A model generated the notes under the pieces. It saw nothing but the letters and a program-made list of their open reading frames with translations. It was not told where the DNA came from and searched no databases. 64,000 bases of DNA. Source: an uncultured Alphaproteobacteria bacterium. Lineage in GTDB: Bacteria; Pseudomonadota; Alphaproteobacteria; Rhizobiales; Hyphomicrobiaceae. The stretch lies in the NCBI GenBank assembly GCA_963812795.1, contig CAWEWG010000002.1, positions 5,340 through 69,339 of the forward strand, given 5' to 3'. Shown one piece after another: positions 1 to 64,000 of this stretch. Position 1 is the first letter of the stretch; each line of letters starts with the position of its first letter. The position numbers and the translations under genes are program-made.

Positions 1-1683
1 ACGCTGCTCGTCGTGTTGGTGCTGGCCGCCACCGCCGTCGCCGCCGGCACCGATACAGATTGGCTGGTGTTTTCGGCCATCGCCATGGCGCTTCTTGCCG
101 GAACCGCGTGGCTATCGGCCTCTTCCGCATTAGCTGCTGTCTTCTCGGGCGTCGTGGCAATCGCCGTAGCGTTCTTGTGGCAAGGCATCGATGCGCCGCC
201 GCCGGCGACGAACCTATGGCCCGCGGTCGGCGCTGTGATGCGCCTTCCGGACGAGCTCCACGTCTACTTTCCATTCGTCGCATTCTCCTCGCTGGCGGTA
301 GCGCTTGTCGCCGCGCTCCGGCTGCACGTCGGTCGCGACCTGCCCGCCTCGACCGCGGGTCTCTATGCGCTCGCGGCGACGATGACCCCGCTGACCGCGT
401 TGACGGTTGCCTATCTGCGCATCACCCAGTTCGACGGATCGATACCCTTCGCACTGTTCGGGCTGGTACTTGCACTTCTGTTCGCCGACGCCGCCAACAG
501 GTTCCAGAAGGACGAAGGCGATCCGCCCGCCACAGCACCGCACCTCGCTGCCGGCGCGTTTGCCGCTGCGGCCATCGCGGCACTCTCCTTCGCACTCGTG
601 GTTTCGCTCGATCGCGGCTACCTGACGGTTGCCCTTGCGCTGTCGGCCTTGGGGACGTCTTACGTCGCCACGCTGAAGCGCATTCCGATGCTCCGTTATG
701 CCGTTGCGGCACTGGGCGTCGTGGTCCTCGGGCGCGTCGTCTGGGACCCCGCCATCATGGGTGCCGACGTCGGCAGCTGGCCGATCCTGAACTGGCTCCT
801 CGTCGGCTATGGGGTGCCCGCCGCTGCCTTCGCTCTTTCAGCCCGGCTGTTACGGATGCAGGGCGAGGACTTCGCAGTGCGCATTGCAGATACCCTGTCT
901 GTCATTTTCTTGGGACTGCTTGCCTTCTTCGAGATCCGCCACCTGACGCACGGAGGCAACCCTCTCGCGTACGGTTCGAGCTTGACCGAGCAGGGTTTGT
1001 TGACATTCGTGAGCCTCGGGCTCGCCGCCGCGATGCTCAAGCTCGATCTCGGAAGGGCCAATCCGGTGTTCCGGGCGGCGTCCTATGTCTTCGGTCTTGT
1101 CGCGGGCCTGTTTGCCGTGCTCGGACTGGGCTACTTCCAGAACCCCTATTTCGGATCAGAGCCGATCGCCGGCGGCTGGATTATCAACGATCTCGTCCCG
1201 GCCTATCTGTTGCCTGCGCTCATGGCGCTCTATTTGGCGCGCGCCTCGCGTGGGGTGCGACCGCAGTGGTACACGATCGGTGCGGCGGGCCTCTCCTACT
1301 TGCTCGCTTTCTTGTACGTGACGCTGAGTGTGCGCCACCTGTTTCACGGCGCCTACATCGGATACTACGCCGGCACGACGGACGCGGAGCAGTGGACCTA
1401 CTCGGTGGCCTGGCTCGCGCTTGGACTCTTGTTCCTTGCATACGGCGTCTGGCGCGCGTCACCCGAGGCGCGGCTGGCATCTGGCGCCCTGGTGCTGCTG
1501 TCGACGCTCAAGGTGTTTCTGTTCGACCTCGCCGGCGTCGCCGGGCTTTGGCGCGCTCTGTCCTTCATTTGCCTGGGGCTGGTTCTGATCGGCATCGGCC
1601 TCGTCTACCAGCGTCTTCTGTTCGCCAGGCCGCGTCCGAATGAGCCAGACCTTATGCCGGAGCCCGGCACCACTGCGGGATAG
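1..1683 (+). CDS. DUF2339-like polytopic membrane protein, 5' end outside the window
   Basis: The reading frame is open from base 1 with no credible start in the window. About 550 aa of back-to-back hydrophobic helices (Ala/Leu/Gly-rich). High third-position GC. Family assignment is from memory of DUF2339 C-terminal regions and was not searched. Confidence 0.55.
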   Translation, partial: TLLVVLVLAATAVAAGTDTDWLVFSAIAMALLAGTAWLSASSALAAVFSGVVAIAVAFLWQGIDAPPPATNLWPAVGAVMRLPDELHVYFPFVAFSSLAVALVAALRLHVGRDLPASTAGLYALAATMTPLTALTVAYLRITQFDGSIPFALFGLVLALLFADAANRFQKDEGDPPATAPHLAAGAFAAAAIAALSFALVVSLDRGYLTVALALSALGTSYVATLKRIPMLRYAVAALGVVVLGRVVWDPAIMGADVGSWPILNWLLVGYGVPAAAFALSARLLRMQGEDFAVRIADTLSVIFLGLLAFFEIRHLTHGGNPLAYGSSLTEQGLLTFVSLGLAAAMLKLDLGRANPVFRAASYVFGLVAGLFAVLGLGYFQNPYFGSEPIAGGWIINDLVPAYLLPALMALYLARASRGVRPQWYTIGAAGLSYLLAFLYVTLSVRHLFHGAYIGYYAGTTDAEQWTYSVAWLALGLLFLAYGVWRASPEARLASGALVLLSTLKVFLFDLAGVAGLWRALSFICLGLVLIGIGLVYQRLLFARPRPNEPDLMPEPGTTAG

Positions 1684-1719
1684 TGGGCGCGCGGCCAAGG
1701 GGCTCGAACTTACCCCGCC

Positions 1720-3225
1720 TCAAACCGCGAACGACTTCGGCAGCGCCGCGGCCATGGCGCGTGAAACGGTTGCGTCGATGTCCGCCAGGAGACCCGTGCG
1801 CTCCGGCGCGCCGATCGGACGCGCGCGCTCCGCGAGCGCACGCGCCAGTGTGTCGGCGTTGCCGTCGGGCACGTCGTGCACGTGCGCGTAGCGCGCAATC
1901 TCGGCATAGTCCTTGCGCCACAGCGCGGCCATGAAGGCGAGGGGGCCGAACTTCTCCTTCTCGATGATCACGGCCGGATGCCCGCCGCCGTCCTTTGCGG
2001 CGAGGCGTGCGTGCTCCTCGTAGTACCAGGTCCAGTGGCGCGCGGGCCGGGTGTGGTGCTCGACGTGGTAGTCGAAGCCGAGGTTGCCGTGGTCGTGGTG
2101 GACGAAATCGGTCGTGTGGCCGTGCGACGGTACCGGGTCAGCGGGGTCGACGAGCCCGTGCTGGTAGAATGTGATCAGGGTGATGTAGGTGCCGCCGACG
2201 AAGCGCGACACGAAGAGATAGAGGGCGCCCAGCGGATTGATGAGGGCGACGGCGAGGACGAAGGCCCACCAGACGGCGAGGCCGCGGACGACGTCGCGGA
2301 TCTGGCGCTGCTTGCCCTTCTTGACGAGGTAGGTGAGGAGCCGCGCGCCGGTGACGAGATCGATGCTCTGCCACAGGGCGTGGCGGCTGAAGTCGAGGAA
2401 GCTCGTGCGGTAGTAGGGTAGCGTCGTGTGCGTATCGAGGGGTCCGTTGTCCTCGACATGGTGCACGTAGACGTGCTGCACGCGATAGAAGTTGGGCGCC
2501 CGCGCGGTGAGAAGCGCCAGCACGTACTCGAAATGAAACTGCAGCACCCTGAGAACGATCTTGATGCGCTCGCTGGCGCCAGGCTTCGGAGAGAAAACGC
2601 GCGTGTGGGTGTTCTGGTGCTCGACGATCTCCTGCGGGAAGAGGCCGAGCAGCAGGCACGTCGCATGGGCGAAGATCACGAGGTAGTTGAACGTGCCCGG
2701 CAGGATGACGAGCACCGTCAGCGGCAGCATGAGCAGCGTGTTGGCAACGCACACGCGCCCGAAGATGGCGTCGATGGGATGGTTGAGCACGCTCGCAAGC
2801 CAGCGCTCGAGCGGGTGGCCCGACATCGAGGCCTTGAGCGCGTCGAAGGTGTCGGCGTACTCGGTGTAGACGAGATAGGAGCGCGCGAGGAGGCCGAGAG
2901 ACACGACGAGCGCCAGCTGCAGGACGATGTCGCGCGGGCTCGTCAGATCGGGGAAGAAGCCGGGGATCGTCTGCGTGATATAGACGGTGAGCGCGGTCGA
3001 GGCGATCAGCCAGGCAAGAGGCAGGCGCTGGATGAGCGCGCGCGGGACGATCCAGGCGCTGACGGCGCCGCCGGCGGCGACGACCCAGTAGACGATGCTC
3101 GCTCCGACAATGAAGTAGCCGGAGAGCACGCCGGCGATGGCGCTGAGAAGAATGGTCGGCAGGGACGGTTTGTCGACCGTGCCACCGCCCGCTTGTGGCG
3201 CTTGCGCAGCAATGTCCGTGGCCAT
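1720..3225 (-). CDS. Membrane fatty-acid desaturase family protein
   Basis: His-box motifs HQNTH, HVYVHH and HVEHH in the order typical of membrane desaturases/hydroxylases. Several N-terminal TM helices. A purine-rich GAGAGAG stretch lies upstream of the ATG at 3225. Confidence 0.8.
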   Translation of the reverse strand: MATDIAAQAPQAGGGTVDKPSLPTILLSAIAGVLSGYFIVGASIVYWVVAAGGAVSAWIVPRALIQRLPLAWLIASTALTVYITQTIPGFFPDLTSPRDIVLQLALVVSLGLLARSYLVYTEYADTFDALKASMSGHPLERWLASVLNHPIDAIFGRVCVANTLLMLPLTVLVILPGTFNYLVIFAHATCLLLGLFPQEIVEHQNTHTRVFSPKPGASERIKIVLRVLQFHFEYVLALLTARAPNFYRVQHVYVHHVEDNGPLDTHTTLPYYRTSFLDFSRHALWQSIDLVTGARLLTYLVKKGKQRQIRDVVRGLAVWWAFVLAVALINPLGALYLFVSRFVGGTYITLITFYQHGLVDPADPVPSHGHTTDFVHHDHGNLGFDYHVEHHTRPARHWTWYYEEHARLAAKDGGGHPAVIIEKEKFGPLAFMAALWRKDYAEIARYAHVHDVPDGNADTLARALAERARPIGAPERTGLLADIDATVSRAMAAALPKSFAV

Positions 3226-3532
3226 GATGGTGCTCTCTCTGCCTGAAGCCTCATCGAGCTAATCTAAGGAGCGCCTCCCATCCTAGCTGCTCCCCACGAT
3301 ATCGTCGCCCTTCTCGGCGAAGCTGGCTAATGCAACGTAGGCGGTCTAGCGCCTCCACCGTTCTCCGAGCCAGGCCTCTTTATCAGTGGAAGCCGTAACG
3401 ATTGGTTTTTGCATGCTTTCTGATTGCGCACGCAGGTTCGGCCCGTACCGGCTTCGTGGCCAGACGATCGTCGCAAACGGATACTAGCCTGAAACCCGTT
3501 GCGTCCTTGGCGTCGGAACGGGAGAGACACCT

Positions 3533-6500
3533 ATGCGAATGTCGATCGCTTGCGGTGTGCTGGTAACGATCGTTCTCGCCGCCGCGGCCTTGTTCAGCGC
3601 CTCGGCCCAGCAGCGCGTCGAAGATCCAGCCGCTCTCAGCAATCGGATCAGCGAACTGCAAAATTCCGGCAAGTATGCCGAGGCGATGCCGCTCGCCGAA
3701 CAGCTCGCAGCCCTCAGCAAGTCCCGCTCCGGCGAAGTCAGCATAGAGCACGCGACGGCTCTCCACACATTGGCCGGCCTTTACTTCTTCCAATCGCGCT
3801 ACGCCGAGGCCGAACCTCTTTACAAGCGCGCCATTGCCATCCGCGAGCGTCTGCTGGGTCCCACCCATCCGGACGTGCTGTCGACCCTCGACACGCTGGC
3901 GAGCATCTACCGCTTCAGCCATCGGCCGCAAGAAGCCGAACAGCTCTTGAGGCGCGTGCTGGAGGCGAAAGAGCGCGCTGCAGGCCCTGATAGCCCAGAG
4001 CTCGTTGAACCGTTGAGTCAGCTTGCGCAGATCCAAACGATTTTGAAACGCTTCGCTGAAGCCGAAGCCTTGCTGCGTCGCGCGCTCACCATCGCCGAGA
4101 TGGGCACGCGGGATCCTGCGCAAATGGCTTCGCTTCTGGGCAGCCTGGCGCAAATCGAGCAGGCGCGCGGCGAGCTCGAGAATGCTGCCGCCACCATCCA
4201 GCGCGCGCTGCAATGGCACGAGGCAGCATCCCGATCCGGGGATGCCGATGTCAACGCGGGGATGAAGCACATATTCGCGTTGATGCAGCTGGGCGCGCTC
4301 TATCAGCAGATGGAGCGCTTCGCCGACGCCGGCGCGATCATGGAACGCGTGCTCGGCATGACCGAGAAGCTGCTCGGTCCAGATCATCCGGTGGTCGCAA
4401 GCACGCTCGAAGCGACGGCAAGCACCTTTGAATTCGCCGACCGCTTTGCCGATGCCGAGCCGCTACGCAAACGTGCGATCGCCATCAACGAGCGCGCCTA
4501 CGGAAGCGAACATCGCAACGTTGCGTTGTCCTTGCAGGGGCTTGGCCACCTCTATCGCCTGCAGAACCGTAACGAGGAGGCGCTGCCCCTCCTGATCCGG
4601 TCATTGAGCCTCTCGGAGAAGGTCCTTGGACCGGAGCATGCTGAACTCGCGCCCAATCTCATTGAGATAGGCAACCTATACAAGAGCCAGAAGCGCTACG
4701 CGGAGGCGGAGCCGTTGCTCAAGCGCGCCCTGGCTTGCCTGGAAAAAGCGGAACACCTCGATCCCAATGTGGCGGGCGCGCAAACCGTAAGCGTTCTGCA
4801 AAGCCTGTCCTTCCTCTATCAATCTCAAGGGCGTCACGCGGAGGGCCAGGCCTTCGCCGAGCGCGCCGTCGCTGTCAGTGAGCGCGTGTTCGGGCGCGAC
4901 CATTTCCTCACCGGCGCCATGCTGGTCTCGCTCGCCCTCCACGCCGTGGACCAGGGTCGCCTCGATGAAGCCGAGCGGCTGTTCACGCGCGCTCTGCCGA
5001 TTTCCAGCAAAGAGGGCCGGGACAGCGCCTCCTATGCCGACAACATTGCCGGCTTCAGCATGATCCAGGTCCAGAGGCAGGACTGGGCCGCAGCCTATGA
5101 CAATATGAGGACGGCCTCGGCGATCTACATCGCGGCTGACGAGCAGGCAGCCGGCGGCGCGAAGGGGGGACGCAGCGCATCGAAAGGCGATTCTATCCGC
5201 CACGCGGACATCTTTCTGCTGCAGAGCGTCACCGCCTACAGAGTGGCCGAAACCGATCCCGCATCCGCCGACAGATTGCGCGCCGAGGCCTTTCAAATGG
5301 CACAGCGAGCCGAAAGCTCGCAGGCCGCGGCTGCGCTGAGCCAGATGGCGGCGCGCTTCGCCTCGGGCAAGGGCGCGCTCTCGGTCCTCGTCCGGGAGCG
5401 GCAAGATCTTGTCGCCACGTGGCAGAGCGTCGATGCACGTCTTACGACTGCGCTATCGGCAACCCCGGATCAGCGCAATGCCAACAATGAGCAAGCACTT
5501 CGAGAGCGTCTGGCCGGCATCAGCGGTCGCCTCGACGCGATCGATGCGCGGCTGGTCAACGAGTTCCCCGATTATGCCGCGTTTGCCAAGCCGCAGCCGC
5601 TGTCGATTGCGGAGGTGCAGCGACTGCTTGCCCCGCATGAGGCCCTGGTCCTCATTGTCAATCGCCCGCACCAAAGCGTCATCTGGGTCGTCGCCAAGGA
5701 CGGCGCACGTTGGAACCTTGTTGATCAGGGTGAGGAAGAGCTCAAACGCGAGGTCGCGGCCCTGCGCTGCGGACTGGATACGGCCTCGTGGGAGGCAGGC
5801 ACCACCCCGACTTGCGAATCCTTGACCGGGGTCCGACGTCGTCCGGGCCAGCCGCTGCCTTTTGACCTCGCACGCGCCCACAACCTCTATCGTACGCTTC
5901 TGGCTCCTTTCGAGGAGATTATCGACGGCAAGCAACTGTTGATCGCGGCATTGGGTCCGCTCTCGAGCTTGCCATTGCAAGTGCTCGTCACAGAGCCCTC
6001 CAGCGCAAGCCCCGGCGCTGACCCGTCCGAGTACATCCATGCCGCGTGGATCTCTAAGCGTCACGCGATCACCAACCTGCCGTCGGTCGATAGCCTGAAA
6101 TCGTTGCGCAACGCCGCCAAGGCGAGCGTTGCGAAACATCCCTTCCTCGGCTTCGGCAATCCGTTGCTCACCGGTCGTGGCGGCAAGGACCGCACCGCCT
6201 GGGCGAAGCAGAGCTGCCCGCGCGGAGATCAAGTTGCACTCGCGCAACTCGGCGATTGGAGGCGCCCAGAGCCGTTGTCGGTTGCGAGACTGTTCAGAGG
6301 CGGCAAAGCCGACACCGAAATGCTTCGCCAGCAAGACCCGCTGCCTGAGACAGCCGACGAGCTGTGCGCGGTGGCGCACGCGCTCAGCGCGCCAGACAGT
6401 GATGTCATGCTTGGCGAGAAGGCATCGGAGAAAACCATCGCCGCGCTGAACGGTTCGAATGCACTCGCAACGTACAAGGTCGTGCACTTTGCCACCCACG

Positions 6501-6970
6501 GCCTCCTGGCCGGCGAGGCGCAGAGCCTTGGCTTAGGTGCGGAACCGGCGCTGCTGCTCACGCCACCCCAGACGGCGACCGCCGCCGATGACGGCCTTTT
6601 GACCGCAAGCGAGGTCGCGCAATTGAAGCTCGACGCTGACTGGGTGGTGCTTTCGGCCTGCAACACCGCAGGTGGAGAAAGTGGGAGCTCGGAAGCTTTA
6701 TCGGGCCTTGCTCGCGCATTCTTCTATGCCGGCGCGCGCGCACTGCTGGTCTCGCATTGGTATGTGGACAGCGACGCGGCCGTGAAGCTTGTGACGCGCG
6801 CTTTCGCCGAGATCGCGACGAACCCGACTATCGGGCGTGCCGAAGCCTTTCGCCGCGCCATGCTCGCGTTCATGAGCACAACCGATCGCCCCAAGCATTG
6901 GACGCCCGCGGCTCATCCGGCCGTGTGGGCTCCATTCGTCGTCGTGGGTGAGGGCGGTGCAACCCGATAG
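3533..6970 (+). CDS. Exported tetratricopeptide-repeat (TPR) + CHAT (caspase-like) domain protein
   Basis: N-terminal Sec-type signal peptide (MRMSIACGVLVTIVLAAAALFSASA/QQ). About 10 TPR units with a recurrent YxxAEPLxKRAL pattern. C-terminal CHAT region with the His/Cys dyad context VVHFATHGLL and VVLSACNTAGG. Confidence 0.85.
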   Translation: MRMSIACGVLVTIVLAAAALFSASAQQRVEDPAALSNRISELQNSGKYAEAMPLAEQLAALSKSRSGEVSIEHATALHTLAGLYFFQSRYAEAEPLYKRAIAIRERLLGPTHPDVLSTLDTLASIYRFSHRPQEAEQLLRRVLEAKERAAGPDSPELVEPLSQLAQIQTILKRFAEAEALLRRALTIAEMGTRDPAQMASLLGSLAQIEQARGELENAAATIQRALQWHEAASRSGDADVNAGMKHIFALMQLGALYQQMERFADAGAIMERVLGMTEKLLGPDHPVVASTLEATASTFEFADRFADAEPLRKRAIAINERAYGSEHRNVALSLQGLGHLYRLQNRNEEALPLLIRSLSLSEKVLGPEHAELAPNLIEIGNLYKSQKRYAEAEPLLKRALACLEKAEHLDPNVAGAQTVSVLQSLSFLYQSQGRHAEGQAFAERAVAVSERVFGRDHFLTGAMLVSLALHAVDQGRLDEAERLFTRALPISSKEGRDSASYADNIAGFSMIQVQRQDWAAAYDNMRTASAIYIAADEQAAGGAKGGRSASKGDSIRHADIFLLQSVTAYRVAETDPASADRLRAEAFQMAQRAESSQAAAALSQMAARFASGKGALSVLVRERQDLVATWQSVDARLTTALSATPDQRNANNEQALRERLAGISGRLDAIDARLVNEFPDYAAFAKPQPLSIAEVQRLLAPHEALVLIVNRPHQSVIWVVAKDGARWNLVDQGEEELKREVAALRCGLDTASWEAGTTPTCESLTGVRRRPGQPLPFDLARAHNLYRTLLAPFEEIIDGKQLLIAALGPLSSLPLQVLVTEPSSASPGADPSEYIHAAWISKRHAITNLPSVDSLKSLRNAAKASVAKHPFLGFGNPLLTGRGGKDRTAWAKQSCPRGDQVALAQLGDWRRPEPLSVARLFRGGKADTEMLRQQDPLPETADELCAVAHALSAPDSDVMLGEKASEKTIAALNGSNALATYKVVHFATHGLLAGEAQSLGLGAEPALLLTPPQTATAADDGLLTASEVAQLKLDADWVVLSACNTAGGESGSSEALSGLARAFFYAGARALLVSHWYVDSDAAVKLVTRAFAEIATNPTIGRAEAFRRAMLAFMSTTDRPKHWTPAAHPAVWAPFVVVGEGGATR

Positions 6971-7067
6971 CGATCAGCAAGGCGGGGCGGACAAAGACGC
7001 TGCCGGAGGCACGGGATGCGTGATAATCTCCGCCGGAAAACCGTCGATCAACCTAAGGGGGCGCGCA

Positions 7068-7589
7068 ATGATGTTGCAGCGTACGAGGAGATGCCGGATC
7101 GCCGTTGCAGCGCTGGGTGCCGCGGTAGCGCTCCCCGCGCTGGCCGCCGATCGCGAGCAGCCGCGCATCGTCGTCAATCTCGTGGGCGCTATCAAAGCCC
7201 CCTTTGGTCCCAAGATGGAAGGCGAGAAGACGGAGCGGGCATGGCGCATCGGCGACGGCGGCGTGGGCGCGTGCCTGCGGCATGAGAACCGCCGCTGGTG
7301 CTACGAGCAATTTCCCGCCGAGGGGCTGCGGATGGAGATGCTGCAGATCAGCGTCGAGCCGCTGGAAGACCGCGAAGGTCGCCCCTCCGGCCCCTGGCAA
7401 TACGCCACCGATTACGATCTCGACGGTATGGCGGACCTCGGCGGCTACAAGATGCGGGGCGCCACGGCGGCGGCCGACAAGCACTATTTCTTCAGCGCCT
7501 TCGCGCATCGCGGCGAGGATCACAAGGCGGACGTGCAGGCTATTTACGATGAGGGCATCAAAATCGCGCTCGAGCACTTGGGTGACTAG
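7068..7589 (+). CDS. Hypothetical exported protein
   Basis: An internal ATG at 7068 gives MMLQRTRRCRIAVAALGAAVALPALA/AD, a clean signal peptide. Codon bias is consistent with coding. No recognisable domain. Confidence 0.6.
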   Translation: MMLQRTRRCRIAVAALGAAVALPALAADREQPRIVVNLVGAIKAPFGPKMEGEKTERAWRIGDGGVGACLRHENRRWCYEQFPAEGLRMEMLQISVEPLEDREGRPSGPWQYATDYDLDGMADLGGYKMRGATAAADKHYFFSAFAHRGEDHKADVQAIYDEGIKIALEHLGD

Positions 7590-7604
7590 GGAGCGGACCT
7601 GGAG

Positions 7605-8067
7605 ATGCCTGCACATTTGCGTCTAGCGACGTCGACACGCAGCAATTTTCTGCGTTGCCGGCCTTGCGGCCGTTGCCCTCGCGATCGGTTTTGCTTTTCC
7701 CGGTACCGCTTTCGCCTCGACCATTGCCTTCCGGGCCGAGCTCACGGGGGCCGGCATGGTGCCCCCGACGGGGAGCGGCGCCACCGGCTATGTGCGCGCG
7801 ACGTACGACACGCAGAGCCGGAAGCTGACTTGGACGGGCGACTATTCGGGGCTCTCGAGCAAGATCACACGCATTGCCTTTCACGGACCCGCAGGCCCGG
7901 CCGCCACGGCGGGCGTTGCGCAGCGGATCAGGAGCCTGTCGAGCGGCTCCACGACGCTTTCGGACGCCGAGGCGGCTGAGCTCATTGGCGGGTATTGGAA
8001 CATCACCATTCACACGCGCAGCCATCCCGAGGGTGAAATCCGCGGCCAAGTGGCAAGAGGCGAGTAG
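7605..8067 (+). CDS. CHRD domain protein; start region apparently frameshifted
   Basis: The CHRD-like mature region (AELTGAGMVPP...YVRATYD...LTW...AFHGPAGPA...HTRSHPEGEIRGQV) is in the frame of 7756..8067. That frame is open back to 7627 and encodes AAIFCVAGLAAVALAIGFAFPGTAFA/ST (a signal-peptide core) but has no ATG/GTG/TTG. An ATG at 7605 with GGGAG 11 nt upstream lies in the neighbouring frame. Confidence 0.6.
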
Positions 8068-8167
8068 CATTCCCCGCGCGCCGTTGGCGACGCCGACTTC
8101 GGATGGACAGAGCTCGGCCGTGCCGGTAACGCAAATTTAACCACCATGACAAAATGATGAACCCTCG

Positions 8168-8895
8168 GTGCCACCGCACCTTCGAGGACGAATGCTGTCG
8201 AAAATGCGTAGACGGAACGGTACTCCGCCTCCGGCTCCCTGGAATGTCACGCAAAGCGCGTGCCTCTTCCTCACTGACAATGAGAAACCTGATTGGCGAG
8301 AGCCCGTGCGGCTCGCCGAGGTCCGCCCGACGCAGATGGCCGTTGGCATGCGATCGGTCGAAGTTAAGCGCCGCAAGATCGAGCGCCACGTTGAGAGTTC
8401 CCGGAAGCTGCGCCGATTCCTTGAGAGGCGGCCGGTCCCCGCTGTGCTCGGGCCGGGAGAAGACTATTACATCATCGACCACCATCATCTGAGCCTGGCC
8501 CTTTGGCAGAGCGAGGTCGACGAAGTATTCGTGTGCGTCGTTGGCGATCTGTCCGACATGCCGAAACGCGCCTTCTTTCATGCGATGGCAGCACTCGGCT
8601 GGCTTCATGCTTATGACGCCGACGGGCGGAAGATCTGCCCGACGCGTCTACCCGCGACGCTCGATCAACTCCAAGTGCGACCGCTATCGCGATCTAGCCT
8701 GGTCGGTGCGGGAGGCCGGCGGATTTCGAGAAGGTGCCCATCCCCTTCAGCGAGTTTGCATGGGCGAATTTTTTCCGCGACCGTATACCGGCAACCGTGC
8801 TGTCGCGCGATTTTGAACTTGCTCACGAACGAGCATTGCACCTCGCGCGCTCGCAGGCTGCGAGGCATCTTCCCGGAAACGTCTACCGGGCGTGA
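8168..8895 (+). pseudogene. ParB-like nuclease (ParBc_2-type) gene interrupted by two +1 frame changes
   Basis: Frame a (8168-~8675) has VRLAEVRPTQMAVG...YYIIDHHHLSLAL...WLHAYDADG. Frame b (~8679-8726) has DRYRDLAWSVREAGGF. Frame c (~8728-8895) has EKVPIPFSEFAWANFFRDRIPATVLSRDFELAHERALHLARSQAARHLPG. Concatenated, these read as one typical ParBc_2 protein. The N-terminal start (8168, 8192 or 8204) is uncertain. Confidence 0.75.
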
Positions 8896-9497
8896 TTGAG
8901 CGGGGTCGTAGCCAGTTCCGGGTCTGGCCCTTTAGGCCAACGCGAGAAGCATTGGACGAAGTAGGTGCAGGGTCCGAAGAAGCACGAGCCGTTGGCGACG
9001 CCGACGCCGATGTGGTTCATTTCCGTTCCGACCAGATGTTTGCGGTGACCCGAAGAGTTGAGCCACATCCTGAGCGCGCTCTCGGGCGTGGTGCCGTTTC
9101 CTCTGGCGATGTTCTCGGTCACGCGGATCACGCGCTGACCGCCGGTGTTGCGGCGCTTGTAGCGGCTGGTCGGTGAGGTGCCGCCGGGTCCGAAGTGATC
9201 GAAATAGCTTCGCCTTGCCATATCCTGCGCGTGATCGAAGGCCGCTGCCGAGCAGACCGGATCTTCTTCGAATGGCGGAAGGCCGTTGCGGCGACGAAAC
9301 GCGTTGGTGATTTTGATCGTTTCCGCCGCCTGCTGTTCGAAGACGGTCAGTTGCCGCGCTTGGGGCGGAGGGGTGCGGGCGGAGGACTGCGGGCGGAAGC
9401 GCCGCGGGCGCGGCGACGGCGCCTTGCACGGCGGGCGCGGGAGCTGCTGCATGCGGGATCGTTTCCGTTTGCCACGCACTGGTGCGCGCACCGGCAA
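8883..9497 (-). CDS. CAP/SCP/PR-1-like domain protein; N-terminus uncertain
   Basis: CAP-domain pattern AFRRRNGLPPF...AAFDHAQDMARRSYFDHFGP...GENIARG...ALRMWLNSSGHRKHL...MNHIGVGV. 9497 is a TTG and the first ATG is at 9452. A signal-peptide-like sequence (RWFGLLVFMTMLSPLSAFAGA) lies upstream in a different frame. Confidence 0.7.
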   Translation of the reverse strand: MPVRAPVRGKRKRSRMQQLPRPPCKAPSPRPRRFRPQSSARTPPPQARQLTVFEQQAAETIKITNAFRRRNGLPPFEEDPVCSAAAFDHAQDMARRSYFDHFGPGGTSPTSRYKRRNTGGQRVIRVTENIARGNGTTPESALRMWLNSSGHRKHLVGTEMNHIGVGVANGSCFFGPCTYFVQCFSRWPKGPDPELATTPLNHAR

Positions 9498-9799
9498 ACG
9501 CCGAGAGCGGCGACAGCATCGTCATGAAAACAAGAAGTCCGAACCACCGCGTCACGGGGCGCCGCGCCAAGCCGGTGAGACATTCGTGACTGAGGAGCCG
9601 TCGCGGAATTCCCGCTACCCGTTCCTCGAATCGTTTGGTTGGCCACATGCAGATCATCTTGCCGCTGAATGTGCGCTCGTATGGGCAAGATTGTTGCCGT
9701 TTCGGGGCGATACCCCATACAACCGGCGCCGCGGCGCGCGCACCCACCTTCGCGTGGTGCGGTTCAACAGCCTGTCGGGTGTTCCGCCTGTGCTCTCAG

Positions 9800-10537
9800 C
9801 TATGCCGCCGAGTGGTGCCGCGGGTCGGCGTCGGCGCCCAAAAAATGCTCCCGACCGACGAAGTTCATGACCGCCTCGTGCAGGTTCAGCGGACTGTCGA
9901 CGATATTGCCGTAGGTCAGGGCGCTGATGGGAGAATGGCTGTACCCGTAGTCGGCGAGAACCAGGGGGATGCGCGCGGCGATGGCGGCGCCATAGTCGGC
10001 CCCCGTGTCGCCGACCAGAATGGCGCGCTCGATGCGGCCGCCCGCCCGCGCCACCGCTTCCAGAATGGGGCGGGGATCGGGTTTCATCGGCCGGTCGTCG
10101 CCGGAGCCGACCACCGCGTCGAAGAAGTCGCGCAGCTCGAGGCGCTCGAGGATGTCGACGGCGATCCGCTCGATCTTGTTGGTGCACACGGCCGTGCGCA
10201 CGCCGCGCTCGCGCAGCTCTTTCAGGAGGGTGCGAATGCCGGGGTACACATGCGACAGGCGGGTGGGCGACTGAGCGTACGCCTCGATGAAGCGCTTGCG
10301 CGTCGCGTCGGCCTCGGTGGCCGGAAGGTTGATCCGCTTGGCTATGAGGGCTTTCCAGAAGAATTCGCTCAACCCATCGCCCATCATGGCGGCGGCGTCG
10401 CCGATGCTCGTTGGACCGTGGTGGTACGGGGCGAGCGCTACGTCGAGTGCCGCGGCAATGTCCGGCACCGTATGCACGAGCGTGCCGTCGAGATCGAAGA
10501 TAACGGTCGGCGTAATGGGAGCGTCGGGTAGTCGCAT
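9800..10537 (-). CDS. HAD-superfamily hydrolase, phosphoglycolate-phosphatase-like
   Basis: HAD motif I (VIFDLDGTLV), motif II (VCTNK) and motif IV (VGDTGADYGAA). Confidence 0.75.
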   Translation of the reverse strand: MRLPDAPITPTVIFDLDGTLVHTVPDIAAALDVALAPYHHGPTSIGDAAAMMGDGLSEFFWKALIAKRINLPATEADATRKRFIEAYAQSPTRLSHVYPGIRTLLKELRERGVRTAVCTNKIERIAVDILERLELRDFFDAVVGSGDDRPMKPDPRPILEAVARAGGRIERAILVGDTGADYGAAIAARIPLVLADYGYSHSPISALTYGNIVDSPLNLHEAVMNFVGREHFLGADADPRHHSAA

Positions 10538-10775
10538 TACTCACTCCTGGCGAAGTTCGGTTGGCGCGGCGCGGTTGCGGCCAGCACGGGCACGCAAGAT
10601 CTCGCGGGTGACGCTACGACGAATGCTACCGCAATAGCGTTCGTTCCACGACGGGGTACTCTCAGTAGCCACAATGACAAGTAAATGGAATTGTGGTCGC
10701 GATGTCGACCGTGAGAAACGGTCGCGCGATTTGCTCAACTTGTGCTCATGCGCGCTAGCGAAAGCCGCGAGCACG

Positions 10776-11216
10776 TTAGTTCGTCGAGCTGGTTGCTCCG
10801 CGACGGGTCGCTGCGCCGCGTTTGTGCTTGGCCTTGATGTGCGGCGGCGCCGCGCGCTGCATGTGGGCGCTGCCCCAGGCCGCCAGGGGTCTCAGCACTT
10901 GTTCCAGCGTTGCCGCATATTCGGTGAGAGCGTATTCGACGCGCGGCGGCACCTCGGCGTAGACGGTGCGACTGACGATCCCGTCGGCCTCCAGCTCGCG
11001 CAGTTGCGTCGTCAGCATGTGCTGCGTGATGCCGGGAATGGCGCGCTTGAGCTCGTTGAAGCGGCGGATGCGCGGCCACAGATGCCAGAGGATCAGCAGT
11101 TTCCACTTGCCGCCCAAGAGGCGCAGGGTGACCGCCATGGCTTCGGCGAGTTGGGGCGAGGTCTCACTGCATTCGCCATGATCGGCCCGCGGATGCCCAT
11201 TGGTATGCTTTTTCAT
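10776..11216 (-). CDS. HxlR-family transcriptional regulator
   Basis: The typical HxlR winged-helix core is present: LLGGKWKLLILWHL...RFNELKRAIPGITQHMLTTQLRELEADGIVSRTVYAEVPPRVEYALT. It is divergent from an oxidoreductase gene, the usual arrangement. Confidence 0.85.
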   Translation of the reverse strand: MKKHTNGHPRADHGECSETSPQLAEAMAVTLRLLGGKWKLLILWHLWPRIRRFNELKRAIPGITQHMLTTQLRELEADGIVSRTVYAEVPPRVEYALTEYAATLEQVLRPLAAWGSAHMQRAAPPHIKAKHKRGAATRRGATSSTN

Positions 11217-11300
11217 ACTAAGCCAGTTTCGAATGCCTACTTTTGTTTTTCATTCTAGAGCAATACGTCTCGTCCGCAATGAGTGGCAGGAGGTGGCGGC

Positions 11301-12473
11301 ATGAGCGCAAAGCAGCGGATCGTTGTGGTTGGCGGCGGGGCGGCGGGACACAAGATCGCCTATGCGATGCAGGACGCCGCCGATGTCATCCTCGTCGACC
11401 CGAAGGACTATCTCGAAGTCCCGATGGCGGTGCCGCGGCTGATGGTGGCCCCCGGCTCGTTGCCCGCGCTCATTCCCTACCGGGAATTCCTGCCCAAGGC
11501 CGAGCTCGTTCAAGGATGGCTGAAGGAGGTCCGCGCGAACTCGATCGTCGTCGCGACCGGCGCACAGCCTGCGACGAGGGAGATACCGTACGACTACCTC
11601 GTCCTCGCCACCGGCTCCAACTATGAGGGCGATCTTGTCAAACCGGTGAGCGGAAATATCGGCCAGCGGCTGCAGCACTTCCGCTCGGTGCGCAAACATC
11701 TGGAGGGGGCCGGCCGCGTTCTCATCGTCGGTGGCGGCGCAGTCGGCATCGAGCTGGCCGGCGAGATCACCGAGACGTTTCCAGGGAAGCGCGTGACTGT
11801 CGTCGAGGCGGGACCGCGCATTCTGCCGTTGACCTCCGAGAAGCCGCGCCGGTGGGCTGCCGAGTTTCTCGGCGGCCGCGGCGTCGAAATCATCACCGGC
11901 GAGCGCATTGTCGAGCCCGCATCGACCCCGTCAGGAAATCTCGATGCGCGCGGGGGACAGGCCGTGACCGACAAAGGCAGCCGCATCGACTATGACGTCG
12001 GCCTGTGGTGCGTCGGGTTGAAGCCGGACGCCTCGTACCTCAAGGCGCACTTTCCCGCAGCGGTCGATGAGCGTGGCTTGATCAAGGTCTCCACGGACAT
12101 GCGGATGACCGGACAGCCGCGCATGTTCGCGGTGGGCGACATCACCGACCTGCCCGACAAGGGCGCTTTGTGGGTGAAATACCATGCCCAGGCTGCGATC
12201 AAGAATCTGCAACGGCTGATCGTCGCGCCGGAGACGGCAAAGCTGGTGCACTACAAGCGTCCCATGCCGCGCACGACGATGCTCGTGACACTGGGGCGCC
12301 GCAATGGCGTGATGGACCTGCCGTTCGGCAAGTTCCGCACGGGCTGGCTGGCACGCAAGCTCAAGGCGGATCACATGCTCGTCCCCGGATATCGCAAGGG
12401 GATTGGCCTGGCGCCGCGACCGAAGTCCGGCGATGGCGCCGCACCGACCGAGACAAGTCGGCAAAACATCTAG
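11301..12473 (+). CDS. FAD/NAD(P)-dependent pyridine-nucleotide-disulfide oxidoreductase (NDH-2/AIF-like)
   Basis: ATG at 11301 is preceded by AGGAGG. Two Rossmann motifs are present: IVVVGGGAAG and VLIVGGGAVGIELAGE. GD motif: FAVGDITD. Confidence 0.8.
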   Translation: MSAKQRIVVVGGGAAGHKIAYAMQDAADVILVDPKDYLEVPMAVPRLMVAPGSLPALIPYREFLPKAELVQGWLKEVRANSIVVATGAQPATREIPYDYLVLATGSNYEGDLVKPVSGNIGQRLQHFRSVRKHLEGAGRVLIVGGGAVGIELAGEITETFPGKRVTVVEAGPRILPLTSEKPRRWAAEFLGGRGVEIITGERIVEPASTPSGNLDARGGQAVTDKGSRIDYDVGLWCVGLKPDASYLKAHFPAAVDERGLIKVSTDMRMTGQPRMFAVGDITDLPDKGALWVKYHAQAAIKNLQRLIVAPETAKLVHYKRPMPRTTMLVTLGRRNGVMDLPFGKFRTGWLARKLKADHMLVPGYRKGIGLAPRPKSGDGAAPTETSRQNI

Positions 12474-12483
12474 AGAGCGACCG

Positions 12484-13602
12484 ATGCCGTATCGCGCGCT
12501 TATCGGCACTTTGCTCGCGCTCTCCATGGCAGGCGCGGCGCTGGCGCAGGCGCCGGACGCCGACAGTCAAGGCGCGCGTTCGGGGCAATGGCCGTCAGCC
12601 GACAGCCGACACGGATGTTGGAGCTCTCCGCCTTCTCGCACAGTCGAAGAAGCGCTGAAGGTCGCCGCCAATCCGACGGTCTCGGAACGGTGGCGGCGGG
12701 CAGCCCACGTCGGTGCGGAGCGCGACGTGCTGCTCCTGTCCGGCGGCGCGCTGAAGGCGGCCTATGCGGCGGGCCTCATCGTGGGGTGGGGCGAAACCGG
12801 CAACCGACCGCGGTTTACCGCCGTCACCGCCGTCGGCATGAGCGCCCTGCTGGCGCCCTTTGCATTCATCGGGCCGGCCGGCGATCGGATCATCGCCGAC
12901 ATCTTCAACTGCCCCGCGGACAACCTGCGTGGAATGGCCGAGCGTGCCGTGTCGTATCTCGATGACGGAGTGCTCGAAGCCATCGCGCGCGAGCACGCCG
13001 CCGGACGGCAACTGCTTGTCGCCCTCACCGGATCGCCCGCTCGCGCCGAAGCCGTCTGGGATATCGGCCGCGTTGCGGCCAGCCGTCACCCGAAATCCGG
13101 CGCCCTGATAAGGCAGGTTCTCCTTGCTGCCGTCGATGAGCACGTTTTTGTCGACCCACGGGATGCTCCGATCAGGGCGGGCGAAGTCGTGCCGCGCAAT
13201 TTCACTTTTCGCACCCTGGGCGCTGGAGCGCAGTTCCTGTTTCCGTCCGAGGTCGCGCAGATCTCGGGCAGCGATGCGCGCTACTTTGTGATCCACAACG
13301 CCGGCGTCTTCCCCGATGAGAGCGCCGACTACATACAGGCGCGCACAAGCCGGGATGATCTCCACGCGGACGCGCAGGTGATCGTGCCGGCCTACGACAT
13401 TGTGCGGCATGCGCTTGCCTTAAATGCGCGCCTGCGGTTCGCCTCGATCAAGCTGGGATTGGGCCTGACGCCGCAGGCTCCGTTCGACATGGCCTACGTC
13501 AGGGCTCTGTTCATGCACGCCTACCGCCAAGGCCGCATGGGCAAGGAATGGACGTCGACGTTCCCCGGGCTGCCCAATGTCGTGGCCAAGTCCCGATCTT
13601 GA
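12484..13602 (+). CDS. Exported patatin-like phospholipase-fold protein with degenerate catalytic motifs
   Basis: The ATG at 12484 gives the signal peptide MPYRALIGTLLALSMAGAALAQA. LLLSGGALKAAYAAG sits in the position of the GGGxxG oxyanion motif. VGMSALLAP sits in the position of GxSxG. The assignment is tentative. Confidence 0.45.
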   Translation: MPYRALIGTLLALSMAGAALAQAPDADSQGARSGQWPSADSRHGCWSSPPSRTVEEALKVAANPTVSERWRRAAHVGAERDVLLLSGGALKAAYAAGLIVGWGETGNRPRFTAVTAVGMSALLAPFAFIGPAGDRIIADIFNCPADNLRGMAERAVSYLDDGVLEAIAREHAAGRQLLVALTGSPARAEAVWDIGRVAASRHPKSGALIRQVLLAAVDEHVFVDPRDAPIRAGEVVPRNFTFRTLGAGAQFLFPSEVAQISGSDARYFVIHNAGVFPDESADYIQARTSRDDLHADAQVIVPAYDIVRHALALNARLRFASIKLGLGLTPQAPFDMAYVRALFMHAYRQGRMGKEWTSTFPGLPNVVAKSRS

Positions 13603-13642
13603 CGTAGTGGGTTCGGCCACCTGCGAGCACCACTACATGCAA

Positions 13643-13673
13643 AACGGCGCCCGTGGTGGTGACGGGCGCCGTT
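13643..13673. terminator. Bidirectional stem-loop terminator between convergent genes
   Basis: Perfect 12-bp stem AACGGCGCCCGT / ACGGGCGCCGTT with a 7-nt loop. On the minus strand it is followed by TTTTG. Confidence 0.75.
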
Positions 13674-13696
13674 ACATTCGTGGCGTCGGGGCGAGC

Positions 13697-13981
13697 CTAC
13701 TTCGTGACGCCGCCCTTCACATCGACGGCGACGTTGCGCTGCTGGCCGTCCTTGGTGGCTGTGCCGTGCCATACGCCGTTCTCGTCCTTGGTCAGCCCGG
13801 ACACGTCGGCGTAGCCGAGACGCAGAAGATGCGTACGGGCCTGCTTCTCGGTGAAGAGATTGCCTTTTGCCGCCGTGCCGGTCTCAGCCGCCGCGCCAGC
13901 GTTCGTTGCCGGCGTCTCAGCCAGCGCGGGAAGGGCGAGGCATGCTGCGAGGGCAGCCGTGATGGCGATCGTACGGGTCAT
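13697..13981 (-). CDS. Small exported protein (PepSY-like)
   Basis: The ATG at 13981 is preceded by AAGGAG. Signal peptide MTRTIAITAALAACLALPALA/ET. The C-terminal part (HLLRLGYADVSGLTKDENGVWHGTATKDGQQRNVAVDVKG) resembles PepSY-type modules. Confidence 0.6.
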   Translation of the reverse strand: MTRTIAITAALAACLALPALAETPATNAGAAAETGTAAKGNLFTEKQARTHLLRLGYADVSGLTKDENGVWHGTATKDGQQRNVAVDVKGGVTK

Positions 13982-14063
13982 GTTCTTTTTTCTCCTTGGG
14001 GACGTAGCTGGGGGTGTAGGTAGCGCGCGCGAATGCCGATCGGCGGACGCGCAAATATCATAA

Positions 14064-14088
14064 GCGGGCGGCGGCGACCGCCGCCCGC
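14064..14088 (-). terminator. Stem-loop immediately downstream of pqqA
   Basis: Perfect 11-bp GC-rich stem GCGGGCGGCGG / CCGCCGCCCGC with a 3-nt loop, 20 nt after the pqqA stop. The minus-strand 3' flank is A/T-rich (TTATGATATTTG). Confidence 0.6.
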
Positions 14089-14107
14089 GTGACGATGTCA
14101 AAAGCAG

Positions 14108-14197
14108 TTAGATGATGTCGATCTCGGCCGGCATATAGCTCGTGACCTCGAGGCCGACTTCCTGCTCGCGAACCTGTGGTTTGCTCCAAGTGCGCAT
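14108..14197 (-). CDS. pqqA: Coenzyme PQQ precursor peptide PqqA (29 aa), not in the ORF track
   Basis: The minus-strand translation is MRTWSKPQVREQEVGLEVTSYMPAEIDII. It matches the PqqA signature including the cross-linked Glu-x-x-x-Tyr (EVTSY), and closely parallels Methylobacterium PqqA (...VGMEVTSYESAEID...). GGAGGAA RBS 5-6 nt upstream. Confidence 0.9.
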   Translation of the reverse strand: MRTWSKPQVREQEVGLEVTSYMPAEIDII

Positions 14198-14267
14198 GGT
14201 GTTCCTCCATTTGAGATGGCTCGGCGACGATGCGCCGAACCCTGCCGGAGATGTGGTGATGCGCGCG

Positions 14268-14292
14268 AACACGAACCAATCACGTTCGTGTT
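14268..14292. promoter_or_regulatory. Inverted repeat upstream of pqqA
   Basis: 9-bp arms AACACGAAC / GTTCGTGTT with a 7-nt spacer, about 70-95 nt upstream of the pqqA ATG. It could be an operator or the terminator of the upstream small ORF. Confidence 0.3.
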
Positions 14293-14337
14293 GAAATCCG
14301 CGACCCGTTCACGGACACGTGTGCCGCGCCTCGGAAC

Positions 14338-14544
14338 TCAGGATGACTGGCGATGCGCCACTGGCAGGATTAGGGGCGTCGGGGCCGCGGCGTTCGTTGT
14401 CTCGGGGCGCGCATAAGTATCGGCCGCCGCCCGCTCGGCGTGCCACAGACGCATGAGCGTCAACTGGATGTTGGAGGGCAGGTCGGCCCAGACTTTCCTA
14501 AAGCCGACCGGCGCATCTGAAACGTCCGCGGAGGTCATTTCCAT
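14338..14544 (-). CDS. Hypothetical 68-aa protein
   Basis: Third-position GC is clearly elevated in this frame. No obvious RBS and no recognisable domain. It may be a gene remnant. Confidence 0.35.
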   Translation of the reverse strand: MEMTSADVSDAPVGFRKVWADLPSNIQLTLMRLWHAERAAADTYARPETTNAAAPTPLILPVAHRQSS

Positions 14545-14620
14545 GCCGCGCGAACGCCGAACGCAGGCAATCGTTCCCCGCGGTCGTCTGAGAAGATTGG
14601 TTAAGCGAACGGCAGAGAGA

Positions 14621-14908
14621 TCAGCCCGCCATCTTCGTCTTCAGGTAGCCGATCACGAGGGCAGTAAGACCGCCCGAGATACCGCCCGTCGCAAAGGCAG
14701 AAATGATCGTGCCGATGTCGAGCCCGGACGCCGCGGCAGTGCCGCCAAGGCCCAGCACGGCATTGAGGATCTGGCCGCCGACGCCGCCGCCGAGTGCTCC
14801 GGCGATGGTGTTGCCCAGAGTGCCGAGGCCCGTGTCTTTTGCGGAGTTGGCGGCGTTGCCGCCGACCGCGCCGCTGATGAGCTGGATAATCAGTGAGGTG
14901 ATGTCCAT
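14621..14908 (-). CDS. Glycine-zipper-rich small membrane protein
   Basis: 95 aa dominated by GxxxG-type repeats ([35 protein letters not shown]). Confidence 0.6.
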
Positions 14909-15185
14909 CGGATTACCTTCCCGGCCGCTGTCGCTGTTCGACCGCTGAAATCTATCACGGCAGCCGCCCGATGGCGCGGCTGTTGCGCACCGGATGCCAA
15001 CCGTATGGTGGAAATCATTGGTCGCGACTTAAGGCACGGGCGCCAAATAAAGCATTCCGCATTTGCTAGAATTGAACGGCATCGGGCCCTGGTACCGCGT
15101 GCTTGAAGGCGGCACGGGAGCGAAGGGGAACGCATCGCTTCGCCCGCGCTTGCCGCCGTCTCGGCTGCCCGCTAGGACTTGTCCG

Positions 15186-15863
15186 ATGAACGGGACGGGG
15201 AACAGACACTTAGCTCTGGGGGCGCTGCTCGCAATTGGCGTTGTGGCCGGTGTGAGCGGCGGCGCCCTGGGGCAGGCTTCGCCGCCGGCGGCACCCGGTC
15301 ACTCGTGGGATCCGGTCGCGCCGGCTGCCCCTGCAACTCCAGCCGCACCGGCGACGCCCGCTGCCGCCGCCAGGCGTGATCAGCCGTTGCCGAAGGAGCC
15401 GGGCGCGGCGCCACCTCCATCGCCGCCGGCGGTCGCTCCGTTCGCGCCGCCTGATCTCGTCGCTCCGGCCAAGCCGGCGACAGGCGGGCCGGTGTGCGCC
15501 AAGGCGGATTTCGAGGCGGTGGTCGACGACGCGGCGGGAGCGTTGCGCGATCTCAACCTGCAGAACAAGCCAGCCTTCCAGGAGAAGCTGCGCCAGTTGA
15601 AGGACAAGCGCGGCTGGAGCCACGACGCCTTCCTGAAGGAGGCGGCGCCCTTCGTGCGGGACGACAAGATCGCCGTCTACGACCAGGAATCGGAGCGGCT
15701 GCTGACCGACATCTCGACGCTGGGGCAGGAGGGCGCCGACGCGCCGACGCCCGATTGCGCGCTGCTCGCCGACTTGAAGACGCGCATGAAGACGCTGGTC
15801 GATACGCAGACGGCGAAGTGGACCTACATGTTCTCCAAGCTCGACGCCGCCCTGGCGCAGTAA
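15186..15863 (+). CDS. Exported Pro/Ala-rich hypothetical protein
   Basis: The ATG at 15186 gives the signal peptide MNGTGNRHLALGALLAIGVVAGVSGGALGQA. It is followed by a PAAPAT-type low-complexity linker and a structured C-terminal half with two Cys. Confidence 0.6.
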   Translation: MNGTGNRHLALGALLAIGVVAGVSGGALGQASPPAAPGHSWDPVAPAAPATPAAPATPAAAARRDQPLPKEPGAAPPPSPPAVAPFAPPDLVAPAKPATGGPVCAKADFEAVVDDAAGALRDLNLQNKPAFQEKLRQLKDKRGWSHDAFLKEAAPFVRDDKIAVYDQESERLLTDISTLGQEGADAPTPDCALLADLKTRMKTLVDTQTAKWTYMFSKLDAALAQ

Positions 15864-15900
15864 GCGCGTCCCAACCCGACGATAGTTGGTTGTGGCGGGA

Positions 15901-16644
15901 CTACTTCCTTACCCAGCCGTTGGGGCCGAGCTGCTCCTGCGGCTGGAAGCGCATCTTGTAGTTCATCTTGCGCGAGCCGTTGATCCAATAGCCGAGATAG
16001 AGATACGGCAGCCCGAGCTTGCGCGCGTATTCGACGTGCTCGAGGATCATGAAGGTGCCGAGCGACATCTGATCGGCGGTCGGGTCGTAGAAGCTGTAGA
16101 CCATCGAGATGCCGTCGGAGAGCAGGTCGCACAGCGCCACGGCTTTCAGCGGCCAGTTGTCCGGATTGGAATCGAGCGCGTTCTCCGGCTTCTCGCGGTA
16201 CTCGGTGACGAAGGTGTTGATGACGCTGTCCTCGACCATCATGGCGTAGTCGAGCACGGTCATGTCGGCCATGCCGCCGTCGGAATGGCGCGCATCGATG
16301 TAGCGGCGGAAGAGGGCAAACTGCTCCGACGTCGGCTCAGGCGGCACGCGACGCGCTTCCAGGCACTTCGCCTGATCCAGGGCGCGGCGCATGCTCTTGC
16401 CGATGGCGAATTCGTCGATGATGACGCGCACCGATACGCACGCCTGGCAGCCCTCGCAGTAGGGCATGTAGGCGATGTTCTGGCTGCGACGGAAACCGCC
16501 GCGCAGCAGATTGTCGATGAGGCCCGAAGGCTTCTCGTGCGTCAGGTGGGTGAAGAGTTTGCGCTCCTGACGGCCGGGCAGATAGGGGCATGGCTGGGGA
16601 GCGGTGACGTAGAACTCCGGAAAGTGCTTTTGCTGCTCCGTCAT
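15901..16644 (-). CDS. bpt: Arginyl/leucyl-tRNA--protein transferase (Bpt/ATE family, N-degron pathway)
   Basis: Characteristic N-terminus (FYVTAPQPCPYLPGRQERKLF...GFRRSQNIAYMPYCEGCQACVSVRV). Characteristic C-terminus (MVYSFYDP...SLGTFMILEHVEYARKLGLPYLYLGYWI). The ATG at 16644 (MTEQQ) is preferred. Confidence 0.85.
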   Translation of the reverse strand: MTEQQKHFPEFYVTAPQPCPYLPGRQERKLFTHLTHEKPSGLIDNLLRGGFRRSQNIAYMPYCEGCQACVSVRVIIDEFAIGKSMRRALDQAKCLEARRVPPEPTSEQFALFRRYIDARHSDGGMADMTVLDYAMMVEDSVINTFVTEYREKPENALDSNPDNWPLKAVALCDLLSDGISMVYSFYDPTADQMSLGTFMILEHVEYARKLGLPYLYLGYWINGSRKMNYKMRFQPQEQLGPNGWVRK

Positions 16645-16820
16645 TCGCCGAAGTCCCTCGTGCTGGCTGTGGGGCGCGAAGACGCCGTCCGACCGCATGC
16701 CGCTGCTAGATGATATGTGAGGCGACAGGGCGCGATCAAGACGCCATTTGCAGTTCTAAACCCTGTCACTTCAAAGCCCTAACGATCTGTATTGCGGCCT
16801 AAATAAGGGGCTTCGGCAAC

Positions 16821-17726
16821 TCAGCCTACACCTTTGGTTTCCGTCTTTCCGTACGAGGCGTTCTGCTCGAGGAAATCGATGATGCGGCTGGCGATGTCGA
16901 TGCCGCTGGCCCCCTCGATGCCTTCCAGGCCGGGGGAGGAATTGACCTCCATGATCAACGGACCGTGGCTCGAGCGCACCATGTCGACGCCGCTGACGTT
17001 GAGGCCGAGAGCCGTGGCGGCGCGCGAGGCGATCTGCCGCTCCTCGTTGGTGAGCTCGACTTTCACCGCGGTGCCGCCGCGATGCAGGTTGGCGCGGAAC
17101 TCGCCCGGGCGGCCGATGCGCTTGGTCGCGGCCACGACCTCGCCGCCGACGACGAGGGCGCGGATGTCCGATCCGTTCGCCTCGCGGATGAACTCCTGCA
17201 CCATGATGTTGACGTTGGCGGCGCTGAACGCTTCGATGATCGACTTTGCCGACCCTTCCGTCTCGGCGAGGATCACGCCCATGCCCTGCGTACCCTCGAG
17301 CAGCTTGATGACGACGGGCACGCCGCCGACCTCCTTGATGACGTCCTCGGCCTTGCGCGGCCCGTGCGCGAAAGCGGTGACGGGCAGGCCGATGCCCTCG
17401 CGGGCGAGGAGCTGCAGCGCCCGCAGCTTGTCGCGCGAGCGGCCGATGGCGACGCTCTCGTTCAGCGGGTAGACGCCCTGCATCTCGAACTGGCGCAGCA
17501 CGGCAAGCCCGTAGTGCGTGATGGAGGCGCCGATGCGCGGGATGACGGCGTCGTAGATCGGCAGGCGGCGCCCGTTGTAGCGCAGCACCGGCTGGTTGGA
17601 CGTGATGTTCATGTGGACGTGGAGCGTGTTCACCACGTCGATGGTATGGCCGCGCGCGCGCGCCGCCTCGCACAGGCGCACGTGCGAGTACAGTTGCGGA
17701 TTGCGGGCGAGCATCACGAAGCGCAT
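16821..17726 (-). CDS. rimK: Ribosomal protein S6--L-glutamate ligase (ATP-grasp)
   Basis: Full-length RimK pattern: [14 protein letters not shown]..., ATP-grasp motifs [35 protein letters not shown] and [27 protein letters not shown]. Confidence 0.9.
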
Positions 17727-17735
17727 CGCGCACCC

Positions 17736-17812
17736 CTAGTGTCCCGATTCCGAAGTTCGCCAGTGCTCGCTGCCGGGGTAGGAGCGAACTTCGGAATCAT
17801 AAGGGACACTAG
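17736..17812. repeat. Hairpin element copy 1 (77 nt), abutting the rimK RBS
   Basis: Left arm CTAGTGTCCC+GATTCCGAAGTTCGC. Right arm GCGAACTTCGGAATC+(ATAA bulge)+GGGACACTAG. This gives 25 paired bp and a 23-nt loop. The element ends 9 nt from the rimK ATG. Confidence 0.8.
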
Positions 17813-17825
17813 TCTCATAGGCTTG

Positions 17826-17901
17826 CTAGTGTGATTTAGATCGCGAAATTCGCACGACACCTCGCCGCGGATGATAGCGAATTTCGCGATCATCACACTA
17901 G
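17826..17901. repeat. Hairpin element copy 2 (76 nt)
   Basis: Left arm CTAGTGTGAT+(TTA bulge)+GATCGCGAAATTCGC. Right arm GCGAATTTCGCGATC+ATCACACTAG. This gives 25 paired bp and a 23-nt loop. It has the same 10+15 bp architecture and the same CTAGTGT/ACACTAG termini as copy 1. Confidence 0.8.
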
Positions 17902-18029
17902 AGAACAATCCCCTAACCGGCGATGAAACACGACGCGGAAAGAGGCCGCGTAGGGCATCAGGGCCAATTGAGAGAAAAGTGAGGCTCCAGAGTGCGCCGC
18001 TTTAGCCGCCGAGGTCCAGTGCTGGCGGC

Positions 18030-18290
18030 CTAAATGCGGATCGCGGCTTCGACTATTGCCGGACGTGGTGTGGAGGAGTAGGCGGGATCGCTCTGCGCCG
18101 GGGCGGAGAACGCGGGCTGCGCGTTCTCCTCGTCGATCGAGGCATACAGCAGCGTCGCTGCGGTCGCGATGGTAACGAACAGGATGACGATGCCGAGCAG
18201 CGTCCGCTTCAGCGCCCATTGAAGGGTCGGCGTCTGCAGCGCCACAACGTTCGTACCCTCAACGCTGGCAGGCGTCGTGGTCGTCGACAT
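18030..18290 (-). CDS. Small single-pass membrane protein
   Basis: Internal ATG at 18290 (MSTTTTPASV...). One TM helix (LLGIVILFVTIATAATLLYA). No known domain. Confidence 0.5.
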   Translation of the reverse strand: MSTTTTPASVEGTNVVALQTPTLQWALKRTLLGIVILFVTIATAATLLYASIDEENAQPAFSAPAQSDPAYSSTPRPAIVEAAIRI

Positions 18291-18503
18291 GGCTATTCGC
18301 ACTCTTTCAAGGTGTGGAAATGACTTTGGCGTCCCCCGGGCGGCCCGCGATGCGAACCGCCTTATAGGCACCATCCATGTAAGAGCGCGGGGCCGGGGTC
18401 AAGGGCTGTCGAAGGGAGATCTCGCGATCTCATCGGGGCGTTGTGGCGCTGCCACGCCCGCTTGCGCGAAAGGCGATTTTGCGCATCGCCAAGCAGGTCT
18501 CGA

Positions 18504-20087
18504 TCAGGCTGTCGGACGGGCTTTCTGGGCCATGGCGACCGTCGCCTGCAGGTCGACCTTACCCGAGGCGAGGACCGGCACGGCGGCGACGACAAGAATT
18601 TCCTTGGGAACCCAGAGATCGGGGAAGCCCTCGCGGCGCGCGTGCGCCAGCAATGCGTCCTTGCTGGCGTCGGGCTTGTCGGTGACGAGCAGCAGTTGCT
18701 CGCCCTTGCGCGGGTCGGGGAAGCTGAGGACGACGTGCTGGGCGTCACTCCACAGTCCGCAGGCCAGCGTCTCGACGGCGGCCAGCGATACCATCTCGCC
18801 GCCGAGCTTGGCGAAGCGCTTGGCGCGCCCGCGGATGGCGACATAGCCGTCGTCCATGGTGACGATGTCGCCGGTGTCGTGCCAGCCGCCCTGCGGAGCG
18901 ACGACGACTCCGGGATTGTCGGCGAGCAGATAGCCGGCCATGACGTTGGGCCCCCGCACGAACAGCCGCTTTCCGTCGTTGAGGCCAGGAACCTCTTCCA
19001 GGCGCGCCTCGACGCCGGGCAACAAGCGGCCGACGGTGCCGTCGCGGTTGTTATTCGGCAGGTTACAGGCGAGCACGGGAGCGGTCTCGGTCACCCCGTA
19101 GCCTTCGAGCAGTACTGCACCGGACTTGCTCCACAATTGGCGCGTGGGCTCCTTCACCCTCTCCGCGCCCGCCACCGCATAGTTCAGGCTAGCGAGCTGG
19201 CCGGGCTCGGCAGCGCGCGCATAGCCAGCGAGGAAGGTGTCGGTGGACACGATCCATGTCGCCTTCACCTTCTCGATGAGCTTGGGCACCTGGCGGTAGT
19301 GCAGCGGGCTCGGGTAGAGCACGCACTTCACCCCGGCGAACAGTGGCACGAGCGTTCCGGCCGTCAGGCCAAAGGAATGAAACATCGGCAGGGGGTTGAG
19401 CAGAATATCGCTCGGTACCAGCACCCCGCTAAGGTGGGCAATCGACTGTTGCGCGTTGGCGAGCAGGTTGGCGTTGGTGAGCACGACGCCTTTCGGCGCG
19501 CCCTCGGTGCCCGAGGTGAAGAGGATGACAGCCGGCTTGTCGGCCTTTTCCGGTGCCGGCCGGTAGATGCGCGATGCCAACAAGGCGCGCGCGGCGCCGC
19601 TCAGCTTGTCGACGATGCCTATGCCGGCGCGCACGTCCTCGAGATAGACGATGCGCGTCTTGGCGCCCGGCGCGTATTCGGTCTCGCTCAGCGCGGCGAT
19701 GAGCTCCTGCAGGTTGCCGGCTTCGACAAAGCGCTTGGACGTCAGCACCGTGCGCAACTGCGCGGTGCGGACGGCGGAGCGCAGGGCCTTCTTCCCGGCG
19801 GTGAAATTGAGAATGGCGGCGACGCGGTCATAGGCGTTGAGGCCGAGCAGCGTGACGGCGAGGCCGGCGGCGTTCGGCAGCAGGACGCCGACGTTCTCGC
19901 CGGCCCTGGTGAATTTCTTGATGCGGCCACCGAGGACCAGGCTGGCAACGATGAGGCGGGTATAGGTGAGGGACGTACCGTCGGCGTCCTCCAGAATGAC
20001 CTTTTCGCCGCCATGCGTGGCCGCAGCTTCGATAACGCCGGAAAAGAGCGTGGTGCGCGTGCGGGCGAGGTCGAATGTAGGGTTCAT
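18504..20087 (-). CDS. AMP-dependent synthetase/ligase (acyl-CoA/acyl-ACP synthetase, Aas-like)
   Basis: AMP-binding signature ILFTSGTEGAPKGVVLT. Later motifs include GYGVTETAP and WHDTGDIV...GRAKRFAKLGGEMVS. The start at ATG 20087 (MNPTFD) is preferred over the longer ORF. Confidence 0.85.
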   Translation of the reverse strand: MNPTFDLARTRTTLFSGVIEAAATHGGEKVILEDADGTSLTYTRLIVASLVLGGRIKKFTRAGENVGVLLPNAAGLAVTLLGLNAYDRVAAILNFTAGKKALRSAVRTAQLRTVLTSKRFVEAGNLQELIAALSETEYAPGAKTRIVYLEDVRAGIGIVDKLSGAARALLASRIYRPAPEKADKPAVILFTSGTEGAPKGVVLTNANLLANAQQSIAHLSGVLVPSDILLNPLPMFHSFGLTAGTLVPLFAGVKCVLYPSPLHYRQVPKLIEKVKATWIVSTDTFLAGYARAAEPGQLASLNYAVAGAERVKEPTRQLWSKSGAVLLEGYGVTETAPVLACNLPNNNRDGTVGRLLPGVEARLEEVPGLNDGKRLFVRGPNVMAGYLLADNPGVVVAPQGGWHDTGDIVTMDDGYVAIRGRAKRFAKLGGEMVSLAAVETLACGLWSDAQHVVLSFPDPRKGEQLLLVTDKPDASKDALLAHARREGFPDLWVPKEILVVAAVPVLASGKVDLQATVAMAQKARPTA

Positions 20088-20512
20088 CGTAACGGTGTTT
20101 TCCGGCCGGTGGGACGCGTCCGTTGTAGCCGGTGGGGTGCGGCGTGCAATCGCAGATCGCGTTGGCGACCGCGGCAATAGGGGGTCGGCGGAGGGTTGTG
20201 CGCCGCAGCAAAATTTGCCGCAGAATTGAGCAGGCGGAGATCGCCGCGGGTTAACGGCAGTCGCTGCCAGCCAGCATGCTGACCTGCGAAACATGAGGAT
20301 TCACGGGGCATCGGGAACTTCCCGGACACACTTCCACGAATTAACACGCTTGTTCGGGAATTGGGCACTTGCTGCCTATGATTGAAACTTGAGCAACCCC
20401 TGATTCGGCCTTACGTTTTTAGCAAGAGCAAAAAGAAGCGACGAGGACGCGACCAAGGCGGATCCGGCCCTTTCTTCAAGGGCGAATTCGGCAGGAACCT
20501 TGGGGGTGTCCC

Positions 20513-20719
20513 ATGATTGAAGTCGTCGCAATGGTCTGCTTCATCAACGACCCGAGCAAATGCAAGGACGTGCATCTGAACTTCGCCGCGGAATCGGTAA
20601 CCCCGCAGCAGTGCATGATGTACGGCCAGATGGAGCTCGCGAAGTGGACCGGTGAAAATCCCAACTGGCAGATCCGCAAGTTCAAGTGCGGCCGCGCTGG
20701 ACGCTACGCCAAGGCTTAG
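20513..20719 (+). CDS. Small conserved Cys-containing hypothetical protein (68 aa)
   Basis: GGGGG RBS-like run upstream. Good codon bias. Sequence MIEVVAMVCFINDPSKCKDVHLNF...; no assigned function. Confidence 0.6.
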   Translation: MIEVVAMVCFINDPSKCKDVHLNFAAESVTPQQCMMYGQMELAKWTGENPNWQIRKFKCGRAGRYAKA

Positions 20720-20942
20720 CAGCCTGACGAGGTAGGGACGGCCAATGGCCGCGTCGGCCGTTTGCCGCCGCTCTGCCCGAAGGCTCCAACCATTCTCGCC
20801 CGGGCAGCGGGAATGGACGAGCCGCCCGATCTTCCCGCCGCTGCACCGTCCGGTGCATTGCTTATCGTGCGTTAGCCGTTGACTTGAGCGCTGCCATCGC
20901 CTCCCTTCTCGCCCGATCGTCGATCGAAGCGGGAGAGATGAG

Positions 20943-22238
20943 ATGCCGGATACGCCTGCGTCAGCGCCGAAGCTTGCTACCCTGGCCGTACATGCGGGCG
21001 CTGCCCCAGATGCCGCAACCGGCGCGCGGGCGACGCCGATCTATCAAACCACTTCCTTCGTCTTCAACGACGCCGACCACGCCGCCGCGCTGTTCGGGCT
21101 GGAAGTTTTCGGCAACATCTACACGCGGATCAACAACCCGACGCAGGCCGTGCTCGAAGGGCGCATCGCGGCGTTGGAAGGCGGCACCGCGGCACTCGCC
21201 GTCGCCTCAGGGCACGCGGCGCAGTTCCTCGCCTTCCACACGCTGCTCGAGCCGGGCGATGAGTTCATCGCCGGCCGCCAGCTCTACGGCGGCTCCGTCA
21301 ATCAGTTCAATCACTCGTTCAAGAAGTTCGATTGGCACGTGAAGTGGGCCGACGCCACCGATCCGGCGTCGTTCGAGAAAGCGATCACGCCGAAGACGCG
21401 CGCAGTCTTTTGCGAGTTGATCGCCAACCCCGGCGGCGTCCTCGTCGATCTTCCCGCCATCGCTGCCGTCGCCAAGAAGGCGGGCGTGCCGTTCATCGTC
21501 GACAACACGCTGGCGACGCCCTACCTGTGCCAGCCGAAGGAGCACGGCGCCGACATCGTCGTGCACTCGCTGACGAAGTTCATCGGCGGCCATGGCAACT
21601 CGGTCGGTGGCGTCATCGTCGACAGTGGCACCTTCGACTGGCTCGGTTCCAAGCATCGCTACAAGACGCTGGTCGAGCCGAACGCCTCCTACAACGGCAT
21701 GAAGTTGGCCGAGACGTTCGGCAACTTCGCCTTCGCCATCGCCGCGCGCGTCATGGGCCTGCGCGACCTCGGTCCGGCGATCGCGCCGCTCAACGCGTTC
21801 CTTATTCTCACCGGCAGCGAGACGCTGCCCTTGCGCATGGCACGCCATTGCGAGAACGCCCTCGCCGTCGCCACATGGCTGGAGAAGCACCCGAAAGTGG
21901 CCTGGGTGGGTTACGCCGGTCTGCCGTCGAGCAAGTACCACGACATCCAGAAGCGGCTTTACCCCAAGGGCGCCGGCGCGGTGTTCACCTTCGGCCTCAA
22001 GGGCGGCTACGAGGCGGGCGTGCAGTTCGTGTCGGCGCTGAGGCTGTTCAGCCATCTCGCCAACATCGGCGACACGCGCTCGCTCGTCATCCATCCGGCG
22101 TCGACGACGCACCGGCAGCTCACCGACGCGCAGCGCACGGCGGCGGGCGCCGGGCCGGACGTCGTCCGCCTGTCGATCGGCATCGAGGACAAGGACGACA
22201 TCATCGCCGACCTGGAGCAGGCCCTAGCGCAGGTGTGA
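20943..22238 (+). CDS. metY: O-acetylhomoserine aminocarboxypropyltransferase (sulfhydrylase)
   Basis: Cys/Met-metabolism PLP enzyme pattern: TLAVHAG...TPIYQTTSFVF...GNIYTRINNPT..., PLP-lysine context HSLTKFIGGHG, C-terminal SLGDTRSLVIHPASTTH-type motif (NIGDTRSLVIHPASTTHRQL). Confidence 0.9.
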   Translation: MPDTPASAPKLATLAVHAGAAPDAATGARATPIYQTTSFVFNDADHAAALFGLEVFGNIYTRINNPTQAVLEGRIAALEGGTAALAVASGHAAQFLAFHTLLEPGDEFIAGRQLYGGSVNQFNHSFKKFDWHVKWADATDPASFEKAITPKTRAVFCELIANPGGVLVDLPAIAAVAKKAGVPFIVDNTLATPYLCQPKEHGADIVVHSLTKFIGGHGNSVGGVIVDSGTFDWLGSKHRYKTLVEPNASYNGMKLAETFGNFAFAIAARVMGLRDLGPAIAPLNAFLILTGSETLPLRMARHCENALAVATWLEKHPKVAWVGYAGLPSSKYHDIQKRLYPKGAGAVFTFGLKGGYEAGVQFVSALRLFSHLANIGDTRSLVIHPASTTHRQLTDAQRTAAGAGPDVVRLSIGIEDKDDIIADLEQALAQV

Positions 22239-22286
22239 TGAGTTTGCAGTTGCGCTATATTGGACGCCCGAGCTGAGGGCGCGACG

Positions 22287-22892
22287 ATGTCCAGGCTGTC
22301 ATTTGTAGTGCTTGCCGGTTTGAGCCTCCTGTTGCTGTCGGCGCTGGCGGGACAGGCGGCCGACGCGCCTACGGTCGACGATCTGGTCAACCAGTTGCAG
22401 AGCAGGGGTCCGGCGCCGGGCGCAGGCAAGCCAGGCGCCGGTAAGGTTGTGAAGCGTCCGCCGACCGTCAAAGGCGGTCACAAGCTGACCAGCAAGGAGC
22501 GGCGGGACGTGGCGGAGACGGCCCGGCGCGATGCTCTGCCAACCGCCGACCTGGAGGTCTATTTCGATTTCAACTCGGCTGCCATCACACCAGCGGCGCT
22601 TCCCATCCTCAAAACGTTGGGAGAGGCACTGTCCGATGGACGGCTTGCCGGAGGAACGTTCATTGTCGGCGGCCACACGGACGCAAAGGGCGAAGCCGAC
22701 TACAATCAAAGCCTCTCGCAGCGGCGCGCCGCGGCCGTGCGCGAGTTTCTCATCACCAATTTCCCCATCCCACCCGCCAAGCTCATGGCGATCGGCTACG
22801 GAGAGGAGCAGCTCAAAGCCGCGGACGAGCCCCTCGCCGGCGTAAACCGTCGGGTTCAAGTCATCAATTGGACGGACGTGGCCGGGAGATAA
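22287..22892 (+). CDS. OmpA-family (peptidoglycan-associated) protein
   Basis: Signal peptide MSRLSFVVLAGLSLLLLSALAGQA. OmpA_C motif (VYFDFNSAAI...GGHTDAKGEADYNQSLSQRRAAAVREFL). Confidence 0.85.
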   Translation: MSRLSFVVLAGLSLLLLSALAGQAADAPTVDDLVNQLQSRGPAPGAGKPGAGKVVKRPPTVKGGHKLTSKERRDVAETARRDALPTADLEVYFDFNSAAITPAALPILKTLGEALSDGRLAGGTFIVGGHTDAKGEADYNQSLSQRRAAAVREFLITNFPIPPAKLMAIGYGEEQLKAADEPLAGVNRRVQVINWTDVAGR

Positions 22893-22925
22893 CCTGAGGC
22901 CGGGCGCTGTCGCGCTTCCGTGGCG

Positions 22926-23945
22926 CTACTCGACCTTCCTGGACAGGCGCGCGATGCCGATGGTCTGGCGATGCCAATCTTTGATTGGCATGGCGGGGAA
23001 GCCGCCCATGATCGCACCCGCCGCGACGTTCCGCATGACGCCGCTCTTGGCGGCGATCTGCGCGCGTGCGCCGATGGTGAGGTGATCGGCGACGCCCGTC
23101 TGGCCGCCCATCATGACACCGTCGCCGACCACGGTGCTGCCGGCGATGCCCACTTGTCCGCAGATCACGCAGTGGCGGCCGAGCCGCACGTTGTGGCCGA
23201 TGTGCACGAGGTTATCGAGCACGCTGCCGGCGCCGATGACCGTGTCCTCCGTGGCACCGCGATCGATGGCGCAGTTGGCGCCGATCTTGACGCCTTCCTC
23301 GATGACGACGCGGCCGAGTTGCAGCATGCGTTCGAGGCCCGCCGGTCCCGGCACGAAGCCGAAGCCCTGCGACCCGATCGTGACGCACGTCTCGATCTCG
23401 ACGCGATGGCCGATCAACGCATGGCTGATGCAGCAGTTGGCGCCGATGCGGCAGTCGTCGCCGATCAGCACGCCGTCGCCGATGACGACATTGGCAGCGA
23501 TGTGGCAGCGCTCGCCGATATCGACGTCGCGGCCGACAATGACGCCGGCATCGATCTGCGTTCCCGGTCCTATGCAGGCGCTCGGGTGGACGCTGGCGGC
23601 GGCATGCACACCCGGCACGAGTGCTTGCGGCGGATAGAACAGCCGTCCCACTTGCGCATAGGCGCGGCGTGGATCGGCGACATAGATAAGGCGGCTCTCT
23701 GCCGGGGCATGATGTGCCAGCTTGCGGCTGATGATGATGGCGCCGGCCTTGGAGGCGGCGAGCGCGCCGAGATAGCGCAGGTCGCTAAAGACGCTGATGT
23801 CGTCGGGACCGGCATTTTCGAGCGAGGCGATGTCTTGAACCGCAATCGTCTCGTGGCCGGCAGTCAGTGGCTCTGCTCCGATGACCAAAGCAATGTCCGC
23901 AAGCGAATGCGGGCCGGCGCGATGGAAAAAGCGTGCGTCGGCCAT
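22926..23945 (-). CDS. lpxD: UDP-3-O-acylglucosamine N-acyltransferase
   Basis: LpxD N-terminal domain (FFHRAGPHSLADIA...) followed by long left-handed beta-helix hexapeptide repeats and the typical C-terminal GFPAMPIKDW. Confidence 0.85.
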   Translation of the reverse strand: MADARFFHRAGPHSLADIALVIGAEPLTAGHETIAVQDIASLENAGPDDISVFSDLRYLGALAASKAGAIIISRKLAHHAPAESRLIYVADPRRAYAQVGRLFYPPQALVPGVHAAASVHPSACIGPGTQIDAGVIVGRDVDIGERCHIAANVVIGDGVLIGDDCRIGANCCISHALIGHRVEIETCVTIGSQGFGFVPGPAGLERMLQLGRVVIEEGVKIGANCAIDRGATEDTVIGAGSVLDNLVHIGHNVRLGRHCVICGQVGIAGSTVVGDGVMMGGQTGVADHLTIGARAQIAAKSGVMRNVAAGAIMGGFPAMPIKDWHRQTIGIARLSRKVE

Positions 23946-24085
23946 GCGGTTACCTTTGGCACTCGGAAAAGATACTACGGCCGGTCTTCAACAGGGGGTG
24001 CAGCAGTCCGGCCCGGGGAAGCTTCAAACATAGACGAACGCGGGCTGCAAGGCATCAGCTCTTTGTGCCGCCCTGTATAACCATC

Positions 24086-25426
24086 TTAGACGGACTGCGC
24101 GTGAGCTACGGCGCCAGGGCTTGCGATGGCCACGAAGCCTGCGTGCCTGCGGCGGACTTCATCGAGGTCGCTCGGCAGCGGGACACTGCGTTCCGCATCG
24201 GCGAGGACGCGGTCGGCGTGCCGGCGCAGCACCGCGACGCGTGCAGGGTCGCGTTCGCAGCCGGCGACGGCCGTCAGCACCTGCAACAGCTTGTTCAGCA
24301 CCGGGGGCCTGCCAGCGGCGTTCTGACGGATCATTTGCAGCATGGCGCCGACGAGGCCGGCGTAGTCGATCATCGGCACGATGAGCGCCGCCCGGTCGTG
24401 GCGCGCGGTAACGCCGTTCGACAGCTGCGTGCCCGACAGCCTGCACAGCACGGCGCCGAGGCGGTCGAGAACGCTGATGGCCGTTTGCGGATCGTTGACG
24501 CCGGACGACAGCGCGCGCACGGCAACCTCGATGAGCTGGGCGATGGTGTAGTCGATATCCACCTCGCCGCGGCGCTGGGGGCCGAGCGCCGTTGCATTGA
24601 GGATTGCCTCGCCGGCGCCATCGATGCGCGGCTTGATGACGGCGATGGGCGTGTTGGGAAACACGTAGTCGCCGGGACGCACCAGCAGCCGCATGGCCGC
24701 GTGGTTGTGAAACACCCAGTCGGCGAGGCCGTCGGCATCCAATTGCTGCAGGTAGCCGCAACGACGGTCGATGATGGGAGCGGCATCGCGCCAGAATTCT
24801 TCCGGCGGCGGCGGTTGCTGCGGCGTGTCGACGGTGAGGCGGTCGGCGGCGGCATTGACGTCGGAGCTGACGAGATCGATGACCGTATCGACGTTGATGC
24901 GCTCGGCCATGTGGGCGACGAACCAGACGAGCATCGCCACACAGACGAAGGCCAGGAGGATCGCCACCGTCAGCGCCAGATGCGGGACGAACTCGCCTTC
25001 GCTCGGGCTGCGCACCGTGCGCAAGACCATGAGCGCGTAGACGAAGGTGCCGATGAAGGCGCCGAGGGTGATCTGGTTGCCGCGGTCGCGCGTGAAGTTG
25101 TGCAATAGCCGCGGCCCCATCTGCCCGGAGGCGAGCGAGAGCGCGGCGATGGTGATCGAGAACACCGTGCCGGCGACGGCGATGGTCGAGGAGGCGATGG
25201 CGCCCAGCACGGCGCGCGCGCCCGCCGGGCCGCCGCGGTAGAGCCAGGCGTCCTCGGCCAGTTGCTGCGTCGATAAGGATGAGTGATCGAGGCGCACGAA
25301 GGCATAGGCGGCGACGACGCCGGCGAGCACCATCAGGCCGGGGATGACCCAGAAGGTTTCTTTCAGGTCGCTGAGCAGCTTGCGGTTGCGAGCGATCAAG
25401 GAGCGAACTCCGCGCCGGCGGTGCAT
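24086..25426 (-). CDS. DUF2254-type membrane protein
   Basis: N-terminal LKETFWVIPGLMVLAGVVAAYAFVRLD followed by 3 further TM helices and a large soluble C-terminal domain. Family call is from memory. Confidence 0.65.
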   Translation of the reverse strand: MHRRRGVRSLIARNRKLLSDLKETFWVIPGLMVLAGVVAAYAFVRLDHSSLSTQQLAEDAWLYRGGPAGARAVLGAIASSTIAVAGTVFSITIAALSLASGQMGPRLLHNFTRDRGNQITLGAFIGTFVYALMVLRTVRSPSEGEFVPHLALTVAILLAFVCVAMLVWFVAHMAERINVDTVIDLVSSDVNAAADRLTVDTPQQPPPPEEFWRDAAPIIDRRCGYLQQLDADGLADWVFHNHAAMRLLVRPGDYVFPNTPIAVIKPRIDGAGEAILNATALGPQRRGEVDIDYTIAQLIEVAVRALSSGVNDPQTAISVLDRLGAVLCRLSGTQLSNGVTARHDRAALIVPMIDYAGLVGAMLQMIRQNAAGRPPVLNKLLQVLTAVAGCERDPARVAVLRRHADRVLADAERSVPLPSDLDEVRRRHAGFVAIASPGAVAHAQSV

Positions 25427-25808
25427 GGCCGCCCGTCACCGCTCTAGTCCACTTCCCGACGAGCGAAAAGCCGGGATCAACCGGGCCGGCGCACTTGCCT
25501 TGGGACAACGCAGCGCTGCTGGTCCGCGCGGCGGCGGCGCGCACGGCTACTACGCCGCATTTGTTCTCGCTCCCGATAGGAATAGCGTTGAGTCCGGCGT
25601 GCGCGAATAGAGTAGCGCAAAGCAGTACCACGCCCTCGCCCGTGCACTTCAGGCACGCGAGCGTGCGCAGCATTGATGCCTGCGCTGCCACTGTTGCCCT
25701 TCTCTCCTGCCACGCTTCCCCCTGGTCGGGCGCCAATTGCGGCCGTCTACTCGTGGCGGCCCGCCGCCGAAAAACGGGGGGAGGGCAGTTGCCCGCGAAG
25801 GGCGACAA

Positions 25809-25822
25809 ATTGTCATGACAAT
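25809..25822. promoter_or_regulatory. Perfect 14-bp palindrome upstream of the EF-hand gene
   Basis: ATTGTCATGACAAT, 27 nt upstream of ATG 25850, in a locally AT-richer stretch. Confidence 0.35.
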
Positions 25823-25849
25823 AGAACTACGTATTAGGGAGAAGACGCA

Positions 25850-26182
25850 ATGACCAACAAGTGGGTCGCCATTGTTTCGGTTCTGCTGCTTTCCGGAACC
25901 GTCGCCGTCGCCGACGACTGGGCTGGCAAGATGAAAACCGTCGATACCGATGGCAGCGGCACCGTGAGCCGCAACGAGTGGAACTCGAACTCTCCAAAGC
26001 TGGGTCTTGGAGCTGCCACGCCGGAATTCACGGCCTTGGACAAGAACAACAACAACAGCATTAGTGAGAAGGAATGGTCTACGGCGGACAAGATTGCATC
26101 GGCCTACGGCAAGTCATGCAAGTCGGCCGATAGTTCCTGGTGCCCGTGCCAGGGTAACCCCGACAAGCCTGAGTGCCAGTAA
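25850..26182 (+). CDS. Exported EF-hand calcium-binding protein
   Basis: Signal peptide MTNKWVAIVSVLLLSGTVAVA. Two EF-hand loops: DTDGSGTVSRNEW and DKNNNNSISEKEW. Cys-rich tail. GGGAGAAG RBS. Confidence 0.8.
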   Translation: MTNKWVAIVSVLLLSGTVAVADDWAGKMKTVDTDGSGTVSRNEWNSNSPKLGLGAATPEFTALDKNNNNSISEKEWSTADKIASAYGKSCKSADSSWCPCQGNPDKPECQ

Positions 26183-26256
26183 CGGCCTGTGTCGTACAAG
26201 TGCGCCTCGGAATCCTGGTGTCCAAAGCAGTTCTGATTTCGAGCCTATAGCTACCT

Positions 26257-26286
26257 CGAAACCCGGCGGGCAACTTCCGGGTTTCG
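26257..26286. terminator. Bidirectional stem-loop between convergent genes
   Basis: Perfect 10-bp stem CGAAACCCGG / CCGGGTTTCG with a 10-nt loop. No clear U-tract. Confidence 0.55.
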
Positions 26287-26308
26287 GGCGGCGCGGCTGC
26301 GTCGCGGT

Positions 26309-27829
26309 TCATCGATCGGCAGCCGCGAGCGGGGGAGCGACCTCCTCCAGCGGTTTGCGCTCAGCCGCGATGCACCAGCGCGCGGCGACGCCGGCGGCGA
26401 TGACCATCAACAGCGCGCCTAGCAGGTAGCCGGCGAAGACGCTGCCGCGCGAGCCCGTATCGATGAGCGCGCCCAGCAGCCAGGGACCCAGCACGCCGCC
26501 GATGCCGGTGCCGATCGCATAGAAGAAGGCGATGGCGAGAGCGCGCATCTCCAGCGGAAACGTTTCGCTGACGGTGAGGTAAGCGGCGCTGGCGGCGGCG
26601 GAAGCGAAGAAGAAGATGATCATCCAGGCAAGGGTGAGCTGACCGGGCGTCACGGCGTCGATGGCGAACAGGTAGCCGGTGATCGCCAGCAGCACGCCCG
26701 AGATCGCGTACGTGAAGGTCAGCATGATGCGACGGCCCAGCGTGTCGAAGAAGCGTCCGAGCAGGACCGGCCCGAGGAAGTTACCTGCCGCAAACGGGAG
26801 CAGATACCAGCCGATGTTCTGTGCCGGCACTCCGTAGAAGTCCGTGAGGATCAGCGCGTAGGTGAAGAAGATGGCGTTGTAGAAGAACGCCTGCGCCGCC
26901 ATGAGACTGAGGCCCACCACGGTGCGCCGGCGCTGCGAGCCGAAGAGGTTGGTGGCCACCTCCTGCAGCGTCGTGTGGGTGCGCATGCGCAGCCGCAACT
27001 TGGGGAAGGGGCCGGACGGCAGGTGATGCCCGCCGGCGGCGACACGCGCCTCGATGCCGGCGACGATGGCGTCGGCCTCCGCAGGCCGCCCGTGGGTGAT
27101 CAGCCAGCGCGGGCTTTCCGGAATCCACATGCGCAGGAAAAAGATGACGATGCTCAGCCCGCCGCCGAACAGGAAGGCGAGCCGCCAGCCGATGTCGATG
27201 GCGAACCAGCCCGGATGCAGGAGCACGATCGATCCGGCGGCGCCGATGGCAGCGCCGAGCCAGAAGCTGCCGTTGATGACGAGGTCGGTCCAGCCGCGCA
27301 CGCGTGCCGGGATCAACTCCTGGATTGTGGAGTTGATCGCCGAGTATTCACCGCCGATGCCCGCGCCGGTCATGAAGCGGAAGAACATGAAGCTCCAGAT
27401 GTTCCACGACAGCGCGGTGGCGAGCGTGGCGGTCATGTAGACGGCGAGCGTGATGAAGAAGAGCTTCTTGCGGCCGTAGCGGTCGGTGAGCCAGCCAAAG
27501 AACAGCGCGCCGAGCACCGCACCGGCGAGATAGGCACTTGCCGCGAGGCCGACGTCGGTATTGGTGAAGCGTAGCGTCGGGCTGTCCTTCAGCGCGCCGG
27601 AGATGGCGCCGGCGACGGTCACCTCCAGACCATCGAGGATCCAGGTGATGCCGAGGGCGACGACGACGAGGGTGTGGAAGCGCGCCCAGGGCAGGCGGTC
27701 TAGACGCGCCGGGATATCGGTTTCGACGATGCCAAGTGCCGCCGGCATTGGCTCCGACGGCTGAGGTTCGATACGTCGTACGAGATTGGTGGCCACGGGC
27801 GCCTCTCGCGCAGACCGCAGCCGTTTCAA
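26309..27829 (-). CDS. MFS transporter (sugar-porter/metabolite:H+ symporter-like)
   Basis: 12-TM organisation. MFS loop 2-3 motif [11 protein letters not shown]. The start could alternatively be an internal Met. Confidence 0.8.
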
Positions 27830-27962
27830 CGAATGCGGTCACGCAGGGGTTCCCCGATGCGCGGCTGGCCATTCCACGCACGCAGACCTGCGGCTTGAGG
27901 CGTCCTTTCGTTGCGGACGCTACGCGTGCATCGTGGCGCGTTCCACGGGAAAGAGGCGCCAC

Positions 27963-28892
27963 GTGTCGAAGCTCGAGAAAGCTGTAAGCGAGATCGTCGA
28001 CGAGATGCGGCAGATGCCGGATCGCGGCGAGGTGGCGGACTACATCCCTGAGCTGGCAGGCGTCGACCCCAAATCGTTCGGTCTCGTCGTCATCGATGCC
28101 GCCGGCAACGTCGTCGCCGGCGGCGACGGCGATGTGCCGTTCTCCATTCAGAGCATCTCCAAAGTCTTCACGCTGACGCTGGCGCTCGGCAAGATCGGCA
28201 ATCGTTTGTGGGAGCGCGTTGGTCGCGAGCCGTCCGGCAGTCCGTTCAATTCGATCGTTCAGCTCGAGCGCGAGCGCGGCATCCCCCGCAATCCGTTCAT
28301 CAACGCCGGTGCCATTGTCGTCACCGATGTGATCCTGTCGGGGCACCTGCCGCGCGAGGCGTTGGGCGAGATCGTGCGCTTCATGCGGTACCTAGCCGAC
28401 GACGACACGATTATCTTCGATGCGGCGGTGGCAGCTTCCGAGCAACGCACCGGCTATCGCAACGTGGCGCTTGCCAACTACATGAAGTCGTTCGGCGTGT
28501 TGGAGAATCCCGTCGACTACACGTTGGGCGTCTACTACCACCACTGCGCCATCGCCATGTCATGCCGGCAACTCGCCATGTCCGGCAGGTTCCTGGCGCA
28601 ATGTGGTATCCACCCTGCGACGGGCCTACCCGTGGTGACGGCCGAGCGGGCGCGGCGCATCAACGCGCTGATGCTGACGTGCGGACACTACGACGGCTCG
28701 GGTGAGTTCGCGTATCGGGTGGGGCTGCCGGGCAAGAGCGGCGTCGGCGGCGGCATCCTCGCTATCGTGCCGGGGCAGGCCTCGATCGCGGTGTGGTCGC
28801 CCGGACTGGATGCTTCAGGGAATTCGCAGCTCGGCCAATTGGCGCTCGAGCGGCTCAGCAAGCGGATGGAGTGGTCCATCTTCGGGGCGTGA
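27963..28892 (+). CDS. glsA: Glutaminase A
   Basis: GTG at 27963 gives a protein of about 309 aa. Motifs: [20 protein letters not shown] (Ser-x-x-Lys), [21 protein letters not shown]. Confidence 0.88.
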
Positions 28893-28956
28893 GGCCCCCC
28901 TGCGGCGCGTGACGCCCCTATGGCGCCACGCAAGGACACTTCTGGAAACGCGCGAT

Positions 28957-29160
28957 TTAGCGCTCCCAGGACTCTTCGGTTTCTTCGACAACGGCGGCAT
29001 CGTGATACCAGCAGTTGCCGTACTCGACGCGCGCCAGGCGCTCGTCCTGCGCCGTGCGCGCGGTTGCGATTTGGGTCTCGCGATAGCGCCGCGGCGGCGC
29101 ACGGCCGCCCGAGGGGAAAGTGTAGATCTTCGCCGTGGGGCGATGCAGTTCAGTGGTCAT
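28957..29160 (-). CDS. DUF2735-like small protein, divergent from glnII (possible GstI-type regulator)
   Basis: ATG at 29160 gives MTTELHRPTAKIYTFPSGGR...GNCWYHDAAVVEE (67 aa). Its size and its divergent position upstream of glnII match the Rhizobium gstI arrangement. Homology to GstI was not verified. Confidence 0.55.
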   Translation of the reverse strand: MTTELHRPTAKIYTFPSGGRAPPRRYRETQIATARTAQDERLARVEYGNCWYHDAAVVEETEESWER

Positions 29161-29288
29161 TTCTTTTTCTCGTCTTGCTCTGGGGGTTGCTGCATTTCCA
29201 ACGCCGAGACGCTGGGAAAGGATCATCTCATGTTGTGTGCTGCGATCCGATTCCAAATCTGTCAGCTGCACAATTAAAGGTCAGCAAA

Positions 29289-29305
29289 TGCCCACATTAT
29301 GGGCA
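29289..29305. promoter_or_regulatory. NtrC-like palindrome in the gstI-like/glnII intergenic region
   Basis: TGCCCA-CATTA-TGGGCA has the same 6-5-6 geometry as the NtrC consensus TGCACC-N5-GGTGCA. Arms match 4/6. Confidence 0.35.
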
Positions 29306-29599
29306 CGCCAGGAATTGCATCTTTAGCTAGCATCCCTCTCCAAGGTGAACTCATTCAGCCGCCACCGGTTCCGCGCGAAGCGCTGAGTTCCGGACGGGTT
29401 TCACCCCAGAAAGCGCGGGGAGGTCGGATGGTCGGTGGCGAACTGCGAGGTCAGTTTTTGCGATCTCGCTCTGCACCACGCGTCCCGCATCCGTTCCGCG
29501 CCGATCGAGACCCAGCCGCTCGTCACCGAGGCCGCACCAGGCCACGCGCGAGCACGAGGACCCAAACCTTCGCGTCGTCAAACTAGGAGAGACTGAGCA

Positions 29600-30640
29600 A
29601 TGACGAAGTACAAGCTCGAGTACATTTGGCTCGACGGATACACGCCTGTGCCGAACCTGCGCGGCAAAACGCAGATCAAAGAGTACAGCTCCTTCCCGAG
29701 CCTCGAGGAATTGCCGCTGTGGGGCTTCGATGGCTCTTCGACGTTGCAGGCAGAGGGCAAGAGCTCCGATTGCGTGCTGAAGCCGGTCGCCGTGTATCCG
29801 GACGGCGCGCGCACCAACGGCGCCCTGGTCATGTGCGAAGTCATGATGCCGGACGGCGTCACCCCACACGCTTCCAACAAGCGCGCCACCATTCTCGATG
29901 ATTTCGGCGCCTGGTTCGGCTTCGAGCAGGAGTACTTCTTTTACAAGAACGGCCGCCCGCTCGGCTTCCCTGACGCCGGCTATCCGGCGCCGCAGGGCCC
30001 CTACTACACGGGCGTCGGCTATTCCAAGGTCGGCGACATCGCGCGCAAGATCGTCGAGGAGCATCTCGACCTCTGCCTCGCCGCCGGCATCAATCACGAA
30101 GGCATCAACGCCGAGGTGGCCAAGGGCCAGTGGGAATTCCAGATCTTCGGCAAGGGCTCGCGCCGTGCCGCCGACGAGATGTGGATGGCCCGCTACCTGA
30201 TGGAGCGCCTGACCGAGAAGTACGGCATCGACATCGAGTATCACTGCAAGCCGCTGGGCGCGACCGACTGGAACGGCTCGGGCATGCACGCCAACTTCTC
30301 GACCACCTACCTGCGCGAAGTGGGCGGCAAGAGCTACTTCGAGAAGCTGATGAAGGCGTTCGAGGATGCCCGCGCCGACCACATCGCGGTCTACGGTCCG
30401 GACAACCACATGCGCCTCACCGGCCATCACGAGACGGCTTCGATCAACACCTTCAGCTACGGTGTTGCCGATCGCGGCGCCTCGATCCGCGTGCCGCATA
30501 GCTTCATCAAGAACGACTACAAGGGCTACCTGGAGGATCGCCGTCCGAACTCGCAGGGCGACCCCTACCAGATCGCCTCGCAGATCCTGAAGACGATCGC
30601 GACGGTCCCGCTGGAGAGCGCCGCCGCCAAGGCCGCGTAG
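29600..30640 (+). CDS. glnII: Glutamine synthetase type II
   Basis: MTKYKLEYIWLDGY...LWGFDGSST...FEQEYFF...GINAEVAKGQWEFQI...GSGMHANFS; typical GSII length (346 aa). AGGAGAG RBS. Confidence 0.93.
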   Translation: MTKYKLEYIWLDGYTPVPNLRGKTQIKEYSSFPSLEELPLWGFDGSSTLQAEGKSSDCVLKPVAVYPDGARTNGALVMCEVMMPDGVTPHASNKRATILDDFGAWFGFEQEYFFYKNGRPLGFPDAGYPAPQGPYYTGVGYSKVGDIARKIVEEHLDLCLAAGINHEGINAEVAKGQWEFQIFGKGSRRAADEMWMARYLMERLTEKYGIDIEYHCKPLGATDWNGSGMHANFSTTYLREVGGKSYFEKLMKAFEDARADHIAVYGPDNHMRLTGHHETASINTFSYGVADRGASIRVPHSFIKNDYKGYLEDRRPNSQGDPYQIASQILKTIATVPLESAAAKAA

Positions 30641-30669
30641 TTCCCACGGTCGTCACTAGACTAAAGAGC

Positions 30670-30703
30670 GGCGCCGGATATCCGTCCGGCGCCGTTTCTC
30701 TTT
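30670..30703 (+). terminator. Rho-independent terminator of glnII
   Basis: 9-bp stem GGCGCCGGA / TCCGGCGCC, 6-nt loop, followed by GTTTCTCTTT. Confidence 0.7.
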
Positions 30704-30713
30704 GGCGCTTCGG

Positions 30714-32304
30714 TTATAAGAGCCGCTTGCCGCGCTCAGCTTTTGCCAGCCAGGTCGACGGCAGCGACTTCGGCTCCAGCGGTTCGACGGCTGGCCCATG
30801 CAGCACGCTTCCATCGGCGGCGAACATGGAGCCATGACACGGGCAATCCCACGTATGATCGGCGTCATTCCACGTCACCGTGCACCCCTTGTGCGTGCAC
30901 GAGGCCGATACGGCATGCAGCTCGCCGCTCTTGCTCTTGTGCACGGCGATCTTTCCCTGCCCCAGGGTGATGATCTTGCCCTCGCCCACCTCGATGTCGT
31001 CCAGGCTGTGGACGAGCGATTGCGTGTCGCCGCCCTTGTTGAAATTCGCCGGCGCCTTCCGCATCGGGTCATAAAGTTTTGCCCAGTCGGAAGACTCGCC
31101 GAGAACCTGCTTGGCGATCAGCATGCCTGCGGCGGTGCCGTTGCTGATGCCCCAGGCATTGAAGCCTGTCGCGACGTAGAGCCCGGGCGCCGATTTCAAT
31201 TCACCCGCATACGGAATTCGATCGGCGGTGTCGTAGTCTTCGTTGACCCATCGCCACGCCACTGCGTCGACGCCGAGATTGCGCCGCGCCCAAGCTTCGA
31301 GCTCAAGAAAGTACCCGGAAACTTGTCCCTCCTGCCCAGTGTCGAACTTCGGCCCGAGCACCACGAGTAGATCTCCCTCGCCGTCCCGCCCGGTGCGCAG
31401 CGAATGGTGATCATCGATGCCGATGAACATTCCCTCGATGGCGGTATTGCCAGTGCGGAACGCCATGGCCGTATGACAGCGGGGACGCGTGTTCTCATCG
31501 AAAGGAATCGGTCCCCACGTAGGAAGGTTGGTGGCCTGGACGACGTGCGCCGCGTTGAGCGTCGCGTTGCCGGATTTGATCTCCCAGCCGTCGTTGTCCT
31601 CAAGGCTCATCACCCGCGAGTGCTCGAAAATGCGCGCCCCGGCGTTCTTGGCCGCCCGCGCCAGGCCTACGAGATACTGCGCGGGATTGAATTGCGCCTG
31701 ATTCTTGCAGCGCAGTGCGCCCACCGTGGCGAATGGCAACGGAGCACCTGCGAGCGCCTCGGCATCGAGCCCCACTTGCCGGCTCGCTGTCGCTTCGGCT
31801 TTGAGCGCGTCGATGTGACTTGGATCGCAGCAATAGACGTAAGCGTCCTTGGTCTCGTGGCCGCACTCAATCTCGAACTGCATCGATCCATGCCTTCATC
31901 TGCTCGAGGGCAGAGCGATTGGCATCGGCATACTGTCGCGCAGATTCGATTCCGACCGTCCGGATGAGATGATCGTAGATGAGGCCGTGCTGGGTCGTGA
32001 TCTTGGCGGTGGAGCGACCGGTGACTTGTCCGCCGACCGTCAGCGCCTCCAACACGACGACCGATAACCCAGCCTTGGCGAGGAGGATGGCCGTCGACAG
32101 GCCGACGATGCCGGCACCGATGATGGCGACATCGGCGTTCCCTGACGCGTCAAGCTTAGGGTAGGCCGTCTTCGGCGCGGTGGCCGTCCAGCACGATCCA
32201 ATTCGTCCATGCAGTTCAGGGCTCATGGCACCCTCTCTGCGGCGCCAGTGCGTCAACCGCCCGGCGCTTGCGAGCTCGGGCTGCGTGTACGTTAACTCAT
32301 CCAC
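30714..32304 (-). pseudogene. FAD-dependent oxidoreductase with C-terminal Rieske [2Fe-2S] domain, split by one frameshift
   Basis: The upstream ORF (31867..32304) holds only the dinucleotide-binding start (DVAIIGAGIVGLSTAILLAKAG...). The downstream ORF (30714..31883) holds the rest of the DAO-type domain plus Rieske CTHKGC...CPCHGS. The two overlap by 17 nt in different frames at TGGATCGATGCAG. The probable true start is the ATG at 32226. Confidence 0.75.
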
Positions 32305-32359
32305 TAAATGCCGGATGTCAGCAAATGTTCCGCGCCGCGCGTCGCGGCTACACGGGCCG

Positions 32360-33928
32360 TCATAGTCGACGGTATTGCAGGCCCCGCAGCCCCCAGCTTG
32401 CGAACGTGAACGTGTCCGCCTCCGACAGCGGCGCCACGCGCAGCACGATGCCCTCGTCGGTGACGAGCTCGCCCTCGGCGCCGGCCCGCAACGGGCGCAC
32501 CTTGCCGATCAGGTCGGCGGTGAGATGGTCGCCTTCCGCGTTCAGATCCAAGTGGCCGGCGCACTCATCGCTCACGTAGCGGCCGGCATAGTGCGCCACA
32601 TCGGTTGTCCAGTCTGCAACCCTCACATAGTCGGCGACCTCCTCACCGAGTTGCACCGAGAAGTGAAGGCGTCCGTCGGCTGCGGCGTGACTGACGGCAA
32701 GGAACGCATCGCCGCCGGCAGTGAACTGCAACAGTCCGTCAGCCCGCTGCGTGAGCGCGTGCTCGCCATTGCCCCAGGCAATCGCGTGACCCTCGCCGTT
32801 CGCCAGGATGCGGACGTACTGGCCGTATTGCCCGCGATAGGTGCCCGCTTCGATCGGCCGATGAGCGGCGCTTCCGCAAAGGGCGATGAGGTGCGGTAAG
32901 GGCTGCGACTGCGCCGCCTCCGGCAGCTCGAGTTCAACCTGCGCCACCTTCTGCGCCAGCGCGCACGCATCCACGTCGTCGCGGTTGCTCAGCACGATGA
33001 CGCTGAGCTGTCGCTCGGGGAAGCGCAGCAACTCGCTGCGGTAGCCGGCCCAGCCGCCGCCGTGGCTGACGGTTGTGAAACCGCTGCGCGTCGATAGAAA
33101 GAGGCCGCCGCCGTAGCCGACGGCGTGTCCGTCATACAAGACGCCTGAGCGCTGCATCTCGTCGATGATCGCCCGGTCTCCAACGCGCGGCGCATAGAAG
33201 TTGGCGTCCCAGAGGGCGAGATCGCGCACGCTAGTGTGGACCTGGCCGTCGCCTGTCTGTTCCCACGCACATTCGGATAGTTTGGCCGCAGTCTCCGTCA
33301 CGGCGTAGCCGCGCGCGCTGCGCACAATATCGATCGGATAGCGGTCCACGATCGACGTGCTGGTCATGCCGAGCGGTGCAAATATCTCCGCCTGCGAGAA
33401 CTCGGCGAGCGTGCGGCCGCTGACGTGTTCGACAACCTGAGACAAGAGGAAGTAGCCGGTATTGCTGTAGGCAAAGGCATGACCCGGAACGTCGTCAAAC
33501 CCGCGCTGGCGGGCGATGACCGCGAGCGCGTCATCGGCCGTCGTGCGTTCCGCGAAGGTGCGGCCGCCGAGCAGCAGCAGCTCGATGTAGCTCCGCAGGC
33601 CGCCCGTGTGGTGCATGAGTTGGCGCAGCGTCACGGCCTGCGTATATGCCGGCAGCTGGGGGACGTGCTTGCGGACACTGTCGTCGAGGGAGAGCCGGCC
33701 GTCGCGGGCCAGCAGCAGCAGCGCGAAGGCGGTGAACTGCTTGGACGTCGACGCGATGTTGAACACGGTGTCGGCATCGATGCGCACGCCCCGCTCGATG
33801 TCGGCGAAGCCATAGCCGGCGGCATGCACGACCTCGCCGCCGCGAATGACGCCAACGGCGCAGCCCGGCTGGACGCCGCTCTCGAACCTCGCAAACATGG
33901 CCTCGGTGCTGGGGCTGCGTTGCTGCAT
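32360..33928 (-). CDS. Serine hydrolase / class-C beta-lactamase-family protein
   Basis: SxxK (ASTSKQF) and YxN (YSNTGY) motifs plus a C-terminal extension domain. The ATG at 33928 is preferred because the longer ORF would overlap the upstream VIT gene. Confidence 0.8.
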   Translation of the reverse strand: MQQRSPSTEAMFARFESGVQPGCAVGVIRGGEVVHAAGYGFADIERGVRIDADTVFNIASTSKQFTAFALLLLARDGRLSLDDSVRKHVPQLPAYTQAVTLRQLMHHTGGLRSYIELLLLGGRTFAERTTADDALAVIARQRGFDDVPGHAFAYSNTGYFLLSQVVEHVSGRTLAEFSQAEIFAPLGMTSTSIVDRYPIDIVRSARGYAVTETAAKLSECAWEQTGDGQVHTSVRDLALWDANFYAPRVGDRAIIDEMQRSGVLYDGHAVGYGGGLFLSTRSGFTTVSHGGGWAGYRSELLRFPERQLSVIVLSNRDDVDACALAQKVAQVELELPEAAQSQPLPHLIALCGSAAHRPIEAGTYRGQYGQYVRILANGEGHAIAWGNGEHALTQRADGLLQFTAGGDAFLAVSHAAADGRLHFSVQLGEEVADYVRVADWTTDVAHYAGRYVSDECAGHLDLNAEGDHLTADLIGKVRPLRAGAEGELVTDEGIVLRVAPLSEADTFTFASWGLRGLQYRRL

Positions 33929-33953
33929 GTGCCGTGAACGCTCCGCTCCGCCC

Positions 33954-34652
33954 TTAGATCTGCGTGCCGACGAGGGCGCCGATGCCGGCGGTGACGGCCA
34001 TGGCGAAGGCACCCCAGAAGACCACCCGAGCCGCCGCGTGCCAAATGTTCGCGCCGCCGGCCCAGGCACCGACGGCGCCAAGCCCGGCGAGAGTGGCGAG
34101 GGAAGCGACGGTGACGATGGGGATGATCATTCCGGCCGGGGACAGGAGCGCGGCCAGCAGCGGCATGGCCGCCCCGGATGCGAAGGTGGCGGCCGAGGTC
34201 AGTGCCGCCTGCACGGGCCGCGCCACGGTAATTTCGGAGATGCCGAGCTCGTCGCGTGCGTGGGCGCCGAGTGCATCCTTGGTCATCAACTGAACCGCGA
34301 CCTGGCGCGCCAGCTCCGGTGCGACGCCGCGCTTGACGTAGATCTGCGCCAGTTCCTCGCGCTCGCCCGCGATATCGGTGCTGAGCTCCGCGCGCTCGCG
34401 CGTCAACTCGGCGTTCTCGATGTCGGACTGCGAGCTGACCGAAACGTACTCGCCGGCGGCCATCGACATGGCGCCGGCAACGAGCCCGGCGACGCCGGCG
34501 ATGAGCACGTCGCTGTGGGCGCTGCTGGCGGCGGCGACGCCGGAGATGAGGCTGGCGGTCGACAGGATGCCGTCGTTGGCGCCGAGCACGGCGGCGCGTA
34601 GCCAGCCAATGCGGCCGATCAGGTGATGCTCAGGATGCCGGCGCGGTCGCAT
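33954..34652 (-). CDS. VIT1/CCC1-family iron/manganese transporter
   Basis: LRAAVLGANDGILSTASLISGVAAA..., a central acidic helix region (ENAELTRERAELSTDIAGEREEL) and C-terminal TM helices. Confidence 0.85.
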   Translation of the reverse strand: MRPRRHPEHHLIGRIGWLRAAVLGANDGILSTASLISGVAAASSAHSDVLIAGVAGLVAGAMSMAAGEYVSVSSQSDIENAELTRERAELSTDIAGEREELAQIYVKRGVAPELARQVAVQLMTKDALGAHARDELGISEITVARPVQAALTSAATFASGAAMPLLAALLSPAGMIIPIVTVASLATLAGLGAVGAWAGGANIWHAAARVVFWGAFAMAVTAGIGALVGTQI

Positions 34653-34674
34653 TCTTGGCTTTGGCTTCGGGCCG

Positions 34675-36522
34675 CTACGATTTCATCTTCACGTAGGCGC
34701 CGGGGGCGTCCTCGATGACGCCGACCTTCTCGCCCGGCTCGCGCGGCACCGTCCATTCGCCGGAATGCTCCGCCAGCCATTCGGCCCAGTGCGGCCACCA
34801 CGATCCCGGGTGCTCCTTCGCCGTCGCCAGCCATTGCTCCAGCGACTTGGACTTGCGCTTGCCGCTGGTCCAGTACTGGTACTTCATCTTCTCGGGCGGA
34901 TTGACGACGCCGGCGATGTGGCCGGACCCCGAGAGGACGAACTCGACGTCGCCGCCGAACAATTGCGCCCCGGCAAAGACCGAGCGCGCCGGCGCGATGT
35001 GATCCTCCTTCGTTGCCAGCTCGTAGACCGGCAGCTTGACCTTGTGCACGTCGAGGCGCGTGCCGGCGATGCTCAAGGTGCCGGCGGCCAGGCGATTGTG
35101 ATTGTAGAACTCGCGCAGATAGAAGGTGTGATTGGCAGCCGCCATGCGCGTCGAGTCCTGGTTCCAATACAGCAGGTCGAACGGGAACGGCTTCTTGCCG
35201 AGCAGGTAGTTGTTGACGATGTAGGGCCAGATCAGGTCGCGCGGGCGCAGCATGTTGAACACGTTGGCCATGCGTGAGCCGTCGAGGTAGCCGCGCTCCG
35301 ACATCAGCTCGTTGAGCGCCTCGAGCTGGTCTTCGTCGGTGAACAGCAAGAGGTCGCCGGCGTCGGTGAAGTCGACCTGGGTGGCGAGGAACGAAGCGGA
35401 GTTGAACGGCTCCTCGCCGCGCGCCGCCAGATAGGCGAGCGTCGTTGCCAGCAGTGTGCCACCGACGCAGTAGCCGACGACATTGATGTTATCGACGCCG
35501 GTTTCGCGCTTCACCGCATCGGCGGCGGTAAGGATTCCCTCCTGCATGTAGTCCTCGAAGGACTTGTGCGAGAGGTGCGTATCGGGGTTCACCCACGAGA
35601 TGATGAAGACGGTGAACCCCTGGTCGACGATGAACTTGATGAGGCTCTTGGTCGGCGTCAGGTCGAGGATGTAGAACTTGTTGATCCACGGCGGCACGAT
35701 CAGCAAGGGCACCTCGCGTACCTTGTCGGTCGTTGGCGCGTACTGGATGAGCTGGAAGATGTCGTTCTGATAGACGACCTTGCCGGGCGTCGTCGCGAGG
35801 TTGCGGCCGATCTCGAACGCGGTCGTGTCCGTCTGGCTGACCTTCAGGAGATCACCCGACTTGCGCATGTCCTCGGCGAGCAGCGACATACCCTGCACGA
35901 GGTTTTCGGCGTTGGTCGCCAGCGTCTCGCGCAGCACCTCCGGGTTGGTGAGCGGGAAGTTCGACGGCGACAGCGCACTCGCCACCTGCCGCAGGTAGAA
36001 CTCGGCGCGCTGGCGCGTGCGCCCTTCCAGGCCCTCGGTGTTGTCCAGCATGTCCTCCGCCCACTTGGAGGTGACGAGATAGGCCTGCTTCCAGAAGTCG
36101 AAGTAAGGGTTGGCCGACCATTCGGGGTCTTTGAAGCGGCTGTCACCGGGTTCGGGCTCGGCGACCGGCTTCACCTCCTGCCCGAGCATGCGATAGACGG
36201 TGTTGTTCCACAGCTCGCCGTAAGACCGCAGCAACGTGCCCTGCGCCTCGGCGAAGCGGGCCGGGTCGGCGAACCACTGGCGGGCGAGGTCCGAAAGCGT
36301 GGTCGTCGCCTCGGTAATCTCGTTGGCTGCCGAGTAGGGCCCCATCTTCGAATCGTTGCGCTCGATGAACTCGGTGAGGACGTTCCCACCTTGCTCGAAC
36401 AGGCGCAGAAGGTTGCGGGCGAGCTCCTCCGCATTCACTGCCTGGAATGGCGGCAGATCGGTCGCTGGCTCGGGTTTTGGCTTGGGCATTGGACCTAAAT
36501 GGTTTTCGGCCGACCCGGCCAT
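34675..36522 (-). CDS. phaC: Class I poly(R)-hydroxyalkanoate synthase
   Basis: 615 aa. PhaC N-domain (FKDPEWSANPYFDFWKQAYL). Lipase-box with Cys (GYCVGGTLL). Later motifs include WNQDSTRMAA and GHIAGVVNPP. Confidence 0.93.
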   Translation of the reverse strand: MAGSAENHLGPMPKPKPEPATDLPPFQAVNAEELARNLLRLFEQGGNVLTEFIERNDSKMGPYSAANEITEATTTLSDLARQWFADPARFAEAQGTLLRSYGELWNNTVYRMLGQEVKPVAEPEPGDSRFKDPEWSANPYFDFWKQAYLVTSKWAEDMLDNTEGLEGRTRQRAEFYLRQVASALSPSNFPLTNPEVLRETLATNAENLVQGMSLLAEDMRKSGDLLKVSQTDTTAFEIGRNLATTPGKVVYQNDIFQLIQYAPTTDKVREVPLLIVPPWINKFYILDLTPTKSLIKFIVDQGFTVFIISWVNPDTHLSHKSFEDYMQEGILTAADAVKRETGVDNINVVGYCVGGTLLATTLAYLAARGEEPFNSASFLATQVDFTDAGDLLLFTDEDQLEALNELMSERGYLDGSRMANVFNMLRPRDLIWPYIVNNYLLGKKPFPFDLLYWNQDSTRMAAANHTFYLREFYNHNRLAAGTLSIAGTRLDVHKVKLPVYELATKEDHIAPARSVFAGAQLFGGDVEFVLSGSGHIAGVVNPPEKMKYQYWTSGKRKSKSLEQWLATAKEHPGSWWPHWAEWLAEHSGEWTVPREPGEKVGVIEDAPGAYVKMKS

Positions 36523-36697
36523 TATCTATAGCGATGCCTCGGTTTTGCGACATTGGCGCGGCAGTGTCACTTGTCCGTGTGGACAACCTACCCGTGGCCA
36601 CCCATGCCGGTCTGGCTCGAATCGGAATAATCCTAAGCGGGCGCGCATGATGGGAGACGGTATGCAAGAATGGCTGCCGTGGGAAGTCCGTCACGGA

Positions 36698-36931
36698 ATG
36701 AGGCGTCGCCAAATGGCGCTCTGGCACATACCCCATTGCAAATTAGCTGTGGCCTGCTTGGCCCTCGCCAGCGGCGCGTGCTCGTCTATCCAGACGCCCT
36801 TGCCGGATACGACGCCGACGGTCACCTCGTCGATTTCTCAGCCGGACCGGCAGAAGGCTATGGAAGAGCTCAATAAGAAAGGCGCGACGCACGAGCAGGA
36901 CGCCGAGAAGCAGATTGAGCAGTCCCGCTGA
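36698..36931 (+). CDS. Small lipoprotein/exported protein
   Basis: MRRRQMALWHIPHCKLAVACLALASGAC/SS is lipobox-like. The start (36698 versus 36713) is uncertain. Confidence 0.45.
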   Translation: MRRRQMALWHIPHCKLAVACLALASGACSSIQTPLPDTTPTVTSSISQPDRQKAMEELNKKGATHEQDAEKQIEQSR

Positions 36932-37162
36932 CGGGCGGCGACAACCTCGATGACCTAGCCGATGTCCGCCACCAGCCGCCGCCAGTGTTTGCTATGGCCC
37001 AAAAACCATCAGCCAAGCATACCGCATTTACCGTCATTGAACGCAGCGGCCCTGGACTGCGGCCGTCGCTAGGGCGTAAACACGGTGCCCGGCCCCGCAA
37101 TAGCCATCGTTAACAGTCGCACTGCGAGGCGGCTCAAGCACAAGCCGAGGAAGAGGCGTCCC

Positions 37163-38389
37163 TTGCACGAGGACTTCCACCGCATCAAGCGTTTGCCGCC
37201 CTATGTTTTCGCCGAGGTCAACCGGCTGAAGGCAACGGCACGCGCACGCGGCGCCGACATCATCGACCTGGGCATGGGCAATCCGGACCTGCCGACGCCG
37301 CAGCACATCGTCGACAAGCTGGTCGAGACCATCGCCAAGCCGCGCACGCATCGCTATTCGGCGTCGAAGGGCATACCTGGTCTGCGCCGCGCGCAGGCCG
37401 CCTACTACGAGCGCCGCTTCGGCGTGAAGCTCGACCCGGAGACGCAGATCGTCGCCACCATGGGCTCGAAGGAAGGCTTCGCCAACATGGCGCAGGCCAT
37501 CACCGCGCCCGGCGACGTCATCCTGGTGCCGAACCCGACCTATCCGATCCACGAGTTCGGCTTCCTGTTGTCGGGCGCCGCCATGCGGCATCTGCCGGCC
37601 TCGACCGGCGACGACTTTCTGCGCTCCGTCGAGCGCGCCTGCCAACACACCATCCCCAAGCCGTTGGCGCTGGTGCTGTCGTATCCGTCCAATCCGACGG
37701 CGATGACCGCGGAGCTCGACTTCTACAAAGACGCCGTTGCGTTGGCTAAGAAGCTCGACCTCATCATCCTGTCCGACATCGCCTACGCGGAGATCTACTT
37801 CGACGGCAATCCGCCACCGTCGGTGCTGCAGGTGCCGGGCGCCGTGGACGTCGCGGTGGAGTTCACCTCGCTGTCGAAGACCTACAACATGCCTGGCTGG
37901 CGCATGGGTTTTGCCGTCGGCAACGAGCGGCTGATCGCGGCGTTGGCGCGCATCAAATCCTACCTCGACTACGGCGCGTTCACGCCCATTCAGGTGGCCG
38001 CATCGGCGGCGCTGAACGGTCCGCAGGAGTGCGTCGAGGAGATCCGCGCCACCTACAAGAGCCGCCGCGACTGTCTGGTCGACAGCTTCGCGCGGGCCGG
38101 CTGGAACATACCGCCGCCGCCGGCGACGATGTTCGCCTGGGCGCCGGTGCCCGAGCCGTTCAAGGCGCTGGGTTCGGTCGAATTCGCCAAGCTTCTCATC
38201 GAGAAAGCCAGCGTCGCGGTGTCGCCGGGACTGGGCTTCGGCGAATACGGCGAAGGCTTCATCCGCATTGCGTTGGTCGAGAACGAGCATCGCATCCGCC
38301 AGGCCGCCAGGAACCTCAAAAAGTTCCTCGCCCAGGCCCCGGAAACGATGCATAACGTGATCCCGATTCAGCACAAAGCCAGCCGTTAA
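37163..38389 (+). CDS. Class I/II PLP-dependent aminotransferase (AlaC/AspC-like), upstream of hom
   Basis: FHRIKRLPPYVFAEVN..., DLGMGNPDLPTP, NPTYPIH, PLP-Lys context SLSKTYNMPGWRMGF. A TTG at 37163 behind GAGGAAGAGG is preferred over the 37085 start. Confidence 0.85.
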   Translation: MHEDFHRIKRLPPYVFAEVNRLKATARARGADIIDLGMGNPDLPTPQHIVDKLVETIAKPRTHRYSASKGIPGLRRAQAAYYERRFGVKLDPETQIVATMGSKEGFANMAQAITAPGDVILVPNPTYPIHEFGFLLSGAAMRHLPASTGDDFLRSVERACQHTIPKPLALVLSYPSNPTAMTAELDFYKDAVALAKKLDLIILSDIAYAEIYFDGNPPPSVLQVPGAVDVAVEFTSLSKTYNMPGWRMGFAVGNERLIAALARIKSYLDYGAFTPIQVAASAALNGPQECVEEIRATYKSRRDCLVDSFARAGWNIPPPPATMFAWAPVPEPFKALGSVEFAKLLIEKASVAVSPGLGFGEYGEGFIRIALVENEHRIRQAARNLKKFLAQAPETMHNVIPIQHKASR

Positions 38390-38403
38390 CTCCTAGCTAT
38401 TCC

Positions 38404-39735
38404 ATGCAAAAGCCTCTCACCCTGGGCGTCGCCGGCCTTGGCACCGTCGGCGCGGGCCTGCTCGATCTGCTTCACACGCATAATGCGCGTTTCGCCGAGA
38501 GCGCCGGCCGGCCTGTCGAGCTGGTCGGGATATCCGCGCGCGCCAAGGGCAAGGACCGGGGCGTCGACACGGCCGGCATCAAATGGTTCGACGATCCGGT
38601 CGCCCTCGCCAAGGATCCCGGCATCGATGTGTTCGTTGAGCTGATTGGAGGCTCCGACGGCGTTGCCAAGGATGCGGTCGAGGCGGCGCTTCGGGCGGGC
38701 AAGCACGTGGTCACCGCCAACAAGGCGCTGGTGGCAAAGCACGGGGTCAAGCTCGCCAAGCTCGCCGAGGAGAAGGGCGTCGCGCTCAACTTCGAAGCGG
38801 CGGTCGCCGGCGGCATCCCGGTCATCAAGACGCTGCGCGAGTCACTTGCCGCCAATGAGGTGACGCGCGTCTACGGCATCCTCAACGGCACCTGCAATTA
38901 CATCCTGTCGACGATGACCGACCACCATCGCTCGTTCGCCGAGGCGCTGGGGGAAGCGCAGAATCTCGGCTATGCCGAAGCCGATCCGACCTACGACATC
39001 GGCGGCTTCGACACCGCGCACAAGCTTGCCATTCTGACGAGCCTCGCGTTCGGCACCGAGCTCGGCTTCGACCAGGTTGACGTGGAGGGTATCCAGTCGA
39101 TCAGCGATGTCGACATTGAGGCGGCACAGGACATGGGGTACGCGATCAAGCTGCTTGGCGTCGCGACGCGCACCGAAGGCGGCATCGAGGCGCGGGTGCA
39201 CCCGGCCATGGTGCCGGAGGAATCGGCGATCTCCGAAGTGTGGGGTGCCACGAACGCCGTGGCCATCGACGCCGATTTCTGCGGCAGCCTCTTGCTTATT
39301 GGCCCAGGCGCCGGCGGCCGCTCCACGGCTTCGGCCGTCGCCGGCGACATCCTCGACATCGCCCGCGGTGCGGTGATGCCGCCGCTTGTCACACCCACGC
39401 GCAATCTGAAACCCTATAGGAAGGCCAAGTTGGGCGCGCACCAGGGCGCCTACTACGTGCGCTTGTCGGTCTTCGACCGCCCCGGCGCCATGGCGGCGAT
39501 TGCCAAGCGCATGGGAGATCGCGAAATATCGATCGAGAGCATCGTGCAGCGGCGGCCGCGCTCGGCGCTGCCCGGCATCAGTGCGCGACAGAAGCCAGGC
39601 ACTCCGGCACTGGTCATCATGATTACGCACGAGACGACCGAGGAGCGCATTCGCGCCGCGGTCGAAGCCATCGAGCAGGACGGCAAGGTCTCCGAGCGTC
39701 CGCAGGTTATACGTATCGAAAAGCTAGGCGACTGA
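38404..39735 (+). CDS. hom: Homoserine dehydrogenase
   Basis: LGVAGLGTVGAG..., VVTANKAL, NFEAAVAGGIPVI, GILNGTCNYIL, and a C-terminal ACT-like domain. Confidence 0.93.
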   Translation: MQKPLTLGVAGLGTVGAGLLDLLHTHNARFAESAGRPVELVGISARAKGKDRGVDTAGIKWFDDPVALAKDPGIDVFVELIGGSDGVAKDAVEAALRAGKHVVTANKALVAKHGVKLAKLAEEKGVALNFEAAVAGGIPVIKTLRESLAANEVTRVYGILNGTCNYILSTMTDHHRSFAEALGEAQNLGYAEADPTYDIGGFDTAHKLAILTSLAFGTELGFDQVDVEGIQSISDVDIEAAQDMGYAIKLLGVATRTEGGIEARVHPAMVPEESAISEVWGATNAVAIDADFCGSLLLIGPGAGGRSTASAVAGDILDIARGAVMPPLVTPTRNLKPYRKAKLGAHQGAYYVRLSVFDRPGAMAAIAKRMGDREISIESIVQRRPRSALPGISARQKPGTPALVIMITHETTEERIRAAVEAIEQDGKVSERPQVIRIEKLGD

Positions 39736-39760
39736 GCTTAGCCGCGGAAGGAAGACACGA

Positions 39761-40733
<973 letters not shown>

Positions 40734-40817
40734 CGACCCAACCGTCGTCCTTGAACCGGCGGCTTGCTTCATCGACAATGACCGCTCAATGCCAGGCGTC
40801 CTACAAAGGGGGCGGAC

Positions 40818-41333
40818 GTGGACGAGCGCGATGCCGGGGGCTACTCGGTCACCTATGGCCGTGAGGAGATCCAGGCGCCGGTCTATTTCATCGCCTTCCT
40901 GGCGGCGGTTCTGCTCGCCGCCGGCTTGGTGTGGGGCAGCACCGTGGCCTTGGCGCTGGGTGTCGGCGCGGCCGGCGTCACCTACTACAACTATCCGCTT
41001 ATCGAGCGCCGCCCGATCGTCGGCGCCAATCAGTACGGCATATTCGTGCAGGGTCTCGGGCTCATCCGCTGGACCGCCATCGATCGCATCGACCTTGTCG
41101 AGATCGCCGTACGCGCGAGCACCATTCACGAGCTGCAGATAGGCCTGAAAGCACGCCTCTCAAGCGCCCTGGTGGCCGATTGGCGCAAGCTGCCGTTCCA
41201 CCGCTCATTGATGCGCCTGCCGTGGTCGATGGCGCGGACGAATGTCGTCGGCGTCAATCTGGAGCCGTTCAACACCGAGCCCGACGACATCCACCGCACG
41301 CTGCTGCGCCTGTGGAAACATTACCGCAGCTAG
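40818..41333 (+). CDS. Hypothetical membrane protein
   Basis: GTG start. Two TM helices (VYFIAFLAAVLLAAGLVWG, VALALGVGAAGVTYY). No known domain. Confidence 0.5.
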   Translation: MDERDAGGYSVTYGREEIQAPVYFIAFLAAVLLAAGLVWGSTVALALGVGAAGVTYYNYPLIERRPIVGANQYGIFVQGLGLIRWTAIDRIDLVEIAVRASTIHELQIGLKARLSSALVADWRKLPFHRSLMRLPWSMARTNVVGVNLEPFNTEPDDIHRTLLRLWKHYRS

Positions 41334-41386
41334 GCGCCATAGCCTGTTGATAAGCCAGAACGGCGTATCGCCAACTCGGCGCGCCG

Positions 41387-43267
41387 ATGATGAACTTCGC
41401 CAGAGGCGAATCATTGCGGGGGCAGGCCATGGGCGCGGTGCGCAAGCGGCGGGACGATGCGGCCGGCGCGGCGCCGTTCCTCGGGGTGTCGGTGTCGGCC
41501 CGCGGCTACCAATGGCGCGAGCGCCTCTCCGGTGAAGCGCAGCTGCGCGCCGCCGCCATCAGCCAGCGGCACGGATTGCCGGAGCTGCTCGGCCGCGTGC
41601 TCGCCGGGCGCGGCGTGGCGCTCGACGACGTTCCCGTCATGCTCAATCCCACCTTGAAGGCGCTGATGCCCGATCCCGACAGCGTGCGCGACATGCAGGC
41701 GGCGGCCGCGCGTCTTGCCGATGCGATCGAGAAGCGCCAGTCGGTCGCCATCTTCGGCGACTACGACGTCGACGGCGCCGCGTCCTCCGCTTTGATGTGC
41801 CGCTTCTTCGCGCATCACGGGCTGCAGCCGCGCATCTACATTCCCGACCGCCTGTTCGAAGGCTACGGCCCGAACCCGGCGGCCATCGAAGGGCTCGTCA
41901 AGGACGGCGCCCAACTCATCGTCACCGTCGACTGTGGCACCACTAGCCGCGAGCCGCTGGCCCGCGCCGGCGAGCTCGGCTGCGACGTCATCGTCGTCGA
42001 TCACCACCAGGCCGACGAGGAGTTGCCGCGCGCCTGCGCCGTGGTCAATCCCAATCGCCAGGACGACGTGTCGGGTCTCGGACACCTGTGCGCGGCCGGC
42101 GTGTGCTTTCTCGTATTGGTGGCGACGCGCGGCGAGCTGCGCCGGCGCGGCTTCTACGCCGGGGGCATGAGCGAGCCCGATCTCATGGCCGAGCTCGACC
42201 TCGTGGCGCTGGCGACCGTCGCCGACGTCGTGCCGCTCACCGGGCTCAACCGCGCCTACGTCACGCAAGGGCTGCAGGTGATGCGCTGGCGGCGCAACAA
42301 GGGTCTCAAGGCGCTGAACGATGCCGCGGGCCTCAATGAGCCGCCGACGCCGTATCACCTCGGCTTCATCCTCGGGCCGCGCATCAATGCCGGCGGCCGC
42401 ATCGGCGATGCGGCGCTGGGTGCGCGTCTGCTCGCCGGCGAGGACGAGACGGAGGCGGCGCGCATCGCCGTGCTGCTCGACAGGTTGAACAAGGAGCGGC
42501 GGGCTCTCGAAAAAGAGATGCTGGAGGAGGCACTGGCGCAAGCCGAGGCGATGATCGCCGCGCGTCCCGACGTGTCGGTGCTGATGCTCGGCTCGCATAC
42601 CTGGCACAAGGGCATCGTCGGGCTGGTCGCCAGCCGGCTGACCGAGCGCTTCCGCCGTCCCTCATGCGTCATTGCTTGGAACGCCGAAACGGGCGGCGAG
42701 GGCACCGGCTCGCTCCGCTCCGTGATGGGTGCCGACATCGGCGGGGCGGTGCGTGCGGCGGTTGCCGGCGGGCTCCTGATCAAAGGCGGCGGTCATGCCA
42801 TGGCGGCGGGATTGACCGTGGCACGCGACAAGCTGGCGCTCGTCGAGGCGTTCCTGCACACGAAGCTCGCCGAGAGCGTCGGCCAGGCGCGAACGCGCGA
42901 TGGCCTCGACATTGACGGCGCGTTGACGCCGGGCGGGGTCACCGACGAGCTGCTCGATCTCATCGCCCGCGTCGGTCCGTACGGTCAGGGAAATCCCTCG
43001 CCGCGCTTCGCCTTTCCGGCGACCAACGTGAAGTTCGCCAAGATCGTCGGCGAGAACCACGTGCGCTGCGTGTTGCAGTCGGCCGACGGATCGAAGCTCG
43101 AGGGCATCGCCTTCCGCGCCGCCGGCGAGCCGTTGGGCGAGCTGCTGCTGAATGCGGGCGGCATGCCGCTGCACGTTGCCGGCAGCGTCAAGCGCTCCTC
43201 CTTCAACGGACGCGAGCGCATGGAGGTGCACATCGAGGATGCAGCCGACCCGCGCCGTCAGAACTGA
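41387..43267 (+). CDS. recJ: Single-stranded-DNA-specific exonuclease RecJ
   Basis: DHH motifs (VAIFGDYDVDGAAS, VTVDCG, VIVVDHH) and DHHA1 (GGGHAMAAG). The start may be the ATG at 41429. Confidence 0.92.
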   Translation: MMNFARGESLRGQAMGAVRKRRDDAAGAAPFLGVSVSARGYQWRERLSGEAQLRAAAISQRHGLPELLGRVLAGRGVALDDVPVMLNPTLKALMPDPDSVRDMQAAAARLADAIEKRQSVAIFGDYDVDGAASSALMCRFFAHHGLQPRIYIPDRLFEGYGPNPAAIEGLVKDGAQLIVTVDCGTTSREPLARAGELGCDVIVVDHHQADEELPRACAVVNPNRQDDVSGLGHLCAAGVCFLVLVATRGELRRRGFYAGGMSEPDLMAELDLVALATVADVVPLTGLNRAYVTQGLQVMRWRRNKGLKALNDAAGLNEPPTPYHLGFILGPRINAGGRIGDAALGARLLAGEDETEAARIAVLLDRLNKERRALEKEMLEEALAQAEAMIAARPDVSVLMLGSHTWHKGIVGLVASRLTERFRRPSCVIAWNAETGGEGTGSLRSVMGADIGGAVRAAVAGGLLIKGGGHAMAAGLTVARDKLALVEAFLHTKLAESVGQARTRDGLDIDGALTPGGVTDELLDLIARVGPYGQGNPSPRFAFPATNVKFAKIVGENHVRCVLQSADGSKLEGIAFRAAGEPLGELLLNAGGMPLHVAGSVKRSSFNGRERMEVHIEDAADPRRQN

Positions 43268-43273
43268 GCGCGT

Positions 43274-43441
43274 CTAGGGTCCCGGTGGCGCACGGAAGGC
43301 AGGCAGGTTGAGCACGACGACGGCGCAGACGACACCGATGATGCCGGGCACCAGGGTGCCGGGCCAGATGAAGCGGTCGATGAGGAAGACGACGGCGACG
43401 CCGGCGGCGAGGCTCACGGCGATCCTGGCGATTGGGTGCAT
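43274..43441 (-). CDS. Small two-TM membrane protein (55 aa)
   Basis: The ATG at 43441 is preceded by GGAGG. Sequence: MHPIARIAVSLAAGVAVVFLIDRFIWPGTLVPGIIGVVCAVVVL. Confidence 0.55.
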   Translation of the reverse strand: MHPIARIAVSLAAGVAVVFLIDRFIWPGTLVPGIIGVVCAVVVLNLPAFRAPPGP

Positions 43442-43571
43442 GAAACCTCCGGTTTGGAGATCGTTTCCAGCTGCGACACCAGCCGGCGGCAGCATAGCGG
43501 AGTGCGCCCAATCGCGCAGCGGCCCGTTGCTTGCGCGGGCGGGGAAACGCCCCTATAGGGATGGCCCTGCC

Positions 43572-43647
43572 GGTCCCTTCGTCTATCGGTTAGGACGCGA
43601 GATTTTCAATCTTGAAAGACGGGTTCGAACTCCCGTAGGGACCGCCA
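43572..43647 (+). tRNA. tRNA-Glu: tRNA-Glu (anticodon UUC)
   Basis: Manual fold. Acceptor GGTCCCT/AGGGACC plus discriminator G and encoded CCA. D arm GTCT-ATCGGTTA-GGAC. Anticodon arm CGAGA-TTTTCAA-TCTTG. T arm ACGGG-TTCGAACT-CCCGT. The T-loop is 8 nt when the stem is fully paired. Confidence 0.85.
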
Positions 43648-43820
43648 TTCTTGCCCGCTCTTGGGACATGCGCTGGAGCCGGTTGCCAGACTGTCTCGCA
43701 CTCTAGTTTCGCAATCGGCGTGCCACGGCCAGTCGTTGCAGCGCCGCAACGTCGCCGCCAGATGCCACGGCTTGGCGGCGACTTCGGTCGTTTAATCGGG
43801 CATCACCCGGGAGGGCTCGG

Positions 43821-44285
43821 CTATTCGCTACGGCGCCGCGGCTTGGCAAGGTGCTTGCGGAAGGCTTCGAGGGTCGTCTTGCTGACATGGTGCTCGATGC
43901 CCTCCGCATCGGCGTCGGCGGTCTCCGCATCGACGCCAAGGGCGATGAGCAGATCCCGGACGATCAGATGACGCTCGCGTGAGACCGCCGCCACCTTGCG
44001 ACCCTTGTCGGTCAAGAAGATCGACCGATACGGCTGGCTGGACACGAAGCCGTCACGCTGCAGCCGCTGGATCGTGTTGTTGACGGTCGCCTTGGTGACG
44101 CCGAGCCGCTCCGAGAGATCCACCAGGCGCGCCTCGCCCTTCTCCTCGATGAGGTCGGCGATGAGCTCGACATAGTCCTCTGCGAGCTCGGTCTGATGCG
44201 CGTCGCGCACGCGCTTGAAGCGCTCGGCCCGCCGTGCCGCTTCGCCGCCGTCGTCGTTCAGGGGTGTCGTCGGTTTGCGACTCAT
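43821..44285 (-). CDS. mntR: Manganese-responsive DtxR-family regulator MntR
   Basis: AEDYVELIADLIEEKGEARLVDLSERLGVTKATVNNTIQRLQRDGFV...RHLIVRDLLIALGVD...EGIEHHVS. Size and pattern match MntR, with no SH3-like third domain. Confidence 0.85.
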   Translation of the reverse strand: MSRKPTTPLNDDGGEAARRAERFKRVRDAHQTELAEDYVELIADLIEEKGEARLVDLSERLGVTKATVNNTIQRLQRDGFVSSQPYRSIFLTDKGRKVAAVSRERHLIVRDLLIALGVDAETADADAEGIEHHVSKTTLEAFRKHLAKPRRRSE

Positions 44286-44318
44286 CCCGCCTCTTCTACC
44301 TCAGGGACCGTTGACGGC

Positions 44319-44340
44319 AAAGTTAGTGTCGGCTAACAAT
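44319..44340. promoter_or_regulatory. Candidate MntR operator in the mntR/porin divergent region
   Basis: AAAGTTAGTGTCGGCTAACAAT contains inverted arms GTTAG/CTAAC separated by 6 nt. The layout resembles the E. coli MntR site AAACATAGC-N4-GCTATGTTT. It sits just after a TTGACG -35-like hexamer (44311-44316). Confidence 0.45.
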
Positions 44341-44382
44341 CGGCGCATGAGCTAATCGTAAGCGTGACGGGAGGGGGCTATC

Positions 44383-45255
44383 GTGAGACGCAGAGTGGCG
44401 TTGAAGGCGGCGGCAAGTATTGTCGCCATGGTCGGACTGAGTGAGCGCAGCGCCGGCGCCGACAAATCGCAATACTCTCTATTCAATCCAACGCCGCGCA
44501 CGCTGATGCGCGAGATGACCACCGACCGGCCCGACACCACTGAGGTTCCCTTCACGGTCGACGCCGGCCACGTGCAGACCGAGAGTACCTTGTTCGGCTA
44601 CACGCGATCGCGGCCCGATAGCGACGGAGCCGTCAGCGACGCCTACGAGTTCGCCTACACCAACGTGCGCATCGGCTTGACGAACGATGTCGAGCTTAGC
44701 CTCGTATGGCAGCCGTACGGCGTCGTGCGCACGCGTCAGGCGGATCCGGACCCGGTGCTGCGCCAAGACGGGATAGGCAGCGTCGACGTCCGCGCCAAGA
44801 TCAACCTGTGGGGCAATGACACGTTCGCGAAGGACGGTTCGGCACTGGCGCTGCTGCCGATCCTCACGCTGCCAACCGACAACGACAACGGTATCGGCGT
44901 CGCCGACGTCGAGGGCGGGCTGGTCGTACCCTTCGCGCTGGATTTGCCGCACGGGTTTGGCCTCGGAATCAACACCGGCGTCTTTGCCGTGCAGGACGAG
45001 GATGCGAAGAGTTATCACGCCGAGTACGTCACCACGGCGGCGCTGTCCTACGAATGGACGAATAAGTTCGGCACCTACGCGGAAGTGGTGGGTCTGTTCG
45101 GGGTCGACGATCCGCGCGGCGACATCTGCGTTGTCGGCGCCGGCTGGACATATGCCCTGACCGATGACGTGCAGCTTGATGGCGGTATGAACTTTGGCCT
45201 GACGGCGGCGGCGGACCGCTACAATCCGTTCGTTGGCCTCTCGATGCGCTTTTAA
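44383..45255 (+). CDS. Outer-membrane beta-barrel channel, MetA-pathway/MnoP-like
   Basis: GTG start behind GGGAGGGGG. Signal peptide. Alternating beta-strand pattern ending in ...NPFVGLSMRF (C-terminal Phe). It resembles the family containing the Bradyrhizobium Mn2+ channel MnoP. Adjacency to mntR supports a Mn role. Confidence 0.6.
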   Translation: MRRRVALKAAASIVAMVGLSERSAGADKSQYSLFNPTPRTLMREMTTDRPDTTEVPFTVDAGHVQTESTLFGYTRSRPDSDGAVSDAYEFAYTNVRIGLTNDVELSLVWQPYGVVRTRQADPDPVLRQDGIGSVDVRAKINLWGNDTFAKDGSALALLPILTLPTDNDNGIGVADVEGGLVVPFALDLPHGFGLGINTGVFAVQDEDAKSYHAEYVTTAALSYEWTNKFGTYAEVVGLFGVDDPRGDICVVGAGWTYALTDDVQLDGGMNFGLTAAADRYNPFVGLSMRF

Positions 45256-45277
45256 GCCGCGAAGAGCCCAACAGAAA

Positions 45278-45304
45278 GGCCGACGCATTCTGCATGCGCC
45301 GGCC
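45278..45304. terminator. Stem-loop between convergent genes
   Basis: GGCCGACGC / GCGCCGGCC (8 of 9 positions pair) with a 9-nt loop. Confidence 0.35.
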
Positions 45305-45328
45305 TCCCTGGCGTCGTCACAGGCAAAC

Positions 45329-45805
45329 TTATCCGCGGCCCGTCAGGCGTTGATTGATCTCCTGCTGGGTCGGAATTCTTCCGTCGTGCGTCAGCTTGTC
45401 GATCAGCCCCGGCAGGGCTTTCGACAGTTGTGTCAGGAGATCGTCCTGGCTGCATCCGGCCTTGTCGGCCATTTGCGTCACCGCCTTCTTGCCGAGGGCG
45501 TCGCCGAGCTCGTCGGGCTGTACCGGCTTATTCTGACCGGTGCCGACCCATGATTTGACGACGTCATCGAGACCGGCTGCCTGCAGCTGTGCAAGCAATC
45601 CGCCCAACCCGCCGATATCCTGTGCCGCACCGGCTGCCTGCCCCTGTGACGCCTGCGGCATCGAGCCTTGCTGCTGCTGCGGCGGCTGATTACCCGCCTG
45701 CCTGCCCAGGAGGAGTTCCTGGAACACCGCTACCAGCGGCTGATTTCCGCTGCTTCCCTGGCCGCCTTGCGTGAACTGTTTCAGCGCTTCATCGAGCAGT
45801 CCCAT
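45329..45805 (-). CDS. YidB/DUF937-family protein
   Basis: MGLLDEALKQF...GGLGGLLAQLQAAGLDDVVKSWVGTGQNKPVQPDELGDALG...LLTQLSKALPGLIDKLT. Confidence 0.8.
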   Translation of the reverse strand: MGLLDEALKQFTQGGQGSSGNQPLVAVFQELLLGRQAGNQPPQQQQGSMPQASQGQAAGAAQDIGGLGGLLAQLQAAGLDDVVKSWVGTGQNKPVQPDELGDALGKKAVTQMADKAGCSQDDLLTQLSKALPGLIDKLTHDGRIPTQQEINQRLTGRG

Positions 45806-45841
45806 GTCGTTCTCCTCTCGCTGACTACGTGGTTGAACTTG

Positions 45842-46603
45842 TTACTGCTGGCTTAGTCTCTTGTTGCACTCGCTGTAGTAGCCGCCGCCTTCCTCGGTCC
45901 ACCTGGGCTCGGTGATGCCGGCAGCCTTGTTGGCGCGGTATTGGTCGCGACACGTCAGCATCCGCGCCTTGCCGGCCGGCTGGCGCGCGTACTTCTTGGC
46001 TATGCCCGACGGGAAGAGCGATCCCATCGTCGGCAGCATGCTGCCGCTCTTCTTGGCGATGGCGGTCGGGCATCCGGCGGAACGGAACTCGTTCCACGTC
46101 ATGGCACCGAGCGTGCCGGCTGACTTTGCCGCCTGGTAGCGCGCGCTGCATTCCTGCTGGCTTACGGTCGTGGCTTCAGCGGCGGGTGCGAGACGTGAAG
46201 TTTCCTTCTTGATCGCTGGTTTTGGAGCGGCCGCCGTTTTGGCCACGCAGCCGGCCTTGCGGAACTCGTTCCAGCTCATGCCCTCGAGCGTTCCGGCCTC
46301 CTTCGCCGCTTTGAAGCTGGCGCTGCATTCCTGCATGCTGGGCCCCGCGGCAGCTGCCGTCGGTGCGATCTTATCGGGCTTGGTCGTTTCCGTCTTGACC
46401 TTCTTGAGCGCCATCGTGGCGCCCTCGCCGCACTCCGCCTTGCGGAAGTCGTTCCAGCTCATCGTGCCGACCGAGCCGGCATCGTTGGCGGTTTTGTATT
46501 TCTCGCTGCATTGCTTCATCGTCAGCGCGCTCGCCGGCTGCGCGATTGCGAACGCCGCGAGCGCCGCCACGCCCGCCAACATTCCGTGGGCTCTCTTCGA
46601 CAT
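45842..46603 (-). CDS. Exported protein with four PsiF-like Cys-bracketed repeats
   Basis: Signal peptide MSKRAHGMLAGVAALAAFAIAQPASA. Three repeats of C-x25-C (CSEKYKTANDAG...WNDFRKAEC; CSASFKAAKEAG...WNEFRKAGC; CSARYQAAKSAG...WNEFRSAGC) and a fourth C-x27-C. Confidence 0.7.
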   Translation of the reverse strand: MSKRAHGMLAGVAALAAFAIAQPASALTMKQCSEKYKTANDAGSVGTMSWNDFRKAECGEGATMALKKVKTETTKPDKIAPTAAAAGPSMQECSASFKAAKEAGTLEGMSWNEFRKAGCVAKTAAAPKPAIKKETSRLAPAAEATTVSQQECSARYQAAKSAGTLGAMTWNEFRSAGCPTAIAKKSGSMLPTMGSLFPSGIAKKYARQPAGKARMLTCRDQYRANKAAGITEPRWTEEGGGYYSECNKRLSQQ

Positions 46604-46828
46604 TACGACCTCGCTCATTGCTTGAGAAGCATGAACACTGATCACCCGCGGCTTGCGCGAAGCAACGAAAGTCCGGGGACAGGCTTTATCTTTGGCGAAC
46701 GAAACGCAGACCTTTTTATCGCTCGTGCAATACCGCGCCGCGTACGCAGGATGGCTCAGTCGCGTGCAGCGGCTGAGCCGTGATTTGTCTGTGATAGGCG
46801 CGCGAAATCGTCAGCGCGCGATGCCGTG

Positions 46829-49651
46829 CTAGTAGCCGAAGCTCTGTCGGAAAATGTCGTTGGCCGACGAGCCTCGACTGACGACGCGCTGGCTGTCGCC
46901 ACCGTCGCCACCGCCAACATATCCCCCGCTGACAACGCGCCGGCCGCTACGGCGTGCCTTGGCCCGTCCGGTGCTCTCGGCATCGTTCAGCCGCTGCGCC
47001 AATTCCACCTGAGCCAGGTGATCGGTACCCTTGTTGATGGAGTCCCACTTGCCTTCCAACGCCTGAGTGATGCGCTTTTCGTGGCCGTAGACGTCCTTCT
47101 CGGTAGTCACGTCACCGCTGTCGTCGACCTGCGCGGTGAAATACGTGATGTGTACCGGAATGTGATGGTTGAGCGGCACGCCGAGCTCCTCCGGCTCGCC
47201 GTCGAGAAGCTCGTCGACCTCCTTGACGCTCCAGCCCTTGTCGATGCCGAGCAGCGTTTCGGCGAGCCGCTGCGGGTTCTTCACGCGCACGCAGCCATGG
47301 CTGAAGGTGCGCTCCGACGCGCTGAACAGGCCCTTGCTCTGAGTGTCGTGCATGTAGACGGAGTGCTTGTTCGGAAACGTGAACTTCATGCGCCCCAGGG
47401 CGTTGCCCGGACCCGACGGCTGATAGACGTCGTAGTTGCGGATGTCGGCCGTGCCCCAGTTGACGCTGCTGGCCTTCACCTCGCGGCCGTTGCGCACGAG
47501 CTTCATGCCCTGGCGATGGAAGTATCCGCCGCCGCGAGCAAGGCTGGGGAGTATCTCCTTCACCTTGATGCTTTCAGGAACGTTCCAGCGCGGGTGGAAA
47601 TAGATGGTCTCCAGATCCTGCGAGAAGATGGGCGTCTGCTTGTCCAATTCGCCGACGATCACCCGCTCCGAGTGCACCACCTGCCCGTGGTCGATGACGC
47701 TCACGGTATATTCGGGCACGTTCACCCAGACGTACGTATCACCGAGATCCTGCGGCATCCAACGCCACTGCTCCATGTTGGCGAGCAGCGTGGCGGGCGA
47801 GACTTGCTTACCCTCGTTGAGGGCGCGGCGCGTCTTGGCGTTGATGACGCCGTTGGCGGGAGTGATGTCGCGCTTCTCCTGGAAGGCCTTCACCACCTCG
47901 GCCAACTCGTCGTCATACACTTCAATCGCACCGTCGACGGCGTGAACGCCGAGGCGCTCGCGCACGAGTGCGATGTCCTTGTGCGTCGTTCCCGGGTAGA
48001 GCTTCGAGCCTTTCGTCGGGATGGTGACAATCGTATTCAAGCCACCGTCGCGGTGTGCCAGATACTGCTGACGCAGCTTTTCGAATTGCGCATGCTGGGG
48101 ATGCAGTGTGCGCAGGTACTCGCCGGGAGCGTTGCTGGCGGCGAGCTGCTCCATCACCAACAGTGGATGACGCAGCGTCGGCTTGCGGTCGAGGTAGGAG
48201 CTGAGCTGCGTCGCCGGATCCTCGATGCGGCCGCCGCGCGCATAGCGTGCGTATTTGAGGGCGGCGAGCGAAAGCCCGAGTTCGGCGTTGACGAGAGCGT
48301 TTTCCGACGGTGGTGCGCCGGGCGCCTGCTTAGCGAGCACGGGTATCTCGAAGGCGCTCGCCTGCAGGCCCCAGTCGTCGGCGCGCTTGATCTCCTCGTT
48401 GGCGGCGACGGCCTTTGGCGTCCAACCGTTCTTATCGACCCACACCGGCTCGGTACGCGCGGCATAGAACATCCACAGCCCGTCGCGGTCGGCCTGCGTC
48501 GTGCCTTCTGGAAGCGGCGCCAGAAGCTTGCGGCGGACCGACAGCAGCAGCGGTTGCTCGGATGCCATGAAGGCCGGGGGCGCGGGCGGCTCGACGGGTG
48601 CGGCTGTCGCCGGGGCGACGAAGTTTATGCCCAGCGTCAGCCCGGTGAAAAGTGTCGCGACACTGACGGCGGGTTTGAACACGGGTTTCTTCTCGGGCTT
48701 GGGAGGCATCGGGGTGCTCTCTGCTGCAACGGGTTCAAGTTGGGCGCGGTGGGCTTCCTCCGGCGTCAGCACGCCGGCGGCAGTGACGGTCTTGAGGACG
48801 AAATTGCGCGCACGCAGCGCCGCCGCGGCGTCGCGATCGATACGCCGCGCTTCCGGCGCCTGCGGCAGCGCCACCAGAAGTGCCGCCTCGGCATCGGAAA
48901 GCTTGCGCGGCTCCTTGCCGAAGTATCTGAGAGAGGCAGCGCGCACGCCTTTGACGCGCCCGCCGAAGGGGGCGAGGGCGAGGTAGAGCCCGAGGATCTG
49001 TTGCTTGCTGAGCTGCCGCTCGAGCTGGAACGCGCGGATGATCTGGCGCAGCTTTACCGATGGCGTACGCTGGTATTGATTGTCGAGCAGCCGCGCGACC
49101 TGCATGGTCAGCGTGGAGCCGCCACTGACGATGCGTTGTTTCAAGATGAGATCGCGGGCGGCGCGGGCGATGCCGAAGGGGTCTACCCCGATGTGCGAGT
49201 AGAAGCGTCGATCCTCGAAGGCGAACAGCATGGCGAGGTAGCGCGGATCGACGTGCTCGGGGGCCAGGACGACCGGGGCAAGGTCCGACTGTTGGGCCGC
49301 ACGGTGCTGGGCGGATCCGGGAAGAAGGTAAGCAACGCTCTGCAGCGGCGGCGGCCCCAGCTGCGCCATGGCGACCTGCAGCCCGACCTGCACGATGAGC
49401 GCGAGAGAGGCGCCGGCAAACGCGGCAAAGGCGACGTACCGACCGATGCGCTGGAGCACAGCCGGCCGGCGTACGCGGCCGGCTTCCGCATTTGCGCTGG
49501 CTGCCCCGGCAACCGCCTCAAGTCGGGAGCGCCTCTGCGCGGCGCCTCCGTCTTTTGGGCTCGACATTGCGTCCTCGCCGACCGCTTCCACCCGGGCCCC
49601 CTCATGTCCGGGCCCCTCGCCGCGACGCTCTCCCGCGGCAAGTTTCGGCAT
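46829..49651 (-). CDS. Chimeric GT51 peptidoglycan glycosyltransferase / YcbB-type L,D-transpeptidase ORF
   Basis: N-terminal TM anchor. GT51 motifs EDRRFYSHIGVD, GGSTLTMQ, RAFQLE, LRYFGKEP and LPQAP. An internal signal-peptide-like segment starts at codon 316. PG-binding repeat (VRERLG...VVKAFQEKRDITPANGVINAKTRRAL). YkuD catalytic motif HSVYMHDT...SHGCVRV. There is no in-frame stop over 941 codons. Confidence 0.8.
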   Translation of the reverse strand: MPKLAAGERRGEGPGHEGARVEAVGEDAMSSPKDGGAAQRRSRLEAVAGAASANAEAGRVRRPAVLQRIGRYVAFAAFAGASLALIVQVGLQVAMAQLGPPPLQSVAYLLPGSAQHRAAQQSDLAPVVLAPEHVDPRYLAMLFAFEDRRFYSHIGVDPFGIARAARDLILKQRIVSGGSTLTMQVARLLDNQYQRTPSVKLRQIIRAFQLERQLSKQQILGLYLALAPFGGRVKGVRAASLRYFGKEPRKLSDAEAALLVALPQAPEARRIDRDAAAALRARNFVLKTVTAAGVLTPEEAHRAQLEPVAAESTPMPPKPEKKPVFKPAVSVATLFTGLTLGINFVAPATAAPVEPPAPPAFMASEQPLLLSVRRKLLAPLPEGTTQADRDGLWMFYAARTEPVWVDKNGWTPKAVAANEEIKRADDWGLQASAFEIPVLAKQAPGAPPSENALVNAELGLSLAALKYARYARGGRIEDPATQLSSYLDRKPTLRHPLLVMEQLAASNAPGEYLRTLHPQHAQFEKLRQQYLAHRDGGLNTIVTIPTKGSKLYPGTTHKDIALVRERLGVHAVDGAIEVYDDELAEVVKAFQEKRDITPANGVINAKTRRALNEGKQVSPATLLANMEQWRWMPQDLGDTYVWVNVPEYTVSVIDHGQVVHSERVIVGELDKQTPIFSQDLETIYFHPRWNVPESIKVKEILPSLARGGGYFHRQGMKLVRNGREVKASSVNWGTADIRNYDVYQPSGPGNALGRMKFTFPNKHSVYMHDTQSKGLFSASERTFSHGCVRVKNPQRLAETLLGIDKGWSVKEVDELLDGEPEELGVPLNHHIPVHITYFTAQVDDSGDVTTEKDVYGHEKRITQALEGKWDSINKGTDHLAQVELAQRLNDAESTGRAKARRSGRRVVSGGYVGGGDGGDSQRVVSRGSSANDIFRQSFGY

Positions 49652-49833
49652 CAACGACGATGAACTGAACGATCACAACCAAAACCACCGAACCATGTTT
49701 ACCGGTTACGAATGTGGTCTGAGCGATTTGAATCTTCCCGACGGCAACGCGGAATAACTGTTTCTGCCGGTCTGATTGGAATGCGCGCGGGTTCGTGCCG
49801 GCGATGGCCGAAGCAGGCTGGCTATTTGGGAAG

Positions 49834-50727
49834 TCAGGGGGTCTGTTTGGCGAGGTGATCGAGCGCGCCGCGCAACTGGCCGCCGACTTCTTCGAGTGCT
49901 GCCGTCGCATCGGACAGGTCGTAGCCCTGCAGCAGCAGGACGGCGAGCTTGACGCTGCCGTTCGACCGCTCGAGGGCTTCGCGCACCTGCGGATGGCTTT
50001 GACCGGTGAGTTCGGCAACCATCTTCTCGCGCCGCTTGGCCAGTTTGGCGTTGCTGGCCTGCACCTCGACCATCATGCCGCGGTAGATGCGCCCGAGGCG
50101 GATCATCACCAGCGTCGACAGCAGATTGAGCGTGATGCGTTGGGCCGTACCGGCGTTCATGCGGGTTGAGCCGGCAATCGGCTCGGGACCCGTCGCCAGC
50201 AGGATTGGATGATCGGCGTCGACGAGCAGCGGTGTGCCGGCGTTGTTGGCGATGCCGATCGTCAGGCAGCCGCGACGACGCGCTTCGCGCATACAAGTCA
50301 AGGTGAACGGCGTTGTTCCGCTCGCCGCCGTGGCGATGAGGACATCGGTGGCATCGACGCCGTGCTCTTCAATGAGCTCGGCAGCACGTTCGACATCGTC
50401 CTCGGCGCCCTCGACGGCCTGCGTCATCGCCTCCTCGCCACCGGCCAGCAGCAGCAATAACCGGTCGGGCGGCCAACTGAAGGTCGGCATCAGCTCGGCG
50501 CCATCCTGCACGGCGAGCCGCCCCGAGGTGCCGGCGCCGACATAAATGAGGCGTCCGCGCCGACGCAGCCTTGCCTCGATGGCGAGAGCTGCCTCCTCGA
50601 TGGCCGACGCCGCAGTGCGGACTGCCGCCACGGAAGCCAATTGCCCCTCGATCATCGCATCCAGGATGTCGCCCGGCTGCCAGAGCTCGATGTCCGCGTA
50701 GCGGGGGCTTAACCGTTCCGTATTCAT
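49834..50727 (-). CDS. murQ: N-acetylmuramic acid 6-phosphate etherase
   Basis: SIS-domain etherase pattern: RLIYVGAGTSGRL...ASGTTPF...GSTRMNAGTAQRITLNLLST, plus the C-terminal UBA-like tail. Confidence 0.88.
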   Translation of the reverse strand: MNTERLSPRYADIELWQPGDILDAMIEGQLASVAAVRTAASAIEEAALAIEARLRRRGRLIYVGAGTSGRLAVQDGAELMPTFSWPPDRLLLLLAGGEEAMTQAVEGAEDDVERAAELIEEHGVDATDVLIATAASGTTPFTLTCMREARRRGCLTIGIANNAGTPLLVDADHPILLATGPEPIAGSTRMNAGTAQRITLNLLSTLVMIRLGRIYRGMMVEVQASNAKLAKRREKMVAELTGQSHPQVREALERSNGSVKLAVLLLQGYDLSDATAALEEVGGQLRGALDHLAKQTP

Positions 50728-50788
50728 GGGGGCAGCGTTGGCACTAAGTCATTTCCGCTACGTTTATAGTGATGTCTACCTAACGTAG

Positions 50789-51712
50789 ATGTTCAGGAAC
50801 ATGCAGCCAATGGTCAGGACGGCATTACTTCTTGGTATAGATGGGGGCGGAACCGCTTGCCGCGCCCGCCTGGCCGACCTCAACGGCGATATCCGCGGTG
50901 AGGCGACCGCCGGTCCCGCCAACATTCGTTTCGGCATTAAGGAGAGCTTTGCGCAGGTACTGCGGGCGACCGACGAGGCGCTGGCGCAAGCCGGGCTGGC
51001 GCTCGAGGACGCCGATATCGTCGCCTGCCTGGCGCTGGCCGGCGCCAGCGAGCCGACGCACCTTGCCGCCGCACGCGCTTTTCAGCTTCCGTTCCGCCGC
51101 GCGATCTTCACCACCGATGCGCACGCCGCCTGCGTCGGCGCGCACGGCGGCGAGGACGGGGGCATTATCATCGTCGGCACGGGTAGCATCGGCTGGGGCC
51201 TCGTCGGTGGGCGCGAATACCGTGTGGGCGGATGGGGCTTTCCCGTCTCCGACGAAGGCAGCGGCGCATGGATCGGCTGCGAGGTGGCCCGCCGCGTGCT
51301 GTGGGCATACGACGGCCGCAGACCGTGGAGCGGCCTCTTGAAAAAGGTGCTGGAGCGTTTCGACGGCGATCCGCACGTCATCGTCCGCTGGATGGGCGCG
51401 GCGCGACCGCGCGACTTTGCCTCGCTGGCGCCGCTGGTGATCGAGTATGCTGGACGCGACGACGCGGTGGCACACGAGCTGATGCGCGAGGCCGCGGCGC
51501 AGATCGACGTGCTCGCCCAGCGATTGGCGGTGTTGGGCGTGCCGCAACTGGCGCTTGCCGGCGGCCTCGCCAAGAGCATGGAGCCATGGCTGGCGGCGAC
51601 GACGCAGGAGCATCTCGTCATACCGAGAGGGGATGCATTGAGCGGGGCGCTGCACATGGCACGCGACGAAGCTGAACGATTGGCGCTGGCGCGGTCGGCG
51701 GTCAATCATTGA
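50789..51712 (+). CDS. nagK: N-acetylglucosamine kinase (BadF/BadG/BcrA/BcrD ATPase family)
   Basis: LLGIDGGGTACRARL, IIVGTGSIG, GGWGFPVSDEGSGAWIG. The start codon is uncertain (50789, 50801 or 50810). Confidence 0.75.
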   Translation: MFRNMQPMVRTALLLGIDGGGTACRARLADLNGDIRGEATAGPANIRFGIKESFAQVLRATDEALAQAGLALEDADIVACLALAGASEPTHLAAARAFQLPFRRAIFTTDAHAACVGAHGGEDGGIIIVGTGSIGWGLVGGREYRVGGWGFPVSDEGSGAWIGCEVARRVLWAYDGRRPWSGLLKKVLERFDGDPHVIVRWMGAARPRDFASLAPLVIEYAGRDDAVAHELMREAAAQIDVLAQRLAVLGVPQLALAGGLAKSMEPWLAATTQEHLVIPRGDALSGALHMARDEAERLALARSAVNH

Positions 51713-51732
51713 AGGGGTCGGCCGGGCGAAGC

Positions 51733-52764
51733 ATGGGCAACGCGAAAGCACAGATGGCGCAAGAGCTGAGCGAGGCGCCACTGGCCATCCGTCGCCAGGC
51801 GGAGGCGCTGGCGCCGCCGCTGTCCGCGCTCGTGCAGCGCCTTGCGCGCAGACCGCCGCAGGTCGTCGTCACCTGCGCCCGCGGCAGCTCGGCGCACGCA
51901 GCGGCATTCGCCAAGCATTTGATCGAGCGCTACGTGGGGATTCCGGTGGCACCTGCGGCGCCGAGCGTCGCCAGCATCTACGGGCAATCGATGCACCTCA
52001 AGGGTCAATTGGTGCTGTCCATCTCGCAGTCCGGACGTAGCGACGATCTCATCGCCTTCACGAAGAGTGCCAAGGATGCCGGTGCCATCACCGTCGCCGT
52101 CGTCAACGTCACGGATTCGCCGCTGGCCGAGACGTGCGATTTCGTCTTGCCGATTTGCGCCGGACCCGAGCTGAGCGTGGCGGCGACGAAGACGTTCATT
52201 GCCACGGTGGCGGCGCTTGCGAGGCTCACGGCGGCCTGGGCCGACGAGCGCACGCTGACGGAGGCCATCGCGCGATTGCCGGACCGGTTGGTCGACGCCG
52301 CGGCGCTGGATTGGAGCGCGGCGGTGCCGGCGGTTGCCAACGCGGCAAGTCTGGTGACCATCGGGCGCGGCTCGACGCTGGCGATCGCGCGTGAAGCCGC
52401 GCTCAAATTGAAGGAGACGTGCAATCGCCACGCCGAAGCCTTCAGCGGCGCGGAATTCCTGCACGGCCCGGTTTCGCTCGTGTCCTCGCGCTACCCGATC
52501 CTGATGTTCATGCCGACGGACGCCGCGGCGCCGGGCATGCGTCAGCTCGCCGGCGAGTTGCGTCGCATGGGCACGGCCTTGTTCATCGCCGAGCATGGCG
52601 AGGGTGCCCCCAACCGGCTGCCGACGTTGCCCCCCGATCAACCGGAGACCGATGCGATCTGTCTCATCCAGAGCTTCTACGCCCTGGCCGTCGATGTCGC
52701 CCAGCACCTCGACATCGACGTCGACAAGCCGCGGCATCTCAGCAAAGTGACCAGCACGCTATGA
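51733..52764 (+). CDS. SIS-domain sugar-phosphate isomerase/deaminase (AgaS/GlmS-C-like)
   Basis: Two SIS repeats (VVTCARGSSAHAA...SQSGRSDD; VTIGRGSTLAIAREAALKLKE...EFLHGP). The stop overlaps the nagA start (ATGA). Confidence 0.8.
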   Translation: MGNAKAQMAQELSEAPLAIRRQAEALAPPLSALVQRLARRPPQVVVTCARGSSAHAAAFAKHLIERYVGIPVAPAAPSVASIYGQSMHLKGQLVLSISQSGRSDDLIAFTKSAKDAGAITVAVVNVTDSPLAETCDFVLPICAGPELSVAATKTFIATVAALARLTAAWADERTLTEAIARLPDRLVDAAALDWSAAVPAVANAASLVTIGRGSTLAIAREAALKLKETCNRHAEAFSGAEFLHGPVSLVSSRYPILMFMPTDAAAPGMRQLAGELRRMGTALFIAEHGEGAPNRLPTLPPDQPETDAICLIQSFYALAVDVAQHLDIDVDKPRHLSKVTSTL

Positions 52765-53924
52765 GCGGAACGAACGGATCCGGTGCCCACGCCGTCGCCG
52801 CAAGCTGCATCTTCGACGGCGTCGCCGTCGTGCGCGACAGCGCCGTCATCATCGAGGGTGCGCATATCGTCGACGTGAAGCCGTTCGGTGACGTTCCCGC
52901 CTCGATGCCCGTACGCGTGCTCCCGGGCGAATCCTGGCTCGCGCCCGGGTTCATCGACGTGCAGGTCAACGGCGGTGGCGACGTGCTGTTCAACGACACG
53001 CCGACGGTGGAGGGCATCAACGCCATTGCCGCCGCGCATCGCCGCTTCGGCACTACGGGCCTATTGCCGACGCTGATCAGCGACACGTATGACAAGACCC
53101 GCACCGCCATGCATGCCGCGCAGAAAGCCGCTACCGGGAATCCAAGCGTGCTCGGCATCCACATCGAAGGACCGTTCTTGTCGCCGGAGAAGCGCGGCGT
53201 GCACGACGCGGACCTGTTCCGCAAACCCGAGGCGCGCGATTTGGAGCTGCTGACGTCGTGGCCGGCAGGTGCCGTGCTGGTGACGCTGGCGCCCGAGCGC
53301 GTGCCGGAAGGCTTCATCGCCGAGCTGGCGCGGTGCGGCGTTAAAGTTTCCCTCGGCCATTCGATGGCGACGTATGCCGAAACCAAGGCCGCGCTCGCCG
53401 ACGGGCTGACCGGCTTCACGCACCTGTTCAATGCGATGCGCCCGCTCGGCAGCCGCGATCCAGGGCCGATCGCCGCCGCGTTGGAATCGCCCTGCGCCTA
53501 CATCGGCATGATCGTCGACGGCGAGCACGTTTCGGCGGAAATGCTGCGCCTCGCTCTGCGCGGCGAGGGGCGGCCGATGTTGGTGACAGATGCGATGCCC
53601 CCGGTCGGCGGGCGCAAGCAGAGCTTCACGCTCTATGGGGAAGAGATGAGCGTGCGCGACGGACGCTGCACCAGGGCCGATGGTACGCTCGCCGGCGCGG
53701 CGCTGGATATGGCCACTGCGGTACGCAACACCGTGCGCGACTTGGGCGTGCCGCTGACGAGCGCGCTGCGTTTTGCCTCGACCGAGCCGGCCGAGTTTCT
53801 TGGCCTCGGCACGATCCTCGGACGTCTGGCGCCGGCCTTCCGCGCCGACATGGTGGCCTTCGACCCCGAGAGCATCGAAGTGCTCGACACTTGGGTCGCC
53901 GGCCAGCCTGCCGACAAGAAGTAG
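52761..53924 (+). CDS. nagA: N-acetylglucosamine-6-phosphate deacetylase
   Basis: The ATG at 52761 overlaps the upstream stop. Motifs: GFIDVQVNGGG, GIHIEGPF, HLFNAM, VTDAM. Confidence 0.88.
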   Translation: MSGTNGSGAHAVAASCIFDGVAVVRDSAVIIEGAHIVDVKPFGDVPASMPVRVLPGESWLAPGFIDVQVNGGGDVLFNDTPTVEGINAIAAAHRRFGTTGLLPTLISDTYDKTRTAMHAAQKAATGNPSVLGIHIEGPFLSPEKRGVHDADLFRKPEARDLELLTSWPAGAVLVTLAPERVPEGFIAELARCGVKVSLGHSMATYAETKAALADGLTGFTHLFNAMRPLGSRDPGPIAAALESPCAYIGMIVDGEHVSAEMLRLALRGEGRPMLVTDAMPPVGGRKQSFTLYGEEMSVRDGRCTRADGTLAGAALDMATAVRNTVRDLGVPLTSALRFASTEPAEFLGLGTILGRLAPAFRADMVAFDPESIEVLDTWVAGQPADKK

Positions 53925-53963
53925 CGCGCGGCATTGGCCTAAGGGCGCGCCCAAGGTCGTCGA

Positions 53964-54764
53964 CTAGGGGCGACGCCGCGTGCGCGACTTCGGCATGGCG
54001 AGATCGATCCACACTGGAGCATGGTCGCTGGCGCCTTTCCTGCCGCGCACCGGTCGGTCGACGCCTGCCGCTTGCAGCCGCGGGGCGAGCGCGGGGCTGA
54101 GCAACAGATGGTCAAGGCGTAACCCGGCATCGCGCTCCCAGCGGTGGCGCAAATAGTGCCAGAACGTATAGATGCGCGCGTCCGGATGGAGTTCGCGCAA
54201 CGCGTCCGTCCAGCCCTGCTTGACGAGACGCGCGTAGGCGGACCGGCTCTGCGGCTGAATGAGCGCGTCGTCGTCCCACGATGTGGTCGGGTAGATGTCG
54301 ATGTCGGTTGGCGCGACGTTGTAGTCGCCGGCGAGAACGACCGGGATGTCCTCGCGCAGCAGTGACCGCGCGTGCGCTGCCAGGCGCTTGAGCCACGCAA
54401 GCTTGTAGTCGAACTTCGGCCCCGGCTGCGGATTGCCGTTGGGCAGATAGATGCAGCCGATCAGAATGCCGCTGACGGCAGCCTCGATGTAGCGGGCCTG
54501 CCCGTCATCGGGGTCGCCCGGCAAGGCCGTGCGCGTGACGACCGGTTCGGCACCGCGCGCCAGAATGGCGACGCCGTTCCACGTGCGCTGGCCGCGCCAT
54601 ACGGAGGCGTAGCCCGCCTTCGCCAGCGCTTCGGCGGGAAACGCATCGTCCGTGCACTTTAGTTCCTGCAGGCAGACGACGTCGGGCTCGGCAGCCTTCA
54701 GCCACTGCAGGAGGTTGGGCAGACGGCGGTTGACGTTGTTGATGTTGAAGGTGGCGATCTTCAT
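53964..54764 (-). CDS. xthA: Exodeoxyribonuclease III
   Basis: The ATG at 54764 gives MKIATFNINNVNRRL...VVCLQELK...DYNVAPT...SDHAPVW, 266 aa. Confidence 0.9.
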   Translation of the reverse strand: MKIATFNINNVNRRLPNLLQWLKAAEPDVVCLQELKCTDDAFPAEALAKAGYASVWRGQRTWNGVAILARGAEPVVTRTALPGDPDDGQARYIEAAVSGILIGCIYLPNGNPQPGPKFDYKLAWLKRLAAHARSLLREDIPVVLAGDYNVAPTDIDIYPTTSWDDDALIQPQSRSAYARLVKQGWTDALRELHPDARIYTFWHYLRHRWERDAGLRLDHLLLSPALAPRLQAAGVDRPVRGRKGASDHAPVWIDLAMPKSRTRRRP

Positions 54765-54930
54765 GCACTTCGGGCGGAGCGCGCTTTCTGCCGTGCCGGA
54801 AGTCCCTTCCCCGGTTCTCCAGAAGTGTAGCAGACAGTCGGCTCCGCGTGCCGCCCTACCAAGAGGGGATGCGGGAACCGGCAACGCGCGCAGCGGGTTA
54901 GAGGCAAATCTCACCAAGGAGGTGCGTGCC

Positions 54931-55236
54931 ATGCCGCGCGGAGCGACATCGAAGTACACCAACAAGCAGGAGCGCAAGGCCGACCATATCGCCGAAGGCT
55001 ACGAGAAGCGTGGGGTCGGCAAGAAGGAGGCCGAGCGGCGTGCCTGGGCGACGGTCAACAAGGACGATGCCGGTGGCAAGAACCCTGGCGGCTCGGGTCG
55101 CGGCAAACGTACCGGCAACCCGGCGGCTCATAAGGGCGGCAAGCTTGGCGGCCGAGCCGCGGCAGCACGCCCGGCGTCGGCGCGTTCGGCGTCAGCCAAG
55201 AAGGCGGCTGCGACACGCAAGCGTCGAGGACGCTAG
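54931..55236 (+). CDS. Small basic conserved protein (101 aa)
   Basis: AAGGAGG RBS. MPRGATSKYTNKQERKADHIAEGYEKRGVGKKEAERRAWATVNK followed by a Lys/Arg/Gly/Ala-rich tail. Confidence 0.65.
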   Translation: MPRGATSKYTNKQERKADHIAEGYEKRGVGKKEAERRAWATVNKDDAGGKNPGGSGRGKRTGNPAAHKGGKLGGRAAAARPASARSASAKKAAATRKRRGR

Positions 55237-55379
55237 TTACGCGACCGAACACGAAGCGTCTGGTCTGGGCGGTTCCACAAGCCACCCGAATGCGTGGCCG
55301 TTGCAACGTTCTTAGGTAGCGCGTGTGCGGAACCGCTCGATGCTATGCCGAGTTGCCCTGCATCGAATGGAGAAACAGC

Positions 55380-55571
55380 ATGCAGATTGAAACGCGAAAA
55401 GCCGATCCGACCGATGATCGCGGTGCATTTATCGGTGGTGTGTTCGCGTGCTTCCTCGTGCTCGCTGGCCTGGTCGCCGTGGACATATTGGTTTGGGGGG
55501 ATGCGCCGTCACGGCATTTGACACAAGACGAGGACAGACAGGGGTCTATAAGCAAGGCTGACCCATCGTAA
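55380..55571 (+). CDS. Small single-TM protein (63 aa)
   Basis: GGAGA RBS upstream of ATG 55380. One TM helix (FIGGVFACFLVLAGLVAVDILVW). Confidence 0.45.
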   Translation: MQIETRKADPTDDRGAFIGGVFACFLVLAGLVAVDILVWGDAPSRHLTQDEDRQGSISKADPS

Positions 55572-55587
55572 CCTCGCAAGGTGCACT

Positions 55588-55896
55588 ATGGCGGCAGCTC
55601 CGTTGGTCGTATCGATCCCGCATTCACTCGGAAAGGCCGAGGCGTTGCGCCGCTTGCAATCCGGACTAGATGGGCTGCCTCAGACGGGCCTGTTGACGCT
55701 CGACCAGCAGGCGTGGACCGACAACCGCATGAGCTTTGCCGTGCGCGCGCTCGGCCAGTCGGTGCCGGGATCGCTCGAGGTGTTGGACGAGTCCGTGCGC
55801 CTCGAAGTCGTCCTGCCGGGGTTGCTGCTCAAGCTGTGGGAGCCGCTGAAGACGGTTCTGCTCGGGCGCGCCAAGCTGCTGCTCGAGAAGAAGTAG
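55588..55896 (+). CDS. Putative polyhydroxyalkanoic-acid-system family protein
   Basis: About 100 aa. LVVSIPHSLGKAEALRRLQ...SFAVRALGQSV.G.LEV....VRLEV.LP is the typical pattern of this small family (recalled from memory). Confidence 0.55.
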   Translation: MAAAPLVVSIPHSLGKAEALRRLQSGLDGLPQTGLLTLDQQAWTDNRMSFAVRALGQSVPGSLEVLDESVRLEVVLPGLLLKLWEPLKTVLLGRAKLLLEKK

Positions 55897-55920
55897 TTCG
55901 CCAACGCCGCGCGCAGCGCG

Positions 55921-56943
55921 CTACTTGCCGCCGTAGCTGCCGCCGTCGCCGCGCCCACCGCCGTATCCGCCTGGGCGTCCGCCGAACCCGCCCCCGCCAC
56001 GGATGATAATATCCATGCCGCGCGCGCCGCCGGCGCCGTAATCGTCGTCGGGCTCCTCATACTTTGGCGTGCGCTTGACGGTCTTGCGCGGCGGCGGATC
56101 GTAGTTGTTGTCGTCGTTCGAAGCCTGGCGCTTTTTCTTCTTCTTCGGCGTGTCGTCGTCGGCCTTTTGCGTTTTCGGCTTCGACTTCGATGCGTTGGCG
56201 CAATCCTTCGGCTCGGCCTCGGGGAACGCGGCATCGACTACGGCTGAACGCGTCGTTGGCGGAACCGGCTCGATCTGCGGCGGCGTGTCGGCGACGAATG
56301 GGAAGGCGACGTCGAAGTCGGCGGCGTCGCGGCCGGGCATGTCCTTCCAGTTGAGCGGCTTGCTAACCGAGCCGCCGCTGTCGATTTGGATAAGCTGACC
56401 CGGGCGATCGAGCACGTGGCAGACGTTCTTCGCCGAGGTTACCTCGACGCCGCCTTCGTGCAGCAACAGCCAGGCGCTGTCGTCCGGCAGCACATACACG
56501 TCGAAGATGGTGCCGCGCACGGTGATCGCGGCATTGGGTGTCCGAATGAGATATGTCGGCTTGGAGGCGACGCCGGTGATGAAGCGGAAAGCGCCCTTGG
56601 TCAGATCGAGAATGATCGACCCTGTCTTCTTGTCGCTGTCGTAGACGAACTTATCGAGCACCATGCGTGCGCCCGGACCGAGGGCGAGCTTGGTGTCGTC
56701 GTTGAGGCGGAATTCGCCGCGGCCGTCCTGGCTGACTTCAATGACCTCATCCTGGCGCACGATGTCGCCGATGGTGAGCTCCCGCTCCTCTTTGTCGAAG
56801 TCGGCCTTGACGATGCTGACGATGGTGCGCGCGTCGCCGATCTCCGTGCCCGATTCCGCGGCAGCCGCAAGTGGCGCCAGCAGAACGACGGCGGCGGCGA
56901 TGGCGCCGGCAGTGGCACGCCAAGAGGGGAGCGGTGCGAACAA
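55921..56943 (-). CDS. Exported FecR-domain protein with Lys-rich and Gly/Arg-rich C-terminal tail
   Basis: Signal peptide. FecR-like beta region (GDIVRQDEVIEVSQDGRGEFRLNDDTKLALGPGARMVLDKFVYD). Tail: KKKKKRQ...GGGGFGGRPGGYGGGRGDGGSYGGK. Confidence 0.7.
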   Translation of the reverse strand: MFAPLPSWRATAGAIAAAVVLLAPLAAAAESGTEIGDARTIVSIVKADFDKEERELTIGDIVRQDEVIEVSQDGRGEFRLNDDTKLALGPGARMVLDKFVYDSDKKTGSIILDLTKGAFRFITGVASKPTYLIRTPNAAITVRGTIFDVYVLPDDSAWLLLHEGGVEVTSAKNVCHVLDRPGQLIQIDSGGSVSKPLNWKDMPGRDAADFDVAFPFVADTPPQIEPVPPTTRSAVVDAAFPEAEPKDCANASKSKPKTQKADDDTPKKKKKRQASNDDNNYDPPPRKTVKRTPKYEEPDDDYGAGGARGMDIIIRGGGGFGGRPGGYGGGRGDGGSYGGK

Positions 56944-57130
56944 GTCAGTCTCCCTAGCAACGGGTCAAGGGCCCTACATGGTAGCGCACCCTGCGGGTGG
57001 CTCCAAACGACGGCTTGGGACCTTCCTAAGGGTCGATGGTGACGAGCTTATGGAGTTCCTCATTAAGAAAGCCCGTCGCCGTCGGCCGGGACGCCGGCAA
57101 TGGCAACGGCCGCATTACCCGCGGCACTAG

Positions 57131-57931
57131 CTATTTTCTCACCCTCAGGCGCTCGCCCGCGCGCAGCTGGAACATTGGAACCAGCGCGGCGAGGTCCACC
57201 TGCGGCAGGGTCTCGAAGCCGGGACGGGCGAAAAGGTAGCCCTGCATCAATGAAATACCGAGACGATGCAGCACCAATGCCTCGCGCTCGCTTTCAACGC
57301 CCTCGGCGATGATGCTGATGCCCAAGAGATTACCAACGGCAGCCATGGCGCCGACGATGGCTTGCCGCGCCCGATCGGCGTCGATGTTGCGGATGAGCTG
57401 CATGTCCAGCTTGACGATGTCGGGCTGGAAATCGGCGAGCAGGTTAAGGCCCGCATAACCGGCGCCAAAATCGTCGATCGCCGTCTTGAAGCCTTCCTTG
57501 CGGTAGGTGGCGAAAATCTTCTTCAGATACTCGGTGTCGTGGACGCGCTCGTCCTCGGTCGTCTCGAAGATGATGTTTTCGATCGGAAAGCCGGTGCGGA
57601 GCGCCGCTTCAAGGGTCGTGCGCAGGCAGCGTGCCGGCTCATACACGGCGTTGGGCATGAAGTTGATGCTGAGCTTCGTCTGCATCCCCAATGTTGCCGC
57701 CAGCTCCACGGCGCGGACGCGGCAAGCCTGATCGAAGGCATACCGGTTATCGTCGTTGACGCGCGCCAAGATGCTGTCCGCGGATGCGCCGTCGGTCCCG
57801 CGGACCAAAGCTTCATAGGCGAATATGCTGCGGGCGCGGACATCCACGATCGGTTGGAAGGCCATGGAAATGTCGAAGTCGAGGTGCGAGGCCGTGCAGC
57901 CCTGGCAGCCGAGGTCTTCCGTCGAGGTCAT
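57131..57931 (-). CDS. Stand-alone EAL-domain c-di-GMP phosphodiesterase
   Basis: All catalytic motifs are present: EALVRG, N in INFMPNAV, ETTEDE, DDFGAGYAG, KLD, AEGVES, QGY. Confidence 0.85.
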   Translation of the reverse strand: MTSTEDLGCQGCTASHLDFDISMAFQPIVDVRARSIFAYEALVRGTDGASADSILARVNDDNRYAFDQACRVRAVELAATLGMQTKLSINFMPNAVYEPARCLRTTLEAALRTGFPIENIIFETTEDERVHDTEYLKKIFATYRKEGFKTAIDDFGAGYAGLNLLADFQPDIVKLDMQLIRNIDADRARQAIVGAMAAVGNLLGISIIAEGVESEREALVLHRLGISLMQGYLFARPGFETLPQVDLAALVPMFQLRAGERLRVRK

Positions 57932-58019
57932 GCGTGTCTCCGGGTTGCGCGGAGACTAGCGGCAAAATCTTACCGGCTGGTGATCTGGCGTCGGATTTTG
58001 ACCCTATGCCGCTGCAACT

Positions 58020-58580
58020 TTACTGCGCGGGACGCAACAGGGCACGGATCTCGATATCGACCGCATCGCCGACCAGAAGCGCATAGGCGGTCATATTGAA
58101 GTCGTTGCGGTTGATGCGCGTCTTGGCGCGAAACTCGCGGGCGCCGCCGGCGCCGGGCGGCTGCAGGGTGGCATGCAGGACAATAGGACGGGTGACACCT
58201 TTGACCGTGATGTCGCCGACGATCTCGGCGGTCGTCGCCGTCTTCGGGCGGACGCTGCGGCTCTTGAAGATCATCTGCGGATAGCGGGCGACGTCGAAGA
58301 AGTCGTCGCCGCGCAGCTCTCCCTGGTACATGCTGGCGCGCAGGGTGCGGGTATCGATCACCGCTTGCACCTTGGTGTTCTGCTGCGCGGCGTCGTCGAT
58401 CGAGACCGTGCCGGACATGCTGCTGAAGCGTCCGGTGCCGTTCGACAGCGTCATGCTGTAGGAAAAAAGCACTTCCGAGCGCGTTGTATCGATGACGTAG
58501 GGGACGCCTTGCGCCCGGCCCGTGCCGGCCAATGTCGCGATTGCGAGCATGGTGACGGCTAAGCGGGCGAAAATGAGCAT
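58020..58580 (-). CDS. YceI-family periplasmic protein
   Basis: Signal peptide followed by the YceI pattern: YVIDTTRSEVLFSYS...F.S.SV......I.GDITVKGVTRPI.L. Confidence 0.8.
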   Translation of the reverse strand: MLIFARLAVTMLAIATLAGTGRAQGVPYVIDTTRSEVLFSYSMTLSNGTGRFSSMSGTVSIDDAAQQNTKVQAVIDTRTLRASMYQGELRGDDFFDVARYPQMIFKSRSVRPKTATTAEIVGDITVKGVTRPIVLHATLQPPGAGGAREFRAKTRINRNDFNMTAYALLVGDAVDIEIRALLRPAQ

Positions 58581-58760
58581 GGCGATCCCCCTTTATCGTG
58601 CCAATCTAGCGCTGTAGCGGCCCTGGAGATGATGTCCTGTAGCATGGGCGTTGCCCGTGTGACACAGGGGCCGAATTAATGATGAGCGGGCTTTCCGTGG
58701 CCACGGACGTGCCTGATATTTGCGGTCAGAATCCACGATTGATTTGCTGGAGGAGCGCCT

Positions 58761-59093
58761 ATGTCGTTCGCACCGACCCCCGCCGCCGCGCTGCTGGCAT
58801 TTGTCATGCTGGCGACGCCCGCGTTGGCGTTCGATGTGCAGAACGGAGGCGGTCAGGCCGCTGGATCGGCCAACCTCGCCCCCGAGGCATCCTCGGTTCC
58901 CGGCGTCAGCATCGACCAGGATCTGCGCGCCCAGCTCGGCCTCGCTGACGACCGCAAGGACGCCGCGGCCGCCAAGTCGGGTCTGCAGTTCGGGGGCGGC
59001 GTGTTTTCAGGTGGCGCCGTAACCAACCCGACCTCGATGGGTTACGACGAGAGCCCGTGGGTGGCCCCGCGTCAGAAGCCGGGCGCCAACTAA
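58761..59093 (+). CDS. Hypothetical exported protein
   Basis: GGAGGAG RBS. Signal peptide MSFAPTPAAALLAFVMLATPALA/FD. Confidence 0.55.
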   Translation: MSFAPTPAAALLAFVMLATPALAFDVQNGGGQAAGSANLAPEASSVPGVSIDQDLRAQLGLADDRKDAAAAKSGLQFGGGVFSGGAVTNPTSMGYDESPWVAPRQKPGAN

Positions 59094-59163
59094 CTCCCGC
59101 TAAGTCCTAGCGCGCGGCCGCGACCCGGTCGTATATCGCTCCGTCCGACGACGGAGCGCGCGC

Positions 59164-60654
59164 ATGGCTGCCACCGAGGTTTGGAGCGGAGACTATCTCT
59201 GGCGGCAGCTAGAGAACGCCGTACTCAACCCGATCCGCGCCTTCCGGCTGCGCTACCTGCCGCTGCTGATGGTCTACTTCGCCTATGGTGCTCTGGGCCT
59301 CATCGCCGTCGCCGAGAGCTTCTGGGTCAAGAAGGCTCTGACGCTCAGCCCCGCGCAACTCGCCGAGCTCGCCGTCTGGACCACCCTGCCGTGGACCGTG
59401 AAGATGGTGTTCGGCGAATTGGTCGACAGCGTGCCGATCCTCGGCTCGCAGCGGCGCGCATACGTTTTCATCGGTGCGGCCTTCATTGCCGCGGGTCTGC
59501 TGCTACTCGCCGGCGCGGCGGGCGGCTGGCTCACCTTCGCTAGCCCCGAGAACCTCTATCGACTGGGCACCTTCGCGACCGTGCTCGGCGTCGTGATCCA
59601 GGACGTCGTCGCCGACGCCATGAGCACTGAGGTCGTTGACCGCGAGAATCCGGACGGCACGCCGCGCGTAAAGGATGAGGTCGACCGCGAGCTCGGCATG
59701 GTGCAGGTGCTCGGGCGCCTCGCCTTGTCGCTCGGCATGTTTCTCGTCGCCGGCCTCGCCGGCTGGATCGCCAGCATCTACACCTACGAGACGGTGTTCC
59801 TTCTCGGGCTCATCATCCCCCTCATATCCGTAAGCGGCGCCCTGTTGATCACACTGAGGCCCGTTGAGCGTAGGCGGATCGACTGGCGCATTCTCGGCGG
59901 CGGCATCGCTTACGGCGCCTTCGTGCTGGCGCTCGCCTTCGCCAACATCCCCTACAATCAGGAAATCGTGTTCGTCGTCTCGATGGCGGTGGTGTGCGCC
60001 ATGCTGTGGCGCGTCATCGGTTCGCTCGATGCGGCGACGCAGCGGACGATCTTCTATGCCGCGGTCATCATCTTCGCGTATCGCGCCATGCCGCTGGCCG
60101 GCCAGGGCTACACCTGGTTCACCATCGACGTGCTCGGGTTCGACGAAGCCTTCCAGGGCCTGCTGGCGCAGATCGGCGCCGGGCTGGCGCTGCTCGGCAT
60201 GTGGCTGTTTTCCGATGCCATCACCCGCCGTCCCGTGGCGCAGGTGCTGTTGTGGCTGACGGTGATCACGACGGTGCTGTCGCTGCCGGCGCTGGGGTTG
60301 ACGCTGGGGCTCGCCAACTGGACGGAGCAGGTGTTCGGTTTCGGCGCCCGCACCATCGCCATCATCGACACAGCGACGACGTCGCCCTTCGCGCAGCTCA
60401 GCATGATCCCGCTGCTCACGCTGATCGCCATCTATGCGCCGACCGGACATCGCGCCACGTGGTTCGCGCTAATGGCCTCGCTGATGAACCTGGCGTTGGT
60501 CGCCGGATCGCTGCAGACCAAATACCTGAACGAGGCGTTCGTGGTCGGTCGGGGCGACTATGAAAACCTTCCCTACATCGTCGGCATCTGTCTCATTGTC
60601 GGATTAGTCGTGCCGCTGGCAGCGATATTCGCCTTTGGGCGGCGATTGCAATGA
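59164..60654 (+). CDS. MFS-type transporter, BT1 (folate/biopterin transporter)-like
   Basis: 12 predicted TM helices. N-terminal region LPLLMVYFAYGALGL...LPWTVKMVFGELVDSVPILGSQRRAYV is reminiscent of the BT1 family. Subfamily is uncertain. Confidence 0.6.
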   Translation: MAATEVWSGDYLWRQLENAVLNPIRAFRLRYLPLLMVYFAYGALGLIAVAESFWVKKALTLSPAQLAELAVWTTLPWTVKMVFGELVDSVPILGSQRRAYVFIGAAFIAAGLLLLAGAAGGWLTFASPENLYRLGTFATVLGVVIQDVVADAMSTEVVDRENPDGTPRVKDEVDRELGMVQVLGRLALSLGMFLVAGLAGWIASIYTYETVFLLGLIIPLISVSGALLITLRPVERRRIDWRILGGGIAYGAFVLALAFANIPYNQEIVFVVSMAVVCAMLWRVIGSLDAATQRTIFYAAVIIFAYRAMPLAGQGYTWFTIDVLGFDEAFQGLLAQIGAGLALLGMWLFSDAITRRPVAQVLLWLTVITTVLSLPALGLTLGLANWTEQVFGFGARTIAIIDTATTSPFAQLSMIPLLTLIAIYAPTGHRATWFALMASLMNLALVAGSLQTKYLNEAFVVGRGDYENLPYIVGICLIVGLVVPLAAIFAFGRRLQ

Positions 60655-60724
60655 TGCGCGTCAATGTCCTGGTGATGTTTCGCCGCGACACTGCCGCCAT
60701 CGCGACCAATGGGAGGCAGCCGCC

Positions 60725-61177
60725 ATGAAGCCGACGACGACGTGGATCCTCATCGCCGACGGCGCGCACGCGCGACTGTTTGCCAATCACGGTCCGGGGA
60801 AAGGGATCGAGGCGCTGGAAGCCATCAACGGCGACCACCGGCCCGACCACGAGCTGGTGCGCGACGGGTTGGGTCGGACGTTCGAGTCTTCCGGGTCTGC
60901 CGGCGAGATGCGCCACGCCATCGAGCCGCGCGTCGATCCCCATCGCGAGCTGAAGCGCGACTTCGCCAAGGAGCTGGCGGAGATGCTCGACAAGCGCCTC
61001 AGCGAGAAGGCGTACGATCGCCTCGTCATCGTCGCCCCGCCGAAGGCGCTGGGCGACTTGAGGGCGGCGCTGTCGGCGCACGTCAAGCCGCTCGTCTACG
61101 CCGAGCTCGACAAGGATCTCGTCAAGACCCCCACGGCGGAGCTGCCGAACCACCTCGGCGCCGTCATGGCGATCTAA
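60725..61177 (+). CDS. Host-attachment-protein family (baeRF12-like) protein
   Basis: GGGAGG RBS. MKPTTTWILIADGAHARLF...DHELVRDGLGRTFES...R.AIEPRVDPHRELKRDFAKELAEML...YDRLVIVAPPKALGDLR. Confidence 0.7.
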   Translation: MKPTTTWILIADGAHARLFANHGPGKGIEALEAINGDHRPDHELVRDGLGRTFESSGSAGEMRHAIEPRVDPHRELKRDFAKELAEMLDKRLSEKAYDRLVIVAPPKALGDLRAALSAHVKPLVYAELDKDLVKTPTAELPNHLGAVMAI

Positions 61178-61309
61178 AGCCCGGGACTTCCGCGCAGTCG
61201 CGTTTGCCATTCCCTGCCGGGAGAGGGCTAGCCGGGCTGGTCGGTGGCCGGGGACCTGTGGCGGGGTGGCACTTGAGCGCTTGCACGTAACACCGTTAAT
61301 GCTTGTGCC

Positions 61310-61681
61310 ATGGTGTGGGGAGTTCAGCGTAGACATCGACGTATCGGCGCGGCCTTGGCGCTGCTCGGCGTCGCGTTCTATGCGCTGCTGCTGCCCGGGC
61401 ACCTCACCTCGCAGTTCAACGCGCAGCTCTACAAGGCGGAAGTCGGCATGTTCGCCGACTCCATGTGCCAATCCGGCGACGAGGGCGGCAAGCCCATGCC
61501 GGCGACGAGCTGCCCGATCTGCAAGGGCCTCGCCGCCTTCCACATGGCCATGGTCCCGCCGGAACTTGCCGCGCTCCCGGCAATGCCGCACGCGTCGGCC
61601 ATCATCGCCGCCCTGAAAGACGATGTCGCCAGGGCATCGATCCCGCCACCGCGCAGCCGCGGCCCACCTCTCCACGCCTGA
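61310..61681 (+). CDS. DUF2946-like Cys/His-motif protein preceding a TonB-dependent receptor
   Basis: One TM/signal anchor (IGAALALLGVAFYALLLPGH), then MCQSGD...SCPICKGLAAFHMA. Its position directly upstream of a TBDR is typical for this family. Confidence 0.55.
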   Translation: MVWGVQRRHRRIGAALALLGVAFYALLLPGHLTSQFNAQLYKAEVGMFADSMCQSGDEGGKPMPATSCPICKGLAAFHMAMVPPELAALPAMPHASAIIAALKDDVARASIPPPRSRGPPLHA

Positions 61682-61809
61682 GTGACAGCCGCGGGTGATC
61701 GGCCGCATTGGTCCGGCCCGCATGCCATCGCTCGCAACGGTTGCCTCGCCGCACGTATCCCGCATGACGCGGACGCGTGCAGGAAAGCGTTGTCGTGGAG
61801 TTTGCGTAC

Positions 61810-64000
61810 ATGTTCCCGAGTTTCTGGAGGCCGCTCGCCTGGGCGACGGCCGTAGGCCTGATGGCATCATCAGGCGCGTTTGCCCAATCGAAGAATGAGA
61901 CGCTGCCGCTGCCGCCGGTGGTCGTCGAGCAGAGCGCCGTCGTGCCGGCGCCTGCCAAGCCCGCGAAGAAGACTGCGAAGGCGAAGCAGTCAGCGCCGTC
62001 CACACCAGTCGCGGCTGCGCCGCCGCCGGACGCTGCAAGTGGCGGTCAACCGCTTGTCGGGACGCGCTCCGGTAGCCTCAGCGTGCCCAACACCGCCGAA
62101 GCACGCGTCGAGATCGACCGCACGCCGGGCGGCGTCGAACTCGTACCCGATACCGCCTATAAGCCGTCGACGCCCGCTGCCACCTTGAAGGATGCGCTCG
62201 ACTACGTGCCGGGCGTCTTCGTGCAGCCTAAGTGGGGCGATGACTCGCGGCTGTCGATCCGCGGCTCGGGCCTGTCGCGCAATTTCCACGGCCGCGGCGT
62301 GCAGCTCATGATGGACGGCATCATCCCCATCTCGACCGCCGACGGGGCGAGCGACTTCCAGGAGATCGATCCGACCGCCTACCGCTACATCGAGGTCTAC
62401 AAGGGCGCCAATGCGCTCCGCTTCGGCGCCAACTCGCTCGGCGGCGCCATCAACTTCGTGATGCCGACGGGCTACGATGCCGATCTCTTCGGTGCGCGTG
62501 TCGACATCGGCAGCTTCGGCTTCCACAAGCTGGCGGCGAGCTCGGGCGGCGTCGCCGGCCCCGCCGACTACTTCATCACCGGCACTTGGCAGGAGCAGGA
62601 CGGCTTTCGTGACCACTCGGATGGCGAAAGCGTCCGCGGCGCGATGAACCTCGGTTACCGGCTAACGCCCGACATGGAGACGCGCTTCTACATCAATGCC
62701 AATTACGTCCGCCAGCGCATACCCGGAGCGGTGACCAAGCAGGAAGCGCTGTCGAACCCGGCAGGTGCATTCGCGCGGACGGGGCTGGGCGGCACCGGCT
62801 TTGGCAACGACAACGTCGATCGCGATTATCAGCGCAATCTCGACACGGTGCGCGTCGCTAACCGTACGACAATCAGGGTGGCGCCGGGTACGGTTGTCGA
62901 GGTCGGCGGCTTCTACCTCGACCGCCATCTCGACCATCCGATCTTCAACGTCATCGACAATCAGCACGACGAGAAGGGCGGATTTGCCCGTGTCGTCGAC
63001 GACGGCTCTGATCGGCGGCTTCCGCAACCGCTTCGTCGCCGGCGTCAGCCGCCATGACGGTGACGTGCGCGCGCGCCAGTACCAGAACGTGCTCGGGCAG
63101 CGTGGACCGCTTGCCGCGGACGCGATGCAAATGTCGGAGAACACCGTCGTCATATGCGGAGAACTCGTTCTTCGCGCTACGCGACGTGGCACTGGTAACG
63201 GGAGTCCAGTACGTGCGGGTAGCGCGCGAGGTGCAGGACGACTTTCTCTCCAACGGCAATCAATCGGGGGCGGCGGACTTCGAGTTCTGGAGCCCGAAGG
63301 GCGGCGTGGTGTGGGACGTCACCAGCAGCGCCCAGGTGTTCGCCAACATTTCGCGCAGCGGTGAAGCGCCGACATTCAGCGAGATCACACTCAACCCGGC
63401 GGCGACCATCAGCCTTGCGGTGCAGAGGGCGACGACCTACGAGATCGGCACGCGCGGCGCCGTGGACGGGTTTACCTGGGACCTCGCGCTCTATCGCGCC
63501 GACCTCGAGAACGAATTCCAGTGCCTCGCCATCGGCGCCACCGGTTCGTGCACGCAGGTGAACCTCAACGACACCATACATCAGGGTGTCGAGGTGGGGG
63601 GCAGCGCGCGGCTGTGGGAGGGCCTATGGGAGACGCATACGCGCAAGGATGCGATCTGGTTTAACGCCGCGTACACCTTCAGCGACTTCCGTTTCGACAA
63701 TGACCCGGTGTTCGGCGACAACGAGTTGCCCGGCGCGCCGCGGCACTTCCTGAGGGCCGAGCTTCTCTATAAGCATCCCTCCGGCGTTTATCTCGGGCCG
63801 AACGTGGAATGGGTGCCGCAGGCCTACTACGTCGACAGCGCCAACACGCTCGCTACTGAAGCCTACGCGCTATGGGGCGCCAAGCTCGGTTTCGACGATG
63901 GCGGCCCGATCACGGCTTACATTGAAGGTCGCAACCTGTCGGATGAGGCCTATATCAGCAGCGCCAGCATCGCCACCAAGGCCGACGCGGCGAGCACGCT
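61810..64000 (+). pseudogene. TonB-dependent outer-membrane receptor, at least two frameshifts, 3' end outside the window
   Basis: The ATG at 61810 (GGAG upstream) gives the signal peptide MFPSFWRPLAWATAVGLMASSGAFA. Plug domain (LKDALDYVPGVFVQ...SIRGSG...). The barrel continues in a second frame from ~62990 (TALIGGFRNRFVAGVSRHDG...). It continues in a third frame from ~63156 (AENSFFALRDVALVTGVQY...YEIGTRG...GAPRHFLRAELLYKHP...AYIEGRNLSDEAY). Confidence 0.8.

Follow-up and report, generated by a model that had tools for sequence, protein, structure and literature searches.

L,D-transpeptidases (LDTs) are usually regarded as accessory enzymes that act on a wall built by the penicillin-binding proteins (PBPs). 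Glycosyltransferases of family GT51, for their part, carry five motifs (EDxxFxxHxG, GxSTxTQQ, RKxxE, KxxILxxYxN and RRxxVL) with two catalytic glutamates. In E. coli the LDT YcbB (LdtD) depends on the glycosyltransferase of PBP1b and on PBP5 (PMC5089857); its Kd for PBP1b is 250 nM, and it is without a membrane tether of its own (PMC6478713); for the β-lactam bypass LdtD must recruit the PBP1b glycosyltransferase in trans (PMC5089857, PMC6478713). A helical scaffold of the PF20142 type is unique to the YcbB/LdtD subfamily, whose E. coli member has the catalytic residues His509 and Cys528 (PMC6478713). Membrane-held LDTs have been described as well, namely the transmembrane-anchored Ldtfm of E. 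faecium and the mycobacterial LdtMt lipoproteins (PMC6478713), and the Hyphomicrobiales are both rich in LDTs and polar-growing (PMC11527210).

The window, a stretch of 64,000 nucleotides from the genome of an uncultured member of the Hyphomicrobiaceae (contig CAWEWG010000002.1), contains a gene that joins a GT51 module to a complete YcbB-type LDT in one polypeptide. The earlier note judged this architecture to be undescribed, and we too found no paper describing it in the literature searched. The open reading frame (46829..49654, minus strand, as are all features below unless stated otherwise) runs uninterrupted for 941 codons from a TTG to the stop at 46829-46831, and every motif quoted for it in that note is present on translation. 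Translation probably starts not at this TTG but at the ATG of M30 (49567-49565), which is preceded by a GAGGA Shine-Dalgarno sequence at 49576-49572 (together 49565..49576; anti-Shine-Dalgarno duplex of -6.5 kcal/mol, 8th percentile). A start at M30 would yield a product of about 912 amino acids, in line with the homologs, which begin with MSSP and are 905-930 amino acids long. An antisense open reading frame of 945 amino acids on the plus strand (46826-49663) was dismissed as a GC-rich shadow.

The N-terminal part of the protein resembles PBP1C. Its hydrophobic membrane anchor (residues ~70-99, 49358..49447), where an AF2 model too poor for judging domain packing places a helix from 65 to 99, has an Arg-rich tail on its N side and a conserved LGPPPL on its C side, as in PBP1C, and is predicted to be oriented N-in/C-out. 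The anchor sequence is poorly conserved (column identity 0.52-0.65; dN/dS 0.4-0.75), and some N-terminal anchors of the family score no better on a crude hydrophobicity scale than the junction segment described below. A variable spacer follows (residues 100-131, 49262..49357), which stands where the Pfam Transgly profile has its first ~18 positions; these are kept in PBP1C, where the profile match begins at position 5-10 as compared to 19-20 in the fused proteins. The GT51 domain proper with its PBP1C-type C-terminal helices (residues 132-309, 48728..49261) is strongly supported by Pfam Transgly PF00912 (residues 132-290, E 1.4e-45, 155.4 bits against a cut-off of 27) and was also aligned to glycosyltransferase domains in the PDB, e.g. 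2OQO. It contains FEDRRFYSHIGVD (146-158), GGSTLTMQ (178-185), RAFQLE (207-212), LRYFGKEP (242-249) and LPQAP (263-267), followed by RARNFVL...EPV in the C-terminal helices (281-309; RAR.xVL...EP(V/L) when taken together with PBP1C). All five GT51 motifs are thus present, as E147-D-R-R-F..H154.G, GGSTLTMQ, R207..E212, K217..IL..YL and R281-A-R-N-F-V-L, and E147, D148, H154, GGST.TMQ, R207...E212, K217 and R281-A-R...F-x-L are invariant across 21 homologs. The third motif is of the RA.QLE type found in PBP1C, and among the NCBIfam models this half is closest to PBP_1c (residues 133-317). The protein is nonetheless no PBP1C: it scores 235.5 bits on that model (TIGR02073) against a cut-off of 494.2, and a Pfam search of it detected neither the PF00905 transpeptidase nor BiPBP_C (PF06832), which are both present in the PBP1C relatives P0083 and P0105. 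With the monofunctional glycosyltransferases MtgA/Mgt it shares a GT51 domain that lacks a PBP transpeptidase, but the match to TIGR02070 (83 against a cut-off of 183) is poorer than the resemblance to PBP1C, and an LDT module of ~590 residues is attached.

This second module resembles E. coli YcbB (structures 6NTW and 7AJ9; relatives 7KGM and 7KGN) in its scaffold, in a YkuD domain with a large capping insert and H...SHGC and, with a weaker profile match, in its peptidoglycan-binding domain. The helical scaffold (residues ~366-540, 48035..48559; dN/dS 0.13-0.22) matches PF20142 at residues 395-530 (E 1e-21, 78.6 bits against a cut-off of 24.6). The peptidoglycan-binding domain (residues ~556-613, 47816..47989) aligns to the YcbB structures; the match to PG_binding_1 (578-612) is weak in the window protein, with 20.4 bits against a cut-off of 23 that is exceeded in the homologs P0017 (23.6) and P0028 (27.2). 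The YkuD region (47045..47737) is supported by Pfam (residues 640-801, E 7e-22, 79.1 bits against 23.4), by PRK10594 and by alignment to 7KGM, 7KGN, 6NTW and 7AJ9; the capping sub-domain within the catalytic domain aligns without large gaps to 7KGM/7KGN (chain residues ~272-566), and the family has two length variants. The active-site motif H769-D770 ... S785-H786-G787-C788-V-R (47285..47350) includes SHGCVRV at residues 785-791, and H769, D770, S785, H786, G787, C788 and R790 are invariant. PRK10594/YcbB is the closest NCBIfam model, but it covers only residues 576-863 and scores 203.6 bits against an equivalog cut-off of 425; by this measure the module is a diverged YcbB/LdtD paralog and not an LdtD equivalog. 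It differs from YcbB, which is soluble in the periplasm, carries a signal peptide at its own N-terminus and has neither tether nor glycosyltransferase domain (PMC5089857, PMC6478713), in its position behind GT51 and in an extra C-terminal extension (46832..46969), in which a Gly/Arg/Ser-rich spacer leads to the conserved tail SSANDIFR(Q/R)SFG(Y/N) with invariant N932, D933, F935, R936, S938, F939 and G940; standalone relatives end in GDYVQS.LGGF. Like Ldtfm and the LdtMt proteins the LDT would be kept at the membrane, yet their tether is a plain helix or a lipid rather than a second enzyme, and the scaffold of YcbB is missing from their catalytic modules. The domain order given in the earlier note is confirmed: an anchor, GT51, a linker like that of PBP1C and a complete LDT of the YcbB type.

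The fusion gene is real and conserved. At least 31 full-length protein clusters of 58-92% identity share the same unbroken architecture, and cultured carriers include Hyphomicrobium album, H. sulfonivorans, Hyphomicrobium sp. D-2 and sp. 1Nfss2.1. The fused sequences are present in RefSeq under generic names. When 1.84 billion representative proteins were searched, a single 50%-identity cluster among the 150 best matches covered both halves. No stop was found at the junction in 21 aligned homologs or 11 DNA loci, and purifying selection acts on both halves (dN/dS 0.10-0.22 for GT51, 0.16-0.35 for the LDT domains). The surroundings are conserved too. Upstream lies a gene of the SIS/GKRP_SIS_N family (49834..50727), whose product we take to be MurQ-like and which is syntenic with the fusion in 11 of 11 related loci, and downstream (45329..46645) lie genes for a secreted protein with Cys repeats (45842-46645) and for a YidB-like protein (45329-45805), again with synteny kept; in the 11 loci nagA, SIS and kinase genes point in one direction and murQ, the fusion, the Cys-repeat gene and yidB in the other. 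The fusion is old, and so far it is known from one Hyphomicrobium clade only. As to its origin, the glycosyltransferase half shares 52-68% identity with the PBP1C of Hyphomicrobiaceae, with homology extending to residue ~316-317, the chromosome of sp. 1Nfss2.1 also has a canonical pbpC-like GT51 locus (L077), and standalone YcbB relatives reside at a separate locus adjoining a Peptidase_M15_2 gene. A local pbpC duplicate probably kept its anchor and GT51, lost the penicillin-binding transpeptidase and became joined in frame to a YcbB/LdtD paralog.

The two modules meet in a segment that looks like a signal peptide (residues 316-351, 48602..48709). By sequence criteria it has the charged n-region, the hydrophobic h-region and the small residues at -3 and -1 of a Sec type I signal peptide: its n-region is rich in Pro and Lys (K319, K322, the invariant K323, and K327), its core (329-348) contains a small-xxx-G338-xxx-G342 pattern, and an invariant A349-x-A351 is followed by A-P. 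The earlier note had called this segment a relic. Its column identity of ~0.86 is comparable to that of the catalytic domains, its dN/dS is 0.06-0.29, and its n-region Lys, hydrophobic core and AxA are kept invariant, so that, as judged from this conservation, it is a functional element still. G338, L341, G342 and N344 are invariant beyond the needs of a signal peptide, which points to a further role or another one.

The segment begins with M316, whose codon is indeed the ATG that had been pointed out (48707..48709), and a Met is found here in every fused homolog examined (21 aligned proteins and three further loci). The equivalent position of PBP1C, aligned without a gap, is occupied by Phe in 36 of 39 sequences, and M316 need not therefore be an inherited LDT start codon. 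Around it lies a candidate internal translation-initiation region (codons 300-318, 48701..48757), a conserved patch in which rare codons ending in A or T accompany a weakly structured mRNA. GC3 falls to 0.57-0.66 as compared to 0.82 gene-wide, the sole such dip in the gene body and similar to that at the gene's own 5' end; corrected for amino acids the deficit is -0.28 (~5 sd), and rare GAA, GCA, CCT and CCA codons are conserved. This deficit is negative in 12 of 12 orthologs, and in all 12 the mRNA near the ATG is among the least-structured 2-13% of in-frame positions and less structured than synonymous-codon shuffles, counts that overstate independence since the orthologs share phylogeny. 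At the equivalent boundary of 29 canonical pbpC genes or loci the GC3 dip is absent. The Shine-Dalgarno sequence upstream of M316, then again, is weak in 10 of the 12 orthologs (-2.2 to -4.0 kcal/mol, 23rd-55th percentile), as against -5.9 to -10.9 kcal/mol at their N-terminal start. Additional translation from M316, which the earlier note had raised, gains real if indirect backing from the gene-start-like signature. Because the junction keeps every hallmark of a signal peptide, and because start-like codon usage and weak structure are confined within the gene body to it, we propose a second product from M316, an isoform to which we give slightly less than an even chance; the patch at codons 300-318 could instead make ribosomes pause between the two domains.

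But might the long frame be an accident? An assembly or sequencing error, or the recent, pseudogenising loss of a stop codon by which two ordinary neighbours were fused, might seem to be indicated by metagenome-assembled copies that are fragmented on long contigs (P0032 among them), which we read as indel errors. We regard this explanation as refuted and its probability as negligible, as the same unbroken frame occurs in isolate genomes and many independent assemblies, with strong conservation of the junction and purifying selection on either half. The recent deletion or stop loss considered in the earlier note, which would have stranded the LDT in the cytoplasm, likewise finds no support given an old, syntenic fusion selected in both halves. 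The two checks that the note had named as able to refute the fusion both speak for it: GT51 has strong HMM support, and no stop or frameshift interrupts the junction in the full-length relatives aligned, down to 58% identity. A related, improbable reading retains the stop-transfer without the accident: the long product would act as a glycosyltransferase only, its LDT cytoplasmic and inert, and active LDT would come from M316 alone; the frame would have stayed open for no other reason than that the hydrophobic segment belongs to both products. In favour of this reading are the hallmarks of a signal peptide, the start-like signature at M316 and a junction whose hydrophobicity overlaps with that of the N-terminal anchors. 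It would, however, waste ~590 residues in every long product, and in no lineage have the genes become separated despite divergence to 58% identity. Moreover, the insertion energy of the junction, on a crude scale, is +2.1 to +5.1 kcal/mol with a mean of ~+3.5, that of a poor anchor, as compared to a mean of ~+1.2 for the N-terminal anchors. A core ~2.3 kcal/mol weaker than the anchor, together with charges on either side (Lys before the core, Glu after it) that fit the orientation of a signal peptide and oppose an out-to-in one, argues against a stop-transfer, although on so crude a scale the junction may yet halt transfer and leave the LDT in the cytoplasm.

A less remote, though in our view still unlikely, alternative is that there is one product, a full-length bifunctional enzyme in which the former signal peptide has become a membrane-proximal or protein-contact element, its small-xxx-G-xxx-G face packing for example on the anchor helix or on a partner protein, and in which the rare codons mark a pause at the domain boundary. 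The weak or average Shine-Dalgarno sequence in 10 of 12 orthologs fits this well, as do the conservation of the core beyond what export demands, the gap-free alignment of M316 with a conserved hydrophobic residue of PBP1C and the fact that a search of the fusion gene found no promoter-like site inside it. Yet it leaves the invariant Met, the n-region Lys and the AxA unexplained, and the signature in codons and structure, which is found for the most part 5' of the ATG and at it, resembles the 5' end of the gene itself and is missing at the pbpC boundary.

We therefore favour, with modest confidence, the view that the gene encodes a class-A-PBP-like 3-3 cross-linking synthase and probably an internally initiated free LDT isoform. 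The invariant motifs and the dN/dS values make it quite likely that both the GT51 and the LDT module are catalytically competent, and coupling in cis with both modules in the periplasm is a reasonable, somewhat less secure expectation. The full-length protein would reside in the inner membrane, N-in/C-out, so placing its two catalytic modules on the periplasmic side; its GT51 module would polymerise lipid II into glycan strands and the tethered LDT module would attach the new strand to the sacculus by meso-DAP 3-3 cross-links, using as donors tetrapeptides from the mature wall or made by a D,D-carboxypeptidase. Since LDTs need tetrapeptide donors, coupling to nascent pentapeptide strands would require another enzyme or donors from the old wall. 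The product from M316 would be exported by Sec, cleaved by signal peptidase and released as a free periplasmic LDT. Such a synthase would be an analogue of the class A PBPs with a cross-linking step insensitive to most β-lactams. It would do in cis what the PBP1b glycosyltransferase, LdtD and PBP5/6a of E. coli do in trans, combining like them GT51 glycan polymerisation with YcbB-type 3-3 cross-linking, except that those are separate, stress-induced proteins and that the glycosyltransferase module here derives from PBP1C and not from PBP1b.

A natural and conserved fusion is Rosetta-stone evidence for coupled glycan polymerisation and 3-3 cross-linking, and it offers a single-polypeptide model for studying this coupling in vitro, including the questions of which stem peptide donates and whether a carboxypeptidase is needed. 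The junction is in addition a test case of a signal peptide buried inside a longer secreted protein, and of whether such elements are kept as internal starts. We tentatively suggest that in Hyphomicrobium one gene may supply two wall enzymes, a tethered GT51-LDT synthase and a free periplasmic LDT from an internal start, which together would give a self-contained peptidoglycan growth that escapes most β-lactams. The fusion would predict that wall synthesis escapes most of these antibiotics in a bacterium that buds and forms hyphae and is related to the LDT-rich, polar-growing Hyphomicrobiales.

The window contains on its minus strand (46829-49654) an open reading frame which both the ORF listing and the translation give as a single frame, and which carries all the motifs that the earlier note had assigned to a GT51 glycosyltransferase (GT) half and an L,D-transpeptidase (LDT) half. 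That domain reading agrees with Pfam, NCBIfam and solved-structure searches. With residues counted from the TTG start of the 941-codon minus-strand frame, the Pfam matches are Transgly (132-290, E 1.4e-45), Scaffold, which is specific to YcbB (395-530), a weak PG_binding_1 (578-612) and YkuD (640-801). In NCBIfam the first third (residues 133-317) is nearest to PBP1C and the last third to YcbB/PRK10594, both with scores below the equivalog cut-off. Since it also lacks PF00905 and BiPBP_C, the fusion is not a class A PBP; similarly, it holds a YcbB-subfamily LDT module and yet is no LdtD equivalog. Among solved structures the LDT half matches the YcbB-type entries 7KGM, 7KGN, 6NTW and 7AJ9 and the GT half the GT51 domains of class A PBPs, and no entry covers both halves. 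The AlphaFold2 model of the full-length protein, built with a 21-sequence alignment, has a mean pLDDT of 51 and falls below 50, without secondary structure, in the junction (312-364), and is unusable for topology or domain packing. The true start is probably M30 (ATG 49567-49565, with a GAGGA Shine-Dalgarno sequence), which would give a protein of about 912 amino acids, in line with homolog lengths. An antisense frame of 945 amino acids (46826-49663, plus strand) mirrors the fusion and was rejected as a gene, being a shadow ORF of the kind that GC-rich sequence typically yields.

The fusion is a real, old gene. At least 31 full-length proteins with the Transgly, Scaffold and YkuD architecture, at 58-92% identity, were found when 5.8 billion protein clusters were searched; among them are RefSeq proteins of the cultured Hyphomicrobium album, H. 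sulfonivorans, Hyphomicrobium sp. D-2 and sp. 1Nfss2.1. Throughout an alignment of 21 fused homologs the frame is unbroken, and no sequence departs from the GT51 motifs or from H769...S785-H-G-C788, the active-site motif of the LDT. Rough Nei-Gojobori estimates give dN/dS values of 0.10-0.22 for the GT51 region, 0.13-0.22 for the Scaffold region and 0.16-0.35 for the PG-binding and YkuD region, next to 0.42-0.75 for the N-terminal tail and anchor, and therefore selection maintains both enzymatic halves. The gene order nagA <- SIS <- BadF/G-type kinase <- | -> murQ-like -> fusion -> Cys-repeat protein -> yidB is common to 11 orthologous loci and is also that of the window. The unbroken relatives, the shared gene order and the purifying selection on both halves exclude a recent stop loss, which the earlier note had considered, and the chance that an assembly artefact lies behind the fusion is in our view practically nil.

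The region upstream of the fusion (49834-53924) is a conserved cluster of amino-sugar and cell-wall-recycling type, in which a murQ-like SIS gene shares the strand of the fusion, and the divergent genes encode a BadF/G-type kinase, a SIS-domain protein and a nagA-like Amidohydro_1 protein. On the other side, 45842-46645 (minus strand) encodes a predicted secreted protein of 267 amino acids with three to four repeats of C..(Y/F)K.A...G....M(S/T)WN(D/E)FR.A.C, for which no Pfam match was found; it was detected directly downstream of the fusion at nine of the 11 related loci and went undetected at the other two. A 13-bp GC-rich hairpin at 46751-46781, between the fusion stop codon and the next gene, was rejected as a canonical intrinsic terminator because it has no T-run on the minus strand.

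When 1.84 billion representative proteins (50% clusters) were scanned exhaustively with HMMER and the best 150 matches listed, one cluster among these, P0017, covered both halves, and the remaining top matches were LDT-only; independent GT51-YcbB fusions were absent from these 150 matches. Nor was a Transgly domain found in nine long homologs of YcbB that are extended at the N-terminus. On these grounds the architecture appears to be a single invention. At least four fused loci were recovered by a genome-collection scan, and the architecture has so far been seen only in Hyphomicrobium and Hyphomicrobiaceae assemblies. Some metagenome-assembly copies are fragmented, and many are split into pieces of 200-550 amino acids on long contigs (cluster 1, P0032); indel errors in long reads are the probable cause, and automated architecture counts could be misled by such fragments.

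The GT half shares 52-68% identity with Hyphomicrobiaceae PBP1C, with homology that begins at the LGPPPL motif behind the anchor and extends to about residue 316-317, and a canonical pbpC-like GT51 locus (L077) is also present on the sp. 1Nfss2.1 chromosome. The nearest standalone LDTs, about 53% identical to the fusion and with at least one of their clusters containing a Hyphomicrobium MAG protein, have ordinary N-terminal signal peptides, and their genes lie directly upstream of a Peptidase_M15_2 gene at a locus other than that of the fusion, for which reason they were rejected as evidence of an unfused ancestor at the murQ locus. Two loci, L088 (7982-9553) and L090 (8001-9548), carry such a YcbB-type gene followed by a Peptidase_M15_2/M15_3 gene, which we take to be the ldtD-mepK arrangement of E. 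coli; related alphaproteobacterial assemblies thus possess the canonical LDT-peptidase pair as well as the fused paralog. Because the GT half is PBP1C-like and coexists with pbpC, and because the standalone LDTs sit at a separate locus, the fusion is, as judged by homology, a pbpC duplicate joined to an ldtD paralog. In fused proteins, moreover, the start of the Pfam Transgly profile, ~18 positions that PBP1C retains, is missing (window 49262-49357, minus strand, residues 100-131), and their LGPPPL-to-VDPRYL segment varies in both sequence and length. In class A PBPs this N-terminal stretch touches the interdomain linker, and its decay would fit the loss of the TP domain.

Two further regions of the protein deserve mention. 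The C-terminus (46832-46969, minus strand, residues 896-941) consists of a Gly/Arg/Ser-rich spacer and the tail SSANDIFR(Q/R)SFG(Y/N), almost invariant among the 21 homologs, which may serve as an amphipathic contact to the membrane or to a partner; standalone alphaproteobacterial YcbB relatives have a comparable short end, ...GDYVQS.LGGF. The capping sub-domain (about 47400-47560, minus strand, residues ~700-750, alignment columns ~770-800) occurs in a long form, 'ARGGGYFHRQGMKLVRNG', and a short form, 'ARG----RRRDMVVMRNG'. Since clusters P0006 (long cap) and P0008/P0009 (short cap) look very alike elsewhere in the alignment, the two forms would suggest local recombination between alleles.

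The joint between the halves has the consensus ES..M-P-P-x-P-x-P-K-P...VAGLFAGLTLGINFVAGPAAA|AP.EP, and codon 316 is indeed the ATG (48709-48707) named in the earlier note. Taken as an N-terminus it is a textbook Sec signal peptide, with a Lys n-region, an h-region of 16-20 residues and A-x-A at -3/-1. It is not the relic that the earlier note had seen in it: M316, K323, A333, G338, L341, G342, N344, A349 and A351 are invariant in the 21 homologs, column identity is about 0.86 as compared to 0.52-0.65 in the N-terminal anchor, and dN/dS is 0.06-0.29. Our data show one conserved ORF in which selection acts on both catalytic modules and on the joint, which resembles a signal peptide. By a crude Hessa-scale sum, membrane insertion of the junction core costs +2.1 to +5.1 kcal/mol (mean about +3.5), whereas N-terminal anchors average about +1.2, and the charges on its two sides, Lys on the N-terminal and Glu on the C-terminal one, disfavour an out-to-in orientation. 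For these two reasons we think that the junction is more likely to be threaded through the translocon than to act as a stop-transfer segment, and the LDT module of the full-length protein would then be periplasmic. A junction-only profile search for unfused LDTs starting MPP.P.PKP... returned seven short fragments and missed known family members.

But is M316 also used as a start? The residue is Met in every fused protein, its counterpart is Phe in 36 of 39 canonical PBP1C sequences, and the PBP1C spacing at this position is identical in 29 loci. The 45 nt around the ATG rank among the least structured 2-13% of in-frame positions and are less structured than synonymous-codon shuffles (mean z +1.07) in 12/12 orthologs, a count which overstates independence, here as in the codon and Shine-Dalgarno tests, as the orthologs are mutually related. 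The control positions, 53 in number, have a mean z of -0.14, and just two of them, both adjoining the junction, reach its value. Ortholog-averaged GC3, about 0.82 along the gene, drops to 0.57-0.66 only at codons ~300-318, as deep as at the gene's own 5' end; at codon 312 the deficit that remains once amino-acid identity is taken into account is -0.28 (~5 sd), and its sign is negative in all 12 orthologs, the 21 lowest corrected windows of the gene body are all centred on codons 300-323, and the conserved rare codons are GAA at E300 and E307, GCA/GCT at A311, CCT at P317 and CCA at P318. No such dip was found at the homologous GT-linker boundary of 29 alphaproteobacterial pbpC genes (GC3 0.75-0.81). 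The signal is visible only in GC3 and folding and not in pairwise synonymous-codon identity, a measure too blunt here, which gives just a +1 sd bump. Codons ~300-318 thus match the expectation for a translation-initiation region embedded in GC-rich coding sequence; the main alternative is a rare-codon pause at a domain boundary. However, anti-Shine-Dalgarno duplex energies revealed no conserved strong site at M316 in the 12 orthologs, being ordinary in ten of them (-2.2 to -4.0 kcal/mol) as compared to -5.9 to -10.9 kcal/mol at the N-terminal starts, which counts against efficient Shine-Dalgarno-led initiation. A sigma-70 promoter scan found no promoter-like site within the gene, and 'CTTGAAC' (codons 306-308) was rejected as the -35 element of a leaderless transcript owing to wrong spacing to any -10-like hexamer.

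We suggest that the full-length fusion would be an inner-membrane synthase working like a class A PBP, in which the GT51 module would polymerise lipid II and the tethered YcbB-type module would form 3-3 cross-links, using tetrapeptide donors from the old wall or from D,D-carboxypeptidase products. E. coli offers a precedent, as its YcbB depends on the glycosyltransferase of PBP1b and on PBP5 (PMC5089857); this YcbB has no tether, and its Kd for PBP1b is 250 nM (PMC6478713). Tentatively, but as a serious possibility, initiation at M316 may in addition give a Sec-exported, cleaved and free LDT. That there is a single product, with the junction co-opted as a hinge, seems to us rather unlikely, and it is improbable that the LDT of the long product is stranded in the cytoplasm and the internal start supplies all LDT activity.

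No description of a GT51-LDT fusion was found in the freely searchable literature, including a December 2025 LDT review and a 2024 Agrobacterium LDT study, in agreement with the earlier note. The fused sequences are already public, yet the architecture is absent from their annotation, the RefSeq names being just 'transglycosylase domain-containing protein' or 'L,D-transpeptidase family protein'. The fusion is of clear interest to cell-wall specialists.
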